A DNA stretch of 64,000 nt from NCBI GenBank assembly GCA_963700145.1, contig OY969474.1:3392001-3456000 (forward strand), given 5' to 3'. Positions 1-64,000 of this stretch are shown in pieces. Position numbers and translations under genes: made by a program. The notes under the pieces were generated by a model. That model was not told the DNA's origin. It saw only the letters and a list, made by a program, of their open reading frames with translations, and ran no database searches. How positions within the stretch are numbered: the stretch's first letter is position 1; the number at the start of each line of letters is the position of its first letter. Origin of the DNA: an uncultured Acidobacteriota bacterium. GTDB taxonomy: Bacteria; Acidobacteriota; Thermoanaerobaculia; Multivoradales; UBA5704.

Positions 1-501
1 GTCGGCGACAAGGGCTACCACAGCAACGCCGTACTCACCGGGTACGAGGCCCTGGGCATTCGCACCTACATCTCCGAGCCCAAGCGCGGCCGGCGCAACT
101 GGCGCGGCAAGACGGCGGCGCAGCACGCCACCCACGCCAATCGGCGCCGCGTGCGCGGCGCGCACGGCAAGGCCCTGCTGCGGCGACGCGGCGAGGTCCT
201 CGAACGCAGCTTTGCCCATTGTTACGAAACCGGCGCCTTGCGCCGAGCTCATCTCCGAGGACGGCAGAACCTCGCGAAACGAGTGCTGGTCCATGCGGCG
301 GGCTTCAATCTCGGCCTGGTGATGCGCCGGCGCCTTGGGCGCGGCACGCCACGGGGGCTGCAGGGCGCCATGGGGCGGGCTTCCGCCGCTCTTTGTGACC
401 TCCTGGGCACCCTCGGGCGTGCCCTCCTCGACCTCCGGTTTCAATGGAGCCCGCACATCGTGATCGGTTGGCTCCACGTACCCCGTACGGTCGCGGCCTG
501 A
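1..501 (+). mobile_element. 3' part of a DDE transposase (IS1182/IS5-like), truncated by the window start
   Basis: Frame +1 is open from base 1: VGDKGYHSN...ERSFAHCYETGALRRAHLRG...HAAGFNLGLVMR. The DKGY and ERSFAH motifs are typical of DDE transposase C-termini. Confidence 0.85.
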
Positions 502-537
502 ACCAGGACCGAGGGCACTTCCACCACGGGCTGCTAG
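502..537 (+). mobile_element. Probable right end of the IS with a CTAG target site
   Basis: ...CCACCACGGGCTG|CTAG (CTAG at 534-537). GC content drops and an HD-protein frame (LECLLLVYAAFLHDMGM) begins exactly here. Confidence 0.55.
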
Positions 538-2840
538 AGTGCCTGCTTCTCGTATATGCGGCCTTTCTCCACGACATGGGAATGGTCGTAACAGCTACTG
601 AGCGCAATCGGATCCTGTCCTCTCCTGAGTTCCAGGACAGCATACAAGACTGGCCGGCGCTGGCTACGGCTTATTCTCAGGTGCGTGATCAGCTGAGCAA
701 AGCCAAGGATGCGGATCGTCTTGTCCTTGAGCTCTTCTTATATCAACTCCAGGAGGCAGCGCTGGTCGCATACTTGCGCCCGCTCCATGCGAGTGTGCAG
801 CGCTATAATGAGCTGTGCAGCCAACTTCGCCTCAACTCAAACTACCCGGACCTCTTTAGCTTTCGCGGAGTATCATTCGAAAGTTGGTTGGTCGACATCT
901 GCGCAAGCCACAACCTCGACGCCTCAGTCCTCAGCGAATCTGCGGACGCCTACAACGATCGCTTTCCACGAGACTTGACAATCGCGCACGAGAAGGCAAA
1001 TGTGCAGTTTTGCGCTGCCCTGCTCCGGTTGGCTGACATCTTGGATTTTGACCGAGAACGCACTCCACGGATTCTCTTTGAGAGCCTCGGGATCGCTGAG
1101 AGTGGCTTGCCTGGAGCTGAGGTATCGCTTCAGGAATGGGAAAGACACCTGGCTGTTCACACGCTTGAACTCCGTGAGGACGAACTGCTGGTCAGCGCCG
1201 AGTGCCGTCACCCCGCGATCGAAAAGTCTATTCGCGACTTTTGTTCGCTCATTGAGCGTGAACTTCGCGACACGTTGGCTGTACTAAAGCGAAACCCGCC
1301 CGAGATCCTCAGTCGCTATTCCTTCGAACTTCCGGTGAGTGTCCGTCCACGAATTACCTCCGTGGGGTACTCGTACAAGGACTTAGCTCTACGGCTGAAC
1401 CAGTCTGCTGTCATGTCGCTGTTGATGGGAGACCGACTCTATACACATGCAGGCGTCGCGCTGCGTGAGCTCCTTCAGAACGCTCTGGACGCGTGCGACG
1501 TTCGGCGGCGGCTTCACCATGAGACCAACTACACGCCGTCGATTCAAGTCTTAACAACTGTCGATCGCCTCGGGAGGCTGTGGATCGAGGTAGCAGACAA
1601 TGGTATCGGAATGGACGAGCATGTGTTGAGCGACTATTTTTTGAAGATCGGTGACACGTACTACGATTCTCCCGAGTTCAAACGACAATTCGCGAGGCTA
1701 CAGACGGTCGCGTTGCCATTCCAACCGATATCGCGCTTTGGTATTGGAATCGTGTCTGTCTTTATGCTCGCGGATGTTCTGGAGGTTCAGACGAGTAGTG
1801 CATTTTCGCCGCGCCAGGACACGCGAGGCCGACTCGTTAGAATCGAACGACTTGGTGGCTTAGCCTTTGTGACCGAACAGATGAGGCCAGAGTATGGCAC
1901 CACTATCCGCATTCGACTTCGAAGCGACATTGCCTCTGGATTAGACAGATTTTTCAACGAAGCAACGAACTACCTTCGATGGCTTGTACTACGACCTGCA
2001 TTTCTAATTCAGCTCCAGCTGGGAATAGGAACGCCAATCTTTTATCTCCCGGGAACGGATGGTCTATTCTTTACGGTATCGCGCAAAGGGGTAGAGTTAT
2101 ATGGCCGACGAGGCTATGAGGTGGTCACTATTGAGCTGGAGCGATGGAGCGATCGATTATCGGGCATCGTTATTCTTGTTTTCGCAAAGGATGGGGAAGG
2201 GCGATTGACGACCAAGGAGGGCTCTCGGCGAATCGCTTTTGATCCAAAGGATCCACAGCAGCTGAATCCGTTGACACTTGTTCCTGGATTTCGCGGTAAT
2301 CGGCTTACGGTGAGCGGTTTTCGAGTCAAGACGTTTCGCACGCGCAATTCTTCTCGTTTATGGCCGCAGCCGACGATCGGGTACGCGCTTTGCCTTTCTG
2401 ATTGACGCTGAGGCCGTGGGCAGTAAGGAAGTAGAATTCGATGTCTCGAGGGAGCGACTGACACACAGGGGAGAAGCTTACCTTCGAAGCGAGATCCAAA
2501 CGACCGTTTTGGCTTCCCTCATCGATCTTGGAGTTATGGACCGTTCGACACCGAGGCAAGGCTTTCCCTTTCCCCGACACGGAAGGAAATAGAGGAAGTG
2601 CGGGCCCGCCTTTCGACTTCTGACCGGAGACCGGATGCTCTCCAGGAACTCTTCGCCGCTGTCCTAAGGGCCCTTCCTTCGGGCCCATGGCCAAAGGGCC
2701 TGCATCACCAGATCGCGAGTGAATTGGGCATAAGCAGGAACCTCGTCTCAAAGGTGATTTCCAACTTGCTTGCATCAGGTCTTGCAGTAAAGGCCGAGTC
2801 TGCAGAGACGGATCAGTCGCCAATACTGAACGAAGAATAA
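534..2840 (+). pseudogene. HD-domain (HD-CE-like) + Hsp90-like GHKL ATPase protein with C-terminal wHTH; 5'-interrupted by the IS and carrying two frameshifts
   Basis: HD motifs LHDMGM, CASH, LRLADILD. GHKL motifs LRELLQNALDA, DNGIGM, SRFGIG, GTTI. After about 2340 the plausible protein continues in frame +1 (EFDVSRERL), then returns to frame +3 near 2545 (PWPKGLHHQIASELGISRNLVSKVI, HTH-like). Confidence 0.75.
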
Positions 2841-2872
2841 GAAGGACGCTGTGCAAACGCGAAGGGGCAGAT

Positions 2873-2940
2873 GACGCGCCGCGTTGCGATAAGGGCGGTG
2901 CGCCGCCGGCGGAGGTCAGATCTCCGCCGGCGGCCGTTGT
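2873..2940. repeat. 68-bp conserved hairpin element, copy 1
   Basis: GACGCGCCGCGTTGCGATAAGGGCGGTGCGCCGCCGGCGGAGGTCAGATCTCCGCCGGCGGCCGTTGT matches 40992-41059 at 66/68. It contains the 13-bp stem GCCGCCGGCGGAG/CTCCGCCGGCGGC. Confidence 0.9.
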
Positions 2941-2946
2941 GTCAGG

Positions 2947-3345
2947 TCAGGAGGTGGGCGGCGAGGTCGCCGGCGGCGGCGTGGTGGGCGCCGGGGGCGT
3001 GGTCGGCTCCTCCTTCTTACTCGGGCGGCGGCCGCCGCGGGGCTTGACGAGGAACTCGCGGAGGGTCTGGCTCTTGCCGCCGAACCAGCCGCGCAAGGCG
3101 TCGCGGATCTGGGTGCGCAGCTCGAGGCCGCGGGTTTCCTGCCTGCGCCGGCTGTCGTTGGTCTCCCGCAGGCGCGCGTTGTAGACCTCTTGCTGGGCTT
3201 CCAGCGAGCGGCAGGCGAGGAGCCAGGCTTCGAGGTCGGCCTGGAGGGGTTGGATGTGGGCCGGCAGGTCGGCCAGCTTGGCTTTGAGGTTGACGTTGAG
3301 GGTGTCCATCTCGGTCAGCAGCTCGAGAAACGACTCTCTGGCCAT
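2947..3345 (-). CDS. Small helical/coiled-coil protein with basic Pro-rich tail (132 aa); paralog of 41067-41444
   Basis: SD GAAGGAGAG precedes the ATG at 3345. Shares DLEAW, ARLRETN, ALRGxFGxKSQTLREF and KKEEP with the paralog. Confidence 0.85.
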   Translation of the reverse strand: MARESFLELLTEMDTLNVNLKAKLADLPAHIQPLQADLEAWLLACRSLEAQQEVYNARLRETNDSRRRQETRGLELRTQIRDALRGWFGGKSQTLREFLVKPRGGRRPSKKEEPTTPPAPTTPPPATSPPTS

Positions 3346-3436
3346 GAAGGGCTCTCCTTCGGTTGGTGCGTTGGTGGAAGACGTCGGAACGGCGGGGATC
3401 AGGCGGGGGGGAAACGGGCTTCTGCCGGGGTCAAGC

Positions 3437-3621
3437 GTACTTTCGCCCGGTACGCCCGTACTGTCCCTCGGTACAAGCGTACTTTCGGCCGGTACATGCG
3501 TACCGGTCGACGGTACAAGCGTACTTTCGGGTAGTACATGTGTACTGGCCGGCGGTACAAGCGTACTTTCGGGTAGTACATGCGTACCGGGCTCCGGTAC
3601 GTGCGTACTGTTCAAAAGTAC
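3437..3621. repeat. 21-bp-period array of GTAC-N4-GTAC-N9 (18 GTAC sites)
   Basis: GTAC at 3437, 3450, 3458, 3471, 3479 ... 3597, 3605, 3618, with strictly alternating 13/8 spacing. Confidence 0.95.
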
Positions 3622-3697
3622 GCTTGCCCGGAGCTGCGGGGCGCTTGCCCCGGCGGTCTTCATAGCCGGAACTTGGGCATAAGACTGCCTCCTTTCC

Positions 3698-4105
3698 TCA
3701 GGTTCGGTCGTTCCAGATACCGGTTGCCGCCAGCATGGCGGCGAGCCGGGTGTCGAGATCGGCGAGGGACATGGGGCCGCGGGTGAGGGCTTGGGCGAGC
3801 TCGACGTCGGCGCGGGTGACGGCGCCGACCGCCGGGGTGGTGAGCCGCAGGGTGAGACGCAGGCCGGAGAGCTCGACGCGCAGGTCGCGGCGGTGGGACT
3901 CGGCCGTGAAGACGACGAGCATCGCGGCGAAGACGGCGCTGGGGGCGGTGCCGAGGGTGTAGCGGCCGACGAGCTCGCGGTTGCCGCCTTCGGCCTCCCA
4001 CCCGGGCAGCATGCGCAGGCGCCGTGCGAGCTGCCGCGGGCTGAGCGGCTCGTCCGCCCGCTGGCGCGCCCGCGCGGTCTTTTTCCGTGGGCTGGTCTTC
4101 GTCAT
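3698..4105 (-). CDS. Pterin-4a-carbinolamine dehydratase (PCD/PhhB)-like protein, divergent
   Basis: LPGW...RYTL...LRLTTPAVGAVTRADVELA resembles the PCD fold. The catalytic HHP motif is not evident. SD GGAGG precedes the ATG. Confidence 0.6.
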   Translation of the reverse strand: MTKTSPRKKTARARQRADEPLSPRQLARRLRMLPGWEAEGGNRELVGRYTLGTAPSAVFAAMLVVFTAESHRRDLRVELSGLRLTLRLTTPAVGAVTRADVELAQALTRGPMSLADLDTRLAAMLAATGIWNDRT

Positions 4106-4106
4106 C

Positions 4107-4682
4107 TCAGTCCTCCGTGGCGACGGGAGCGGTTTCGAGCGTGCGCACCAGGGCGAGGGCGGCCTGGGTGAGGCGGCCGAGGCGCACCGCCTCGTCCCGC
4201 TCGCTTTCCTGGACGTGCGCGGGCGGGCGAACAAAGCCGAGGGCGGGCATGGCGTGGCCGGCGCCGGCGAGGCACTCCTTGGCCCGCTGCAGTGCGTCGC
4301 CCGCCGCGTCCCACCGTTGCGTCAACCAGCAGGCGTAGGCGACGAGCCCCAAGGCCCAGCTCTCGAGCTCGGCGACGAGCCGCGGGCGCTCGCGCTCGCG
4401 ATCGACCTGGCCGAGGACCTCGACGGCGAGGAGGGCCAGCTCCTCGCCGAGGCCGGCGGCTACGTCCGCCGCCGGCAGGCTCCACTCGAGGAAGAGGGCC
4501 GCGACGGCGACCGTGCGGAACCGCGCTTCGTCCCGGATGCGCCGCCGGCGCTCCGCCGGGGGGAGCGCCAGGAGCTCGGCGACAGCGAGGTCGGCGGCCT
4601 GCCGCTCCGCCGCGAGCCGCGCGACGGCCTCGGCGCGCGTCGCGGCGAGAGGCGTCCACATCTCGGAGAGCCCGCCGTTCAT
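4107..4682 (-). CDS. Short helical-repeat (TPR-like) protein resembling the N-terminal half of 5779-7035
   Basis: LFLEWS...LALLAVEV...VAELESWALGLVAYA parallels LLLEESW...LLAAFAAMV...LADLQARALADLGNA. Coupled to both flanking genes. Confidence 0.6.
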   Translation of the reverse strand: MNGGLSEMWTPLAATRAEAVARLAAERQAADLAVAELLALPPAERRRRIRDEARFRTVAVAALFLEWSLPAADVAAGLGEELALLAVEVLGQVDRERERPRLVAELESWALGLVAYACWLTQRWDAAGDALQRAKECLAGAGHAMPALGFVRPPAHVQESERDEAVRLGRLTQAALALVRTLETAPVATED

Positions 4683-5143
4683 TCGCCGGCGCTCCCCGGC
4701 GCGGCGCGCCGGAGCTCGTTCTGCGCCGCCCAGACCATGGTCGCGACGGCGGTGAGGATCGGGCCGCGGTGCCCGGGCGGGAGCGCGTCGAGAGACCCGG
4801 CGATCTTGGCGACGTGCGGGTCGGCGATCTCGCCCGGCGCGGCGCCGGCGATGAGGTGGTCGAGGGTGACGGAGAGCCGCTTGCGGAGCTGGAGGAGGGT
4901 GAGGAGCTTCGGGACGTGGATGCCGCGCTCGTAGCGGCTGAGCTGGTCCTGCTCGAGGCCCAGCTCCTCGGCGAGCGCCTTCTGGGTCAGCCCGTGCTCC
5001 TGGCGGAGCTGCGCGACGCGGGCGCCGAAGAGCTGCCGGGCGAGCCGCTCGGCGTCGCCGCGCGGCGTCCCTTCGGGCCGGTCGCCTGGTCTGGCTTTTC
5101 GCAAGATGAGTTCCAGTTTCTGAGACTCAGATTCATAAGTCAA
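4679..5143 (-). CDS. XRE-family HTH transcriptional regulator
   Basis: FGARVAQLRQEHGLTQKALAEELGLEQDQLSRYERGIHVP. Confidence 0.9.
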   Translation of the reverse strand: MTYESESQKLELILRKARPGDRPEGTPRGDAERLARQLFGARVAQLRQEHGLTQKALAEELGLEQDQLSRYERGIHVPKLLTLLQLRKRLSVTLDHLIAGAAPGEIADPHVAKIAGSLDALPPGHRGPILTAVATMVWAAQNELRRAAPGSAGE

Positions 5144-5372
5144 GCCTGGAGCGCAGCCCGCTCCTCATGCGATTTCCGCCGCCGCGGCGCTGCCCGAGGC
5201 GGGGTCTTTCGTCGAATCGCGGGGGTCAGGCCGCGGACCGGCTTACCGTGGTGTCGGGGGCGACACCTGCCGCCGGGCCGCCCGAGGGGGAGGGAAACGG
5301 CGATTTACGCATACGGTGGCAGACTCGAAATGACGCCCTCGGGCGTCGTGACTCCTGAAAGGAGGGAAGGGA

Positions 5373-5660
5373 ATGAACTGGAAGAGCGTTTCTCGCCCGG
5401 CCGCCGTCCTCGCGCTCGCGGTGGTCCTGGCCCTGGCAGTGCCCTCGCCGGCGAGCGCGATCGGTCGGGGCGGTGGGCGGGCGGCGCGGCTGGTGGACGG
5501 GTGGATGGAGGCGGCTTGGGGGTGGGTTGGGGAGTTGCTCGGGGGGCTGACGGCTAGGTGGGGTGCAGGGGGGACCTCGGTCGACCCGAATGGGGGGCTG
5601 ACCAGTCAGTGCGATGCAGGGACCTCAGTCGACCCCAACGGCTGCCCGCACCAGCCGTAG
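5373..5660 (+). CDS. Secreted peptide precursor with two GTSVDPNG repeats
   Basis: SD AGGAGG. Sec signal peptide ending PASA, a Trp-rich linker, and C-terminal GGTSVDPNGG and CDAGTSVDPNGC. Confidence 0.75.
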   Translation: MNWKSVSRPAAVLALAVVLALAVPSPASAIGRGGGRAARLVDGWMEAAWGWVGELLGGLTARWGAGGTSVDPNGGLTSQCDAGTSVDPNGCPHQP

Positions 5661-5778
5661 GCTCAACAGGTGTGCAAGCTCCGACGTAACCGGAGGCGGC
5701 AGCTTGCCGCCTCCGGGGGCCTTGCCGCGGCGGCTGTGTGTCAGAATCCGGCCACTTGCTGAACTGTGGGGGGCGTGG

Positions 5779-7035
5779 ATGGCTTACGGGAACCGAACGG
5801 CAGGGCATCCCGAGCGGTCGGAGCTCGAAGGCTTCCTTCTCGGGAAGCTCGACCGCGCCGGGCGGATGGCCGTTCTCGCCCACCTGGTCCACGGCTGCGC
5901 CGCCTGCCAGCAGACGCTCGCTCCCCTGGCGAGTTTCATGTGGCGGCCCGAGCGCTCGCAGCCTCCGCGTGGTCATTCCGAAGCGGAGTACGACGCCGCG
6001 ATCGAGAAAGCGTTCGCGGCGGCCGGACTCCTGAGCTCCACGGGACACGGAGAGATCTCGTGGGCGCTCTGCGAATTGCTGCTGGAGGAAAGCTGGGCGC
6101 GGCGGCACGACGATGCCGAGGACATGGTCCTTCTCGCAGCCTTTGCGGCCATGGTGGCCCACTCGATCGACCCCTCTACACGCGGCGCAGCCGCCCTCGC
6201 CGACTTGCAGGCGCGCGCCCTCGCTGATCTGGGAAATGCACGACGAGTCGCGAACGACCTGAGTTCTGCAGAAGCCGACCTGCTACGAGCACGCCGGCGT
6301 GCCGAGCAAGGTACGGGTGACCAGCTGCTCCTAGGTCGCTTACTCGAATTGACTGCAGCCGTCCGCATCGACCAGCGCAGATTCGAGGAGGCTGAGACCC
6401 TTCTCGAGGGGGCTCTTGAAGTCTACGAGGCGGAAGATGCGCGTCATTTCGCGGGCAAAGTCCTGACTCAGGCAGCGCATCTTTCGCTAGTGGCTGGAGA
6501 GCCCGAGGAAGCTCTTGGGCCGCTAGCTAGAGCGATTACGCTTCTCGACCCCGTACTCGAGCCAACAGTGCTGCTCGCTGCCGTGCACAACCTGCTCGAC
6601 TGCTTTGTCCACTGTGGGCGGTTCCGCGACGCGGGGAACCTGTTGTGGAGGACCCGCAAGCTATACGCGGCCTTCGGCGGCCGCCTCTATGATTTACGCC
6701 TCTTGTGGATTGAAGGTCGTGTCGCCGCGGGCCTAAGTCACCACGGACGCGCAGAGCGCTGTTTCCGGAAAGCGCGCGGGGGGTTCCTCGACGCGAAGCT
6801 TCCCTACTTTGCCGCACTGGTCGCGACGGACCTCGGCATCCTGCTGCTCGAAAAAGGCCGTGCCGCCGAGGCCCGGGAGCTCATCGAGGAAACCCTCGAG
6901 ACCTTCAACGTCCTCCACATCCGCCGCGAGGCCGTCGGCGCGATGATCCTCCTCAGCGACGCCGTGCAGCAGGAAACGCTTTCCATCGCCGCCTTGCGGC
7001 AGTTGGCGGCGGAGCTCCAGAAGATCGAGAGATAG
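5779..7035 (+). CDS. TPR-repeat protein with N-terminal zf-HC2-like motif
   Basis: HP...HLVHGCAAC followed by multiple TPR-like helices (RFEEAETLLEGAL, PEEALGPLARAI, GRAAEARELIEE). Start placed at the ATG at 5779. Confidence 0.8.
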   Translation: MAYGNRTAGHPERSELEGFLLGKLDRAGRMAVLAHLVHGCAACQQTLAPLASFMWRPERSQPPRGHSEAEYDAAIEKAFAAAGLLSSTGHGEISWALCELLLEESWARRHDDAEDMVLLAAFAAMVAHSIDPSTRGAAALADLQARALADLGNARRVANDLSSAEADLLRARRRAEQGTGDQLLLGRLLELTAAVRIDQRRFEEAETLLEGALEVYEAEDARHFAGKVLTQAAHLSLVAGEPEEALGPLARAITLLDPVLEPTVLLAAVHNLLDCFVHCGRFRDAGNLLWRTRKLYAAFGGRLYDLRLLWIEGRVAAGLSHHGRAERCFRKARGGFLDAKLPYFAALVATDLGILLLEKGRAAEARELIEETLETFNVLHIRREAVGAMILLSDAVQQETLSIAALRQLAAELQKIER

Positions 7036-7044
7036 ACCGAGGGG

Positions 7045-7509
7045 TCAGGAACGCGCCTTCTTGCCGCGCGCCGCCTTCCCGGTCTTCCGCGCTCCGGGCG
7101 CCCCGAGCGCCTTCTTCACCGCCTCCTCCACCACCCGCATCAGCTCCTCGGTGTCCACGGCCGGCGCCGGCGGCTGCTCGGGCCGCGGCCGGGGCACGAT
7201 CCGCAGCGCCTCCAGCCGCCGGGCGAAGTCTTCGGTCGCCGAGACGTCGCCGACCGGCAGGTCGCGGGGGTAGAGGATGTCGAAGAAGAGCGAGGGGTGG
7301 ACGCCGAGGGAGACGAGGAACGCGGTGACGTGGCGCTGCTTGAGCTCCCGCCGCCCGCTGAGCACGGACGCCGTGTATCCTCGCGGCGCCCCCAACCGCT
7401 TGTCCACGTCCTGCCGCGTCAGCCCGCAGGCCGAGATCACCAGCGACAGGAGCTTCCGCGCCCGCTCCGAATCCTCGGCGAGCAGCGTCTCCAGCCTGTC
7501 GTCCGGCAT
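7045..7509 (-). CDS. XRE-like HTH protein with basic C-terminal tail
   Basis: GLTRQDVDKRLGAPRGYTASVLSGRRELK...LGVHPSLFF. Confidence 0.75.
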   Translation of the reverse strand: MPDDRLETLLAEDSERARKLLSLVISACGLTRQDVDKRLGAPRGYTASVLSGRRELKQRHVTAFLVSLGVHPSLFFDILYPRDLPVGDVSATEDFARRLEALRIVPRPRPEQPPAPAVDTEELMRVVEEAVKKALGAPGARKTGKAARGKKARS

Positions 7510-7552
7510 GCCGGCATTGTAGCTTGAGTTGCGGAATACGCACCCGTGCCGC

Positions 7553-8581
7553 TCACCCGCCCCGCGCCGCGAGGCGCTCGAATTCCTCGATCCGCCGCTG
7601 CGCCTGGGGGTAGGGGACGGGGTGGAGCCGACCGTCGGCGTCGACCTGGTGGTGGTAGTGGAGGATCGCCGGGTCGCAGGCCAGGAACTCGGGCGGAGCG
7701 GGGCGGTGGGTCATGTTGAGCTGGTAGTTGAGCCCCACCGGCAGCTCGCGGAAGGGGACCGGACAGAACGCGAAGGCCAGCGCCAGGGTCGCCTGGTGGA
7801 CGTGGTGCTCCGCCCCCTCGAGCAGCTCGAGCTGGTCGAGAGCGCGCGCGTTGAGCTCGCGCCAGACCGGCACGAAGCGCCGCGCCATGGCGGCCGGCAC
7901 GGCGATGACGCCGGCGTTGCAGTAGCGGATCGTCGGCGTGCCGTCGAAGTGGTAGCGGTAGCGGGGGCGGGGGAGGCGCAGGCCGTGGCGCGGGAAGAGG
8001 CGGGCGAAGTGCCCCATCTCGACGGAGGCGACCGGTTCGATCCGCGCCTGGAAGACCCCCCGTCGCAGCTGCGGCAGCGGGTCGCGGACGACGAGGGTGT
8101 CGCAGTCGAGGCAGAGCAGGAGCTCCGCGCCGAGCGCGAGCGCCTCGTCGAAGAAGCCGAACCGGTTGGCGGGGGGGTTGCGCGGATCGAAGCGGGGCAC
8201 GACCCGCACCGCCGCCCCCGCCGCTTCCAGCTCCGCCCGCGCCGCGGCGTCCACCCCCTCCACCACGCAGACCAGCCGGCGCGCCGCGGCGAGCTCGCCG
8301 CCCAGGAGCTCGATCGAGCGCAGGAGCCGCAGCGTCTCGCCGAGGTAGCGCCCGTCGTTCTCCGTCACGCAGCCGACGACGACTTCTTTGGCGCGCGGCG
8401 GCGCGCCCAGGCCGGCGACGGCGGAGCGCGCTGCCGCGGCCATTGCGCGCGCGCCGCGCGCCAGCCGCCAGTACGCCTCGAGCGCCCGCCAGGCGCGCGT
8501 CGCCTCCAGTCGCCGCCGCAGCTCCAGCTCGTGCCGCAGCCGGGCCTGCGTGCGCGCGAACTCGTCGCTCACGCGCCGCAC
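7553..8581 (-). CDS. GT-A fold glycosyltransferase (GT8-like)
   Basis: DxD motif LDCDTLV, NAGVIA, HQATLA, NY...ILHYH. Confidence 0.7.
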   Translation of the reverse strand: MRRVSDEFARTQARLRHELELRRRLEATRAWRALEAYWRLARGARAMAAAARSAVAGLGAPPRAKEVVVGCVTENDGRYLGETLRLLRSIELLGGELAAARRLVCVVEGVDAAARAELEAAGAAVRVVPRFDPRNPPANRFGFFDEALALGAELLLCLDCDTLVVRDPLPQLRRGVFQARIEPVASVEMGHFARLFPRHGLRLPRPRYRYHFDGTPTIRYCNAGVIAVPAAMARRFVPVWRELNARALDQLELLEGAEHHVHQATLALAFAFCPVPFRELPVGLNYQLNMTHRPAPPEFLACDPAILHYHHQVDADGRLHPVPYPQAQRRIEEFERLAARGG

Positions 8582-8707
8582 CCACGCTGCGTCCCCGCGA
8601 CGACGAGGCAGGCCACCGGCCGATCTTACGGCTACACTGCGTCACGTTCGCTCTGCCGCCGCCTATAGAGGGTGCGGCCCTCTGCCGGGCCGCGAAAGGA
8701 GACGCGG

Positions 8708-8821
8708 ATGTCCAGGAAGCTCGTGATCGGCCTCGCTCTGGCGGTCGGGCTCCTCACCTCGGCGGCGGCTTGGGCGGCGGAGGCCGCCTGCTGCTGCCCG
8801 GGGTGTTGCCCCTGCTGCTAG
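8708..8821 (+). CDS. 37-aa secreted Cys-rich peptide (absent from the ORF track)
   Basis: SD GAAAGGAG, ATG at 8708, MSRKLVIGLALAVGLLTSAAAWAAEAACCCPGCCPCC, TAG at 8819-8821. Confidence 0.7.
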   Translation: MSRKLVIGLALAVGLLTSAAAWAAEAACCCPGCCPCC

Positions 8822-9411
8822 CGCCCGGCGACGCGCCGGCCGCGGAACCGTCCTCGGCCGGCGCCCGCCCATCTCTCGCGCCGCACGAGCGGCAGCGGCT
8901 GCACGACCTGCTGGTGCGGCTCGCCGACGGCGACCGCGGCGCCTTCGATCCGCTGTTCGCGGCGCTCTGGCCGCTGGCCCGCCGCTTCGCCGCCCGCCTG
9001 CTCGCCGCGCCGGCCGACGCCGAGGACGCCGCGCAGCAGGCGCTGATCAAGCTCTTCGCGCACGCCAGCGCGTTCGACCGCGGGCGCGACGCGCTCGCCT
9101 GGGTGCTCGGCATCGTGGCCTGGGAGTGCCGGACGGTGCGCCGGCGGGCCGGACGCCGGCGCGAGGAGCCGCTCGGGGACGCGCCGGACGCGCCCGCCGT
9201 CCCTTCCGCCGAGGCGGAGATCGTCGAGCGCGACCTGCTGGCGGCGGTGGGCGAGGTGCTCGGCACACTGCGGCCGGCGGAGGCCGAGGCGATCCTCGCC
9301 GCCGCCGCGGGCCGGCGCCCGGCGGCCGGCGCCGCCGCCTTCCGCAAGCGGCTGGAGCGGGCGCGGCGCCGCCTGCGCGAGGCCTGGAGGGTCAAGCATG
9401 GAACGAAGTGA
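8803..9411 (+). CDS. ECF-family RNA polymerase sigma factor (start uncertain: GTG 8803 or TTG 8806)
   Basis: LADGDRGAFDPLF...DAEDAAQQALIKLF...LAWVLGI (region 2) and FRKRLERARRRLR (region 4). Confidence 0.85.
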   Translation: MLPLLLAPGDAPAAEPSSAGARPSLAPHERQRLHDLLVRLADGDRGAFDPLFAALWPLARRFAARLLAAPADAEDAAQQALIKLFAHASAFDRGRDALAWVLGIVAWECRTVRRRAGRRREEPLGDAPDAPAVPSAEAEIVERDLLAAVGEVLGTLRPAEAEAILAAAAGRRPAAGAAAFRKRLERARRRLREAWRVKHGTK

Positions 9412-9925
9412 CCTCGCCGCCCGCGCCCGCCGCGCCTACGAGCTGGGACGGCTGCGCACGACCCTGCCGGTGGCCCTCTTCGCGGTGCCGCCGGCGGTCG
9501 TGGCGCTGCGGATCTGCGGCGGCGGCGGGCTGACGATCGGCCTCGCCGTCCTCCTCGCGGCGGCGCTCGTCGCCGCGCACTGGCGGGGCGAGGAAGCGGC
9601 GAAAGGGGCCGGCGCGGGCCTCCTCGCCGGGGCGTTCGCCTTCCTGGTGCCGGTCGTGGCGAACGGCACGGGGCTCTGCCCGCTCTCGGCGTCGCCGCTC
9701 ATGCTCGCGCTCTGCTGCGGCGGCGGGCTGGCGAGCGGCGGCGTGCTCGCCGCCTGCGCACTGCGCCGCCCGACGCGCGCGCCGCTCTACCTCCTGGCCG
9801 GCGGCGTCGTGGCGGTCCTGACCGGCGGGCTCGGCTGTCTGATCGCCGGCTTCGCCGGCCTCGCCGGCGTCACGGCGGGGATCGCCTTCGGTCTGGCGCC
9901 CGCGATGCGCCTGGCGCGCACCTAG
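9398..9925 (+). CDS. Membrane protein, probable anti-sigma factor, with several Cys
   Basis: Overlaps the sigma stop codon; about 6 hydrophobic segments; Cys in RIC, GLCP, LCC, ACA and LGC. Confidence 0.7.
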   Translation: MERSDLAARARRAYELGRLRTTLPVALFAVPPAVVALRICGGGGLTIGLAVLLAAALVAAHWRGEEAAKGAGAGLLAGAFAFLVPVVANGTGLCPLSASPLMLALCCGGGLASGGVLAACALRRPTRAPLYLLAGGVVAVLTGGLGCLIAGFAGLAGVTAGIAFGLAPAMRLART

Positions 9926-9935
9926 GGCGCGACCA

Positions 9936-10511
9936 TCACCGGAAGCGCGTTGCGATTCCCTGCCGGATCGCCCGCGCGGCGATGTCGCGCACGGCTTCCT
10001 CGACGACTCGTTCGACGCTCTCCTCCCTGCGGTCCAGCTCTCGCTCGTCCGTCTCGAAGGTTCGCAACTCGCGCTCGGCCTCGCGCAGTCGCTGCTCGAG
10101 ATCGCGCAGCCTGCGTTCATCCTCCGCCGAGAGCTCCTCTTCGGAATCACCGATCTCGTCGACCTGCTCTTCGAGCCGTTCCGCGCGCGCCTCGAACGGC
10201 TCCATCTTCCGCTCCAGAGCGCGCTGCTCCCGATCGAGCGCATCGAGCGGCGCGAAAGCCTTCGCGAGCTCGGCGAGGACGGCCGAATCGCGGATGACGA
10301 ACTCGCGTCCGTCGAGGCGAACCCAGAGATACGGGCCCGTCTTGAGCTTTTTCTGCACATGCTCGAGGTCGGCGATGCTGCCGCGAAGATGGAGCGACCG
10401 CGCGTGCACGTCCGGCCGATAGATGTACGGGAACCGATCTTCGGCGCCAGCAACCATCGCTGCAAAGAGAGCGGCTGCGAAGAGAGCGAGAAGTGCCGTA
10501 ATTCGTCGCAT
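9936..10511 (-). CDS. Secreted coiled-coil hypothetical protein
   Basis: Signal peptide, YLWVRLDGREFVIRD segment, and a long E/R-rich coiled coil. Confidence 0.75.
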   Translation of the reverse strand: MRRITALLALFAAALFAAMVAGAEDRFPYIYRPDVHARSLHLRGSIADLEHVQKKLKTGPYLWVRLDGREFVIRDSAVLAELAKAFAPLDALDREQRALERKMEPFEARAERLEEQVDEIGDSEEELSAEDERRLRDLEQRLREAERELRTFETDERELDRREESVERVVEEAVRDIAARAIRQGIATRFR

Positions 10512-10557
10512 ACCCGTTGGACGACGGCGGCGGCGCGAAGTTAGCTGAGCCGGCGCT

Positions 10558-11097
10558 CTACCCGGCCTCCTCCACCCACCCCGGCCGCCGCCAAGTGCGC
10601 TCGCGGCCGGGCACCGGCTGGAGCCCCGCCGCCTCCAGCCGCTCGCCGAGGAGCGCCAGGAACCGGTGCTGGCCGCGGACGATGGCGAGGTTCAAGAAGA
10701 GCTCGCGCGCGGTGCCGCGGCGCTCAACGACGAAGCGCAGCGCTTCGGTCGCCGGGCGGGGCGCGCAGGCGAGGATCCGGACGTACGGCACGCGCCGCGG
10801 GCGGAAGGTGTGGAGCGGCTGGTAGAGGAGGGCATCGTCGTCGAGCGCCACCGCGGGCTTCCCCGCCGTCCACCAGATCTTCGCCAGCGTGAGGAGGAAG
10901 AGCAGGCCGTAGGCGGCCAGGACGCCGAAGGCCCGCCCCCAGGCCTCGCGCTCGCCTTCGGAGAAGAGCCAGACGACCGCGCCGAGCGCCAGGACCGCGC
11001 CGACGCCCCAGATCATCGCCCGCAGGCTGGTGCGCCGCACCCAGGGGCGGAAGGGGAAGGTTTCGGCGGCCACGTGGGTGGATCCTAGGAGAACCAC
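10558..11097 (-). CDS. Membrane hypothetical protein (2 TM segments plus soluble domain); start uncertain
   Basis: Two hydrophobic helices; codon style matches the host. Confidence 0.65.
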   Translation of the reverse strand: MVLLGSTHVAAETFPFRPWVRRTSLRAMIWGVGAVLALGAVVWLFSEGEREAWGRAFGVLAAYGLLFLLTLAKIWWTAGKPAVALDDDALLYQPLHTFRPRRVPYVRILACAPRPATEALRFVVERRGTARELFLNLAIVRGQHRFLALLGERLEAAGLQPVPGRERTWRRPGWVEEAG

Positions 11098-11138
11098 ATG
11101 GCAGAAGAACCCCCTGCGTCAACACGAGATCCCTGGGT

Positions 11139-11232
11139 TGTCATCCTGAGCGCAGCGAAGGATCTGGGCGGGGGAAGGCAAGGTCTTCGCGCCACCCTGC
11201 CCCCAGATCCCTCGCTCACGCTCGGGATGACA
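11139..11232. repeat. REP-like palindromic element
   Basis: TGTCATCCTGAGCGCAGCGAAGGATCTG...CAGATCCCTCGCTCACGCTCGGGATGACA forms a long inverted repeat. Confidence 0.8.
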
Positions 11233-11260
11233 GGCGCGGATGGGTTAGCCTTGCGCACCC

Positions 11261-12565
11261 GTGTCTTCTGTCCCTACCGACCTGACGCGCCGTGCGGTGC
11301 TCAAGGGGTCGCTCGCCCTGCCGTTGGCGGCGCGTGCCGGCGCCGCGGGGAGCCGCTCGGCCAACGGCCCCTCCCCACGCGAACGCGGCAAGCCGCACGT
11401 GGCGGTCGTCGGCGCCGGCGCCTTCGGCGGCTGGACGGCGCTCCACCTGCGCCGCCGCGGCGCGCGCGTCACGCTGCTCGACGGCTGGGGCCCCGGCAAC
11501 GCCCGCGCCAGCTCCGGCGGCGAGACGCGGGTGATCCGCGGCCTCTACGGGCCCGACCGCGTCTACGTCGATTGGGTGGTGCGCTCGTTCGCGCTCTGGC
11601 GCGAGCTCGAGCGCGCCGTCGGCCAGACGCTCTACCGCCCGACCGGCGCCCTCTGGCTCTTCCGCGGCGACGACGGCTACGCCCGCGTCTCGGCGCCGCT
11701 GGTGCGCGCGGCGGGGCTCGCCGTCGAGGAGCTGTCGCTGGCCGACGCGGCGCGGCGCTTCCCGCAGGTGCGCTTCGACGGTGTGCGCGGGGTCTGGCTC
11801 GAGCCGGAGGCGGGGTACCTCCTCGCCCGCCGCGCCTGCGCAACGGTCGTCGAGCGCTTCGTCGCCGCCGGGGGCGAGTACCGCGAGCTGGCGGTGCGCC
11901 CGGGCGCCGTCGAGAGCGGGCGCCTCGGGCCGCTCGCGCTCTCCGACGGGTCGACGCTGGCCGCCGACGCTTACGTCTTCGCCTGCGGCCCCTGGCTCGG
12001 CCGGCTCCTGCCCGAGGCGGTGGGAGCACGCGTCCGCCCGTCGCGCCAGGAGGTCTTCTTCTTCGGCACCCCGGCGGGCGACCCGCGCTGGAGCGAGGAG
12101 CGGCTGCCGGTGTGGATCGACTTCGGCGAGCGCGTCTTCTACGGCGTCCCGGGCAACGAGCGGCGCGGGCTCAAGGTCGCCGACGACACCCGCGGCGAGG
12201 CCTTCGACCCCGACGGCGGCGAGCGCACGCCCAGCGCCGAGGGCCTGGCGCGCGCCCGCGCCCTCCTCGCAGAGCGCTTCCCCGACTTGGCCGGCGCGCC
12301 GCTGCTGGAGTCGCGCGTCTGCCAGTACGAGAACAGCCCCGACGGCCACTTCCTGCTCGGCCCGCACCCGCAGGCGGCCAACGCCTGGCTCGCCGGCGGC
12401 GGCTCCGGCCACGGCTACAAGCTGGGGCCGGCGGTGGGCGAGCACGTCGCCGCGCTCGTGCTCGGCGACGCCGAGCCGATCCCGATGTTCCGCCCCGACC
12501 GCGCGATCCCCGAGGACGCGCGCGAAGACCAGCTCTCGGCCGGCGAGGAGAAGAAGCCGCGATGA
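11261..12565 (+). CDS. Tat-exported FAD-dependent oxidoreductase (sarcosine oxidase/DAO family)
   Basis: Tat motif LTRRAVLKG; VVGAGAFGG, ASSGGETRVIR, CQYENSPDGHF, GGSGHGYK. Confidence 0.9.
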   Translation: MSSVPTDLTRRAVLKGSLALPLAARAGAAGSRSANGPSPRERGKPHVAVVGAGAFGGWTALHLRRRGARVTLLDGWGPGNARASSGGETRVIRGLYGPDRVYVDWVVRSFALWRELERAVGQTLYRPTGALWLFRGDDGYARVSAPLVRAAGLAVEELSLADAARRFPQVRFDGVRGVWLEPEAGYLLARRACATVVERFVAAGGEYRELAVRPGAVESGRLGPLALSDGSTLAADAYVFACGPWLGRLLPEAVGARVRPSRQEVFFFGTPAGDPRWSEERLPVWIDFGERVFYGVPGNERRGLKVADDTRGEAFDPDGGERTPSAEGLARARALLAERFPDLAGAPLLESRVCQYENSPDGHFLLGPHPQAANAWLAGGGSGHGYKLGPAVGEHVAALVLGDAEPIPMFRPDRAIPEDAREDQLSAGEEKKPR

Positions 12566-12600
12566 GGCACAACGGTGAGGCGCGGCAACCGGGTGATGAC

Positions 12601-14367
12601 ATGGGACGCCTGCTGCTGTCCCTTTTGACGTTCCTCCTGCTCGCCGCAGCCGCGCCGGCGGCCGAGCCCTCGGCGGCCTCGCGCGCGCTCGCCGCGGTCC
12701 TCGACGAGCACTGGCGGCACCGGCTGGAGACCGAGGCGCCGCTGCGCCTGCGGCGCGGGCTGCCGGTCCAGGAGCTCCTCGACCTCTCGTTCGCGGCGGC
12801 GGAGCGCGAGGCAGCCTTCGCGCGCGCCCTCCTCGGCCGCCTCGCGGCGATCGATCCGCGCGGGCTCGACCACGAGGAGGGCCTGTCGCTCGCCATCCTG
12901 CGCTGGGACCTGGAGCGCGTCGCCGAGTCGCCGGCGCGCTTCTGGCACTTCTTCCAGGTCACCCCGTACGTCTGGACCTTCACCGGCGTCAACGACGTCC
13001 TCGTCCGCCACCAGTTCGCGGCGAAGGACGACCTGGCGCGCTACCTCCGCCTCCTCGGGCAGTACCCGGGGCGGATCGACCAGCTGCGCGCCAACCTGGC
13101 GACCCAGCGCGGCAAGGGGATCCTGCTGCCCAAGGAGGAGCTGGACCTGGTCGTGCCGATCTTCCGCTCGCTGATGCAGCCGCCGGCCCAGGGGCCGTTC
13201 GCGGTCGCCGCCGAGCGGCTGGCGGGGCTCGACGCGAAGGCCCTCCGAGGCTTCCGCGCCGAGGTCGAGCGGCTGGTCGCCGGGCAGGTCAACCCGGCGC
13301 TCGAGCGCCTCCTCGCCGACCTCGGCCCCGACTACCGCGCCGCCGCGCCCGACCGCGTGGGGCTCGGCCAGTACCCCGGCGGCGAGGACGTCTACCGCTG
13401 GCTCGTGCGCTACCACACGACGCTCGACCTGACGCCCGAGGAGGTCCACCAGCGCGGCCTCGCCGAGGTGGAGCGGCTCAACGGCCGCATGGCCGAGGTG
13501 CGCCGCACGCTCGGCTTCACCGGCACCAAGGCCGAGTTCCACGAGAAGCTCCGCCGCGACCCGCGCTTCTTCGCCAAGACCCCGGAGGAGGTGGGCGAGC
13601 GGCTGATGCGGCCGGTGCGGGTGGTCGAGCCGCTGGTGCCGCGCTTCTTCCTGCGCACGCCGAAGGCGCCCTACGGCGTCAGCCGGCTCGACCCGCGCCT
13701 CGAAGGGTCGCTTACCTTCGGCTACTACCAGATGCCGACGCCGGAGGAGCCGAAGGGCCTCTACCTCTACAACGGCTCGAAGCTCGACGAGCGGCCGCTG
13801 GTCAACGCCGCGGCGCTGATGCTCCACGAGCTGGTGCCCGGCCACCACTTCCAGATCGCGCTGCAGGCCGAGAACGCGGCGCTCCCCCCGTCCCGCCGCG
13901 AGGGTGGGTACACGGCCTACGTCGAGGGGTGGGGGGAGTACGCCTCGGAGCTGGGGCTCGAGATGGGCGTCTACGAGGACCCCTACGACCTCTACGGCCG
14001 TCTGGGGATGGACATGTTCCTCTCGACGCGCCTGGTCGTGGACACCGGTATGCACGCCCTCGGCTGGTCGCGCCAGCGCGCCGCCGAGTTCATGCTCGAG
14101 AACGCGCTCGAGACGCCGGCGCAGGTGCACACCGAGACCCTGCGCTACGCCGTCGACCTCCCCGGCCAGGCCCTCGCCTACAAGACCGGCTCGACGGCGC
14201 TCAAGGCGCTGCGCGCCAAGGCCGAGCAGGCCCTCGGCGAGCGCTTCGACGTGCGGCGCTTCCACGACGCGGTGCTCGGCAGCGGCTCGATGCCGCTGAC
14301 GGTGCTGGAGCAGCACATCGACTGGTGGATCGAAGAGGAACGCCGGAATCGTCATTCCGAGCGCTAG
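12601..14367 (+). CDS. DUF885 family exported protein
   Basis: Signal peptide; HELVPGHHFQ, AYVEGWGEYA, RLVVDTGMH, PGQALAYK, FHDAVL. Alternative start at 12562. Confidence 0.9.
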   Translation: MGRLLLSLLTFLLLAAAAPAAEPSAASRALAAVLDEHWRHRLETEAPLRLRRGLPVQELLDLSFAAAEREAAFARALLGRLAAIDPRGLDHEEGLSLAILRWDLERVAESPARFWHFFQVTPYVWTFTGVNDVLVRHQFAAKDDLARYLRLLGQYPGRIDQLRANLATQRGKGILLPKEELDLVVPIFRSLMQPPAQGPFAVAAERLAGLDAKALRGFRAEVERLVAGQVNPALERLLADLGPDYRAAAPDRVGLGQYPGGEDVYRWLVRYHTTLDLTPEEVHQRGLAEVERLNGRMAEVRRTLGFTGTKAEFHEKLRRDPRFFAKTPEEVGERLMRPVRVVEPLVPRFFLRTPKAPYGVSRLDPRLEGSLTFGYYQMPTPEEPKGLYLYNGSKLDERPLVNAAALMLHELVPGHHFQIALQAENAALPPSRREGGYTAYVEGWGEYASELGLEMGVYEDPYDLYGRLGMDMFLSTRLVVDTGMHALGWSRQRAAEFMLENALETPAQVHTETLRYAVDLPGQALAYKTGSTALKALRAKAEQALGERFDVRRFHDAVLGSGSMPLTVLEQHIDWWIEEERRNRHSER

Positions 14368-14379
14368 CTCAGGATGACA
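14351..14379. repeat. Collapsed copy of the REP-like element
   Basis: GTCATTCCGAGCGCTAGCTCAGGATGACA has the same termini as 11139-11232 but lacks the centre. Confidence 0.65.
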
Positions 14380-14388
14380 ACTTCACCT

Positions 14389-17300
14389 TCAGCTCCCTAG
14401 AGATTTCAACTGCTGGTTCGCGACCGCCAGCATCGCCAGGTCGGGCGCGGCGACCGACTGCAGCTCGGCCAGGAGCTGCTCGGTGCGCGCCACCTGCGGG
14501 CGGCGCGCCTCGCTCCAGGCCTCGAGCAGCCGCTCGGGGGGGAGGCCGTCGGTCGCCCCGGCGAGGACGCGCGCGGTCAAGACGCTCTGGTGGCCGTAGA
14601 GGTCGTCGACGATCGCCGAGACCGCCAGCTTGTTCCAGGCGTTGTCGGTCGGCAGCCCGAGCGCCGCCCGCCGCAGCCAGTCGAAGCCGAAGCGGTCCCC
14701 CACCGCGAAGTAGGTGCGCGCCACCCGCGCCACGCCGACCCCGGCGTCGCGCGCCAGGCGCACGATGTCGAGCACCGGCGCCAGGTGCCCGAGCGCCGCC
14801 ACCCGCCGGGCCAGCTCCTCCGGCACGCCGGGCTGGGCGAAATCAGCGGCGCGCTCGTGCAGGAGCTTGCGGTCGGACGCGGAGAGGTAGCCCTCGAGGC
14901 CCTCCGCCAGCTCGCGCACGCTCGGGCCGTAGGCGGCGATCAGGCCGCTGATGTCGATCTTGCCGCTGGTGGCGCGCAGGAACCAGGTGGCGCCGCGCTC
15001 GACCGCCCGCCCGCACTCGGCGAGCATCGCCGCCTGCACCGCCGCCGGCGCGCGGTTGTCGAGCCCCTCGATGTCGCGCCAGAGGGCGCGCATCGCGAAG
15101 ACCTCGCGCGCCACGACGTAGGCCGCCCCCACCTCCGGCGCCCCCATCCCGGTGCGCTCGCGCACCTCGTGGACGAAGGCGACGCCGACGCGGTTGACCA
15201 TGCTGTTGGTGACCGCGGTGGCGACGATCTCGCGGCGCAGCCGGTGGCGCCCGATCTCCTCGGCGAAGCGCTCCCGCAGCGGCCGCGGGAAGTAGAGCGC
15301 CAGGTCCTCCCGCAGGAACGGGTCGTCGGGGAGCGGCGAGTGGACGAGCTCGTCGTAGAGGACGATCTTGGCGTACGAGAGGAGCACCGCGAGCTCCGGC
15401 CGCGTCAGGCCGATCCCCTGGGAGAGCCGCGAGGCCAGCGTCTCGTCGTCCGGCAGGTACTCGAGGCGGCGGTCCAGCCGGCCGGCCTTCTCGAGCGCGC
15501 GCATGAAGCGGCCGAGGCGGTCGAGCAGGCGCGCCCCGATCTGGTGGGTGACGGTGAGCGCCTGGGTCTGCAGGTAGTTGTCGCGCAGCACCAGCGCCGC
15601 CACCTCCTCGGTCATGGTTGCCAGCAGCTCGTCGCGCTCGGGGCGCGTCATGCCGCCGGCGCGCTCGACGTCGCCGAGCAGGATCTTGATGTTGACCTCG
15701 TGGTCGGAGCAGTCGACGCCGGCGGAGTTGTCGATCCAGTCGGTGTTGAGGCGGCCGCCGGCGTGGAGCGCGTACTCGATGCGGCCGAGCTGCGTCATCC
15801 CGAGGTTCGCGCCCTCGCCGACCACCTTGACGCGCAGGTCGGCGCCGTCCACCCGTAGCGCGTCGTTGGCGCGGTCGCCGACGTCGGCGTGGCTCTCGTG
15901 GCGCTCCTTGACGTAGGTGCCGATGCCGCCGAACCAGAGGAGCTCGACCGGGGCCTTGAGGATCGCCTGGATCAGCTCGGCCGGCGTCACCTCCTCGGCC
16001 TCGAGGCCGCCGAAGAGGTTGCGCATCTCGGGGGTGACGGCGATCGACTTGGCGCCGCGCTCGAAGACGCCGCCGCCGGGCGCGATGAGCTTCGGGTCGT
16101 AGTCGGCCCAGGAGGAGCGCGGCAGCTCGAAGAGGCGCTGGCGCTCGGCGAAGCTCGCCGCCGGGTCGGGGTCGGGATCGACGAAGACGTGGCGGTGGTC
16201 GAAGGCGGCGAGCAGCTTGGTGTGCGGCGAGCGCAGCAGGCCGTTGCCGAAGACGTCGCCCGACATGTCGCCGACGCCGACGACGGTGAAGTCCTCCTTC
16301 TCGACGTCCTTGCCCAGCTCGCGGAAGTGGCGCTTGACCGACTCCCAGACGCCGCGCGAGGTGATCGCCATCTTCTTGTGGTCGTAGCCGGCCGAGCCGC
16401 CGGAGGCGAAGGCGTCGTCGAGCCAGAAGCCGTACTCGGCGGAGACCGCGTTGGCGATGTCGGAGAAGCTGGCGGTCCCCTTGTCGGCGGCGACGACGAG
16501 GTAGGGGTCGTCGTCGTCGCGGCGCACGACGTCGGGCGGCGGCACGACCTCCTGGCCGCGCAGGTTGTCGGTCAGGTCGAGGAGGCCGCGCATCATCGTC
16601 TTGTAGCAGTCGACGACCTCGGCCATGAGCTTCTCGCGCCCGGCTTCCTGGGGCGGCTGCCGCTTGACGACGAAGCCGCCCTTCGAGCCCACCGGCACGA
16701 TGACGGCGTTCTTGACCATCTGCGCCTTCATCAGGCCGAGGACCTCGGTGCGGAAGTCCTCGCGCCGGTCCGACCAGCGGATGCCGCCGCGTGCCACCTT
16801 GCCGCCGCGCAGGTGGGCCGCTTCGACGCGCGGGCTGTAGATGAAGATCTCGCGGAAGGGGCGGGGCAGCGGCAGCTCCTCGATCTGCCGCGAGTCGAGC
16901 TTGAACGACAGGTAGGGCTTCGGCCCGCCGCCCTCGGCGCGCTGGTAGTAGTTGGTGCGCAGCGTCGCCTCGACGACGTTCAGGTAGCGGCGGAGGATGC
17001 GGTCCTCGTCGAGGTTGGCGACGGCGTCGAGGAGGCGCTCGATCTCGGCGACGATCGCGCGGGCGCGCTTCTCCCGCTCCGCCTCCTGCCGCGCCGGGTC
17101 GAAGCGCACCTCGAAGAGCTCGACCAGCAGGCGCGCCACCTCCGCGTTCTTCGCCAGGGTCTGCTGCATGTAGAACTGGCTGAACGGGATGCGCGCCTGG
17201 CGCAGGAACTTGCAGTAGGCGCGCAGGACGTTGACCTCGCGCGCCACGAGCTTCGCCTTGATGACCAGCTTGTTGAAGCCGTCGCCTTCGATCGCGCCGC

Positions 17301-19236
17301 GCCAGACCTGGGCGAAGGCCTCGTGGAAGGCGTCGCGCACCTCCTCGAGCGGCACCGCGGCGCCGTCCTCGGAGACCAGCTCGAGGTCGCGGATCCAGAG
17401 CCCGCAGTCCTCCTCGCCTTCCGGGCGGATGGCGAAGGGCACCTCGTCGTTGACCCGCAGGCCCATCGCCTCGAGCATGGGCAGGAGGTCGGAGAGCGGC
17501 ACCGAGGGGCCGCAGGTGTAGATCTTGAGCCGCAGCTCGTGCGGCGCCGCCCCCGCCGGCCGGTAGAGGTTCATGGTGAAGCCGTCGGCGAGCGCCCGCT
17601 CGAGGTAGCCGATGTCCTCGAGCGCCGCCGGCACCGCGAACCGTTCCTGGTAGCTCGGCGGGAAGGCCTTCCCCCAGCGCTGCGCCAGCGCCACGCCCTC
17701 CTCCTCGCCGCGCGCTCCGACCAGCTCGCGCACCAGGCGGTCGGTCCAGGAGCGGCCGGTCTCGATCAGCCGCTCCTCAACGGCGTCGGTGTCCACCGCC
17801 GGGATCGACGCCGTCGTCATGTCGATGATGAAGTGCAGGCGGGCGAAGGCGTCCTCGGTCAGGTAGGTCTCGACGGCGCCGGTCCGCCCCTGGAAGGCCT
17901 CCTCGAGGATGGCCTGGAACTTGGGGCGCAGCTCGCTGTCGAAGCGGTCGCGCGGCACCAGGACCTGCGCCGAGACGAAGCGCTCGAAGGGGTCGCGGCG
18001 GACGAAGAGGGCGATCCGCTGCCGCTGCTGGAGGTTCAAGTACCCCATGGCGATGCGGAAGAGGTCCTCGTCGCCGATCTGGAAGAGCTGGTCGCGCGGG
18101 TAGACCTCCAGGATGTGGCGCAGCGACTTGGCGTCGTGGCTGCCGGGCGCGAAGTCGGCGCGCGTCAGCACCTTCTCGACCTTCTGGCGCAGGAAGGGGA
18201 TCGAGCGCGTGCCGCTCGAGTAGGCGGCCGCGGTGAAGAGACCGACGATGAGCCGCATGCCGGTGACCCGGCCGGCGGGGTCGAAGCACTTGACCGAGAC
18301 GGCGTCCATGTGGACGGCGCGGTGGACCTTCGACAGGCGGTTGGCCTTGGTGATCGACAGTAGCTCCGGCTGGCGCAGGAACTGGCGCACCTCGGGCGGC
18401 AGCGACCCCAGGCTGCGCAGGCCGTGGAAGATCGTCGTCTGCTCGTCGCGCAGCACGCCGCAGCCGCTCTCGGGCAGGACGCGCGCGATCGCCGCCTCGC
18501 CCTCGCCTTCGAAGGCGTACTCGCGGTAGCCCAGGTAGGTGAAGTGGTGGTCATCCAGCCAGGCGAGGAAGGCGTGCCCCTCCTCGACCTCCTCGGCCGG
18601 CAGCGGCGGCGGCCGGCGCTCCAGCTCGCCGATCAGCGCGCGGCAGCGGTCGCGCATCGTCCGCCAGTCGGCGACCGCGGCGCGGACCTCGGCGAGCACC
18701 CCTTCGAGGGCGGCGCGGATCTCCTCCTGCCGCTCGGCCGGCTGGGCGGTGATGCGCACGTGCATCACCGACTCGGCGCTCGCGCCCTCCGGCGGCGCCT
18801 CCGGGTCGTGGACGGCGAGGAGGCGCCCCTCGGCGTCGCGCTCGACCCGCATCACCGGATGGACGACGAGGTGGACCTCGGCCTCGGAGCGGGCCAGCTC
18901 GGCGGTGACGGAGTCGACCAGGAACGGCATGTCGTCGTTGACGATCTCGACGATCGTGTGCGGCGACTCCCAGCCGTGCTCCTCGAGGCGCGGGTGGTAG
19001 ACGCGGACCTTGGCGGTCCCCGGCGAGCGCTCCTGGGCGAAGCGCCAGAGGGCGATGGCGGCGCCCCAGAGGTCCTCCGGCCGATCGGCCAGGAGGTCCT
19101 CGGCCGGCACGTGGGCGTAGAGCTGGCGCACCGACCGCTCGGCGACGTCGCGCAGCTCCGCCGGCGCCGCCTCGCGCGCGCGCAGCGCCAGCCGCTCGAT
19201 CAGTTCCGCCTTGAGCTGCTCCGACCGTGGGACCAT
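14389..19236 (-). CDS. gdhB: Large NAD-specific glutamate dehydrogenase
   Basis: 1615 aa; [67 protein letters not shown]. Confidence 0.97.
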   Translation of the reverse strand: [1615 protein letters not shown]

Positions 19237-19292
19237 GAGCCCTCTCGCCGACCGCGGAAGGCTAGCATCCCACGATGGCGGGGCGCCGACGG

Positions 19293-20258
19293 CTAGGGGG
19301 GATCGACGGTGCCGTCGGGGTAGACGCGCGGCCGCGCGAGGCCCGGCGCGGGGCCGACGCCGCGCAGGCGCGCCAGGCAGAGCACCCAGACGGTGCGATA
19401 GCCGGTCGGGGTCGGCGCGATGGCGAGGCCGATGCCGAGGCCGGAGTAGCCCTTGGCGAGCACGCTCTTGCGATCGGCGAGACCGCGCAGGAGCGCGTCG
19501 TGGGTGGCGCCGGCCGAGAGGGTGTCGCGCACCACCGTCTCCGCCACCGCGTCGAGCCCGAGGTCCGGACCGGTGTAGCCGGCGGCGAGCACCAGCCGGA
19601 CCAGGCGCTCGCGCCGCGGCACCTTCGAGTCGCGGTCGGCGCCGGAGAGCAGGGCCTCGGCCTGGACCTGGGCGGCGCGGTCCAAGGCCGGATGCGTCCC
19701 CAGGCCGTGCAGCCCCTCGGCGGCGCGCGAGAGGTTGATCGCCTCGAACAGCTCGCGGCGGGCGCCCTCCTGGTCCGCGAGCGCCTCCCCTTGCGACCGG
19801 GCCAGCACCACGGCGTAGAGGGTCAAGCCGTGGCGCTCGCCGAGGCCGACGCCGACGTCGCGCGTGTCGGGGTGGAAGAGGCTCTGCGCGTTGCGCGCCG
19901 CCTCGCGCCCCCAGGCGGCCGCCAGGACGGGCGGGGCGTCGTCGCTCGTCGCGAGCTTCTCGGCGACCAGCCGCGCGCGGTAGCCGGCCTCCGCGACCCA
20001 GGCCTCGATCACTTTCCCCTCCGGCGAGGTGAAGCCGAGGTAGCCCTTGGCGTCCATGTCGGCGATGTGCGCCTGCGCGGCCGCCGTGAGCTGCGGGACC
20101 AGCCGGAGCGCGGCGAGCCCGAGCCGCTCGCGCTCCTGGTTCAGGTGCTCGACGAGGCTGGCGCGGGTGGCGTCGGAGTCGGCGGCGGGAGGAGGCTCCT
20201 GCCCCGCCGCCGGCGGCGCGAGGCAGAGCAGCAGCAGCCCGAACGTCCGCCCAAACAT
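19293..20258 (-). CDS. Secreted tandem CAP/SCP-domain protein
   Basis: Signal peptide; LNQERERLGLAAL...AQAH and INLSRAAEGLHGL...AAQ, each followed by a G(V/I)G motif. Confidence 0.75.
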   Translation of the reverse strand: MFGRTFGLLLLCLAPPAAGQEPPPAADSDATRASLVEHLNQERERLGLAALRLVPQLTAAAQAHIADMDAKGYLGFTSPEGKVIEAWVAEAGYRARLVAEKLATSDDAPPVLAAAWGREAARNAQSLFHPDTRDVGVGLGERHGLTLYAVVLARSQGEALADQEGARRELFEAINLSRAAEGLHGLGTHPALDRAAQVQAEALLSGADRDSKVPRRERLVRLVLAAGYTGPDLGLDAVAETVVRDTLSAGATHDALLRGLADRKSVLAKGYSGLGIGLAIAPTPTGYRTVWVLCLARLRGVGPAPGLARPRVYPDGTVDPP

Positions 20259-20298
20259 CCGAGAGCCCAGCACGAGCAGAATCTTACCAACCGCTGGC

Positions 20299-21276
20299 TC
20301 ATGCGGCGGCGCGCTCGTCCAGCGGGCTCGCCCGCTCCGCCGGCTCGGGCTCGGCGGCCGCCGGCAGGCGCTGGGCGCTGGTGATGACGGCGACGCCGGT
20401 GACGATGACCGCCGCGGCGGCGAGGGTGCCACCGGTCAGGGGCTCGCCGGCGAAGGCCCAGCCCAAGAGGACCGCCACCACCGGGTTGACGTAGGCGTAG
20501 GTCGCGACCAGGGCCGGCGGCGCCTCGCGCAGCAGCCAGACGTAGGCCGAGAAGCCGATCAGCGCGCCGAAGAAGATCAGGTAGCCGAGCGCCAGGAGCG
20601 ACTTGGTGGTGACCGCTTCGAGCGCGAAGCGGCCGGGCTCGCCGGCGGCGAGCGAGGCCAGCAGCAGCAAGCCGCCGCCGGCCAGCATCTCCATGCCGGT
20701 GGTCAGGATCGGCGAGTCCGGCAGCGGCAGCCGCTTCGAGGCCAGCGACCCCCAGGCCCAGGAGAGCGAGGCCGCGATCAGCACCGCGGCGCCCACCGGG
20801 TCGACGGCGCCGCCGCCGGCCCCGGGCCGCACCAGCAGCGCGACGCCGACGAAGCCGAGCGCGAGCCCCAGCCCCACCCGCCAGCCGGGACGGCGGCCGC
20901 CGCGGCGCAGCCAGTCGAAGAGCACCATCCAGAGCGGCACGGTCGTGACCAGGAGCGCGGTGAGCCCGGAGTCCACGCGCTGCTCGGCCCAGGTGACGCC
21001 GCCGTTGCCGCCGAGCAGCAGGCACGCGCCGACCAGCGCCGCCGCCAGCCAGTTGCGCCGCGTCGGCCGCGCCGCGCCGCGGGCGCGCGCCCAGGCGTAG
21101 AGGAGCGTGCCGGCGATGAGGAAGCGCACGCCGGCCATCAAGAAGGGCGGGATCGTGTCGATCGCGAAGCGGATCGCGAGATAGGTCGAGCCCCAGATGA
21201 CGTAGACCGCGGCGAGCGCGGGTGCCAGCCGCAGCAGGCCGCCGGTGGCGGCGGAACGGACGCCGGTGTCAGGCAC
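20299..21276 (-). CDS. yedA: EamA/DMT family transporter
   Basis: VYVIWGSTYLAIR, AYVNPVVAVLLG, about 10 TM segments; GTG start overlaps the Lrp stop. Confidence 0.9.
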   Translation of the reverse strand: MPDTGVRSAATGGLLRLAPALAAVYVIWGSTYLAIRFAIDTIPPFLMAGVRFLIAGTLLYAWARARGAARPTRRNWLAAALVGACLLLGGNGGVTWAEQRVDSGLTALLVTTVPLWMVLFDWLRRGGRRPGWRVGLGLALGFVGVALLVRPGAGGGAVDPVGAAVLIAASLSWAWGSLASKRLPLPDSPILTTGMEMLAGGGLLLLASLAAGEPGRFALEAVTTKSLLALGYLIFFGALIGFSAYVWLLREAPPALVATYAYVNPVVAVLLGWAFAGEPLTGGTLAAAAVIVTGVAVITSAQRLPAAAEPEPAERASPLDERAAA

Positions 21277-21781
21277 GGCGCGCCTCCGGCTCCTCCACGC
21301 CCTCCTCGCCGTCGCTCGGCCAGACGCGCCCGCCGAGCGGCAGCTTCGCGCTCTCGCGGATCGTCTCGAGCGCCACGGTGGTGCGGGTGCGCAGCCGGCC
21401 GAGCCCGCCGAACTTCTCGCGCAGCAGGCGGCCGAGCTCGCGCGCGTCGGCGGCGCGCACCTTGACCAGGAAGCAGTCCTCGCCGGCGATGTGGTGGACC
21501 TCCTGCACCTCGGAGATCTCGGCCAGCCGCTCGCCGTAAGGATCGGTACCGGTCGTCGCATCCTCGGAGCGCACGAAGACGAAGGCGAGGAGCCCGAGCC
21601 CCAGGGCCTGCGGATCGATCCGCGCCTCGTACCCCTGGATGACGCCGCGCGCCTCCAGCTTGCGGATGCGCTCGAAGACCGCCGAAGGCGCCATGCCGAT
21701 CTCGCGGGCGATGCGAACGTTCGGCGTCCGGGCGTTCTCCTGAAGGATGTTCAGGATCTTGAGGTCGTATTCGTCGATCAT
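21269..21781 (-). CDS. Lrp/AsnC family regulator
   Basis: MIDEYDLKILNILQENAR...ERIRKLEARGVI, HHIAGEDCFLVKV. Confidence 0.95.
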   Translation of the reverse strand: MIDEYDLKILNILQENARTPNVRIAREIGMAPSAVFERIRKLEARGVIQGYEARIDPQALGLGLLAFVFVRSEDATTGTDPYGERLAEISEVQEVHHIAGEDCFLVKVRAADARELGRLLREKFGGLGRLRTRTTVALETIRESAKLPLGGRVWPSDGEEGVEEPEARRA

Positions 21782-21909
21782 TCGCCGTCTCCCCGAATGC
21801 ACAGAGGCTACGCCTGCAGGCGGCGCCTGTCAAGCGGTTTCTTCGGCGATCTTCGAGAAACGGCGAACGAACTACCGGCTGCGGGCGCCGGGACGTCGCT
21901 AAACGTCGG

Positions 21910-22965
21910 CTAGATGGCGATCCGGCTCTCCGCTTCGGCGGCGAGGGGGTCGTCGGCGAGGCCCCGGCGGTGCCGGAGCAGGGCGGCGTGGGCGATCATC
22001 GCCGCGTTGTCCCCGGAGTAGACGAGCGGCACGAGGCGCAGCTCCACCCCCCGCTCCGCCGCCCAGCGCACCAGCTCGCGGCGCAGCAGGCGGTTGGCGG
22101 CGGCGCCGCCGGAGACGGCGAGGAGCGGGATGGGCTCCCCGGCGTGCAGGCGCTCCAGGCGGTCGAGCGCCTGGCCGACCGCCGCGACGCGGAAGCCGGC
22201 CAGGAGGTCGAGGACCGGCTGCGGCGCCTCCTCCCCCTCCTCCGGCGCCCACCGCACCCCCGCCCGCTCCAGCCGCTCGATCGCCTGCAGGGCCTGGCTC
22301 TTGAGCCCCGAGTAGGAGAAGTCGAGGCTCGCGCCGCAGTCGGGGACGGGGAAGGGGCTGGCGGCGGGGTCCCCGCGCTCGGCCAGCTCGTCGACGCGCG
22401 GCCCTTGCGGGAAGGGGAGGCCGAGGCGTTTGCCGACCTTGTCGAAGGCCTCGCCCATCGCGTCGTCGCGAGTCTCGGCGACCGTCGCGATCTCGCCGCC
22501 GTGGACGGCGAAGATCGTGCTGTGCCCTCCCGAGACGACGAGCCCGACGAAGCGCTCGGGGGGCGGCGCGGCTGAGCCCCCCTCGGGGTCGAGGAACGGC
22601 GAGACGAGATGCCCTTCGAGGTGGTGCACCGCGTGGAACGGGCGGCGGAGGCCGTAGGCGAGGGACTTGCCGATCGAGAGGCCGACCAGGAGCGCGCCGA
22701 CCAGCCCCGGGCCGCGCGTCGCGGCGACGAGGTCGAGGTCGCCGAAGCCGGCGCCGGCGCGCGCCAGCGCCTCGCGGGCGACCGGCGTCCAGTTGCGCAG
22801 GTGCTCGCGCGAGGCGATCTCGGGCACCACGCCGCCGTAGGCGCGGTGCGCGAGCTGGCTCGAGACGACGGAGGCGAGCACCCGCCCCTCGCCGTCGAGG
22901 ACGGCGCAGGCGGTGTCGTCGCAGGAGGTCTCGATGCCGAGGACGAGGGGCGGAGTGCGAGGCAT
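21910..22965 (-). CDS. tsaD: tRNA N6-threonylcarbamoyltransferase
   Basis: LGIETSCDDT, GGVVPEIASREH, HHLEGH, VSGGH, DNAAMIA. Confidence 0.97.
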   Translation of the reverse strand: MPRTPPLVLGIETSCDDTACAVLDGEGRVLASVVSSQLAHRAYGGVVPEIASREHLRNWTPVAREALARAGAGFGDLDLVAATRGPGLVGALLVGLSIGKSLAYGLRRPFHAVHHLEGHLVSPFLDPEGGSAAPPPERFVGLVVSGGHSTIFAVHGGEIATVAETRDDAMGEAFDKVGKRLGLPFPQGPRVDELAERGDPAASPFPVPDCGASLDFSYSGLKSQALQAIERLERAGVRWAPEEGEEAPQPVLDLLAGFRVAAVGQALDRLERLHAGEPIPLLAVSGGAAANRLLRRELVRWAAERGVELRLVPLVYSGDNAAMIAHAALLRHRRGLADDPLAAEAESRIAI

Positions 22966-23019
22966 GCGGCCGGCCGGCGCGCGGCGCCGTGCGGCCATCT
23001 TAGCGGCTGGGGCGCGCGG

Positions 23020-23367
23020 CTAGCCGGAGGTCTCGCCCGCCGGCGCTTCGGCCGGCTCCGGCTCCGCCTGCGGGATCTCGATCGGCTCGTAGACCGGGAT
23101 CTCGAAGCTGAGCGTCGAGTGGCAGTACTCCTTCCACTCGTCGGTCACGTCGTCGAAGAGGACGTTCTCGTCCTTGAAGATGCCGTCGGTGACGACGTAG
23201 TTCTCCTGCAAGTAGACGATGGAGTCGTCGTCGAGGGCGCGCGGCTTGTCGCCCTTCTTGCCGTCCACGTCGTCGACGCGCGCGTTCTCGCTCTTCTCCG
23301 ACCAGCCCGGGTAAGCCCGGAGCTGACCGAGCAGGTACGCCTTGCAGTAGTTCCCCATCTCGGCCAT
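23020..23367 (-). CDS. Acidic hypothetical protein
   Basis: MGNYCKAY...YLQENYVVTDGIFKDENVLFD; host-like codon usage. Confidence 0.8.
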   Translation of the reverse strand: MAEMGNYCKAYLLGQLRAYPGWSEKSENARVDDVDGKKGDKPRALDDDSIVYLQENYVVTDGIFKDENVLFDDVTDEWKEYCHSTLSFEIPVYEPIEIPQAEPEPAEAPAGETSG

Positions 23368-23450
23368 GTGACCCTCCCCCCGCTGCTGGAGGAGTGCGCG
23401 GCGCCGCGCGATACGGGACAGGCCGGTATGATCCGCCGCCGGAGGAGCGC

Positions 23451-24650
23451 ATGGATCTCTACACCCTGGAAGACCTCGACCTCGCCGCGCTCCGCGGGCG
23501 GCGGGTGTTCGTGCGCGTCGACTTCAACGTCCCGCTGTCGGCGTCCGGCGAGGTGGGCGACACGACGCGCCTCGAGGAGGCGCTGCCGACGATCCGCGAG
23601 CTCACGGCCGCCGGCGCGCGGCTCGTCCTGGCGTCGCACGCCGGCCGCCCGAAGGGCGCCCCCGACCCGCGCTGGAGCCTGCGCCCGGTCGCCGAGACGC
23701 TGGTCGAGCTGCTCGGCGGGCCGGTCCGCTTCGCGCCGGACTGCGTCGGCCCCGCCGCCCACGCGGTGGTCGAGGCGATGGACCCCGGCGAGGTGACGCT
23801 GCTCGAAAACCTCCGCTTCCACCCCGGCGAGACCGCCAACGACCCTGCCTTCGCCGCGGCGCTCGCCGAGCACGCCGAGCTCTACGTCGACGACGCCTTC
23901 GGCAGCGCCCACCGCGCCCACGCGTCGGTGGTCGGCGTCGCCGAGCGGCTGGAACGGAAGGCGGCGGGGCGCCTCATGGTGCGCGAGGTGGCGGCGCTCG
24001 GCCGCCTCCTCGGCGAGCCGGAGCGTCCCTTCGTCTTGCTCCTGGGCGGCGCCAAGATCGAAGGCAAGATCGACACGCTGGAGAACCTCCTGCCGCGCCT
24101 CGACCGCCTGCTCCTCGGCGGCGGCATGGCCAACACGTTCCTGGTCGCGCAGGGGCACGACCTCGCCGACTCGCTCTTCGAGCCCGACCGCGTGGAGCTG
24201 GCGCGCGACATCCTGAAGCGGGCGCACGACCGCGGCGTCGCAGTGCTCCTGCCGCTCGACCTCGTGGTCACCGACGACCTAGAGAGCCCGCGCCGGGTCG
24301 AGACGGTGCCCGCCAACGCCGTGCCAAAGGGGACCAAGGCGGTGGACGTCGGCCCCGCCACCCGCCGCGCCTTCGCCGCCGAGGTCGCCGACGCCCGCAC
24401 CCTCTTCTGGAACGGCCCGCTGGGGGTCTTCGAGAAACCGCCCTTCGACGCCGGCACCCTGGCCCTCGCCGAGGCGCTGGCCGCCTGCCCGGGCTTCACC
24501 GTCCTCGGCGGCGGCGAGACGGTGGCGGCGGCGCGCCAGGCGGGCGTGACCGACGAGGTCGGGCACGTCTCGACTGGAGGCGGCGCCGCGCTGGAGTTCC
24601 TGGCCGGCAAGACCCTGCCCGGAGTCGCGGTGCTGGAGCGCCGCCGGTGA
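23451..24650 (+). CDS. pgk: Phosphoglycerate kinase
   Basis: RVDFNVP, LLENLRF, DAFGSAHRAHAS, WNGPLGVFE, STGGGA. Confidence 0.98.
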   Translation: MDLYTLEDLDLAALRGRRVFVRVDFNVPLSASGEVGDTTRLEEALPTIRELTAAGARLVLASHAGRPKGAPDPRWSLRPVAETLVELLGGPVRFAPDCVGPAAHAVVEAMDPGEVTLLENLRFHPGETANDPAFAAALAEHAELYVDDAFGSAHRAHASVVGVAERLERKAAGRLMVREVAALGRLLGEPERPFVLLLGGAKIEGKIDTLENLLPRLDRLLLGGGMANTFLVAQGHDLADSLFEPDRVELARDILKRAHDRGVAVLLPLDLVVTDDLESPRRVETVPANAVPKGTKAVDVGPATRRAFAAEVADARTLFWNGPLGVFEKPPFDAGTLALAEALAACPGFTVLGGGETVAAARQAGVTDEVGHVSTGGGAALEFLAGKTLPGVAVLERRR

Positions 24651-25384
24651 ACGGCGGCGGCTCCGGTCGGCGGCCTCTCGTCGCCGCCAACTGGAAGATG
24701 AATCTCCTCGCTGCGGAGGCGCGGGCCTGGTGCCAGCGGGTGCGCGAAGGGGCGATCGGCGCACGGGCCGCGGCCGCCGTCTTCCCCACCTTCCCGCTCC
24801 TCCCCGCGGTGGCCGAGGAACTGGCCGGCAGCGGCGTCGAGGTCGGCGGGCAGGACCTCCACCCCGAGGACCGCGGCGCCTTCACCGGCGACGTCTCGGG
24901 CCTCCAGCTCGCCGACGCCGGCTGCGCCTGGGCGCTCTGCGGCCACAGCGAGCGGCGGCACGGCCACGGCGAGGGCGACGAGCTGGTGGCGCGGAAGGTG
25001 GCCGCCGCGGTGCGCAACGGTCTCAAGCCGATGCTCTGCGTCGGCGAGACGCGCGACGAGCGGCGGGCGGGGGCGACCGAGGAGGTCCTGGCGCGGCAGC
25101 TCCGCGCCGCCCTGCCCCACCTGCCGGCCGCCTGGGCCCTCGCCTACGAGCCGGTCTGGGCGATCGGCACCGGCGAGACCGCCACCCCCGAGACCGCGGA
25201 GGCGGCGCACGCCTTCCTTCGCGGCCTCCTCGAGTCGGACGACGCGCCGATCCTCTACGGCGGCTCGGTCACCCCCGAGAACGCCGCCGCGCTGGCCGCC
25301 CAGCCGGACGTGGACGGCTTCCTGGTCGGCGGGGCCAGCCTTGACCCAGGGAAATTCCTCGCTATCATTCGCTCTCTCGACTGA
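24647..25384 (+). CDS. tpiA: Triosephosphate isomerase
   Basis: ANWKMN, GHSERR, AYEPVWAIGTG, YGGSV, LVGGASL. Confidence 0.98.
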   Translation: MNGGGSGRRPLVAANWKMNLLAAEARAWCQRVREGAIGARAAAAVFPTFPLLPAVAEELAGSGVEVGGQDLHPEDRGAFTGDVSGLQLADAGCAWALCGHSERRHGHGEGDELVARKVAAAVRNGLKPMLCVGETRDERRAGATEEVLARQLRAALPHLPAAWALAYEPVWAIGTGETATPETAEAAHAFLRGLLESDDAPILYGGSVTPENAAALAAQPDVDGFLVGGASLDPGKFLAIIRSLD

Positions 25385-25425
25385 GCGCCCCCGCCGGGCG
25401 CGGCAGACTCCCGGAGGCAATCCCC

Positions 25426-25800
25426 GTGATCTACGTGGTGTACTTCCTTCACGTGCTGGTCTGCGTCTTCCTCATCCTCGTCGTGCTGCTGCAGCAGGGG
25501 AAGGGCGCCGATCTCTCGGTCTTCGGCGGCGGCAGCACGCAGACCGCCTTCGGGGCGCGCGGCGCCGCGACCCTGCTGCACAAGCTGACGGTCGTTTCCT
25601 TCGTGGTCTTCATCCTGACGACCCTCGGCATCGGGGTGATGAAGAGCGGCCCCGCCGGCTCCTCGGTCATGAGCGACGTCATGGAAGAACGGTCGGAGGA
25701 TCCGGTCACGCCGGACCCCGGGGCGGTCAAGCCGCAGCCGGCTGCGCCGGCCGAAGCCACCCCCGAGGCCCCGCCGCCGCAGACCGGCGACAGCCAGTAG
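25426..25800 (+). CDS. secG: Preprotein translocase subunit SecG
   Basis: LILVVLLQQGKGADL...FGG; canonical tpiA-secG-tRNA-Leu order. Confidence 0.95.
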   Translation: MIYVVYFLHVLVCVFLILVVLLQQGKGADLSVFGGGSTQTAFGARGAATLLHKLTVVSFVVFILTTLGIGVMKSGPAGSSVMSDVMEERSEDPVTPDPGAVKPQPAAPAEATPEAPPPQTGDSQ

Positions 25801-25843
25801 CCGGGAAGACAGGTCCTAGGGCCGCTGTTAGAATTACCCGCGT

Positions 25844-25928
<85 letters not shown>

Positions 25929-25992
25929 ACCAGAATCAATTGCCGGCTCCGGCCGGCGGCCCTGCGGGTAGCGGCGCCCATAGCCGGGCGAC

Positions 25993-26032
25993 GCAACCCG
26001 TACCGGTTCGAGTCCGGTCTTCGGCACCAACC
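25993..26032 (+). repeat. 40-bp direct repeat of the tRNA-Leu 3' end (att-like)
   Basis: GCAACCCGTACCGGTTCGAGTCCGGTCTTCGGCACCAACC is identical to 25892-25931. Confidence 0.9.
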
Positions 26033-26235
26033 CTCCTGAGCTGACTTTCCCTAACTAGCTGATCTCACGGCGCCCGGCCCTTGCGCGGGGGCGCCGCCTT
26101 TGGCACACTTCCCGGCAACATTTCTCGACGTTTCGAGTCGCCGGCCCGGAGGGCGAGGACCCTCCCGGGCGCCGCGCCGTTTTGCGCGGCGCGTCCGGGC
26201 GCGGTCCGGCCGGCTCGAGAAAGGAGCCGTTGGCG

Positions 26236-26442
26236 ATGTCGCAGCAGGGGACGGTGAAGTGGTTCAACAACGCCAAAGGGTACGGCTTCATCCAACCGGA
26301 GGAGGGCGGCGACGACGTCTTCGTCCACCACACCGCCATCGTCGCGGAAGGCTTCCGCACCCTGAATCAGGGCGAGCGCGTTGCCTACGAAGTGGTGGAG
26401 GGACCGAAGGGGCTGCAAGCCAGGAACGTGATGCGCGGGTGA
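26236..26442 (+). CDS. cspA: Cold-shock protein (CspA family)
   Basis: [27 protein letters not shown]. Confidence 0.95.
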
Positions 26443-26521
26443 GCCCGCGCGAACGTGCGCGGCATAGCCGCGCCACGTCTGCGCGTGCCGCAGGCGCGCC
26501 GCCGCGGCTAGACTACGCCGC

Positions 26522-27118
26522 ATGACCGAGCCCGCCGAGCCCGCAGCTCCAGCAGCTCCCCCGGCGGCGCCCGCCGCCGCCAAGCCGGCCGCGAAGCCGG
26601 CCGCGGCCGCCGCGCCGGCCCGACCCCTGCCCGCGCCGGAGGAGATCGCCGACTGGATCGCGGGCGAGGACCTGCCCGTCCTCGCCAACCTCTTCGACGG
26701 GCTCACCGTCGCCCGCTTCGACGTCCTCGTGATGCAGGTGCGGAAAGAGGAGCTGCTGCCGCAGCACTGGCAGGTGATCACGGCGCGCGAGGCGCCGGAC
26801 GACCTCGTCTTCGACCGGCTGCCCGAGGTGGGCAACCTGCGGGTGCGCTACAAGGACCAGGAGCTGGCGCGGCGGCGGACCGAGAACCTGCGGGTCGCCT
26901 GGCGCGAGCTGCGCGGGCGCCGGCCGGCGCTGTGGACGGTGGCCGACCTCTTCGCCGGCATGCGCCGCATCGTCGAGCGCAACCGGCCGGTCGACTGGCA
27001 CGACCTGCTCTCGGCGGTGCGCGACGTCTGGCGCGGCCTCGAGCTGCCCCACGGGCGCGAGCAGCTCGAGGTCCTCTGGGCCTGTCTGGTGCAGGTGCGG
27101 AAGAGCACCAAAAAATAG
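26522..27118 (+). CDS. Hypothetical protein with Ala/Pro-rich N-terminus
   Basis: Host-like codon usage; globular C-terminal region. Confidence 0.7.
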   Translation: MTEPAEPAAPAAPPAAPAAAKPAAKPAAAAAPARPLPAPEEIADWIAGEDLPVLANLFDGLTVARFDVLVMQVRKEELLPQHWQVITAREAPDDLVFDRLPEVGNLRVRYKDQELARRRTENLRVAWRELRGRRPALWTVADLFAGMRRIVERNRPVDWHDLLSAVRDVWRGLELPHGREQLEVLWACLVQVRKSTKK

Positions 27119-27123
27119 CGGGC

Positions 27124-27696
27124 TTACTGGGCGGCGGGCAGGAGCGTCGCCTTCTTGATGACGACCGCCTCGAGCGGCACGTCCTTGGCGCCGGCCTTGA
27201 CGCCGGTCTTCACCTTGGCGATCGCGTCGGCCACGTCCATCCCCTCGACGACCTTGCCGAACACGGTGTAGCCCCAACCCTGCGTCGTCTTGGCGGTATG
27301 GTCGAGGAACTTGTTGTCGACCACGTTGATGAAGAACTGGCAGCTCGCGCTGTGCGGGTCGCTGGTGCGCGCCATGGCGAGGGTGCCGCGCTCGTTCTTG
27401 AGACCGTTGTCGGCCTCGTTCTGGACCTTCGTGTTGCACGGCTTGTTGGTCATGTCGGCGAGGGCGGCGCCGCCCTGCACCATGAAGCCGTCGATGACGC
27501 GGTGGAAGATGGTGCCGTCGTAGTGGCCGGACTTGACGTAGTCGAGGACGGTCTTCACCGTCCTGGGCGCCTTGTCGGGGAAGAGCTCGATCACGATCCG
27601 CCCCTTGCTGGTGTCGAGCGCCACGCGCGGGTTGGCGGCCATCGCCGGCACGGCGGCGAGCAGGGCGAACAGGCAGGCGAGCAGAGTCAACTTCAT
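27124..27696 (-). CDS. ppiA: Exported cyclophilin-type peptidyl-prolyl isomerase
   Basis: Signal peptide; [35 protein letters not shown]. Confidence 0.95.
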
Positions 27697-27743
27697 GAAC
27701 GCTTCTCCTTGGTTTGGTTTGCGGTGATCGACGTGGAGCAAGG

Positions 27744-28358
27744 ATGGTAGCACGGCCCCCGGAGGCGACCGGCGCGGTGGGCGTCGTCCTCGCAGGGGGC
27801 GCTTCGCGCCGGCTGGGAGAGGACAAGGCGCTCCTCGCCGCGGGCGGGGAGAGCCTGGCTGCGCGGGCGGTGCGCAAACTTCGAGGCTTCGCCGACATAG
27901 CGGTGGCCGACGGCGGGCGCGGCCTCGTGCCCGGCGTCCCGTCGCTGCCCGACGGCCCCGGCCGCGGGCCGGCAGCGGGCGTGCTCGGCGCCGCAGCCGC
28001 CTACCCGGAGCGGGCGCTCATGGTCCTCGCCTGCGATCTCCCGGAGGTGCCGGAGGTCCTGCTGACCGCGCTGGTGATCGCGGGCCGTATGGCGAAGGGG
28101 GGAGAGGCGGACTGGGCCGTGCCGCGCTGGGGAGGACGGCTCGAGCCGCTCTGCGCCATCTACGGGCCGGCGGCGCTCGCGGCGCTCGCCCGCCGCGCCG
28201 CCGCGGGACGCTTCGCCCTCCACGAGCTGGCCGACGAGCCCGGTCTCCGGATCGCGTACCTCGACGACGAAGACCTCGAGGGCTTCGGCGATCCCGCCCG
28301 GATCTTCCTCAACCTCAACACGCCGGACGACGTCGCGCGCTGGCGGGGCGGAGCCTAG
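27744..28358 (+). CDS. mobA: Molybdenum cofactor guanylyltransferase
   Basis: [40 protein letters not shown]. Confidence 0.9.
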
Positions 28359-28687
28359 CTCTCCACTTCGTCGCCCACCCCCCCGCACTGGGGACAGGGG
28401 CAGATCTCGCGCAGGAAGTCGAAGCGGTAGATGCCCGTTGCGTGGCCGTCGGACCAGGCGATCGAGATGGCGTAGTGGCCGACCGGCTTGATCGACTGGG
28501 CGGCGACCGGCCCGGCCGGCGGGTGGAAGCGGATCTTCATCCCCGAGTGCCCCTGGCAGCCGGCGCAGGGGCACCAGCCGCGCAGGTAGCGGTAGTCGTA
28601 CTCGGCGGCGTGGCCGTCGCTCCAGGTGAGGCGGAGCTTCCCCTCCTCGGGGAGGCGGCGCGCTTCGGTCAAGGTGGGGACGGCCAT
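28355..28687 (-). CDS. DUF971 / GBBH-like N-terminal domain protein
   Basis: WSDGH...LRGWCPCAGC...VGHYAISIAWSDGHATGIY. Confidence 0.9.
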   Translation of the reverse strand: MAVPTLTEARRLPEEGKLRLTWSDGHAAEYDYRYLRGWCPCAGCQGHSGMKIRFHPPAGPVAAQSIKPVGHYAISIAWSDGHATGIYRFDFLREICPCPQCGGVGDEVES

Positions 28688-28713
28688 CGTGGCGTCATGG
28701 TAGAACACGCGCC

Positions 28714-29346
28714 ATGCGCCGCACCCTGCCGCTCCTCGCTCTCCTCTCTCTCCTCGCCGTGGCCGCCACCGCGCCCGCCCTCGCCCAGACGCCGCAGCGC
28801 TTCGAGCTGACGCCCCTCGTCGGCTACCGCCTCTCCGGCGAGGTGGACTCGATCGACGACGACTTCCGCCGCTCCGACGTCGAGCTCGACGAGAGCGCGA
28901 GCGTCGGCTTCACCTTCGACATCCCGATCGGCTCCGGCTTCCAGCTCGAGCTGATGGCGCGCCACCAGGACACCGCCTTCGTCGCCGACTCGGGCGTGCT
29001 CGACCCGACCGAGGAGCTCGGCGACGTGACGATCACCCAGGCCCACGCCGGCATCCTCCTGCAGTGGGGGCCGGGGCAGGTCAACGGCTTCGTCGTGGCG
29101 AGCGGCGGGATCTCATCGATCGACCCGGAGGGCCCGGGGCTCGACTCCGAGACGCGCCTCTCGGGAAGCCTGGGCGGCGGCGTCAAGGTCTTCTTCAACC
29201 GCCACGTCGGGCTGCGCCTCGAGGGGCGCGGCTACTGGACCGACTTCGCCGCCGACGACGACGATCGCCGCCGCGACCGCCGCCGCACCTACGACGACGC
29301 GCTGGTGCAGGGCGAGGGGAGTATGGGGCTGATCATCGCCTGGTAA
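28714..29346 (+). CDS. Outer-membrane beta-barrel protein
   Basis: Signal peptide, amphipathic beta-strands (GGGVKVFF, GLRLEGR), C-terminal Trp. Confidence 0.8.
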   Translation: MRRTLPLLALLSLLAVAATAPALAQTPQRFELTPLVGYRLSGEVDSIDDDFRRSDVELDESASVGFTFDIPIGSGFQLELMARHQDTAFVADSGVLDPTEELGDVTITQAHAGILLQWGPGQVNGFVVASGGISSIDPEGPGLDSETRLSGSLGGGVKVFFNRHVGLRLEGRGYWTDFAADDDDRRRDRRRTYDDALVQGEGSMGLIIAW

Positions 29347-29373
29347 GGCGGTCGCGCCCAGCGCGCCTTACCC

Positions 29374-29400
29374 GAGCCCGGCGCGAAAGCTTTCGCGCCT
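29374..29400. repeat. REP-like 27-bp palindrome, copy 1
   Basis: GAGCCCGGCGCGAAAGCTTTCGCGCCT is identical to 48397-48423. Confidence 0.8.
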
Positions 29401-31631
29401 CAGGCGACCAGCGGGTGCACCTGGTTGCGCCCGCCGTTCTTGGCCTCGTAGAGCGAGCGGTCGGCGGCGGCCAGCAGGTCGCGGGCGCTGAGCTTCGGCC
29501 CGAGGTCGTGGAGCGAGCCGAGGCCGATCGAGATCGTCACCCGCGCCAGCGACCCGTCCTCCATCGGCACCGTCGCCCGCTGCACCAGCGAGCGCACCTT
29601 CTCGGCCACCGCGGCGGCGCCGGCGACGTCGGTCTCGGGCAGCACCAGCAGGAACTCCTCGCCGCCGTAGCGCCCGATCGAGTCGGTGCTGCGCAGGCCG
29701 GCCGCCGCCGCCTGCGCCACGCGCTTGAGGAGGGCGTCGCCGGCCAAGTGGCCGTAGCGGTCGTTGATTCCCTTGAAGTGGTCGAGGTCGGCCATGGCGA
29801 CGGTCAAGGGCCGCCGGTAGCGCAGGGCGCGGTCGAGCTCGCGCTCGAGCTGCTCGAGGATCGCCTCCCGCCGCAGCAGGCCGGTCAGGCTCTCGTAGGT
29901 CGCCGACTCGAAGAGGCGGGCGTTCTCGAAGACCGTCGCCACGTGGTGCGACAGCAGATTGAGCAGCTCCAGCTCCTCGGCCCGGTGGCGCTCGCGCCCC
30001 TCCTTCTCGCCCACCACCAGCACGCCGGTCAGGTTCTCCTGGTGCAGCAGCGGCACGGCGAGCGCCGCGTCGAGGCGCGGCCAGAGGGCGAAGGCCGAGC
30101 CGCGGAGCTGCTCGACCGGCAGCGGCCGCTGCGCCCGGCGGAGCTGCTCGACGCCGGGGTCGGCGACCGAGAGGAAGAGGGTGCGGTCCTGCTCCTCCTG
30201 GCTCCAGCTGCGCGACGAGGCGAGCGCCGAGAGGACGCCCGAGCCGGGGTTGGCGATGAGGATCGTGGCGCTGCGCGCGCCGAAGATGTCGCGCAGCCGC
30301 TCGACCAGGTGCTCGCCCATGCGCGGCAGCTTGCCGAGGGCCGGAAGCTCGCCGGCGAGCGCGATCAGGCGCTTGCGCAGCTCGTTGCGCTCGGGGAAGA
30401 GGCGGCGGTCGATCTGCCGCTGGAGGAGGCCGCGCAGCGGCCAGAAGAGGAACCCCGCCAGCAGCGTCGCCGCCGAGATCACCCAGATCGACGCCTCCCC
30501 TTCGAGGAAGCGCGAGACCAGCGCGCCCCCGGTCCCCAGCGCGCCGTAGAAGACCAGCACCAGCATGCCGGTGAGCGTCGTGTAGAGCAGGCCGCGCCGC
30601 ACCACCAGCTCGATGTCGAAGAGGTGGTAGCGATAGATCGCGGCGATGACGGCGATCGGGTAGAGGAGCAGGATCAGCGACTCGAGCCCGGTGAGCCAGG
30701 GCGGCACCGGCAGGCCGGCGAGGTCGAAGCCGGTGGTGGCGAAGACGAAGAGGAGCCAGGGGATCACGCCGGCGAGCACCAGTCCCGCCTGCTGCCGCCC
30801 CCGCGGCTCCGGGTGCCGGAACGCGGGCACGGCGAGGAGCACCGTCACCGCCAGCGCCCAGACCGGGAGGCCGACGTCGAGGAGCACCCCCTGGATCGTC
30901 GTCGAGGTCCAGAGGAAGAAGTCGCGGCCGAAGCCCTGCTCGAAGACGAAGGTTGCGGCGGTGGCGACGCCCAGCCCGAGCCCGAGCACGTAGTAGAGCG
31001 GCACCACCCAGGGGCGGCGGCGGATCCAGGCCTGGCGCTCGGGGATGAGCGAGGCCAAGTGGAGCTCGAGGCCCATCTGGAAGCCGGTCAAGAGGTGGAA
31101 GGCGGCGAGCGCCACGAGCCGCACCCAGCGGTCGCCCAGGGCCTGGACCGGCAGCGCCAGCTCGATCGCCACCGCCGCCGCGAAGAGCAGCAGGAGGCGG
31201 CCGCGGATGTCGCGCTCACGCCGCTGCAGGAGGGCGACGAGGGCGAGCGCCAGGAAGCAGAGGGTCGTGAGGGCGCCGATCGCCAGGCGCAGCCACGGCA
31301 CCGGCACGCCGGGGTGGACGGCCATCTCCCGCACCGACCCCTGCCGCTCGACCGTCAGCCGCACCGGCGTGCCGGCGCGGAAGTGCTTCGCCGCGAGGTC
31401 CCAGTCGGTGACCTTGCGCATGCGGACGCCGTCGGCGGCGAGGACGCGGTCGCCCGGCAGCAGGCCCGCGCGCTCGCCGGGCAGCCCGGGGGTCAGCGAC
31501 TCGACGCGGATCGCCCCGTCCCCCTCCTCGGGGACGGCGCCGATCCGCCGCCCGGCGCTCCGCACCGCCGCCGTCATCTGCACGTAGAGGAGCGCCGCCA
31601 CCACGGCGCAGAGCGTCGCGGCGAGCAACAT
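29400..31631 (-). CDS. Membrane diguanylate cyclase (PDZ + multi-TM + GAF-like + GGDEF)
   Basis: AGLLPGDRVLAADG (PDZ), about 8 TM segments, DLDHFKGINDRYGHLAGD, RYGGEEF. Confidence 0.92.
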   Translation of the reverse strand: MLLAATLCAVVAALLYVQMTAAVRSAGRRIGAVPEEGDGAIRVESLTPGLPGERAGLLPGDRVLAADGVRMRKVTDWDLAAKHFRAGTPVRLTVERQGSVREMAVHPGVPVPWLRLAIGALTTLCFLALALVALLQRRERDIRGRLLLLFAAAVAIELALPVQALGDRWVRLVALAAFHLLTGFQMGLELHLASLIPERQAWIRRRPWVVPLYYVLGLGLGVATAATFVFEQGFGRDFFLWTSTTIQGVLLDVGLPVWALAVTVLLAVPAFRHPEPRGRQQAGLVLAGVIPWLLFVFATTGFDLAGLPVPPWLTGLESLILLLYPIAVIAAIYRYHLFDIELVVRRGLLYTTLTGMLVLVFYGALGTGGALVSRFLEGEASIWVISAATLLAGFLFWPLRGLLQRQIDRRLFPERNELRKRLIALAGELPALGKLPRMGEHLVERLRDIFGARSATILIANPGSGVLSALASSRSWSQEEQDRTLFLSVADPGVEQLRRAQRPLPVEQLRGSAFALWPRLDAALAVPLLHQENLTGVLVVGEKEGRERHRAEELELLNLLSHHVATVFENARLFESATYESLTGLLRREAILEQLERELDRALRYRRPLTVAMADLDHFKGINDRYGHLAGDALLKRVAQAAAAGLRSTDSIGRYGGEEFLLVLPETDVAGAAAVAEKVRSLVQRATVPMEDGSLARVTISIGLGSLHDLGPKLSARDLLAAADRSLYEAKNGGRNQVHPLVA

Positions 31632-31749
31632 TCGGGTCGTGCGTTTAGCGCGCAAGTGCTTTATCTACGGAGGTTCCGAGGATTTAACTTTAACGCCGCC
31701 CGCCGCGGCCGGCTGCAAAAGAGTTGGCGGATGGGCTACGCTGACTGAC

Positions 31750-32070
31750 ATGGACGTGCGCGGACGGCGGCGCCGGCGCCTCGTGGGGGCCGCGCTAGCG
31801 CTCCTCGCCCTCCTCGCCTTCGACCTCGCGCGGCCGCCGGCCAGCCAGGCGAGCGCGCGGGCGCTCCTCGGGGCGATCCACCTCTACCAGGCGACTCTCT
31901 CGCCGCGCATGCCGGCCCTGGGGATCGGCTGCCGCTTCCGGCCGAGCTGCAGCCGCTACGCCGAGGGGGCGGTGCGCAAGCGCGGCGCCCTGGTCGGTAG
32001 CGCGCTGGCCGTTGGGCGGGTCCTGCGCTGCGGCCCCTGGACCCCGGCCGGCACCTTCGACCCTCCCTAA
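31750..32070 (+). CDS. yidD: YidD-family membrane protein insertion efficiency factor
   Basis: YQATLSP...CRFRPSCSRYA...RVLRCGPW. Confidence 0.85.
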   Translation: MDVRGRRRRRLVGAALALLALLAFDLARPPASQASARALLGAIHLYQATLSPRMPALGIGCRFRPSCSRYAEGAVRKRGALVGSALAVGRVLRCGPWTPAGTFDPP

Positions 32071-32080
32071 GGGGCCCGCC

Positions 32081-32563
32081 ATGGACGACACGATCGACTA
32101 CCAGCAGCGGGTGCAAGAGGCCCTGCGCGGGCTCGTCGTGCGTCTCCTCGCCGAGGTGGCGGAGGAGGGCCTGCCGGGCGACCACTACTTCTACCTCTCC
32201 TTCCGCACCGGCCACCCGGGGGTGGCGATGCCGGCCTGGCTGCGCCAGCTCCATCCCGAGGAGCTCAACATCGTCCTCCAGCACCAGTACTGGGACCTCG
32301 AGGTGGACGACGAGGCCTTCTCCGTCACCCTGAGCTTCGACGGCTCGCGGCAGCACCTCACGATCCCCTTCTCGGCGCTCACCGCCTTCCTCGACCCGGT
32401 GGCGAGCTTCGGCCTGCGCTTCGACGGGGCCGCGGCGGCGGGGCCGGCGGGGGCGGCGGGGGAAGCGCAGGGCGCTCCGCCGGAGCCCACCGCGGCGCCG
32501 CTGGGGCCGGGCGAGGAGCCGGGCGGCCAGGTCGTCCGCTTCGACCCGACGCGCAAGCGTTGA
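32081..32563 (+). CDS. sspB: ClpXP adaptor SspB (alphaproteobacterial-type)
   Basis: IDY...ALRG...GLPGDHYFYLSFRTGHPGV, IVLQHQYWDLEV, FSVTLSF, C-terminal VVRFDPTRKR. Confidence 0.85.
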   Translation: MDDTIDYQQRVQEALRGLVVRLLAEVAEEGLPGDHYFYLSFRTGHPGVAMPAWLRQLHPEELNIVLQHQYWDLEVDDEAFSVTLSFDGSRQHLTIPFSALTAFLDPVASFGLRFDGAAAAGPAGAAGEAQGAPPEPTAAPLGPGEEPGGQVVRFDPTRKR

Positions 32564-32660
32564 GACCGAGGCGCCCCCGTCCTCCCCAGGTGACGAAGCC
32601 GGGCTCCCGCGGACCCCTCCGTTTCGCCTGAAACCCTTTCGCCAGAGGCAGTTGCGCCCG

Positions 32661-32676
32661 TGGCACCCGCCTTGCT
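32661..32676 (+). promoter_or_regulatory. sigma54 (-24/-12) promoter
   Basis: TGGCAC-CCGCC-TTGCT matches TGGCAC-N5-TTGCW, 41 bp upstream of the ATG at 32718. Confidence 0.7.
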
Positions 32677-32717
32677 CCTTAGGGGCCGCGGAACCCACTT
32701 CACGAGAGGTATGCACC

Positions 32718-33683
32718 ATGATTCCGACCCGACTGCGACTCCCGATCTTCTCCGCCGCCCTCCTGCTGGCGGCGGTGCCCCTGCTCCTCGCCGGCTGCGG
32801 CCGCGACGAGCCCGCGCAGCTCGCCACCGGCGCCCCCTACGGCACCCAGGACGCCGAGCTGTACAGCCAGTCCGCCCCTCTCGCGACCGAGCTCGACTAC
32901 GACCTCGCCGAGTCCGTGCCCGAGATGCCGAACCAGGTGATCGTCGAAGAGGACCCGTCCGGCGCCGAGCGCGCCAGCCTGTCCGAGCGCGAGCGCGACC
33001 TCCAGGAGCGCGAGGCCGAGCTGGCCCGCCGCGAGCGCGAGGCCGACCTCGCCCGCCGCGAGGCCGAGGTGGCGGCGCGCGAGCGGAGCGCCCGGCGCGA
33101 GCCCGCGCCCCGCGAGGAGCGGGTGGCCGACTACGACGAGCCGGCCGAGCGCCCGGTGCGCCGCGCCAGCTCGGTGACCGTGCCGGCCGGCACGACCCTC
33201 GACGTCGAGCTGCTCGAGACCGTCTCGAGCCAGACCAGCCAGGTGGGCGACAGCGTGCGTGCGCGGGTGTCGGGCAGCGTCCACGAGGACGGCGTCAACG
33301 CCATCCCCGCCGGCTCCGAGGTGATCGGCGTGGTCAGCGACGCCCAGGCCCTGCGCCGCGTCGGCGGCCGGGCGCGGCTGGCGATCGATTTCACCGAGCT
33401 CGTCCTGCCCGACGGTCAGACCGTGCCGATCTCGGCCTCCTACAGCCAGATCGGCAAGAGCGAGACCGCCAAGGACGCGGCGACCATCGGCGCCGGCGCC
33501 GCCGTCGGCGGCGTCCTCGGCAAGCAGATCGAGAAAGACCGCCGCGGCACGGTCATCGGCGCCATCGTCGGCGCCGCCGCCGGCACCGCCATCGCCGCCA
33601 AGACCAAGGGCCGCCAGGTCACCCTCCCGGCCGGCACCAGCCTGAGCGTGTCGCTGCAGGACTCGGTGACGGTCCGGCGCTAG
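32718..33683 (+). CDS. Lipoprotein with coiled coil and glycine-zipper/TrbI-like domain
   Basis: Lipobox LAGC; VTVPAGTTL...IPAGSEVIG; IGAGAAVGG...IGAIVGAAAG. Confidence 0.85.
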   Translation: MIPTRLRLPIFSAALLLAAVPLLLAGCGRDEPAQLATGAPYGTQDAELYSQSAPLATELDYDLAESVPEMPNQVIVEEDPSGAERASLSERERDLQEREAELARREREADLARREAEVAARERSARREPAPREERVADYDEPAERPVRRASSVTVPAGTTLDVELLETVSSQTSQVGDSVRARVSGSVHEDGVNAIPAGSEVIGVVSDAQALRRVGGRARLAIDFTELVLPDGQTVPISASYSQIGKSETAKDAATIGAGAAVGGVLGKQIEKDRRGTVIGAIVGAAAGTAIAAKTKGRQVTLPAGTSLSVSLQDSVTVRR

Positions 33684-33698
33684 CCGGTAAAGAGCCAC

Positions 33699-33737
33699 GG
33701 GCCGCGGCGCCGCTCCAAAGGCGGCGCCGCGGGACCC
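33699..33737. terminator. GC-rich hairpin after the lipoprotein gene
   Basis: CCGCGGCGCCGC-TCCAAAG-GCGGCGCCGCGG stem between convergent genes. Confidence 0.5.
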
Positions 33738-33905
33738 TCGCGGTCGCCGCCGGCCCTCTGGCTACGAGGATTGCCTCCCCACGTGCGTCCCGAGCCCTAA
33801 CGTTCCTCTCAACGGCTCAGGCCTAAGAGGCGAGACCGCGCGATAGTGCGGTATTCCTCCGCTTATGGCAGTGTAGGCGGCCTTCCGATTCCTGTTCAGC
33901 CAGCG

Positions 33906-35378
33906 CTATGGCTGAAACCAAACATTACTGACAGCGAGGGCTCCGCCCGTAGAGGAGGGCATTAGATCCGCCGTACAGCGCACGTTTGACATCCAGTCTA
34001 TATAGCGTAGGCCGATCGATCTATCGTGACGTAGAGTCATCTCGCAGAAGCCGTTGTTTCCCATATCCTCACGGAGCTTCCAGGGATGGAAACGGTGCCG
34101 CTCCTCGAGAAACACCAACGGCGCTGGTTCATGCTTTCCAGCCGCTCGCCGCTGATAAGGGTAACCGCCATGCCCGATGCAGCTGCCCGCGAATCCGAAT
34201 GGCGACGACGCCTCGAATAGCGCACAGTAGTGCGTGTTTCCCCAAAACCAGAGGTCAATTAACCTGTCTTGATCGAGGGATTTCAAATCGTCGTCATACA
34301 GATTAGTCGTCCCTTTGTGGCCGTATGTATAAGGCTCATCTCCAGAGAGGAGGATGGTCACCTTCTCGGCCGTCCGCCCCTGCTCCAGCGTCTCTCGAAG
34401 CCAAGCTTGGAGCTTGGCGTCATCGTGTCGCTTATGTCTCAGCCCCTCAGTGTCGATACCCACGACAAGACAAGTCCCGAAGTCAAGCGCAAAGTAGCTC
34501 CCCTCTTGGCGCTGCACGCCAGGGTGGTCCGCGAGGCGGTGCCGAATGTAGCGGAAATAGGGCTCCGCTCGCGATTGCATCTCGTGGTTCGAATTGAGAT
34601 TCCAGAGTGGCGTGGTCGACAGCAACGGATCGAGCTGCTTACGGAATCGCTTGCGATATTCTGACGCCCTTCCAGCATAGTATACATCGCCGAGGTGAAT
34701 CGTGGCGTCATAGCCTCCACGACTGATCTGCTTCGCGATGTATTCTGAATGGTAATAGGCGGTTCCGAAATCTGAAAACAGGGCAATCCGGATCGGAGTT
34801 GCCTGCGTTGGTTCGTTTAGAGAGTAGCGAAAGAGCGAAGGGAAGGCGAGGTTCTCGTGCCGAAGAAAATGAGGGCTTGGCGAGAAGTTGCCGAGCAGGA
34901 ACGGACCGGAGAAGAAGAGCCACCCAAGAGCATCTCCGACTTCCTCGAAAGTGTGCTTGCCCGGCTCAATCTTGATCGTCGGATCAATACCAGGGAACGT
35001 GAAGTCAGGCGGTAGAGGTTGAGCGATCTTTAGGAATGCCGCGTCGGCGGACATTGCCTCAAGAGCGGCCGTAGGATTGTCAAATACCGCTCGTGCGCGC
35101 TCCACAAGGGCGCGTAACTCGTGCTCAGTAATTTCCCCATCCCAGAGCTCCCGTGCGCGCGCCACGACCGTCTCGGGTTCTGTTTCAAGAGCCGCCGCTA
35201 TTTGCTCAAGTTGCTCTCGGTCGAGTGGAGGTATCTCGCTTTCGGCTGGCTCAAGCTGTTCTCGATCATGAGGAACAAATTCGGCGTCGGCTTCTATGGT
35301 CTTCTTGGCTAAAACCTCTACAGCTGGAGCTTCCACGTCGGGATCTAAGAAACGATAAACATCGTAGATTGTCGCCAT
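33906..35378 (-). CDS. Calcineurin-like metallophosphoesterase with acidic N-terminal extension (lower GC)
   Basis: FSDFGT, HLGDVYY, NSNHE, WFWGNTH, IGHGG. Confidence 0.85.
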   Translation of the reverse strand: MATIYDVYRFLDPDVEAPAVEVLAKKTIEADAEFVPHDREQLEPAESEIPPLDREQLEQIAAALETEPETVVARARELWDGEITEHELRALVERARAVFDNPTAALEAMSADAAFLKIAQPLPPDFTFPGIDPTIKIEPGKHTFEEVGDALGWLFFSGPFLLGNFSPSPHFLRHENLAFPSLFRYSLNEPTQATPIRIALFSDFGTAYYHSEYIAKQISRGGYDATIHLGDVYYAGRASEYRKRFRKQLDPLLSTTPLWNLNSNHEMQSRAEPYFRYIRHRLADHPGVQRQEGSYFALDFGTCLVVGIDTEGLRHKRHDDAKLQAWLRETLEQGRTAEKVTILLSGDEPYTYGHKGTTNLYDDDLKSLDQDRLIDLWFWGNTHYCALFEASSPFGFAGSCIGHGGYPYQRRAAGKHEPAPLVFLEERHRFHPWKLREDMGNNGFCEMTLRHDRSIGLRYIDWMSNVRCTADLMPSSTGGALAVSNVWFQP

Positions 35379-35726
35379 CTCTCCCCCCTGTAGCAGTCTG
35401 TCGCAGCCTGCCGTCTTGCTATAGCTATCCTTGCATTCTGCGTCTAACCTCTTTTACGACTCAAGGCCCGCAGGTGTGTCGGCATAGCCAACAGTCGGCT
35501 GTCCTCTTGCTCCGCGGCTCCGACTGCGCCGGTTTACATTCATGGGCCTGTAGTTAGCTAAGTAGCTAGTATAGCAAGAAAGGCGGGGGCTTGCCTAAGA
35601 ACCGGTAGCGAGCCGACGGCTCGGCGCCCCGAGGTGCGCTCCGAGGCTCGTGCCGGGCGGTTCGAGCGCTCGGCGAGCGGCGGCGAACCGCCCCCGGGGC
35701 CGGCGGAGCCGGGATCCCGGCTCGGC

Positions 35727-36143
35727 TCAGCGCCCCGCCTGTTCCAGCCTCCGCACTCCTTCGGCAAACTCCTCCAGCGGCCCGAGCCGTTCGAGAGCTT
35801 GGACCACCCGCTCGAGGTCGAGTGCCACGTACTCGTGGATCAGGACGTTGCGGAAGCCGGGGAGCGGCTCGAGGTCGCGCACCAGGCGGTCGGGGAACTC
35901 GGGGTAGGCGGTGAGGCTGCGGACCGCTTCGGTGTAGTCCTCGAACCGCTGGCCCCGTCGCCCGGCCAGCTCGCCGGCGATGTCGATCAGGAGCTGACAG
36001 ACGGTTTGCAGCGAGAAGAGCACGTCGTTGTGGAGCGTCAGGTCGCGGCGCAGCGCCTCGGCGCTCGTGACGCGCGGCCGCAGCTCCTTGAGATGGTCGA
36101 GGTGCCGGCGGAGCTCGACCAGGCGCTCGACGACCGGGCTCAC
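35727..36143 (-). CDS. hepT: HEPN/DUF86 ribonuclease toxin
   Basis: GFRNVLIHEY (RX4HXY motif); overlaps the MNT gene. Confidence 0.9.
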   Translation of the reverse strand: MSPVVERLVELRRHLDHLKELRPRVTSAEALRRDLTLHNDVLFSLQTVCQLLIDIAGELAGRRGQRFEDYTEAVRSLTAYPEFPDRLVRDLEPLPGFRNVLIHEYVALDLERVVQALERLGPLEEFAEGVRRLEQAGR

Positions 36144-36595
36144 CGGGCGAGCGCCTCGAGCTTGAGCTGGCGCATGCGCTCGAGCCAGGGGGCGAGGTCG
36201 GCGGCCAGGAGTTGGACCTGCACGACATGGGCGCGGTCGGCTTCGGGGTCAGCGCAGAAGAAGCGCTCGCCGTCCCACACGATGCTCCGCCCGAAGAGCG
36301 GCGGCAGGTCGTTGAGGATGACGACGTCGAGCCGGTCCTCGCGCATGCGCAGGGCGTGGGCCAGCTCCCCGATCAGCCGCAGACGCGCCGCGAAGCGCTC
36401 CTGCCGCGTCGGGTGCCGCTGCCAGTCGAGGAGCACGGCCACGTCGATGTCGCTCTCCCGGTGCGCCCGGCCGGCGGCGTGGCTGCCGAAGAGATAGGCC
36501 GAGACGATCCCCTCGACGGGCGCCGCCGCCAGCGCTTCGCGCAGCCGCTCCGGGAGCGGACTTCCCGTAGTCTTTTCGGCGTCGTCGATCGTCAC
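36140..36595 (-). CDS. mntA: Minimal nucleotidyltransferase antitoxin
   Basis: YLFGSHAAGRAHRESDIDVAV (GSX10DXD motif), LDVVILN. Confidence 0.9.
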   Translation of the reverse strand: MTIDDAEKTTGSPLPERLREALAAAPVEGIVSAYLFGSHAAGRAHRESDIDVAVLLDWQRHPTRQERFAARLRLIGELAHALRMREDRLDVVILNDLPPLFGRSIVWDGERFFCADPEADRAHVVQVQLLAADLAPWLERMRQLKLEALAR

Positions 36596-36623
36596 CGCGC
36601 CAGCATAGCGCGCAGGCGCGAGC

Positions 36624-37121
36624 CTAGGAGACGAGCTGGGATGTTGCTGCACACAGCGCAGGGCTTTCGTAAGCTCCGCGACGACCCCGAATCGGCGGGG
36701 CCTTGACGGGGCGCAAGGTAGAGGTACCCGGCAACTCGACCGACCCGGATGCGGAGAGTACTTCGCAGCCGAAGTGCCAAAAGAGAAGTCCTTTGACCTG
36801 CACGATGCGAGTTGGGTGGCTCAGAACCCGCACGAGATCGTGAGAGAACTCGGCCACCATTGCCGGGTACGAGTCGTAATCGTCACGTTCGTAACGCCGA
36901 CTCCAGAACAGGACGTCGGCCGGAGTGCCTAAGAGGCATGCGTCGAGCTCAAGTGTGTACTCGTCGGTGTGCAGATAGGCTCTGAAAAAGTACGCCGCCC
37001 CAGGTGCAGGAGGAAACTCGAGACAGATGTAGTTTCCATCCTGCTCTATCTTTGGCGTGAGATCGGAGCAAGACCCGCGGAGTGTCTCCAACACGCCTTC
37101 CAGAACTGCTTCGGCTTTCAA
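36624..37121 (-). CDS. Hypothetical protein (lower GC)
   Basis: 165-aa ORF in a co-directional run; no recognised motif. Confidence 0.6.
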   Translation of the reverse strand: MKAEAVLEGVLETLRGSCSDLTPKIEQDGNYICLEFPPAPGAAYFFRAYLHTDEYTLELDACLLGTPADVLFWSRRYERDDYDSYPAMVAEFSHDLVRVLSHPTRIVQVKGLLFWHFGCEVLSASGSVELPGTSTLRPVKAPPIRGRRGAYESPALCAATSQLVS

Positions 37122-37130
37122 CCGATGCTC

Positions 37131-37616
37131 CTATGACCCGGCAGCCCCGGCGACTGCCGCGCTGTCGTCCCGGTTCCAGATCACCAAGACCAACCAGAAG
37201 GCGAACACCTGGATCGGAATCGACCAATCGGGTGACAGCTCGATGATGGTCCTCCGGGAGAACACACCGACCGGACGAATGCTGCCCACGACGGCTTCGC
37301 CCTGGAAGACCGAGAAGCTTCTGCCGAAAGCGGAGGTTCGTTGCAAGACGTACTGCCGGGCCTCGAGCTCTAGCTCGAACCGGGAACGGAAGGCGCTCGG
37401 CTTGATGGCGCGTGCGACGACCTGGCCTTCGGTCTTGCTCTCCAGCACGAAGGCCCCACTCATCCGGCCCTCGCGGTACAGCTTGTAAGGCCGGCCCTCG
37501 ATCGAGATCGCGGCGGCCTCCTTCCAGCCCGAGACGTCGAGCAACGCGATCTTCTGCCCGTCGGCTTCGATGTCGAAGTCCTGGGAGAGGATTCCGACGG
37601 GCCTGGCTTCGAGCAC
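37131..37616 (-). CDS. Hypothetical beta-rich protein (LURP/scramblase-like)
   Basis: Repeated beta-hairpin pattern and terminal hydrophobic helix (IQVFAFWLVLVIW). Confidence 0.65.
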   Translation of the reverse strand: MLEARPVGILSQDFDIEADGQKIALLDVSGWKEAAAISIEGRPYKLYREGRMSGAFVLESKTEGQVVARAIKPSAFRSRFELELEARQYVLQRTSAFGRSFSVFQGEAVVGSIRPVGVFSRRTIIELSPDWSIPIQVFAFWLVLVIWNRDDSAAVAGAAGS

Positions 37617-37628
37617 GGCGCCCCTTTC

Positions 37629-38738
37629 TTACTGGGTCGCTACCGGTCCACTGTTGACCTCGACCCGCTTCACGAACCTCAAGAGCATGAACCCCGGATC
37701 CCTCGTATTGGGGCGCCCGATGGCGGCGAGCACGCGGACGTTGCCGTGGACGGCGCCCGCCGGCGATCGGCAGAGATCCGCGAACTGGACGCCCAGGTGC
37801 GAGTCCCGGCTTTCACGGACCTCGGCCAGGATGGGTTGGTCGAAGCCGGTCGTGCCGAGGCGGTTGGCGCCCCTCAGTCGATGGACGGCCCCGTTGTCGC
37901 TGTCGTCGAGCTCACGGAACAGCCTCGTCACGACGTTGAGAGATCTCTCCTCCTCGATCTCGACGACCGAATAGCGCCCCGTTGTCGGATCGAACTGGAA
38001 GGGAAGCTCGACCTCCTCGGTCTGCGGATATTTGACCCACGGCGCCCAGCCCGGTTGAAAGTCGTCCTCGCCGTCCTGGTCCTCGTCGAAATCGAAGTCC
38101 GCGAGCTCGGTGAAGCGATGGATCGCGCCGTCCTGAAGCAGGATCAGCTCCACGTCCTCGTTCCTGCCCGGCCGGTTCTGCCACCAGATCGCTTCCGTCG
38201 GGTGGATCTCCCGCTGGTTCTCGTTGCCCTCGTCCCTCACCCAGGGGCCGTACAGGCAGAGGTCCTGGCCGAGCAGCGGGGATGGCTTCCCGCTCCCCTT
38301 GAGCGGGAAGAACCTGTTGTCCCGCAGAGGCACCGCCGGCGTCACTTCACACTCGACCATGCCCTCTCCCATCCAGGGAGCGAAGGCGGCGCTGGGAACC
38401 ACGTCCAGGTTCCAGTCGTGCTCGTTCTGATCCGGGTGCACCGTGGCCACGAAGTACTTCCCCAGGCGGCCGCCCAAGGTTTCCCGGCGGCCGCTGATGG
38501 GCCTCCAGGGAGCCTTCCTGGAAGCGAAGAAGAGGATGTTGGGGTGATAGAGGTTCTGGACGCTGATGCCGAATTGGTGAGCGTTCACGAACTCGGCATA
38601 GCTGGTGAAATCTTCTGTGCAGGGAGGAAGCGTGTCCAAGCGGACGAGCGTGTCCTGCGGCAGATCGTCGCGGGTGCACGACGCGGAGGCCGCGGCGACG
38701 AGAAAGAAGACGGCGGTGCGAAAGCGCCTGGTCTTCAT
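37629..38738 (-). CDS. Putative lipoprotein of unknown function
   Basis: MKTRRFRTAVFFLVAAASASC; EHDWNL, ECEVTP, YGPWVRD...EIHP motifs. Confidence 0.7.
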   Translation of the reverse strand: MKTRRFRTAVFFLVAAASASCTRDDLPQDTLVRLDTLPPCTEDFTSYAEFVNAHQFGISVQNLYHPNILFFASRKAPWRPISGRRETLGGRLGKYFVATVHPDQNEHDWNLDVVPSAAFAPWMGEGMVECEVTPAVPLRDNRFFPLKGSGKPSPLLGQDLCLYGPWVRDEGNENQREIHPTEAIWWQNRPGRNEDVELILLQDGAIHRFTELADFDFDEDQDGEDDFQPGWAPWVKYPQTEEVELPFQFDPTTGRYSVVEIEEERSLNVVTRLFRELDDSDNGAVHRLRGANRLGTTGFDQPILAEVRESRDSHLGVQFADLCRSPAGAVHGNVRVLAAIGRPNTRDPGFMLLRFVKRVEVNSGPVATQ

Positions 38739-38799
38739 CGGGCCCGCCAAGTATGGGCCGCTCGGGTAGGCTGTCAACCGTGGAGAGGAGTGGCTGCCG

Positions 38800-39189
38800 A
38801 TGAACGCCAAGCCCACGACCATCGACGAGTACCTCGCCCCGTTGAGCGAGGACAAGCGGGCCGCGCTCGAGAGGCTGCGGAAGATCATCCGGGCGGCGGC
38901 TCCCAAGGCCGAGGAGTGCATCAGCTATCAGCTCCCCGCCTTCTGTCTCGACGGCAAGGCCTTCATCTGGATCGGCGCCGCCGCGAACCACTGCGCCATC
39001 TACGGCGTCGGGGGAGCCGACGCGGACGAGCTCAAGGACTACGACACCAGCAAGGGCACCATTCGCTTTCAGCCGGACAAACCCTTGCCGGCGACCCTCG
39101 TCCGCAAGCTGGTCAAGGCTCGGATCGCAAGGAACGCGGCCAAACAAAAGCCGCGAGCGGGCGGCACCGCACGCCGCCCGCCGCTCTAG
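38800..39189 (+). CDS. DUF1801 (YdhG-like) protein
   Basis: TIDEYL...LRKIIRAAAP.AEECISYQLPAF...SKGTIRF. Confidence 0.9.
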   Translation: MNAKPTTIDEYLAPLSEDKRAALERLRKIIRAAAPKAEECISYQLPAFCLDGKAFIWIGAAANHCAIYGVGGADADELKDYDTSKGTIRFQPDKPLPATLVRKLVKARIARNAAKQKPRAGGTARRPPL

Positions 39190-39201
39190 GCAGGCGCCCC
39201 C

Positions 39202-39242
39202 GCGGCGATTAGGCGGCAGCGATCCGCCGTTCTAATCGCCGC
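39202..39242. terminator. Hairpin between convergent genes
   Basis: GCGGCGATTAG...CTAATCGCCGC inverted repeat. Confidence 0.5.
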
Positions 39243-39295
39243 CTCTCGCGTGAGCAGGCTGCTTCGGCTTCTAGTCGCGCAGGGCGCGCTCAGTA

Positions 39296-39775
39296 TTAAC
39301 ACTCAACCGTATACTCACAAGTACAAGATTGAGAACCGAACGGGCTGGAGAGGACAGTGTTCACGCATCTGCCGGTGCCTGAGGCGCAGAGCCACGCAAT
39401 ATTGTCATTGCAGTCGAGCTCGCAACTCGCCCAGTCGCCGCTCGAACAGTACTGCGGGAACGGGTTAATGTCCCACTCGCAGCCCGACAGGGTCGGATTC
39501 GACATGCACTTGCTGTACTTGGGAGTGTTGTTCGGGCACTCCCACTTACAGCAGGCATCGGTGCCGCCGAAGTCCGCGCACGCGCCGCCGGCGTAGCCGT
39601 TGCTCCAGTAGCCGTTGGGGTTGTCTCGACAGAACCTGTCAGCGTTGCGGCAGGATATGTAGCACGTATTGCTACAGAGCTGTGCTTCCGCACCGCCGGC
39701 GCTTACCAACAGAGTCATCGCTGTAAGGATGGTGAGCCTGATGAAGGTTCGCAGCGTTTTGGCTTTTGACCTCAT
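39296..39775 (-). CDS. Secreted Cys-rich protein (18 Cys)
   Basis: SD AAGGAGG; signal peptide ending AEA; 18 Cys in about 128 mature residues. Confidence 0.8.
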   Translation of the reverse strand: MRSKAKTLRTFIRLTILTAMTLLVSAGGAEAQLCSNTCYISCRNADRFCRDNPNGYWSNGYAGGACADFGGTDACCKWECPNNTPKYSKCMSNPTLSGCEWDINPFPQYCSSGDWASCELDCNDNIAWLCASGTGRCVNTVLSSPFGSQSCTCEYTVEC

Positions 39776-39873
39776 GTCTTACCTCCTTGTTGGTAACTCC
39801 AAGCCTTCGATTCACCCGGAGGCCGAATCGCCGGCGCGTGAACCCGCGCCAGCTCATAGTCTTTCAAGAAGTG

Positions 39874-39889
39874 TGCAAGCAATGTGCCA
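39874..39889 (-). promoter_or_regulatory. sigma54 (-24/-12) promoter
   Basis: The minus strand reads TGGCAC-ATTGC-TTGCA, upstream of 39775. Confidence 0.75.
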
Positions 39890-39942
39890 GTTTGAAATAG
39901 TAGTGACCATGGTAGATTGACCAGGGTCACAGAGGAGACCTC

Positions 39943-40188
39943 ATGCCGAAGCGAGCGCCCCAGGCCGTGTCGAAATCGAGATTCAAGGCGCAGGCGCTGG
40001 AGTACTTCCGCGAGGTCGAGAGGTCCGGCAAGGAGCTGGTCATCACTGACCATGGGCGGCCGGTGCTGAAGGTCGTGCCGTACGCCGAAGACCCGGCCGC
40101 CGCCCTGGAATCGCTGCGCGGCAGCGTGCTGCGTTACGACGACCCGCTCGAGCCGGTGGGCGTCGAAGACTGGGAAGCGTTGCGCTGA
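39943..40188 (+). CDS. Phd/YefM antitoxin
   Basis: VSKSRFKAQALEYFREVERSGKELVITDHGRPVLKVVP. Confidence 0.9.
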   Translation: MPKRAPQAVSKSRFKAQALEYFREVERSGKELVITDHGRPVLKVVPYAEDPAAALESLRGSVLRYDDPLEPVGVEDWEALR

Positions 40189-40580
40189 TCCTGCTCGATA
40201 CCCATGCCTGGGTTTGGTGGGTCGCCCGCCCCACGCTGCTCTCGCCGGCGGCGCGTCGCAAGATCGAGACCGCGGTCGAGCAGGGCGAGGTCAACGTGTC
40301 GGCGATCAGTTGCTGGGAGGTCTCGCTGCTCGTCCAGCGCGGCAGGCTCGAGCTGGCGATGGCGGTCGAGGAGTGGATCGCGCGCTCGGAGGCGCTTCCG
40401 TTCCTCGAATTCCTGCCGGTGGACCACCGCATCGCCGCGCGAGCGAACAGCCTCCCCGGCAACCTGCACGCCGACCCGGCCGACCGCCTGATCGTCGCCA
40501 CGGCCCTTCTCCACGGCCTGCCGCTGGTCACGAAAGACCGCAGGCTGCGCCGCTTCCCGCACGTCGAGACGGTCTGGTAG
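40185..40580 (+). CDS. vapC: PIN-domain toxin (VapC family); apparent CTG start
   Basis: (L)ILLDTHAWVWW...SAISCWE...HADPADRLIVATA...VTKD. The frame extends upstream of the ORF-track start. Confidence 0.88.
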   Translation: MILLDTHAWVWWVARPTLLSPAARRKIETAVEQGEVNVSAISCWEVSLLVQRGRLELAMAVEEWIARSEALPFLEFLPVDHRIAARANSLPGNLHADPADRLIVATALLHGLPLVTKDRRLRRFPHVETVW

Positions 40581-40597
40581 CGCGTCGGCTCTCGCCT

Positions 40598-40957
40598 TCA
40601 GATCCGCTCGGGCTCGAAGACGGTCCGCTCGTCGACGACGTTGCCGGTGTTGAGCGTGTTTGCCGGCTCGAAGAGCAGGAGCTCCACCTCCTCGTCGGCG
40701 CAGGGCCGGTGCTCCACGCCGCGCGGCACGACGACCATCTCCCCCGGCCCGAGCACCAGCGTCCCGTCCCGCAGCTCCATCCGCAGCCGCCCCTTGAGCA
40801 CCAGGAACAGCTCGTCCTCGCGCTCGTGATGGTGCCAGACGAACTCTCCCTGGAGCTTGACGAGCTTCACTTCCTGCCCGTTCAGCTCGGCGACGACCTT
40901 CGGGGTCCAGTGCTCGCGGATGAGGCCCAGCTTTTCGGCGAGGTTGACTTTGTCCAT
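40598..40957 (-). CDS. Cupin domain protein
   Basis: GEFVWHHHEREDELF, VVPRGVEHRP. Confidence 0.92.
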   Translation of the reverse strand: MDKVNLAEKLGLIREHWTPKVVAELNGQEVKLVKLQGEFVWHHHEREDELFLVLKGRLRMELRDGTLVLGPGEMVVVPRGVEHRPCADEEVELLLFEPANTLNTGNVVDERTVFEPERI

Positions 40958-40991
40958 GGGGACGATGGTACCGTCCATGGTGCTCTCGTTC

Positions 40992-41059
40992 GACGCGCCG
41001 CGTTGCGATGAGGGCGGTGCGCCGCCGGCAGAGGTCAGATCTCCGCCGGCGGCCGTTGT
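40992..41059. repeat. 68-bp conserved hairpin element, copy 2
   Basis: 66/68 identical to 2873-2940, in the same position just 3' of the paralogous gene. Confidence 0.9.
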
Positions 41060-41066
41060 TTTTAGG

Positions 41067-41444
41067 TCAGGCCGTGGGCGCCGGCGGCGGCCCTTCCGGC
41101 TTGGGCGGCTCCTCCTTCTTGGCCGACCGCTTGCGGCCGCGCGGCAGGAAGCCGAACTCGCGCAGCGTCTGGCTCTTCGGCCCGAAGTGGCCGCGCAGGG
41201 CGCCGTTGAGCTGGCTCCGCAGGTCGATGCCGCGCTGCTGGGAGACGCGGCGCTTCTCGTTGGTCTCGCGCAGCCGCGCCTCGAAGATCTCCGTCTGCGC
41301 CTCGAGGCCGCGCGCCTCGGCGACCCAGGCCTCGAGGTCGGTCTGCAGGACGGTCATGTGGGGCGCGTCGGGGAGACGCCCCTTGAGGTTGGTGGAGAGC
41401 CCGTCGAGAGCGACGAGCAGCTCGGGGTAAGACTCGTGGGCCAT
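41067..41444 (-). CDS. Small helical/coiled-coil protein with basic Pro-rich tail (125 aa); paralog of 2947-3345
   Basis: SD GAAAGGAGA; roughly 55-60% identical to the paralog by hand alignment. Confidence 0.85.
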   Translation of the reverse strand: MAHESYPELLVALDGLSTNLKGRLPDAPHMTVLQTDLEAWVAEARGLEAQTEIFEARLRETNEKRRVSQQRGIDLRSQLNGALRGHFGPKSQTLREFGFLPRGRKRSAKKEEPPKPEGPPPAPTA

Positions 41445-41487
41445 GGGAAATTCTCCTTTCCGTCAGCGGTCAATGAACGCCGAGTCG

Positions 41488-42022
41488 GGACACGCTCCCG
41501 ATCGACGGGGGAACGCGGGGAAGAAGGTCCGGAAAACGCAGGTGGACGGCCGGAAAGCTCTCGGGTGTCGGGGGAAAGCGGCGGAACAGCGAAGCAACGT
41601 TCTGCGGGCGCGCCGGAGCGCTCTGCGCTGCGCCGGGAGCACGCCGGCGCTCTGTCGGAGCTCGCCGGCGCTCGGGCGAAGGGTTCTGGCGGTGTGCAGG
41701 AGTTGGCAGCGGCCGTCGCGGACCCCGCCGGGAGTCCGCGAGAGGTCGCGCCCGCTCGGCCAGCCGAGTCGTGCGGTCCGCAGGGGCCGGCGCCGCGTCG
41801 CCCGAAAGTGCCCCACGGACCGCCGGAACGCTCCCGCGGCCGCCGGGAGCATTTCCTCGGCGTCCGGGAGATTTCCCGGCCGGCCAAAGAACGCTCCCGG
41901 CCTCTCTGGGAGAATTTCGGGCAGGGTCGGAAAGGCTCTGGCCGGGCGCGGGAGCTTTTCGTCCTGCGCGGGGAGCGTTCCCGGCGTCGTGGGGAGCTCT
42001 CCGGAGCGCTCAGGGAGCTTTT
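41488..42022. repeat. Degenerate 21-bp-period array (about 26 units, core SGGAR, often followed by C)
   Basis: In-phase cores at 41509, 41530, 41551, 41572, 41614, 41635, 41656 ... 41824, 41845, 41866, 41908, 41950, 41971, 41992, 42013. Confidence 0.8.
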
Positions 42023-42145
42023 AGCGTTGACATCGACATCTCATGCGGGCTGATTACAGCCTGTTCCTGGATGTATGTCAACCAACCGGGCAGACTTCGG
42101 CTGAAACGCAAGCCTTTGCCGTAGATCTCAGCGAGCGGCAGGCTT

Positions 42146-43297
42146 TTAGCGGCCCAGCAGCCCGGCGAGTACTTCGACGCCGCGCTCGACGACGTCCGGC
42201 GGGGAGGCGGTGAAGCAGAGGCGGGCGTGGGTGGGGTAGGGGCCGAAGCTGGGGCCGGGGGCGAGGAAGAGGCCCTGGTCGGCGCAGTCCTCGAGGAAGC
42301 CGTCGAGGCCGCGGGCGTCGAGGCGGTCGGCGACGTCGAGGAAGAGGAAGGTGCTGCCGGCGGGGGGGTCGACGCCGAGGCGCGCGGCCACGCGGGTGCC
42401 GGTCGCGGCGTACTGGTCGCGCGCCGCCGCGGCCCAGGCGTCTCCGGGGCCGGCGAGGGCGCGGAGCGCCGCGAGCTGCGAGGCGGTGGGCGTCGAGTAG
42501 AAGCTGTGGGTGACGACCTTGCGCAGCTCGCCCATGACGGCGCGCGGCCCGACGACGTAGCCGCAGCGGTTCCCCGCCATGCCGTAGGCCTTGGAGAAGG
42601 AGTGGACGGCGAAGGTGCGCTCGGGCGCCAGCGGCCGGCAGTAGGTGTGCTCGCCCGCGAAGACGTAGTCCTCGTAGACGTCGTCGGAGATGATCCACAG
42701 CCCTTCGCTCGCGGCCCAGGCGACGAGCGCTTCGATCCAGGGGCGCGGGATGAGCAGGCCGGTCGGGTTGCTCGGCGTGTTCCAGTAGATGCCGACGACG
42801 CGCGGCGAGAGGTGGCGGCGCACGACCTCGACCGCCGTCTCCGGCGAGTCGGCGGCGCCGAAGAAGGGGACCTCGACCGGGACGCCCTTGAAGGAGCGCA
42901 CGATGCCCGAGATGAGCGGCCAGTGCGGCGCCAGCAGTAGCACCTCCTCGCCCGGCTCGAGGATGGCGCCCGCCACCGCCGCCAAGGCGCCGGTGGCGCC
43001 GGCGGCGATCAGCAGGTCGTCGCGCTCGGTCGCGGCGCCGGTGCGCGCCCGCTGCCGGTCGGCGACGGCGTCGAGGAGCTGCGGGATCCCCTGCGGCGCC
43101 GCGTAGCGGTGCATGCCGGGGTGGTCGGCGACCTTGAGGTCCTCCATCCGGCAGCCCTCGGCCGGCTCCATCCAGGTGTCGCCGACGTGGAGCGGGAAGA
43201 CCTCGCCGCGGTAGCGCGCGGCGCGGTCGGCCAAGGCTGAATACACGGCGCCGGGGATCTCGGCGACCGCGGCGGCGGTGTGGGGCGGGCGCGGCAT
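42146..43297 (-). CDS. PLP-dependent aminotransferase class I/II
   Basis: NTPSNPTG, SDDVY, SFSKAYGMAGNRCGY. Confidence 0.93.
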   Translation of the reverse strand: MPRPPHTAAAVAEIPGAVYSALADRAARYRGEVFPLHVGDTWMEPAEGCRMEDLKVADHPGMHRYAAPQGIPQLLDAVADRQRARTGAATERDDLLIAAGATGALAAVAGAILEPGEEVLLLAPHWPLISGIVRSFKGVPVEVPFFGAADSPETAVEVVRRHLSPRVVGIYWNTPSNPTGLLIPRPWIEALVAWAASEGLWIISDDVYEDYVFAGEHTYCRPLAPERTFAVHSFSKAYGMAGNRCGYVVGPRAVMGELRKVVTHSFYSTPTASQLAALRALAGPGDAWAAAARDQYAATGTRVAARLGVDPPAGSTFLFLDVADRLDARGLDGFLEDCADQGLFLAPGPSFGPYPTHARLCFTASPPDVVERGVEVLAGLLGR

Positions 43298-43299
43298 GG

Positions 43300-43689
43300 C
43301 TAGAAGGGGAGGGTACCGGTCGCGAGGCGCCCGAGCCAGATCGCGGCGAGGGCCGCGAGGTTGGCGCCGAGGAGGGGAGGCAGCCACCCCGGCCAGCCGG
43401 GCAGCGGCCGCACGAGGGAGGCGCCCCACGCCAGCCAGACGAGCCCCAGCTGGGCGGCCACGACCGGCGACCAGGGGTGGAGCGCGAGCGCGCCGTGCCA
43501 GTCGCCGCGCGCCAGGTGGGCGAGGGCCCGGGTCATGCCGCAGCCCGGGCAGGGAAGGTTGAAGGAGCGGCGCAGGAAGCAGAAGACCGGCAGGCCGCCG
43601 CCCACCGGCGTCCAGTGGGCGAGGAGGAGGGCGCCGAGCACGCCGGCCAGCCCGGCCGCCCCCCAGGCCAATGCCTTCCCCGCCGTCAC
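43300..43689 (-). CDS. DUF2752 membrane protein
   Basis: CFLR...PCPGCGMTRA. Confidence 0.88.
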   Translation of the reverse strand: MTAGKALAWGAAGLAGVLGALLLAHWTPVGGGLPVFCFLRRSFNLPCPGCGMTRALAHLARGDWHGALALHPWSPVVAAQLGLVWLAWGASLVRPLPGWPGWLPPLLGANLAALAAIWLGRLATGTLPF

Positions 43690-43702
43690 GGCACGCCTCG
43701 GC

Positions 43703-43996
43703 TCAGTTCATCCCCTCGAGGATGCCGCCGACGATCGCCATGCCGCCCATGGCGAAGATCCAGAAGAGGCTGAACACCAGGAGCACGGTGCCGATGATCC
43801 CCAGGATCACGCCGGCGGTCGCGAACCCCTGGCCGGCGGCCGGCGACCGCCCCTCGCGGATCGAGCGCTGCTCCTGGTTGCCGAGATACCAGGCGACGGG
43901 CCCCAGGATCTGGCAGCAGACGAAGCTCAGGATGCCCAGGACGAGGGCGGTGACGGCTTGGCTGCTCGGCTTGTCGGGCGCTGCGGTCGTCGCCAT
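43703..43996 (-). CDS. DUF4190 membrane protein
   Basis: ALVLGILS...GPVAWYLG...ATAGVILGIIG. Confidence 0.85.
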   Translation of the reverse strand: MATTAAPDKPSSQAVTALVLGILSFVCCQILGPVAWYLGNQEQRSIREGRSPAAGQGFATAGVILGIIGTVLLVFSLFWIFAMGGMAIVGGILEGMN

Positions 43997-44009
43997 CGCG
44001 CTCTCCTAG

Positions 44010-44441
44010 TTAAAACTTGTCGGCGAGCTGGCTGATGCCCGGGATGATGAAGCGCTGGCCGTTGATCCCCTTGATGATGCAGAGGACGTGGATGACGATC
44101 GCCGCGAGCCCGACGATCGAGCTCGGCCCGGCCCAGAGGCAGCCCAGGCAGCCGCTCGGATCGGCGAAGCCGATGACGTTGGAGAGCAGCGACAGCACGA
44201 TCGAGACGACGATCCAGAAGCCCAGCAGCACGAGCCCGTGCTTGGCGTGCCACTGCACCTCGCGGTCCTCCTTCTCGGAGATCAGCGGGATGAGCGCCAG
44301 GATCCCCAAGTAGGAGAGGATGATCATCAGGCTGCGGTTGGGGCTCACCGTGCCGCCTCCGGCGGGCGGCGGCGTGTACGGCGGCGGCGGGGGCGGTGAG
44401 TACGGCGGGGGCGGGGTGGGCGGAACCGGCGGTTCGGTCAT
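44010..44441 (-). CDS. DUF4870-like membrane protein
   Basis: Pro-rich N-terminus; LSYLG...VQWHAKHGLVL...KGINGQRFIIP. Confidence 0.82.
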   Translation of the reverse strand: MTEPPVPPTPPPPYSPPPPPPYTPPPAGGGTVSPNRSLMIILSYLGILALIPLISEKEDREVQWHAKHGLVLLGFWIVVSIVLSLLSNVIGFADPSGCLGCLWAGPSSIVGLAAIVIHVLCIIKGINGQRFIIPGISQLADKF

Positions 44442-44495
44442 AGCGGCCTCCTCCTTTCCGTCCTGCGGTCGGGGGTGGATGCGACGGGCCGGAGT

Positions 44496-45632
44496 CTAGC
44501 AGTCGCGCGCGGGGGCGGCGAGGACGCGCTCGTAGATCGCGCGGTAGCGGGCGACGATGGCGTCCTGCGCGAAGACCTCGACCGCGCGCCGGCGGCCGGC
44601 GGCGCCGAAGGCGCGGCGCAGCGGCTCGTCGCGCAGCAGGCGCAGCGTCGCCTCCGCCATGCACTCGACGTCGCCCATCGGGCAGAGGTAGCCGCACTCG
44701 CCGTCCACCACCACCTCCGGGACGCCGCCGACCGCGGTCGCCACGACCGGCACCTCGCAGGCCAGCGCCTCGAGGGCCGCGAGGCCGAACGACTCGCTCT
44801 CCGACGGCAGCAGGAAGACGTCGGCGCCGACCAGCACCTCCTCGATGACCGGGAGGCTGCCGACGAAGGCGATCGAGTCGCAGATGCAGTGCTGGCGGCA
44901 GAGCTGCTCGACCTTGGCGCGGTCGGGGCCGTCGCCGACCATGAGGAGTCGCGCCGGCACCTCGCGCCGCACGCGGCGGAAGACCTCGACCACGTCCTGC
45001 ACCCGCTTGACCGGGCGGAAGTTGGAGACGTGGACCAGGACGTGCTCGCCGGGCTGCGCCCAGCGGCGGGCGCCGGGGCTGTCGCGCACCGCCTCGTAGC
45101 GCGCGGGGTCGATGAAGTTGGGCACGACGTCGATGCCGTTGCGGATGCCCAGCCGGTCGATGGTCACCCGCCGCAGGTCCTCGGAGACCGCGGTCACGGC
45201 GTCGCTCTGCTCGATGCCGAAGCGCGTGGTCTCGACGTAGTTGGGGTCGTTGCCGACGAGCGTGATGTCGGTGCCGTGGAGGGTGGTGACGACCGGCAGC
45301 GGCTGCGGCGCCACGATCTGCCGCGCCAGGACCGCGGAGACGGCGTTAGGGACGGCGTAGTGAACGTGGAGGAGGTCGAGGCGCTGGTGGCGCGTCACCT
45401 CGACCATCTTGGTGGCCAGCGCCAGCGAGTACGGCGGGTACTCGAAGAGCGGGTAGTGCGGCACCACGACCTCGTGGAAGAAAAGGCGCGGGCTGGGCAG
45501 GGCGAGGCGGGTCGGCAGCGCGTAGCTGATGACATGGGCTTCGTCGCCGCCTTCGGCGAGCGCCATCGCAAGCTCGGTCGCCACCACACCCGAGCCGCCG
45601 TAGGTGGGATAGCAGCTGATGCCGACCTTCAC
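44496..45632 (-). CDS. bshA: N-acetyl-alpha-D-glucosaminyl L-malate synthase
   Basis: CYPTYGGSGVVATEL, HVHYAVP, TTLHGTDITLVG, SNFRPVKR, ESFGLAALEA. Confidence 0.95.
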   Translation of the reverse strand: MKVGISCYPTYGGSGVVATELAMALAEGGDEAHVISYALPTRLALPSPRLFFHEVVVPHYPLFEYPPYSLALATKMVEVTRHQRLDLLHVHYAVPNAVSAVLARQIVAPQPLPVVTTLHGTDITLVGNDPNYVETTRFGIEQSDAVTAVSEDLRRVTIDRLGIRNGIDVVPNFIDPARYEAVRDSPGARRWAQPGEHVLVHVSNFRPVKRVQDVVEVFRRVRREVPARLLMVGDGPDRAKVEQLCRQHCICDSIAFVGSLPVIEEVLVGADVFLLPSESESFGLAALEALACEVPVVATAVGGVPEVVVDGECGYLCPMGDVECMAEATLRLLRDEPLRRAFGAAGRRRAVEVFAQDAIVARYRAIYERVLAAPARDC

Positions 45633-46369
45633 CGCACGCCTCCGGGGAGGACGGCGAAGAGGTCGGAGACCGCGAGCGGGTAGCGGGCGCCGAACGGCTC
45701 GCCCAGCTCGGCGCCGATCAACGCGCCGAAGTGCCGCGCCCGCCCTTCGATCATCTTCCAGAACTCGCGCGTCGAGACCTTGGTGACCGGGGCGCCGGCG
45801 CCGCCGCCGTCCTCCTTATCGTCCTGGTAGAGCTGCGTGCGGTAGGCGCGGAGGGCGGCGAGCTTGGTCTCCCAGGTCGCGGTGACGTCGACGACGAAGC
45901 TGGGCGGGAAGTCGTCGTGCTGCATGAAGGAGTAAACGGCCGCCGGGCGGTGAGGTTTCGCGTCCCGCGGCGCGCGCGCCGCCAAGCCGGCGTAGAAGCA
46001 GGCGGCGGCCACCAGCGCGTGGGCGCGCGGGTGGTCGGGGTGGCGGTCGACGGGCGTCGGGCCGAGGACGATCTCCGGGCGCAACCGGCGGAGGACGGCG
46101 ATCAGCGCCTCTTCCTCGGCCGGGCCGGTGCGGAAGGCGCCGTCGCCGCAGTCGAGGAAGACGAGCTCGGCGGCGCCGAGGGCAGCAGCCGCGGCCTCCG
46201 CCTCCTGCCGCCGCCCCTGCTCCGTGCCGCGGCTGCCGGCCTCGCCGCGCGTCAGGTGGACGATGCCGACGCGCCGCCCCTGCCGCGCCAGCAGGGCCAG
46301 CGTGCCGCCGCAGCCAAGCTCGACGTCGTCGGGGTGGGCGCCGATCGCCAGGACGTCGACGCGGCTCAC
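45629..46369 (-). CDS. bshB1: Bacillithiol biosynthesis deacetylase
   Basis: AHPDDVELGCGG, LTRGEAGSRGT, DRHPDH; lies between bshC and bshA. Confidence 0.92.
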   Translation of the reverse strand: MSRVDVLAIGAHPDDVELGCGGTLALLARQGRRVGIVHLTRGEAGSRGTEQGRRQEAEAAAAALGAAELVFLDCGDGAFRTGPAEEEALIAVLRRLRPEIVLGPTPVDRHPDHPRAHALVAAACFYAGLAARAPRDAKPHRPAAVYSFMQHDDFPPSFVVDVTATWETKLAALRAYRTQLYQDDKEDGGGAGAPVTKVSTREFWKMIEGRARHFGALIGAELGEPFGARYPLAVSDLFAVLPGGVR

Positions 46370-48027
46370 GGCGCGCCCTCCGCTTCCGGCACGACGACCT
46401 GCAAGGTCTCCGGGTCGAGCTCCAGCTGCTCGCAGAGCGCCGCCGCGAAGGCGTCGCCGTACTTGCCGGGGAAGTGGGCCGACGAGATCACGCGCTCCTG
46501 AAGCTTGCCGCCGGGAAAGACCGCCTCGCGGAGCTGCTCGACGCGGCGCTGGCGCACCTCGTTCCGCCGCGCGGCGGCGGCCACCGCGCGGGCGGCCAGG
46601 AGCTCGAGGCCCTTCGTCACCTGCTCGCGCGTCTTGGCGTAGGGCCGCTCGAGGTCCGGGTCGAGGGCGAGGAGCGGCCCGCGCAAATCGTCGAGGACCT
46701 CGGCGATCCGCCGGCGCGCGTCGGCGGTGACGTCGCCGCCGGCGTCCTCGGCCAGCCGCCCTTCGAGCGCCTCCGGCGGGCCGAGGAGGTCGGCGAGCGT
46801 CAGCCCCTCCTCCTCCAGGCGCTCCACCTGGCGGGGCTCGAGGACCACCGCCTGCGGCCGCAAGGCGACGGCGGGGGGCTCGACCTCCAGCACCTCGTAG
46901 AGGCCGGTCGACTGCGTGAGGTAGGAGAGCTCGGCCGGGCCGAGGACCTGGAGCGCGGTGCCGAGGACCGCGTCCTGCACGATCGGGCGGGCGCTGACGC
47001 CGGGGCTCACCGCGCCGGGGTTCTCCTCGATCGTGCGCCGCAGCTCGTTGACGGGGAGCGGGTCGGCGCCGGGGACGCCGCGCAGCCGGAAGCCGTCGCC
47101 GTGCCATTCGACGCGCCGGCGCCCCTCGCGGCCGATCAAGAAGAACGGCGCCTCGCCCGGGCGCGAGGCGACCTGGAGGGGATGGCCGCGCTCGGCGATC
47201 GCCGCGTCGGCGCGCGCCAGGGCCGCCTCGACCTCGACCCGCCGATCGACCAGGCGGCTGAGGACCGGGCGCTGCGCCTCCTTGAGGCCGGGCAGCATGG
47301 CGTCGAGGAGGAGTGGACAGCGCGGGCCGAGGAGGTGGGCGAGGAGGCGGCAGAAGGCCTCGCCGAAGCGGGCTTCGGGGCGGTACCAGCGGCCGAGGGC
47401 GGCGAGCCAGGCGGCGTAGCGCTCGCCCGGGATCGCCTCGCTGAGCGCCGCGAGGACCGACGCGACCTCCGGCCCCAGCGTCCGCATGCCGACCGGCTGC
47501 AGCGGCTCGGGGTCGGGGCCGAGGTCGAAGACGCGCGTCCCCTGCGGCGTCGGGAAGGCGGCGCGGGACACCTCCTGCCAGTCGTGGTCCTCGCTCGCCA
47601 CCCAGAAGACCGCCACCGCCGGCTCGCCCTGCGCCTCCAGCGCCGCCGCCCAGCGGGTCAGCGCCACCGCCTTGGTCAGGGTGAGGAGCGGGCCGCCGAA
47701 GAGGCCCGGCTGCTGGCCGCCGACGACGACGCGGGTGGCCGGGTCGGCGAGCCGGGCGGCCAGGCGGTCGGCCTCCGGGTGGCCGTAGGCGCGGTTGGCG
47801 AAGGCGAGGGTGTCGGCGAGGGCGCGACGGGCCGCGGCCGCCGCCGCGGTCGGTCGCGGGGGGAGCGGCGGCGGCGCTCCGGGGCGCGCCAGCTTGAGCG
47901 GGGCGAGGAGGTCGAGATCGCGGCCGGCCAGGAAGGCCCGCGGCAGCGGCGGCAGCAGCCCCGCCGCCTCCAGCTCGACGCGCAGCGCCGCCGGCCGGCG
48001 GCTGGGCGAGGGCGACGGGGCGGCCAC
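46366..48027 (-). CDS. bshC: Bacillithiol biosynthesis cysteine-adding enzyme
   Basis: GQQPGLFGGP, FWVASEDHDWQE, SPGVSARP, GPAELSY, LQERV. Confidence 0.92.
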   Translation of the reverse strand: MAAPSPSPSRRPAALRVELEAAGLLPPLPRAFLAGRDLDLLAPLKLARPGAPPPLPPRPTAAAAAARRALADTLAFANRAYGHPEADRLAARLADPATRVVVGGQQPGLFGGPLLTLTKAVALTRWAAALEAQGEPAVAVFWVASEDHDWQEVSRAAFPTPQGTRVFDLGPDPEPLQPVGMRTLGPEVASVLAALSEAIPGERYAAWLAALGRWYRPEARFGEAFCRLLAHLLGPRCPLLLDAMLPGLKEAQRPVLSRLVDRRVEVEAALARADAAIAERGHPLQVASRPGEAPFFLIGREGRRRVEWHGDGFRLRGVPGADPLPVNELRRTIEENPGAVSPGVSARPIVQDAVLGTALQVLGPAELSYLTQSTGLYEVLEVEPPAVALRPQAVVLEPRQVERLEEEGLTLADLLGPPEALEGRLAEDAGGDVTADARRRIAEVLDDLRGPLLALDPDLERPYAKTREQVTKGLELLAARAVAAAARRNEVRQRRVEQLREAVFPGGKLQERVISSAHFPGKYGDAFAAALCEQLELDPETLQVVVPEAEGAP

Positions 48028-48094
48028 GGCGGCGGGATGATATACCCCGGTGTCGCGCCCTCCGGGCGTATGCTCAGAGGGCGAGGAGGGCGGC

Positions 48095-48385
48095 GTGGCG
48101 ACGACGACAGCGCGCGGCACGGGCAAGGGAGCGGCGGCCGCCGCGGCCTTCGCGGCGGTCCTGCTGCATACCCTGACGGCGCTCTGGGTGTGGCACTCCT
48201 GGGGCTACTTCGGGCGCGCCAACGTGCTGGTCTGGACCGACTTCCCGGCTTCGCTCCTCTTCCTCGACCTCTCCGACCAGCGCTTCCTGACCGCGAGCCT
48301 GCTGCTGGGCGGCCTGCAGTGGGGGATCATCGGCATGCTGCTGGCGAAGCTGGTCGGGCGGTCGTCGCGCAGGAAATCCCTTTAA
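48095..48385 (+). CDS. Small membrane protein
   Basis: SD GAGGAGG before a GTG; 2-3 hydrophobic segments. Confidence 0.6.
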   Translation: MATTTARGTGKGAAAAAAFAAVLLHTLTALWVWHSWGYFGRANVLVWTDFPASLLFLDLSDQRFLTASLLLGGLQWGIIGMLLAKLVGRSSRRKSL

Positions 48386-48396
48386 GAGGTTGATCG

Positions 48397-48423
48397 GAGC
48401 CCGGCGCGAAAGCTTTCGCGCCT
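48397..48423. repeat. REP-like 27-bp palindrome, copy 2
   Basis: Identical to 29374-29400. Confidence 0.8.
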
Positions 48424-48445
48424 AGGCTTGGTTACAATCCCTGCG

Positions 48446-49429
48446 ATGCTGAAGCTCGGGCCCGTGGCGGTCGATCCGCCCCTGTTCCTCGCGCCGATGG
48501 CCGGGGTCACCGACCGCGACTTCCGCCTGATCGTGCGGCGGATCGGCGGGGTCGGTGTCGTGGCGATGGAGTTCATCTCCTCGAAGGCGATCGTCCACGG
48601 CAACAAGAAGACCCGCGAGCTGATGTTCTTCAGCGACGAGGAGCGCCCGCTGGCGATCCAGATCTACGGCTCCGACGCGGCGACGATGGCCGAGGCGGCG
48701 CGGGTCGTCGAGGAGCTGGGCGCCGACGTCTGCGACATCAACATGGGCTGCCCGGCCAACAAGGTGCTCAAGGGGTGCGCCGGGGCGGCGCTGATGGGCG
48801 ACCTCGACCTGGCGCGGCGGATCGTGCGCGACGTGCGGCGGGCGATCACGATCCCGCTCACCGTCAAGTTCCGGCTCGGCCTCGACGACGGGCGGCGCAA
48901 CTACCTCGAGCTCGGCCGGGTCTGCGAGGCCGAGGGCGCCGCCGCGGTGGCGATGCACGCGCGCACGGCGCGGCAGATGTTCGACGGCGAGGCCGACTGG
49001 ACGCACCTGGCGCGCCTCAAGGCGACGCTCGGGATCCCGGTCATCGGCAACGGCGACGTGCGCGAGCCGGAGGACGCCCTGCGCATGCTCGCCGAGACCG
49101 GCTGCGACGGCGTGATGATCGGCCGCGGCGCGACGCGCAACCCCTGGCTCTTCCGCCAGATCGCGGCGCGCCTGTCGGGCGGCCGGATCAGCGAGCCGAC
49201 CCTGGCCGACCGGCGCGAGCTGATCCTCGCCCATTTCCGCATGGTGGCGGCGCGCGAGCCCTCGACCTATGCCCTCCACAAGCTGCGCAAGTTCACCGGC
49301 TGGTACACCCACGGCCTGCCGCACGGCCGCCAGCTCCGCCAGGCGATCAACCAGCTCCCCGACGTGCCGAGCTTCCTCGCCGCGGTCGAGCAGTTCTTCG
49401 ACGGCCTGCCGCTCGAGCAGGCGGCCTAA
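48446..49429 (+). CDS. dusB: tRNA-dihydrouridine synthase B
   Basis: LAPMAGVTD, DINMGCP, HART, IGNGDV, DGVMIGR. Confidence 0.95.
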   Translation: MLKLGPVAVDPPLFLAPMAGVTDRDFRLIVRRIGGVGVVAMEFISSKAIVHGNKKTRELMFFSDEERPLAIQIYGSDAATMAEAARVVEELGADVCDINMGCPANKVLKGCAGAALMGDLDLARRIVRDVRRAITIPLTVKFRLGLDDGRRNYLELGRVCEAEGAAAVAMHARTARQMFDGEADWTHLARLKATLGIPVIGNGDVREPEDALRMLAETGCDGVMIGRGATRNPWLFRQIAARLSGGRISEPTLADRRELILAHFRMVAAREPSTYALHKLRKFTGWYTHGLPHGRQLRQAINQLPDVPSFLAAVEQFFDGLPLEQAA

Positions 49430-49445
49430 AGGCCGCTTCCCGCGG

Positions 49446-49907
49446 ATGCCGGAGCCGCAGCGCGAGCACGCGGTCGGGCTGGCGCTCGGTCGCGAGCGGG
49501 CGCTCGCCGCCCTGGCGCGGACGGCGGAGGCCTGGGGTGCCGAGTTCGAGCCGGCCGGCGACGGCGGGCAGCTGACGATGCCGGTCACCGCCGGGCTGCG
49601 GCGCGGCTGGGCGCGCGGCCGGGTGCGGGTGGAAAGGGACGGGGAGGGCTCGCGGGTGGCGCTGGCGGTCGAGGAGAGCGAGTACCGGCTGCAGACGGCG
49701 GCGGTCGTGGTGCTGCTGCTGTCGCTGGCGGGCGCGGTCGTGGCGGTCCTCTGGCCCATCTTCCCGGGCCTCCTTGCCTTGGCGCCGCTCGGGCTGGCGC
49801 TGGCCGTCGGCGGGTGGCTGCTGGTCGTCTCGCGGCTCACCACGAGCGGTCCGGAGGAGTTTCTGGCGCAGCTCGCCGCCGAGGCGGAGGGGAATCCGCC
49901 GGCCTAG
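49446..49907 (+). CDS. Membrane hypothetical protein
   Basis: Two C-terminal TM helices. Confidence 0.65.
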   Translation: MPEPQREHAVGLALGRERALAALARTAEAWGAEFEPAGDGGQLTMPVTAGLRRGWARGRVRVERDGEGSRVALAVEESEYRLQTAAVVVLLLSLAGAVVAVLWPIFPGLLALAPLGLALAVGGWLLVVSRLTTSGPEEFLAQLAAEAEGNPPA

Positions 49908-49943
49908 CCGGGGGTTATACTCCGAGCGGTTCTTTCACAACTG

Positions 49944-50301
49944 GGGGGCGTACCGGTTTCGACGGGGAACAAGAGCGGTCCGGCGACCGCGTGCCGAGTT
50001 TCTGCTCGTTAAAACGGAATCTAGTAACTGCGAACGACAACTTCGCTCTCGCGGCCTAAGAACTAGGACGTGACGTCCCGCTTGAGGCTCGGTCCGTGGC
50101 CTCTCGCGGGGCGCAACTTCAGCGGACCAAGGAGGTCACGGCTGCCTCGCGTGGACCTCCGAGATAAAGCGAGGCTGGCCGCCACGCCAGGCGCCTTCGC
50201 CCATCAACGTGGCCGGCGAGATTCGAAAGCGAAGGCTACGCACGTATACGCCGCCGGGACGCGTTTCTCGGACGTGGGTTCGACTCCCACCGCCTCCACC
50301 A
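49944..50301 (+). ncRNA. ssrA: tmRNA, tag peptide (A)ANDNFALAA
   Basis: 5' GGGGGCG...TTCGAC; 3' GGTTCGACTCC...CGCCTCCACCA with a G3:U acceptor pair; tag ORF at 50030-50059. Confidence 0.97.
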
Positions 50302-50405
50302 TTACCTGGATAAACCACCAAAACTAAAGACTACGGGCCCTGCCGTGGAAGGCGGGTGCCCGCCATGGCTTGACCGGACACGTTGAGCCGTAAATACTGC
50401 CCGCG

Positions 50406-50729
50406 GTGAAGACGACCTTCGATCTGCCCGATCCGCTGCTTCGGGATGCCAAGGCTCTGGCCGCCCAACAGGGCCGGCCGCTTCGCGATCTGGTCGCCGA
50501 GGCGATCGGGGAGAAGCTGGAACAAACCGGCGGCGCCGCGCCGGATAGCGCTCGGACCGGAGAAAGACGGCGAGAGGCGTGGGAGCGCTGGAGGGCGCGG
50601 CTGGTGCAGCAGCCGGACGGGAGTTGGCTCAATCCCGACGGCATTGACGACGAGTCGTTCTTCCAGTCCCTCGAAGCGGCTCGGCAGGAGTCTTGGACCT
50701 CGCACGATCCATTTCGCTCCTCCACCTGA
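50406..50729 (+). CDS. RHH-type (VapB-like) antitoxin
   Basis: MKTTFDLPDPLLRDAKALAAQQGRPLRDLVAEAI, upstream of a PIN gene. Confidence 0.8.
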   Translation: MKTTFDLPDPLLRDAKALAAQQGRPLRDLVAEAIGEKLEQTGGAAPDSARTGERRREAWERWRARLVQQPDGSWLNPDGIDDESFFQSLEAARQESWTSHDPFRSST

Positions 50730-50756
50730 GCACGCCCCGGCCGCCGCCCCACGTGC

Positions 50757-51174
50757 GTGTTCCTGGTCGATACCAATGTCGTCTCCGAGCTGATCCGCCC
50801 GCGGCCGTACTTGCCCCTGGTCCGGCGGCTGCTCTCGACTGACCCGGCCGTCCTCTTCGCTTCCGAGATCACGCGTTACGAGCTGCGCTACGGCGCCGCC
50901 ATCCATCCTCAGTCGAGCATGGTCTGGGAGAAGGTGCAGCGCGAGATCCTGCCGCTTCCGATCTGGCTTCCGGTCGACGACAAGGTGGCGCTTGCAGCCG
51001 CCGACCTCCGCGCCGCCTTACGCAAGAGCGGCCAAGGGATCGAGATGCCCGACGGCGTCCTCGCCGCGACGGCGTCGGTGCACGACCTGGTGCTCGTAAC
51101 CCGCAACGTTCGCCACTTCCAAAACGTGCCTGGCCTCGTCGTGGAGAACTGGTTCTCCGACGAGTCGTCGCGGG

Positions 51175-51188
<14 letters not shown>
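50757..51188 (+). CDS. vapC: PIN-domain toxin (VapC family)
   Basis: FLVDTNVVSE, ELRYG, DGVLAATA, VTRNVRHF. Confidence 0.92.
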
Positions 51189-52233
<1,045 letters not shown>

Positions 52234-52257
52234 GGCGCGCTATCCTATGGCGCAGCC

Positions 52258-53448
52258 ATGAAAGGGAACCCGCGGCACCTCGGCTTCTCCACCCGCGCCA
52301 TCCACGCCGGCCAAGAGCCCGACCCGACGACCGGCGCCGTCACCGTCCCGATCTACGCCACTTCGACCTACGTTCACGACGAGCTCGGAGTCCACAAGGG
52401 GTACGAGTACGCGCGGGTGCAGAATCGCACGCGCTCCGCCCTCGAGGAGAACGTCGCGGCGCTCGAAGGGGGGCACGCGGGGCACGCCTTCGCCTCCGGC
52501 ATGGCGGCGATCTCGTGCCTGATGACGGTCCTGAAGGCCGGCGACCACGCGGTCGTCTCGCGCAACACCTACGGCGGCACCTACCGCTACCTGACCCGCG
52601 TCCTCGAGCGCTACGACCTCCACTTCTCGTGGGTGGACACGAGCGACCTGGCGGCGGTCGAGCGCGCGTTCACGCCCGCCACCCGGATGCTTTACGTCGA
52701 GACGCCGACCAACCCGCTGATGGACGTCACCGACCTCGCCGCCGCCGCCGAGCTCGCCCACGCCCGCGGCGCGCGGATGGCGGTGGACAACACCTTCCTC
52801 TCCCCCTACCTGCAGCGGCCGCTCGAGCTCGGCGCCGACTTCGTCGTCCACTCGACGACCAAGTTCCTCAACGGCCACAGCGACTCGCTCGGCGGCGTGC
52901 TCGTCTCGACGACGCCCGAGGACACCGAGTGGTTCGCGCTGGTGCAGAAGTCGGCCGGGGCGATCCTCTCGCCGTTCGAGGCGTTCCTCAACCTGCGCGG
53001 CATCAAGACGCTGGCGGTGCGCATGGACCGCCACGAGGCGAACGCGCGGGCGGTGGTGGACTTCCTGGTGCGGCACGCGGCGGTCGAGCGGGTGCTCTAC
53101 CCGGGGCTGCCGGACCACCCCGGCCACGCGGTGCAGAAGCGCCAGGCGCGCGGCTTCGGCTCGATGGTGACGGTGGACCTGGGCAGCTTCGCCGCGGCCA
53201 AGGAGATGCTCGACCGGCTGCGGGTCTGGAGCCTCGCCGAGAGCCTCGGCGGCGTCGAGAGCCTGGCGTCGCACCCGGCCACGATGACCCACGCCTCGAT
53301 CCCGCCGGAGCGGCGGGCGGAGCTGGGCCTGACGGACGGGATGGTGCGGCTGTCGGTGGGGATCGAGGACGTCGAGGACCTGCTCGCCGACCTCGACCAG
53401 GCGCTGGCCGCCCTCGTCGGCGCGCGGGTCGCGGCCGCGACGCGCTAG
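52258..53448 (+). CDS. metB: Cystathionine gamma-synthase/lyase family PLP enzyme
   Basis: FASGMAA, ETPTNP, DNTF, HSTTKFLNGHSD, ESLGGVESL. Exact specificity uncertain. Confidence 0.88.
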   Translation: MKGNPRHLGFSTRAIHAGQEPDPTTGAVTVPIYATSTYVHDELGVHKGYEYARVQNRTRSALEENVAALEGGHAGHAFASGMAAISCLMTVLKAGDHAVVSRNTYGGTYRYLTRVLERYDLHFSWVDTSDLAAVERAFTPATRMLYVETPTNPLMDVTDLAAAAELAHARGARMAVDNTFLSPYLQRPLELGADFVVHSTTKFLNGHSDSLGGVLVSTTPEDTEWFALVQKSAGAILSPFEAFLNLRGIKTLAVRMDRHEANARAVVDFLVRHAAVERVLYPGLPDHPGHAVQKRQARGFGSMVTVDLGSFAAAKEMLDRLRVWSLAESLGGVESLASHPATMTHASIPPERRAELGLTDGMVRLSVGIEDVEDLLADLDQALAALVGARVAAATR

Positions 53449-53457
53449 CCGCTCGCC

Positions 53458-53844
53458 CTAGAAAGCGTCGTCGTCGGGATCGCCGGCGTAGGCGAGCTCG
53501 CTCTCCTCCTCGTCGGAGAAGTCGGCCTCCTTGTCGACGCTCGCCGCGATCCACTCGAGGAAGTTGCTCTCGCCGCGGGTGACCTGGAAGGCGAGGATCT
53601 CCGGCAGGTCGTAGCTGTGCAGCTCGCGGATCGTCTCGGCGATTCCTTCGAACTCGCTGTCCTGCGTCTTGATCACCAGCATCAGCTCGCCGTCCTGGCA
53701 GATCTTGCCCTGCCAGCGGTAGACGGAGCGGACCCCGGGGAGGATGTTGACGCAGGCGGCCTGGCGGCGGCCGACGATCTCGCGGGCGAGGAGGTTGGCC
53801 TGCTCCTCGGTGCCGACGGTGGTGACGACGACGATCCCGGCCAC
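53458..53844 (-). CDS. cutA: Divalent cation tolerance protein CutA
   Basis: AACVNI...SVYRWQG...HSYDLPEI. Confidence 0.93.
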   Translation of the reverse strand: MAGIVVVTTVGTEEQANLLAREIVGRRQAACVNILPGVRSVYRWQGKICQDGELMLVIKTQDSEFEGIAETIRELHSYDLPEILAFQVTRGESNFLEWIAASVDKEADFSDEEESELAYAGDPDDDAF

Positions 53845-53875
53845 GAAGCAACGGTACTGCGGCGCCTCGGGGGAG

Positions 53876-54463
53876 TCAACGCCACTTTTTCACCTCCGCG
53901 TCGTAGGTCAGCACCCGCACCTTGCCGGTGCGGCCGAAGAGGCGCACGGCGACGAGGCGGCGGCCGTCGGTCAGGTAGAGCGAGCCGGGGGTCGAGGTGC
54001 CGAGCGGGCCGAAGGAGGCGAGGTCGGAGCGGTTGAAGCGCACCGGGTCGCCGGTGAGCTTGCTGCCGGGATCGCCGGGGTCGGGCGGCGGCGGTCCGGC
54101 GGGCAGGCCGAACCAGACGCGCGGCCCGAAGTGCATGAGCGGGCGCGGCGGCGCCAGCTCGGGATCGACGCCGGAGTTGATGTCCGCGTTGAGCACGCCG
54201 TCGCCGTCGCCGTCGCGGTAGAGGGCGTAGGTCACGGTGCCGTCGCCGCGCGGCCGGAACTTGACCGCGGCGTTGCCGCCCCAGCGCAGCGCCGCCATGC
54301 GCGCCGCGCGCAGCGTTCCGACCAGCTCCGCCGCGGCGGCCTGCAGGCGGAGCGCGGCGCTCGCTTCGAGGAGCGGCGGCGCGCTGATCAGGAGGAGCGT
54401 CAGCAGGACGGCCGAGCAGATCAGCAGCTCGACCAGGGTGTAGCCGCGTTGGCCGCTGCGCAT
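53876..54463 (-). CDS. Prepilin-type GspH/FimT family protein
   Basis: N-terminal QRGYTLVELL cleavage/methylation motif followed by a hydrophobic helix. Confidence 0.85.
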   Translation of the reverse strand: MRSGQRGYTLVELLICSAVLLTLLLISAPPLLEASAALRLQAAAAELVGTLRAARMAALRWGGNAAVKFRPRGDGTVTYALYRDGDGDGVLNADINSGVDPELAPPRPLMHFGPRVWFGLPAGPPPPDPGDPGSKLTGDPVRFNRSDLASFGPLGTSTPGSLYLTDGRRLVAVRLFGRTGKVRVLTYDAEVKKWR

Positions 54464-54532
54464 GGCGGATCTCCTGGCGAAGGAAGGGCGGGGCGGCGGC
54501 GAGCGCCGCCCCGCGAGGGGGTGGGGCCTGCT

Positions 54533-54883
54533 CTAGCGGGCGTCCTGCTTGGCGGCCCCGCGCGGGACGCGCACCTTCTCGGCGAGCGTCGTCTGCCCGG
54601 AGGTCGTCACGTAGGGCTTGAGGAGGGCGAAGGTGCGCTCGCCGATGCCGCGCACGAGCATCAGGTCCTCGGCCGCCTTGAAGGGGCCGTTCTTCTTGCG
54701 GAACTCGACGATCCGCCCGGCCACCGAGGGGCCGATCCGCGGCAGCAGCGCGAGCTGCGTCGCCTCGGCGGTGTTGACGTTGACGACGCCGCGCTTGGCC
54801 GGCTCGGCGGCGTGCGCCGGGACGGCGGCGAGGAGGATGGCGAAAAGGGTGAGGGCCGCGGCCCATCGCGAGGCGTTCTTCAT
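54533..54883 (-). CDS. comEA: ComEA-family helix-hairpin-helix DNA-binding protein
   Basis: Signal peptide; VNVNTA...LPRIGP...NGPF...VRGIGE. Confidence 0.9.
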   Translation of the reverse strand: MKNASRWAAALTLFAILLAAVPAHAAEPAKRGVVNVNTAEATQLALLPRIGPSVAGRIVEFRKKNGPFKAAEDLMLVRGIGERTFALLKPYVTTSGQTTLAEKVRVPRGAAKQDAR

Positions 54884-55208
54884 GGGGTCTTCCTTTCGTT
54901 TTGTTCGGTTTCGGTTTGCTGCGTTCTCTCCTGTCTGCTGGCGCTGCGTCGTCGCGTCCGTCCGGGGTCTCCCACCTCCTCTCCGGTCGTTGTGGCGGCG
55001 CGGCGAGATCAAGCCCGCTGCCAAGTGCGGCGGCAGGAGACAAGTCGCTGATTCAGAAGGCGCTTACGCCGCTCATAGCCGTGGCGGCACGGTGAAGCGG
55101 GCGACGAAGATCTGGACGAGGGACGCGCCGGACGGGCGGCCGGCGAGGCGACGAAGATTTGGACTGGAGCGCGGCGTCTTACCGCGGCTGGGGTAGATTT
55201 ACGCGCCT

Positions 55209-55910
55209 ATGGCGCACGACCGATCGGTCCCACGAGAGTGGCTGGAGGCGCTGGTCATCGCGGCGATCTTCCTCCGCTTCACCAACGTCTTCGTGGTGCA
55301 GACGTTCTACATCCCGTCGAGCTCGATGGAGGACACGCTGCTCATCGGCGACCACCTGTTCGTGAACCGCTACATCTACGGGCCGGCGCAGACGGAGCTC
55401 GAGCAGAAGCTGCTGCCGGCGCGGTCGATCCGGCGCGGCGACATCGTCATCTTCCGCTCGCCGCAGGACCCGACGGTGGACGTGGTCAAGCGCTGCGTGG
55501 GGCTGCCCGGCGACACGATCGACTACGTCGACAAGGAGCTCCACATCAACGGCAAGCGGGTGGAGGACGACGGCTACACCCAGCACCGCGACTACCGGCT
55601 CTACCCCGATCAGCCGTTCGCCGACCTGCAAGGGCGGGTGCGCGACCAGTTCGGCCCTTACACGGTGCCGGCGGACCACTACTTCTGCACCGGCGACAAC
55701 CGCGACCACTCGCTCGACTCGCGCTTCTGGGGGCCGCTGCCGGCGCACCTGGTCAAGGGGCGGGCGCAGCTCGTCTACTGGTCCTACGGCGGCGGCACCT
55801 CCGACGGCCGCTTCAGCAGCTTGAAGGAGGAGGCCGGGCGCCTCGGCAGGACCGCCGGCGGCTTCTTCACCAAGACACGCTGGGACCGCACGTTCCACCT
55901 GGTGCGGTAG
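55209..55910 (+). CDS. lepB: Signal peptidase I (copy 1)
   Basis: IPSSSMEDTL, VKRCVGLPGD, GDNRDHSLDSRFWG. Confidence 0.95.
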   Translation: MAHDRSVPREWLEALVIAAIFLRFTNVFVVQTFYIPSSSMEDTLLIGDHLFVNRYIYGPAQTELEQKLLPARSIRRGDIVIFRSPQDPTVDVVKRCVGLPGDTIDYVDKELHINGKRVEDDGYTQHRDYRLYPDQPFADLQGRVRDQFGPYTVPADHYFCTGDNRDHSLDSRFWGPLPAHLVKGRAQLVYWSYGGGTSDGRFSSLKEEAGRLGRTAGGFFTKTRWDRTFHLVR

Positions 55911-55938
55911 CCCGCGCCGCCGCACCCCGCCGCAGCGC

Positions 55939-56637
55939 ATGGCCACGGAGAAGTCTTTCCTCGAAGAGTCCCTCGAGATCCTGCTCGTCGCGGTGATCTT
56001 CGCGCTCTTCGCCCGCACCTACGTCCTGCAGGCGTTCAAGATCCCCACCGGCTCGATGGAGGAGAACCTCCTCGTCGGCGACCACATCCTGGTCAACAAG
56101 TTCGTCTACGGCCGGACGGCGACGCCGCTCGAGCGGGTGCTGCTGCCGATGCGTCCCATCCGGCGCGGCGACGTGGTGGTCTTCAAGTACCCCGAGGACC
56201 CGACGCGCGACTTCATCAAGCGCTGCGTGGGGCTCCCGGGCGACACCGTGGAGATCGTCGACAAGCAGCTCTACTTGAACGGCAAGGCGGTGGCCGACGC
56301 GAGCTACACCTACCACGCCGATCGCCGCACCTTCGCGCGCGGCTCGGCGGTCACGGGCTGGAGCGACCGCGACAGCTTCGGTCCCTACGTCGTGCCGCCG
56401 GCGCACTACTTCTGTCTGGGGGACAACCGCGACAACTCGCGCGACTCGCGGGTCTGGGGGCCGGTGCCGGAGAGCCACGTCAAGGGGCGGGCCTTCATGA
56501 TCTATTGGTCGACCGCCGAGGGGGGCGAGAGCGCCGAGTGGCCGGGCCTGCGCGGCAAGCTCCGCCAGCTCGGGCGCCTCGTCCGCCGCTTCGCCGGCGC
56601 CACCCGCTGGGAGCGGACCTTCGAGATCGTGCGCTAG
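55939..56637 (+). CDS. lepB: Signal peptidase I (copy 2)
   Basis: IPTGSMEENL, IKRCVGLPGD, GDNRDNSRDSRVWG. Confidence 0.95.
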   Translation: MATEKSFLEESLEILLVAVIFALFARTYVLQAFKIPTGSMEENLLVGDHILVNKFVYGRTATPLERVLLPMRPIRRGDVVVFKYPEDPTRDFIKRCVGLPGDTVEIVDKQLYLNGKAVADASYTYHADRRTFARGSAVTGWSDRDSFGPYVVPPAHYFCLGDNRDNSRDSRVWGPVPESHVKGRAFMIYWSTAEGGESAEWPGLRGKLRQLGRLVRRFAGATRWERTFEIVR

Positions 56638-56671
56638 ACTGCACGCCCCCACCACCTGGAGGAGAGCGACG

Positions 56672-57037
56672 ATGCGGCGCAGGTCCGAACGCGGCGACGG
56701 CAATGTCGGGTGCATCGTCTGGCTGCTGATCTTGGTGATCGTGGTGGCGATCGGCTGGAAGGCGATCCCGGTCAAGCTCCGCACCTCGCAGCTCTACGAC
56801 TACATGGTGGAGCTGTCGAAGTTCTCGGCGCAGGCGCCGCCCGACGAGCTCGAGCTGCGCATCCTGGCGCGGGCCCGCGAGCTCGAGCTGCCGGTGACCA
56901 AGGAAGGTGTCCTGGTGCAGCGGATCGGCGACCGGATCAAGCTGGAGGCCCACTACGCGGTGCCGCTGGATTACCCGGGGTACACGTACCAATGGAGCTT
57001 CAATCACGTGGTGGACAGGCCGATCTTCATTTTTTGA
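56672..57037 (+). CDS. DUF4845-like pilin-like membrane protein
   Basis: ERG followed by a hydrophobic helix; located downstream of lepB. Confidence 0.65.
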   Translation: MRRRSERGDGNVGCIVWLLILVIVVAIGWKAIPVKLRTSQLYDYMVELSKFSAQAPPDELELRILARARELELPVTKEGVLVQRIGDRIKLEAHYAVPLDYPGYTYQWSFNHVVDRPIFIF

Positions 57038-57045
57038 CTTCGATA

Positions 57046-57084
57046 CCCCCTCCCTGGCCCTCCCCCGCTGCACGGGGGAGGGAG
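57046..57084. repeat. REP-like hairpin
   Basis: CCCTCCCCCG-CTGCA-CGGGGGAGGG stem in an intergenic position. Confidence 0.55.
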
Positions 57085-57099
57085 CTGCCCCTCTAGATC

Positions 57100-58704
57100 A
57101 TGACCAAAGGCGGTTGGCTCACCATTTTCGGGGCCGGCCTCCTGCCCGGCGTGCTGGCGGGCGCGCAGGTCGCGGGGCTGCTGTTCTTCCTCAACCCCGC
57201 CCTCCCCTTTCGCGGCGAGCCGTTCGCCCGCGCCGTCCTCCAGTACGGGCTCCTCCTGGGTCTCGCCGGGCTCGCGGCGCAGCTGCCGTGGACCTGGGGG
57301 CGGCCGGGCCGCGCGCGCCGGCTGCTGCCGTGGACGCTGACCGCGGCGCTCGCCGCCGCCGCCCTCCTCGACGCCGCGCACGCCTCTTACTACGCCTACT
57401 ACCTGCCGGCAGGAGTGAACCGCCGCCTCTTGAAGGCCGCGCTCTGGCTCGCCGCCGCCGCCCTCGCCGGCTTCTATACCGCCCTCCTCCACACCGTCCG
57501 GGGACGGCGCTACGGCCGGCGCAGCCGCTGGTTCCTGGGGCTCCTCGCCGTGCTCTCGGTCTACGTGCTGATCGAGCGGCGGGAGTCCTTCCGGCCGCGC
57601 CCCGAGCCGCCGCGGCGGGTGCCGGTCGTCGAGCGCGGCGAGCGGCCGCGCCTCTGGGTGATCGGCCTCGACGCGGCGACCCTCGACGCCATCCTGCCGC
57701 TCGCCGCCCAGGGGCGCGTGCCCTTCCTCGCGCGCCTCCTGGAGGAGGGTGCCTACGGGCGGCTCGCCTCCTTCACCCCGCGCCGGCCCGCGGCGCTGTG
57801 GACGACGCTCGCCACCGGCAAGCACCCGGCGCGGCACGGCGTCCTCGGCGGCGTGCGCTACCGCGCGCGCTTCCTCGGGCCGGACCCGGAGCTGCGCCTG
57901 CTGCCGGTGGGGATCGGCTTCGAGCGCTGGGGGGCGCGGGCGGCGCGCGGCGAGCCGCCCGGCGCGGGGCGGGAGGCGGCGACGCTCTGGGAGGTGCTGC
58001 CGCGGCTCGGGGCGGCGAGCGCGGTCGTGGGCTGGCCGGCGGCGAGCGCCGCGCCGGGGCTGCCGGCCTTTGTCGTCGGCGAGCGCGAGCTGCCGGGGGC
58101 CGCCGCGGGGCTCGCCGGCGACGCGCGGCGGCTCGCCGTCGCCGAGGCGCTCGTCGCGCAGCGGCCCGAGGTCGAGGCCTGCTTCGTCGTCCTGCCGGGG
58201 CTCGCCGAGGTCTCGCGCCGCGCCTTCGGCGGCTGGGCCGCGGCGACCGACGGCGCGCGCGGGGCGGCCGAGGCGCGGGCGGCGGCGCGGCTGGCGGGCT
58301 ACTACGAAGCGCTCGACGCGCGCCTCGCGCGGCTCTGGGAGAGCGGGCGCGGGCCGCGTCTGCTGGCCGTCGTCTCGGCGCACGGCGTCGAGGCGCCCGG
58401 CAGGGCGGCGCGCCTGTGGGCGGAGGTGACCGGCGGCGAAGGGGTGGGGGGACGGCTCGACACCGCGCCCGACGGGGTGCTGATGCTCTACGGCGACGGG
58501 GTGCGGCGGCGGTCGCTGCTGACGGAGGCGCGGCTGGTGGACCTGGCGCCGACGCTGCTCTACGCCCTCCGCCTGCCGGTGGCGCGCGACCTCGATGGTC
58601 GGGTCCTGACCGAGGCCTTCGACCCGGCCTTCCTCGCCGCTCAGCCGCTGACCTTCCTCCCCTCTTACGAAGGGCTGATCGAGCGGCCGCGGCCGCGCCG
58701 CTAG
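57100..58704 (+). CDS. Membrane-anchored alkaline phosphatase/phosphodiesterase-superfamily protein
   Basis: About 5 N-terminal TM segments; IGLDAAT, WTTLATG, VSAHG, DLAPTLL, LDGRVL. Metal ligands are partly degenerate. Confidence 0.8.
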   Translation: MTKGGWLTIFGAGLLPGVLAGAQVAGLLFFLNPALPFRGEPFARAVLQYGLLLGLAGLAAQLPWTWGRPGRARRLLPWTLTAALAAAALLDAAHASYYAYYLPAGVNRRLLKAALWLAAAALAGFYTALLHTVRGRRYGRRSRWFLGLLAVLSVYVLIERRESFRPRPEPPRRVPVVERGERPRLWVIGLDAATLDAILPLAAQGRVPFLARLLEEGAYGRLASFTPRRPAALWTTLATGKHPARHGVLGGVRYRARFLGPDPELRLLPVGIGFERWGARAARGEPPGAGREAATLWEVLPRLGAASAVVGWPAASAAPGLPAFVVGERELPGAAAGLAGDARRLAVAEALVAQRPEVEACFVVLPGLAEVSRRAFGGWAAATDGARGAAEARAAARLAGYYEALDARLARLWESGRGPRLLAVVSAHGVEAPGRAARLWAEVTGGEGVGGRLDTAPDGVLMLYGDGVRRRSLLTEARLVDLAPTLLYALRLPVARDLDGRVLTEAFDPAFLAAQPLTFLPSYEGLIERPRPRR

Positions 58705-59102
58705 ACCGCTTCCTGTCGCTCGCGCCCGACGGGCACGAGCTTCGGCACCGGCGCCGCTTCGCGCTGCATCGCGCAGCGCCCCTCGAAGAGCGCGCCGTCC
58801 TCGATGACCAGCGTCGGCGTCTCGAGCTCGGCGAAGAGCTTGCCGCCCGGCGCGATCTGCACCCGCCGCGACGCCTGCACGGTGCCGCGCACCACGCCGG
58901 TCACGTAGAGCGCGCCGACCTTGAGGTCGCCCTCCACCTCGCCGCTCTCGCCGACGACCAGGTCCCCGTCCGAGGAGACCTTGCCCTGGAAGCGTCCGTC
59001 CACTCGGAACGAGGTCTCGAAGCGCAGCTCCCCCTGCGTCGAGCTGCCGCTGTCGAGGAAGCCGTTGAGAGCGCTCCTCTTTGCCTCCTGTTTGAATTTC
59101 AT
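58701..59102 (-). CDS. Bactofilin (polymer-forming cytoskeletal protein)
   Basis: GEL...RVDGRFQG...VGESGEVEG...IEDGALFEGRCAM. Confidence 0.92.
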   Translation of the reverse strand: MKFKQEAKRSALNGFLDSGSSTQGELRFETSFRVDGRFQGKVSSDGDLVVGESGEVEGDLKVGALYVTGVVRGTVQASRRVQIAPGGKLFAELETPTLVIEDGALFEGRCAMQREAAPVPKLVPVGRERQEAV

Positions 59103-59983
59103 CGCATGTCTCCCATGAGAGCTTCGTACAGGCGGATCAGCTCCTCCTCCGAATGGAAGTGGATGCGGAGCGTCCCGCCCTTCCCGCGACGGTGGATCTC
59201 GACTTTCGTCTGCAGGCGCCGGGTCAGCTTCTCGGCCGCCGCCGCGGCGTTCGCCTCGGGCGGTGCCGCGGCGCGGCGGGCGCCCGGCGCCGCGGCGGCG
59301 CCCTCTCCCCCGGCCTCGCCGGTCAGGCGCTCCAGCTCGCGCGCCGACAGCCCCTCCGCGACCGCGCGCTCGGCCATCGCCAGCTGCTTGTCGCGGTCGG
59401 GCAGGGCCAGGAGCGGCCGGGCCTGGCCGGCGGTGAGGCGGCCGCCGCGCAGCATCTGCTGCACCTCGTCCGGAAGCTTGAGGAGCCGCAGAGCGTTCGC
59501 CACCGCCGGGCGGCTCTTCGCCACCCGCGCCGCGATCTCCTCCTGCGACAGGCCGAACTGGTCCTGGAGGGCCCGGAAGGCTTCCGCCTCCTCGATCGGG
59601 TTGAGGTCGCTGCGCTGGAGGTTCTCGACCAGGGCGAGCTCCAAGAGCTCGCGCTCGCCGCCGACCTGGCGGACGACGACCGGCACCGTCTCGAGCCCGG
59701 CGCGGCGCGCCGCGCGCCACCGGCGCTCCCCCGCGATAATCGTGTAAGTGCCGTTGGGAGAAGGAGTTACGACGAGCGGCTGGACGACCCCCTGGGCGCG
59801 GATGGAGCCCGCCAGCTCCTCCAGCGCCGCCTCGTCGAAGGCGCTGCGCGGCTGCAGGCGGTTGGGGCGGAGGCGGTCGACCGGCAGCTCGGTGATCGCC
59901 GCCGGCGCCTCGGACGGCGCGATCAGCGCGTCGAGCCCGCGGCCCAGGCGGCGCCCCCGACCGCCGCTCGCGCTCGCGCTCAC
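59099..59983 (-). CDS. parB: Chromosome partitioning protein ParB
   Basis: LGRGLDAL, QPR..F, IIAGERRWRAA, ENLQRSDLNPIEEA. Confidence 0.97.
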   Translation of the reverse strand: MSASASGGRGRRLGRGLDALIAPSEAPAAITELPVDRLRPNRLQPRSAFDEAALEELAGSIRAQGVVQPLVVTPSPNGTYTIIAGERRWRAARRAGLETVPVVVRQVGGERELLELALVENLQRSDLNPIEEAEAFRALQDQFGLSQEEIAARVAKSRPAVANALRLLKLPDEVQQMLRGGRLTAGQARPLLALPDRDKQLAMAERAVAEGLSARELERLTGEAGGEGAAAAPGARRAAAPPEANAAAAAEKLTRRLQTKVEIHRRGKGGTLRIHFHSEEELIRLYEALMGDMR

Positions 59984-60738
59984 GCCGCCCTCCGCAGGAA
60001 CTCGCGCGCCAGCGCCAGGTAGGCCTCGGCGCCGCGCGACTTGATGTCGTACTGGATGATCGGCAGGCCGTGGCTCGGCGCCTCGGCCAGCCGCACGTTG
60101 CGCGGCACCACCGTCTCGAAGACCTTGCCGGCGAAGTGGCGGCGGATCTCCTCCGCCACGTCGCGCGAGAGGTTCGTGCGGTCGTCGTACATGGTCAGCA
60201 GGATGCCGGCGATCGTGAGCCGCGGGTTGAGCCCCGCCTGGATGCGGCGGACGGTGGCCAGGAGCTCGGTGATCCCCTCCAGCGCGTAGTACTCGCACTG
60301 GAGCGGCACCAGGACGCCGTCGGCGGCGGCGAGGGCGGCGACCGTGAGGTGCCCGAGCGAGGGCGGGCAGTCGAGGAGGATCGTGTCGTAGCTCGAAGCG
60401 ACCGGCGCCAGCACCTCCCGCAGCCTGCTCTCCCAGCCGCTCTGCCCCACGAACTCGACCTCGACGCCGACCAGGTCGCGCTGCGCGGGCGCGAGATCCA
60501 GGTGCGGGAAGCCGGAGGGGCGGATGGCGGCGGCGAGCGGCGCCTCGCCGGTGAGGACGTGGTAGAGGTGCGGCGGCGCCGCGTCCCCGCCCAGGCCGCG
60601 GGTGGCGTTGCCCTGCGGGTCGCAATCGACGAGGAGCACCCGCCGCTCCAGCGCCCCGAGCGCGGCGCCGAGGTTGATCGCCGTGGTGGTCTTCCCCACC
60701 CCACCCTTCTGGTTGGCGATGGCGATCGTGAGGGTCAT
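59980..60738 (-). CDS. parA: Chromosome partitioning ATPase ParA/Soj
   Basis: NQKGGVGKTTT, DPQGNAT, DCPPSLG, RNVRLAEAPSHG. Confidence 0.97.
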   Translation of the reverse strand: MTLTIAIANQKGGVGKTTTAINLGAALGALERRVLLVDCDPQGNATRGLGGDAAPPHLYHVLTGEAPLAAAIRPSGFPHLDLAPAQRDLVGVEVEFVGQSGWESRLREVLAPVASSYDTILLDCPPSLGHLTVAALAAADGVLVPLQCEYYALEGITELLATVRRIQAGLNPRLTIAGILLTMYDDRTNLSRDVAEEIRRHFAGKVFETVVPRNVRLAEAPSHGLPIIQYDIKSRGAEAYLALAREFLRRAA

Positions 60739-60744
60739 GGCGTG

Positions 60745-61401
60745 CTAGGCGGCCGCGGCCGGCCGGAGCTCCAGGATGCGGCGCCGGTCGCTCCCCGGGA
60801 GCCGCACCTCGCGGCCCGGCAGGAGCCCCGGCGGCAGCGGCGGCTCCTCGGCGCCGGCCCAGAGCAGGACGCGCCCCTCCGGCCCGAAGCGCGCGGCGAG
60901 GGCGGCAAGCACCTCCGGCTCGAGCCGCAAGGCCCGAAGGGTGACGACGCCGAGGCTCTCTGGAAGGCCCGCCGGCAGCGGGAGGCGGACTGTAGCATTG
61001 AGGCAGCGGCAGGGCAACGCGGCGCGGCGCGCCGCCGACTGCAGGAACGCCCACTTCCGCTCGCGCGCCTCGACGAGCGTGACGGCGAGGTCGGGGCGGG
61101 CGGCGGCGAGGACGAGGCCGGGGAAGCCGGCGCCGGAGCCGACGTCGACGAGTGTCGTCGGGCCGGGCGGGAGGAGCGGCAGCGCGGCGAGCGACTCGCT
61201 GAAGTGGCGCTCCAGCACCTCCTGCGCCGTGCCCGGACCGATCAGGTTGAGCCTGCCGCTCCAGCGCCGCAGCTCCTCGTAATGTGTGTGCATCGCGGCG
61301 AGGGATTCCGGCGACAGCGGCCCGGGAGTGAGCGCGGCCAGGGCCTCATCGAACCGACCGCGGGGGATCGCAGGGACCGGGCGACGGGTCGTTTGTTTCA
61401 C
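60745..61401 (-). CDS. rsmG: 16S rRNA m7G527 methyltransferase
   Basis: RLNL...RHFSESL, DVGSGAGFPG, VTLVE; lies upstream of parA. Confidence 0.92.
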   Translation of the reverse strand: MKQTTRRPVPAIPRGRFDEALAALTPGPLSPESLAAMHTHYEELRRWSGRLNLIGPGTAQEVLERHFSESLAALPLLPPGPTTLVDVGSGAGFPGLVLAAARPDLAVTLVEARERKWAFLQSAARRAALPCRCLNATVRLPLPAGLPESLGVVTLRALRLEPEVLAALAARFGPEGRVLLWAGAEEPPLPPGLLPGREVRLPGSDRRRILELRPAAAA

Positions 61402-61409
61402 GTGAAATC
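61394..61409. promoter_or_regulatory. parS site
   Basis: TGTTTCACGTGAAATC matches the consensus TGTTTCACGTGAAACA at 14/16 and overlaps the rsmG start. Confidence 0.8.
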
Positions 61410-61417
61410 TTGTCTCC

Positions 61418-61742
61418 GGTCCGAAACTGGTCCCGTTCGGTCCGAGATTGGGGAATTTTGGTCCGAGAATGGTGCCGTTGGGCGGCAGACCGAAGGTCTC
61501 GGAGCGTCGCTGGAGTGTTTTTGGTCCTGAAATGGGGAACTTTGGTCCGAAAATCTACCGCCGGAGGGCCTCAAAACGTCGGATGAGCGGCAGGAGACAG
61601 CGCCGCGGTCCGAAAAGATGTTGGTTTGGTCCGAAAAGATAATCCCGCGGTCCGAAAAGATAAATCTCCGGCGGCCGGCGGGTGAATTCACGGTCCGGAG
61701 ATGGGGGTTTTGGTCCGAAAATCCTCCGGTTCGGTCCGAAAA
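61418..61742. repeat. 21-bp-period array with core GGTCCGA(A/G)A (16 slots)
   Basis: GGTCC in exact phase at 61418, 61439, 61460, 61523, 61544, 61607, 61628, 61649, 61712, 61733. Confidence 0.9.
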
Positions 61743-62792
61743 CTACACCGGCCGGATGGTGATGCGCTTGAAGTACCCGTCGCCTTCGCTCTCGGTCTCG
61801 ACGGCGGGATCGTCGGCGAGCGTGATGTGGACGATCCGGCGGTCGGCCGGGTTCATCGGCTCGAGCGTCCGGGGCCGCCCCTTCCGCCGGACCTCCTCCG
61901 CCTCGCGCTGCGCCATGCTGCGCAGCCGCTCCTCGCGGATGTCGTGGAAGTTGTCGCAGTCGACACGGCAGGGGATCGGCTCGCCGGCGAGCCCGCGGAC
62001 CAGGCGCGGCAGCAGGTGCTCGATGGCGCGCAGCAGCTCCCCCTCCTCGCCCGAGCAGAGCTCGGTGTCGTTTCCCGACAGCTCGATCTCGAGGCGCCCC
62101 TCCCCTTGCTGGATGTGGAACGACAGCTCGAGGGCGGCGACCTCCAGCAGGTGCCGCAGGCCGCGCTCGGCGGCGTCGGCCACCGGGCCGGTTGCCGGCG
62201 GGTAGCGCTCCGAGGTCCGCCGCGGCGCGTCGGGCAGCGCGATCAGCCCCTCGGCCTCGCGCTCGGCGGACTCCGGCTCGGCGCGGCTGCCCCGCGGCCA
62301 GCCGCCGTGGGGCGCCGCCGGCGCCGGCCGCGGGCGCGCGAACCGCCCGGCCGGCGCCCGGCGCGGCTCGTTCGGCTCCCAGCCGCCCTCGCGCCGGCCG
62401 ATCTGCTCGCCGCGCCCGCCGCGCGGAGCGCCGCCGGTCGCCTCCCGGCGCTCCGGCCGCCGCTCCGGCGGCCTCTCCGGCTCGTGCGCCGGCGGCTCGC
62501 GCCGCTCCGGCGCGCTCGGCTCAGGAGGCGGCGCCGCGACGGCGCGCTCCTCCACCTCCACGGGCGCTGGAGGCGCCGCCGCCGGCGGCGGCGCTCCCGC
62601 CCGCCGCCGCGGGTTGTCGGGATCGACCTCGATCATCACCTTCCGCGCCGTCCGCAGGAAGCCGTGCCGCTTCTCGATCGGCGTGTAGGCGATCTCTTCG
62701 GGGGGGACGTCGAAATGGCTCGCGGCGAGCACCAGCGCCTGGCGCAGGGAGCTGCCGGAGAAGAACCGCCGCTTGGGTCCGTCGTCGCTCAT
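61743..62792 (-). CDS. jag: Jag/EloR/KhpB RNA-binding protein (Jag_N + KH + R3H)
   Basis: N-terminal FSG.SL..AL; Pro-rich linker; LEPMNPADRRIVH (R3H); lies downstream of yidC. Confidence 0.9.
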   Translation of the reverse strand: MSDDGPKRRFFSGSSLRQALVLAASHFDVPPEEIAYTPIEKRHGFLRTARKVMIEVDPDNPRRRAGAPPPAAAPPAPVEVEERAVAAPPPEPSAPERREPPAHEPERPPERRPERREATGGAPRGGRGEQIGRREGGWEPNEPRRAPAGRFARPRPAPAAPHGGWPRGSRAEPESAEREAEGLIALPDAPRRTSERYPPATGPVADAAERGLRHLLEVAALELSFHIQQGEGRLEIELSGNDTELCSGEEGELLRAIEHLLPRLVRGLAGEPIPCRVDCDNFHDIREERLRSMAQREAEEVRRKGRPRTLEPMNPADRRIVHITLADDPAVETESEGDGYFKRITIRPV

Positions 62793-64000
62793 GGAGTGGG
62801 CTTCCGCCTCAGCTTGCGGGGCGCCGGCTCCGGCTCCTCGCCGGCCGCGTCGGTCCCGCGGGAACGGTTGTAAACCGCCTGCTGCGCGATGGTCAAGACG
62901 TTGTTGGTCAGCCAGTAGAGGACGAGGCCGCTGGGGAAGCCCAGGAAGAGGGCGGTCATGAGCACCGGCATCCACTGGAAGATCCGCCGCTGCATGGGGT
63001 CGCCCGACATCGGCGCCAGCTTCACCTGCAGGAACTGCGTGACCCCCATGACGATCGGCAGCACGTACCAGGGGTCCTTGGCCGAGAGGTCCTGGATCCA
63101 GAAGATCCAGGGCGCGCCGCGCAGCTCGACGGCGTTGAAGAGGAGCTTGTAGAAGGCGAAGAAGACCGGGAGCTGGAGGAGCATCGGCAGGCAGCCGCCG
63201 GCGGGGTTGACCCCCTCGCTGCGGTAGAGCCCCATGATCTCCTCGTTCATCTTGCGCTGCGCCTCGAGGTTCGGGCGCCCCTGCTTGTCCTTGAGCTTGC
63301 CGCGCCAGCGCTCCCGCACCGCCTGCATCTTCGGGTTGAGCTCCTGCATCTTCCGCATCGAGACGTAGCTCTTGTGGGTCAGCGGCAGGAGCAGCAGCTT
63401 GATGGCGATCGTCATCAGCACGATCGCCCAGCCGTAGTTGGCGACGACGTTGTCGTAGATCCAGTGCAGGGCGAGGAGCAGCGGCCGCGCCAGGAAGCCG
63501 AAGGGGGAGAGACGGACCGTCTCCTCCAGCCCCCAGGGCAGCGCCGCCAGCGTCTCGTGCTCCTTGGCCCCCCAGTAGGCGGCGGCCTTGAGGGTGTCGC
63601 CGCGCGGGTCGAAGAGGAGCAGGAAGTCCCGCGGGTAGTCCTTCTGCACGCCGGTGATCTCGTCCTTGGGCGGCATCGGCACCCAGCGGGCGCCCCCCTG
63701 GGGCAGCGGCTCGATGAGCACCGGCCGGAAGACCGCCTTCTCGAGCCCCCCGGCCTCGGGCACCAGCACGGTCAGGAAGTAGGTGTCCTCCAGGCCCGCC
63801 CAGCGCAGGCCGCCGCCGCCCAGCTCGATCGGGTCCCAGGTGCCCTTCGGCACCACGGTCTCGACCTCGTCCCCCTGCTTGTAGACCCCGGCGGCCTGGA
63901 GGAACTGGCTCCCCGCCTCCTCGGACGTCGGGTTGCGCAGGCCGGGGCCGAGGAGGAGGGCCCAGGGCTTGCCGCCTCCGACCGTCGCTTCGACGTCGAA
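62789..64000 (-). CDS. yidC: Membrane protein insertase YidC (5' part outside the window)
   Basis: NYGWAIVLMT, GVNPAGGCLPMLLQLP, ELRGAP, WIQDLS, PSGLVLYW. Confidence 0.97.
   Translation of the reverse strand, partial: FDVEATVGGGKPWALLLGPGLRNPTSEEAGSQFLQAAGVYKQGDEVETVVPKGTWDPIELGGGGLRWAGLEDTYFLTVLVPEAGGLEKAVFRPVLIEPLPQGGARWVPMPPKDEITGVQKDYPRDFLLLFDPRGDTLKAAAYWGAKEHETLAALPWGLEETVRLSPFGFLARPLLLALHWIYDNVVANYGWAIVLMTIAIKLLLLPLTHKSYVSMRKMQELNPKMQAVRERWRGKLKDKQGRPNLEAQRKMNEEIMGLYRSEGVNPAGGCLPMLLQLPVFFAFYKLLFNAVELRGAPWIFWIQDLSAKDPWYVLPIVMGVTQFLQVKLAPMSGDPMQRRIFQWMPVLMTALFLGFPSGLVLYWLTNNVLTIAQQAVYNRSRGTDAAGEEPEPAPRKLRRKPTP

Follow-up and report, generated by a model that had tools for sequence, protein, structure and literature searches.

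Why should a bacterial chromosome carry, twice within one short stretch, a gene for a small helical protein with a helically phased repeat array in front of it and a conserved hairpin behind it, and what ties these parts together? The question is raised by the 64,000-nt stretch of DNA analyzed here (the window), part of a single-contig genome of 5.46 Mb (71.5% G+C) from a soil bacterium of the Thermoanaerobaculia. We find that the three-part cassette is the genus-level form of a larger, lineage-specific system, in which a protein family is linked to phased palindrome lattices spread over the whole genome. Our literature searches turned up no description of such a system.

Architecture of the two cassettes

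A preliminary description of this DNA proposed two loci with the same three-part architecture and orientation, encoding proteins 55 to 60% identical and sharing a 21-bp array phase and a downstream element matching at 66 of 68 positions. All parts are in place (Table 1). P0001 and P0002 are identical at 61 of 107 aligned residues (57%), the match between the downstream elements was confirmed, and the 21-bp phase is common to both arrays, the second being weaker and degenerate. Both small genes lie on the minus strand, with the arrays to the right and the hairpin elements to the left in window coordinates, and each is preceded by a strong AAGGAG site (AAGGAGAG, 7 nt ahead of the P0001 ATG; AAGGAGAA ahead of the P0002 ATG).

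Table 1. Features of the two cassettes in the window.
Feature	Position	Strand	Description
Hairpin element copy 1	2873..2940	-	13-bp GC stem, 7-nt loop, 3′ tail
P0001 (paralog p1)	2947..3345	-	132-aa small helical protein (translation)
Leader	3346..3431	-	C-rich, with Shine–Dalgarno site; sense-strand GC skew -0.41
Array 1	3432..3621	.	About nine 21-bp units, 42-bp super-period, GTAC-N4-GTAC / CAAGCG core
Pterin_4a (PCD/DCoH)-like gene	3698..4120	-	Upstream of array 1, same strand
Cupin gene	40598-40978	-	SD and ATG directly after hairpin copy 2
Hairpin element copy 2	40992..41059	-	66/68 identical to copy 1
P0002 (paralog p2)	41067..41444	-	125 aa (translation)
Array 2	~41500..42030	.	Weaker, degenerate 21-bp-phased tract, (G)GGAGC / TTCC core

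Array 1 has a period of 21/42 over 3432-3609 (TRF scores 128-198), with an autocorrelation of 0.82 at lag 42, and its class recurs at three further genomic sites. For array 2, TRF returned two rows (41611-41673 and 41843-41880), and windows spanning the 700 nt ahead of P0002 have their highest peaks at lags 21, 42 and 63. As a separate observation, the P0001 frame stays open through array 1 (ORF 2947-3663), giving a 7-aa repeat.

A lineage-specific protein family with upstream arrays

A protein search of the genome, together with an HMM built from the matches, identified 16 paralogs and no more, all with a Shine–Dalgarno site and 25 to 56% identical to P0001. Family proteins are 110 to 150 aa long and share a conserved C-terminal half, ARLRE...LRGxYGKRSxxLxEFGxxP, followed by a basic patch and then a Pro/Thr/Ala-rich tail. 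An RGR-like motif is present in p1-p3 (PRGGRR and PRGRKR) and missing from subfamily B. The family has no match in Pfam, NCBIfam, PHROGs or PADLOC. Searched with a profile, 1.84 billion representatives yielded 1312 clusters at E ≤ 0.001, and nearly all of the best 150 listed among them are 103 to 192 aa long. Within the same taxonomic family, 22 of 24 searched genomes carry 2 to 30 matches; none was found in 16 searched genomes from other families of the order or, with the profile, in 200 other genomes of the phylum.

By one fixed periodicity test, an upstream array is present at all 16 paralogs, versus 11 of 400 random gene upstream regions. The period is 21 at 13 paralogs, 20 at p8 and p14, which are sisters by sequence, and 42 only at p4. 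Every homolog locus in four genomes of the same genus is likewise periodicity-positive (18/18). In other genera the count falls to nine of 42, with none of 14 in genus g3, whose homologs have a conserved nonrepetitive leader and an ordinary terminator (stem plus T-run) in place of the array. The preliminary description had named a lack of upstream periodicity or of the downstream element in most homologs among the observations that would count against it; outside the genus most homolog loci are without the periodicity (33/42), within it none is. We considered the array as a coding repeat and rejected this, since the p2 frame is open for only 18 nt upstream and the p8 and p14 arrays have a period of 20.

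A strict scan for sigma-70-like promoters across the 34 loci of the genus yielded eight sites versus 0.64 expected, all of them 416 to 533 nt before the start codon and thus upstream of the array; no such site lies between array and gene in these 34 loci. The recurring neighbors of the cassettes are Pterin_4a-like, HTH_3 and TPR genes plus unknowns, and no partition NTPase, replication gene or recombinase is among them. The Pterin_4a-like gene of the window matches PF01329 (E 5e-10; 39.8 bits against a gathering cut-off of 26). A relative adjoins eight of the 16 cassettes, and six cassettes have a Pterin_4a-like gene on one side of the array and the small gene on the other, both on one strand. 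With promoters upstream of them, the arrays are part of the transcription unit, and a protein bound to them would form a roadblock.

Phased arrays across the genome and their classes

TRF detected 132 merged arrays of period 20/21/42/63 in the genome, where a repeat period of 21 far outnumbers every other. According to a crude gene call, 27 of the 132 overlap coding sequence, and about 100 arrays are gene-less. The only sizeable ORF family beside arrays is the small-protein family. Genes flanking the remaining 105 arrays are convergent in 25 cases, divergent in 24 and tandem in 56, proportions equal to those of background gaps. The arrays are therefore not general promoter elements, an idea also at odds with the lack of any sigma-70-like site within or beyond arrays 1 and 2. 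Array density was set against family matches in six related genomes only, with samples of about 400 kb each and the same TRF settings. It was 25 arrays per Mb in the present genome (G000, 16 paralogs), 17.5 in both G010 (30 matches) and G023 (21 matches), 10 in G006 (seven matches), 0 in G022, a genome of the same taxonomic family with no match, and 5 in G031, a genome of another family with no match, where both arrays look coding.

Arrays were assigned to classes by recurrent 8-mers, a stricter method used in place of single-linkage 9-mer clustering, which had merged unrelated classes. The set comprised 107 arrays, namely the 105 outside coding sequence and the weak p2 and p10 arrays. The thresholds are our own, the p12 array was left out because the gene call scored it as coding, and the p5 array was split from that of p6 although their cores look alike. 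On these terms the 107 arrays fall into 47 classes, 20 of them multi-member. No two of the 15 gene-linked arrays share a class, and the 10 largest classes have exactly one such array apiece (permutation, P = 4.5e-5); the chance of all being distinct with at least 12 multi-member classes hit is P = 0.0046. Eight of the 20 multi-member classes have no linked gene. Both p1-class motifs are present in four genomes (G000, G001, G003 and G004) and absent from G002, which also has no close p1 ortholog, a co-occurrence that carries little weight as the five genomes are kin.

These data bear on the earlier suggestion that each paralog pairs with its own array. The 15 classes for 15 arrays, the travel of array and gene as a block and the selected-looking cores (both described below) speak for it; the eight multi-member classes with no linked gene and the changed core flanks in arrays of p1 orthologs (see below) speak against it. 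The companion idea that the arrays are generated independently has to be abandoned because they share classes with about 100 gene-less arrays.

Palindromic cores and signs of selection

Most units consist of a 10- to 18-bp palindrome whose A+T content exceeds that of the genome, and next to it a GC-rich spacer; examples of such cores are GGAAGCTTCC, GGAAAGCTTTCC, GGAGATCGATCTCC, GGATGTATCC, CCGTTACnGTAACGG and GGTATCAGCGCTGATACC, and array GC is 0.51-0.73 versus 0.715 for the genome. In five classes a core of 10 to 14 bp shows 90% conservation or more within arrays and keeps the same sequence from locus to locus, whereas the spacers of these classes are 40 to 70% conserved and differ between loci. 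The same contrast is seen in gene-less arrays. Unequal exchange should treat all columns alike, so the retention of cores alone points to selection on each core, gene-less arrays included.

The arrays could instead act as RNA, as a long leader or intercistronic spacer whose motifs bind the protein or another factor and control translation or stability. CsrA-type regulators offer a precedent, with leaders and sponge RNAs that bear repeated binding motifs. The promoters upstream of the arrays mean that the arrays are transcribed; in the six cassettes noted above, the array stands between two same-strand genes; many cores contain GGA; and the hairpin after the gene behaves as RNA. However, the arrays have a strand skew near zero, whereas the leaders beside them are rich in C on the sense strand; this is more in keeping with a symmetric reader of double-stranded DNA than with an RNA signal. 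A crude script count gave 124 sense-strand G-T and 91 A-C at symmetric positions, no clear excess of the former. Cores such as GGAAGCTTCC lack the length needed for folding, gene-less arrays occur in any orientation, no Rfam family was matched, and periods of 20 and 21 in unrelated classes are better explained by DNA geometry or shared descent. We regard a role of the arrays as RNA as quite improbable.

Exchange of cassettes and derivation of gene-less arrays

The cassettes of p5, p6, p7, p10 and p11 sit in paralogous islands of several kilobases with flanks that are 87 to 93% identical DNA, small genes that are 67 to 87% identical and arrays that do not match at all. The islands are mosaics: the XRE genes of p5 and p7 share 99% identity and those of p7 and p10 only 38%, while the TPR-like genes of p7 and p10 are 96% identical. 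We rejected this neighboring XRE HTH protein as the class-specific binder, since the p5 and p7 copies are nearly the same yet their arrays are unrelated, and since it has only six strong members. In G003, the orthologous locus 2 holds a different paralog (p10/p11 type) with a GGGATCGATCCC array, and this cassette stands between the cupin gene plus hairpin and an aminotransferase gene. Array and gene, such comparisons show, are exchanged as one block between conserved flanks. The alternative of a mobile unit, raised in the preliminary description, also finds support, in this replacement of a cassette at one locus and in the existence of gene-less derivatives.

Arrays differ in how well they are kept between species. 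Among p1 orthologs (85% identical), GGGGCAAGCGGGAA units replace GTACAAGCGTAC and CAAGCG is kept, so that the flanks of the core differ; the arrays change in concert. Orthologs of p3 (89-92% identical, 5/5) and of p2 keep the array class, the orthologous array 2 of G003 and G004 retaining the GGGGAGC/GGGGAACG class. Five gene-less arrays of the p11 class have the same fixed left end, array and leader as the p11 cassette and end between the leader and codon 17, one of them retaining a 17-codon stump (BLAST of flanks). They are, to judge from these shared parts, derivatives of the cassette. Shared classes can thus arise by descent alone, which weakens the one-to-one argument; descent alone leaves the conserved cores unexplained.

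The derivation of the p11-class arrays speaks for an alternative in which the arrays, as selfish or neutral minisatellites, are carried along by a duplicating cassette whose protein has a role unrelated to them; class identity would reflect descent and concerted evolution, and gene-less arrays would be dead cassettes. It accords with the fast change of arrays between species, with the finding that convergent gaps hold arrays as often as other gaps and with the g3 homologs, which manage without arrays. One contig that lacks exactly 21 nt of array 1, and has one odd joint, adds weak evidence that unit number varies. Unequal crossing-over alone, however, should homogenize all columns alike, and cores are kept while spacers drift, in gene-less arrays too. 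That all 16 paralogs, at identities of only 25 to 57%, and all 18 loci in the genus have retained an array suggests that it is required in cis. When the flanks of all 132 arrays were searched with the HMM in six frames, no gene remnants beyond known genes were recovered; the stump in the p11 class came to light by BLAST. On balance we consider it unlikely that the arrays are selfish or neutral.

Interspersed bacterial minisatellites such as the mycobacterial MIRU-VNTR and BOX elements resemble the arrays in the dispersal of tandem units over many intergenic or intercistronic sites (here, the 132 merged arrays), in concerted evolution and, tentatively given the single contig, in varying unit number. 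They differ in that the present arrays keep a strict 20/21/42 period across about 20 unrelated cores, with palindromic cores that appear to be under selection, and are tied one-to-one to paralogs of one protein family.

A predicted antiparallel coiled-coil dimer

AlphaFold2, run on P0001 with a 16-row alignment, gave a model (pLDDT 87) with helices at residues 6-22, 31-88 (58 residues) and 93-98 and a disordered Pro/Thr-rich tail. The homodimer model scored 0.65 versus 0.00 for the best control. The score mark was reached by 20 of 30 proteins solved as one-chain pairs and by one of 23 solved single chains, calibration counts that hold only roughly here because our own alignment was used. The homodimer runs agree in at least 96% of contacts, with a partner pLDDT of at least 88. 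The model is antiparallel with a two-fold axis at residue 55, and the protein is accordingly predicted to be a symmetric antiparallel coiled-coil dimer. With the axis at this residue, the C-terminal basic patches would lie at opposite ends of a rod, and the length of this rod, about 85 Å as estimated from the helix, would come near that of a 21-bp unit (71 Å). In the dimer model, the acidic N-terminal half and the basic half are paired; the arginines may therefore serve the coiled coil rather than DNA.

In structure comparison, Foldseek against the pdb set gave no match at E ≤ 0.001, and the best VIA-align score (Z 7.2) was to generic helices only. Profile searches of Pfam, NCBIfam and PDB detected no recognizable DNA-binding domain, only generic coiled coils, and the ESM Atlas returned acidobacterial clusters only and nothing specific.

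One analogy in overall design is to H-NS, Lsr2 and MvaT, proteins of 110 to 140 aa with an N-terminal antiparallel coiled-coil dimer and a flexible basic stretch with an RGR-like motif. The present family is alike in size, in its predicted N-terminal coiled-coil dimer, in the basic RGR-like patch of p1-p3 and in having putative targets richer in A+T than the GC-rich genome. Unlike H-NS and Lsr2, it has no Histone_HNS or Lsr2 Pfam match at E up to 10. It also lacks the folded C-terminal DNA-binding domain of the H-NS, Lsr2 and MvaT proteins, having a tail that is disordered in the model; subfamily B is without the RGR-like motif; and the arrays are discrete palindromes in phase and not general AT-rich DNA.

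Possible roles of the protein and its arrays

Our tentative preference, which we hold as a real possibility rather than the probable outcome, is that every paralog binds one array class, its own, and that the array serves in its autoregulation. Either as a dimer or as several dimers in a chain, a paralog would bind the palindromic cores of its class. As the array lies between promoter and gene, binding would throttle the protein's own transcription in the manner of a roadblock. Gene-less arrays of that class, at other places on the chromosome, would be occupied by the same protein as well. What the data show is the anatomy of the cassettes, the one-to-one correspondence between genes and array classes, selection on the cores, exchange in blocks and where the promoters lie; two things we infer, that this protein is the binder and what binding does.

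A second reading, to our minds somewhat unlikely, shifts the emphasis from the gene to the chromosome. At least 16 coiled-coil dimers, each reading its own palindrome "barcode" at several sites, would provide multi-channel chromosome marking, and protein and barcode would diversify together like incompatibility groups.

Autoregulation through a cognate array invites comparison with plasmid systems in which a repeat array lies beside the gene of its binding protein, as in type II partition parC-ParR (R1 and pSK41), sopC-SopB (F) and P1 RepA-incA. Iteron and centromere systems of this sort have direct repeats of about two helical turns (20 to 22 bp) or of 43 bp, a dimeric protein and an array that overlaps the control region. 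The parC-ParR type is matched here by helically phased tandem repeats (20/21/42) next to a small gene for a putative dimer, by an array in the control region, so that binding would autoregulate, and by coexisting systems that would differ in specificity. In contrast to that type, the present system is chromosomal, with 16 gene–array pairs and about 100 gene-less arrays per genome; its recurring neighbors include no ParM-, ParA- or TubZ-type motor and no replication initiator; and its protein is predicted to be a coiled coil rather than a ribbon-helix-helix or winged helix.

Should each paralog indeed read its own class, the family would constitute a natural library of orthogonal protein–DNA pairs on a very small fold. 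A fold without a known DNA-binding domain would then be a new class of sequence-specific DNA-binding fold, and the system a new way for a bacterium to organize or mark its chromosome. Should the binder be some other protein, the contrast between core and spacer would still indicate that selection for an undescribed function acts on about 100 phased palindrome lattices per genome.

The downstream hairpin

The hairpin element follows seven of the 16 paralogs (p1, p2, p5, p6, p7, p10 and p11), in each case beginning 21 to 30 nt past the stop codon of the family gene. A 47-nt core (2894-2940) is identical after p1, p5, p6, p7 and p10; one mismatch falls in the core after p11, and two of 68 positions differ after p2. 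The full element is about 85 nt long, its left part being lost at 2873 in copy 1, and a sense-strand alignment of 12 distinct copies from five genomes is conserved over about 85 nt, including the loop and flanks. The RNA fold of copy 1 has a free energy of -42.9 kcal/mol (z -3.5). Both stem variants seen, among them the one stem change in copy 2, are G-U on the sense strand (A-C on the other strand), which points to an RNA element. The Shine–Dalgarno site and ATG of the next gene lie within about 20 nt on the same strand in at least four loci (p2, p5, p6 and p10). No U-run or T-run follows the stem, and a scan found no minus-strand terminator. We read the element as a putative intercistronic RNA hairpin, a separate part that probably sets the 3′ end or the stability of the upstream message. 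The preliminary description counted it as the third part of the cassette; nine of the 16 paralogs, however, are without the hairpin, and it reads as an RNA element between genes rather than as part of a DNA scaffold.

A further possibility is that the whole is a mobile or exchangeable gene cassette in which the hairpin serves as a recombination site, in the manner of an integron attC or a site for a hairpin-recognizing recombinase. At locus 1, the outer edge of the element (2873) is the exact point at which synteny with G003 and G004 breaks off and at which the contigs of three runs diverge; the HD-CE/HATPase and small HTH genes (444-2840) are absent from both genomes. At locus 2, synteny ends near the element. 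The cupin gene beside copy 2 is missing in G004, and G003 keeps the hairpin with a different paralog and array. The element is moreover 91 to 93% conserved after paralogs that are only 30% identical. Yet the G-U variants point to RNA, the next gene's Shine–Dalgarno site and ATG stand directly after the element, only seven of 16 paralogs have one and no recombinase is among the recurring neighbors. The cassettes are single and dispersed, not stacked as in an integron with attC sites, and ordinary recombination between conserved flanks can explain the exchange. A recombination site is thus very unlikely in our estimation.

Interpretation as a putative intercistronic RNA hairpin brings the element closer to REP-type intercistronic hairpins, which stabilize upstream mRNA, as in malE-malF. 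Like these it is a GC-rich stem–loop between two genes of one transcription unit with no U-run; an intrinsic (rho-independent) terminator, by contrast, would combine the GC stem with such a run. Unlike REP and BIME elements, which are numerous and lie in the extragenic DNA of many unrelated operons, it has only seven copies in the genome, all after genes of one family, and conservation of about 85 nt extends through its loop and flanks.

Array 1 and its flanks

The reading frame of P0001, the small predicted coiled-coil protein encoded beside array 1, remains open across the array, where it would encode a 7-residue repeat (STHVLPE and similar). The other paralogs lack this open frame, and it is therefore probably a by-product of a 21-bp unit that happens to be stop-free. 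At window 3477 and 3515-3608, exactly 21 nt of the array are missing from one metagenome contig, and another has a 78-nt backward joint. These two contigs hint that the number of units varies between strains.

Between array 1 and the neighboring Pterin_4a-like gene lies a mini-ORF of 6 codons, and the orthologous loci of the related genomes G003 and G004 have mini-ORFs of different sequence at the corresponding place. On the other side of the cassette, the HD-CE plus HATPase_c gene and the small MarR-like HTH gene are missing at the orthologous locus in both G003 and G004, and synteny with these genomes picks up again at position 2873, precisely where the hairpin element has its outer boundary.

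Positions of cassette-associated features (window coordinates, unless prefixed G000:C1, the contig holding the window)
Feature	Position	Strand	Remarks
HD-CE plus HATPase_c gene; small MarR-like HTH gene	444-2840		653 aa (HD-CE plus HATPase_c)
P0001 open frame	2947-3663	minus	
Mini-ORF MPKFRL	3660-3680	minus	own GGAAAGGAGG site
Pterin_4a (PCD/DCoH)-like gene	3698-4120		
Third array-like tract	61410-61740		GGTCCGAAA(A) motifs; partial 21-bp phase; TRF 61603-61663
Five paralogous islands (4-5 kb each)	G000:C1 near 3106000, 3204000, 3388000, 3890000, 2033000		cassettes L005-L007, L010, L011
Gene-less array, p11 class	G000:C1:2297970-2298330		leader and first 17 codons of p11-like gene retained
Array-free homologs	L042, L047-L050, L052, L063		genomes G006, G016

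Neighbors, islands, and separate arrays and genes

Eight of the 16 cassettes in the genome, including that of P0001, are accompanied by a Pterin_4a-like gene (six on the same strand, two divergent), and some copies are shortened to 71 aa. Pterin_4a proteins usually carry a His-His-Pro motif. Because this motif, as judged by eye, is not retained in the copies beside cassettes, they may be non-enzymatic.

The five islands share the gene order TPR-like, XRE, TPR-like, Pterin_4a-like, array, small gene, hairpin, and two to four unknown genes. They are mosaics, with identities of individual modules ranging from 38% to 99%.

Arrays and small genes also occur apart. Downstream of the gene stump at the p11-class array, the sequence passes into an acyl-CoA dehydrogenase-like gene. 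The third array-like tract shares its class with no fewer than four arrays elsewhere in the genome, and this class has no linked small-protein gene. The array-free homologs of the genus represented by G006 and G016 have a conserved leader of ~130 nt, a canonical terminator (GC-stem plus T-run), and an Ala/Lys-rich helical tail replacing the Pro/Thr tail.
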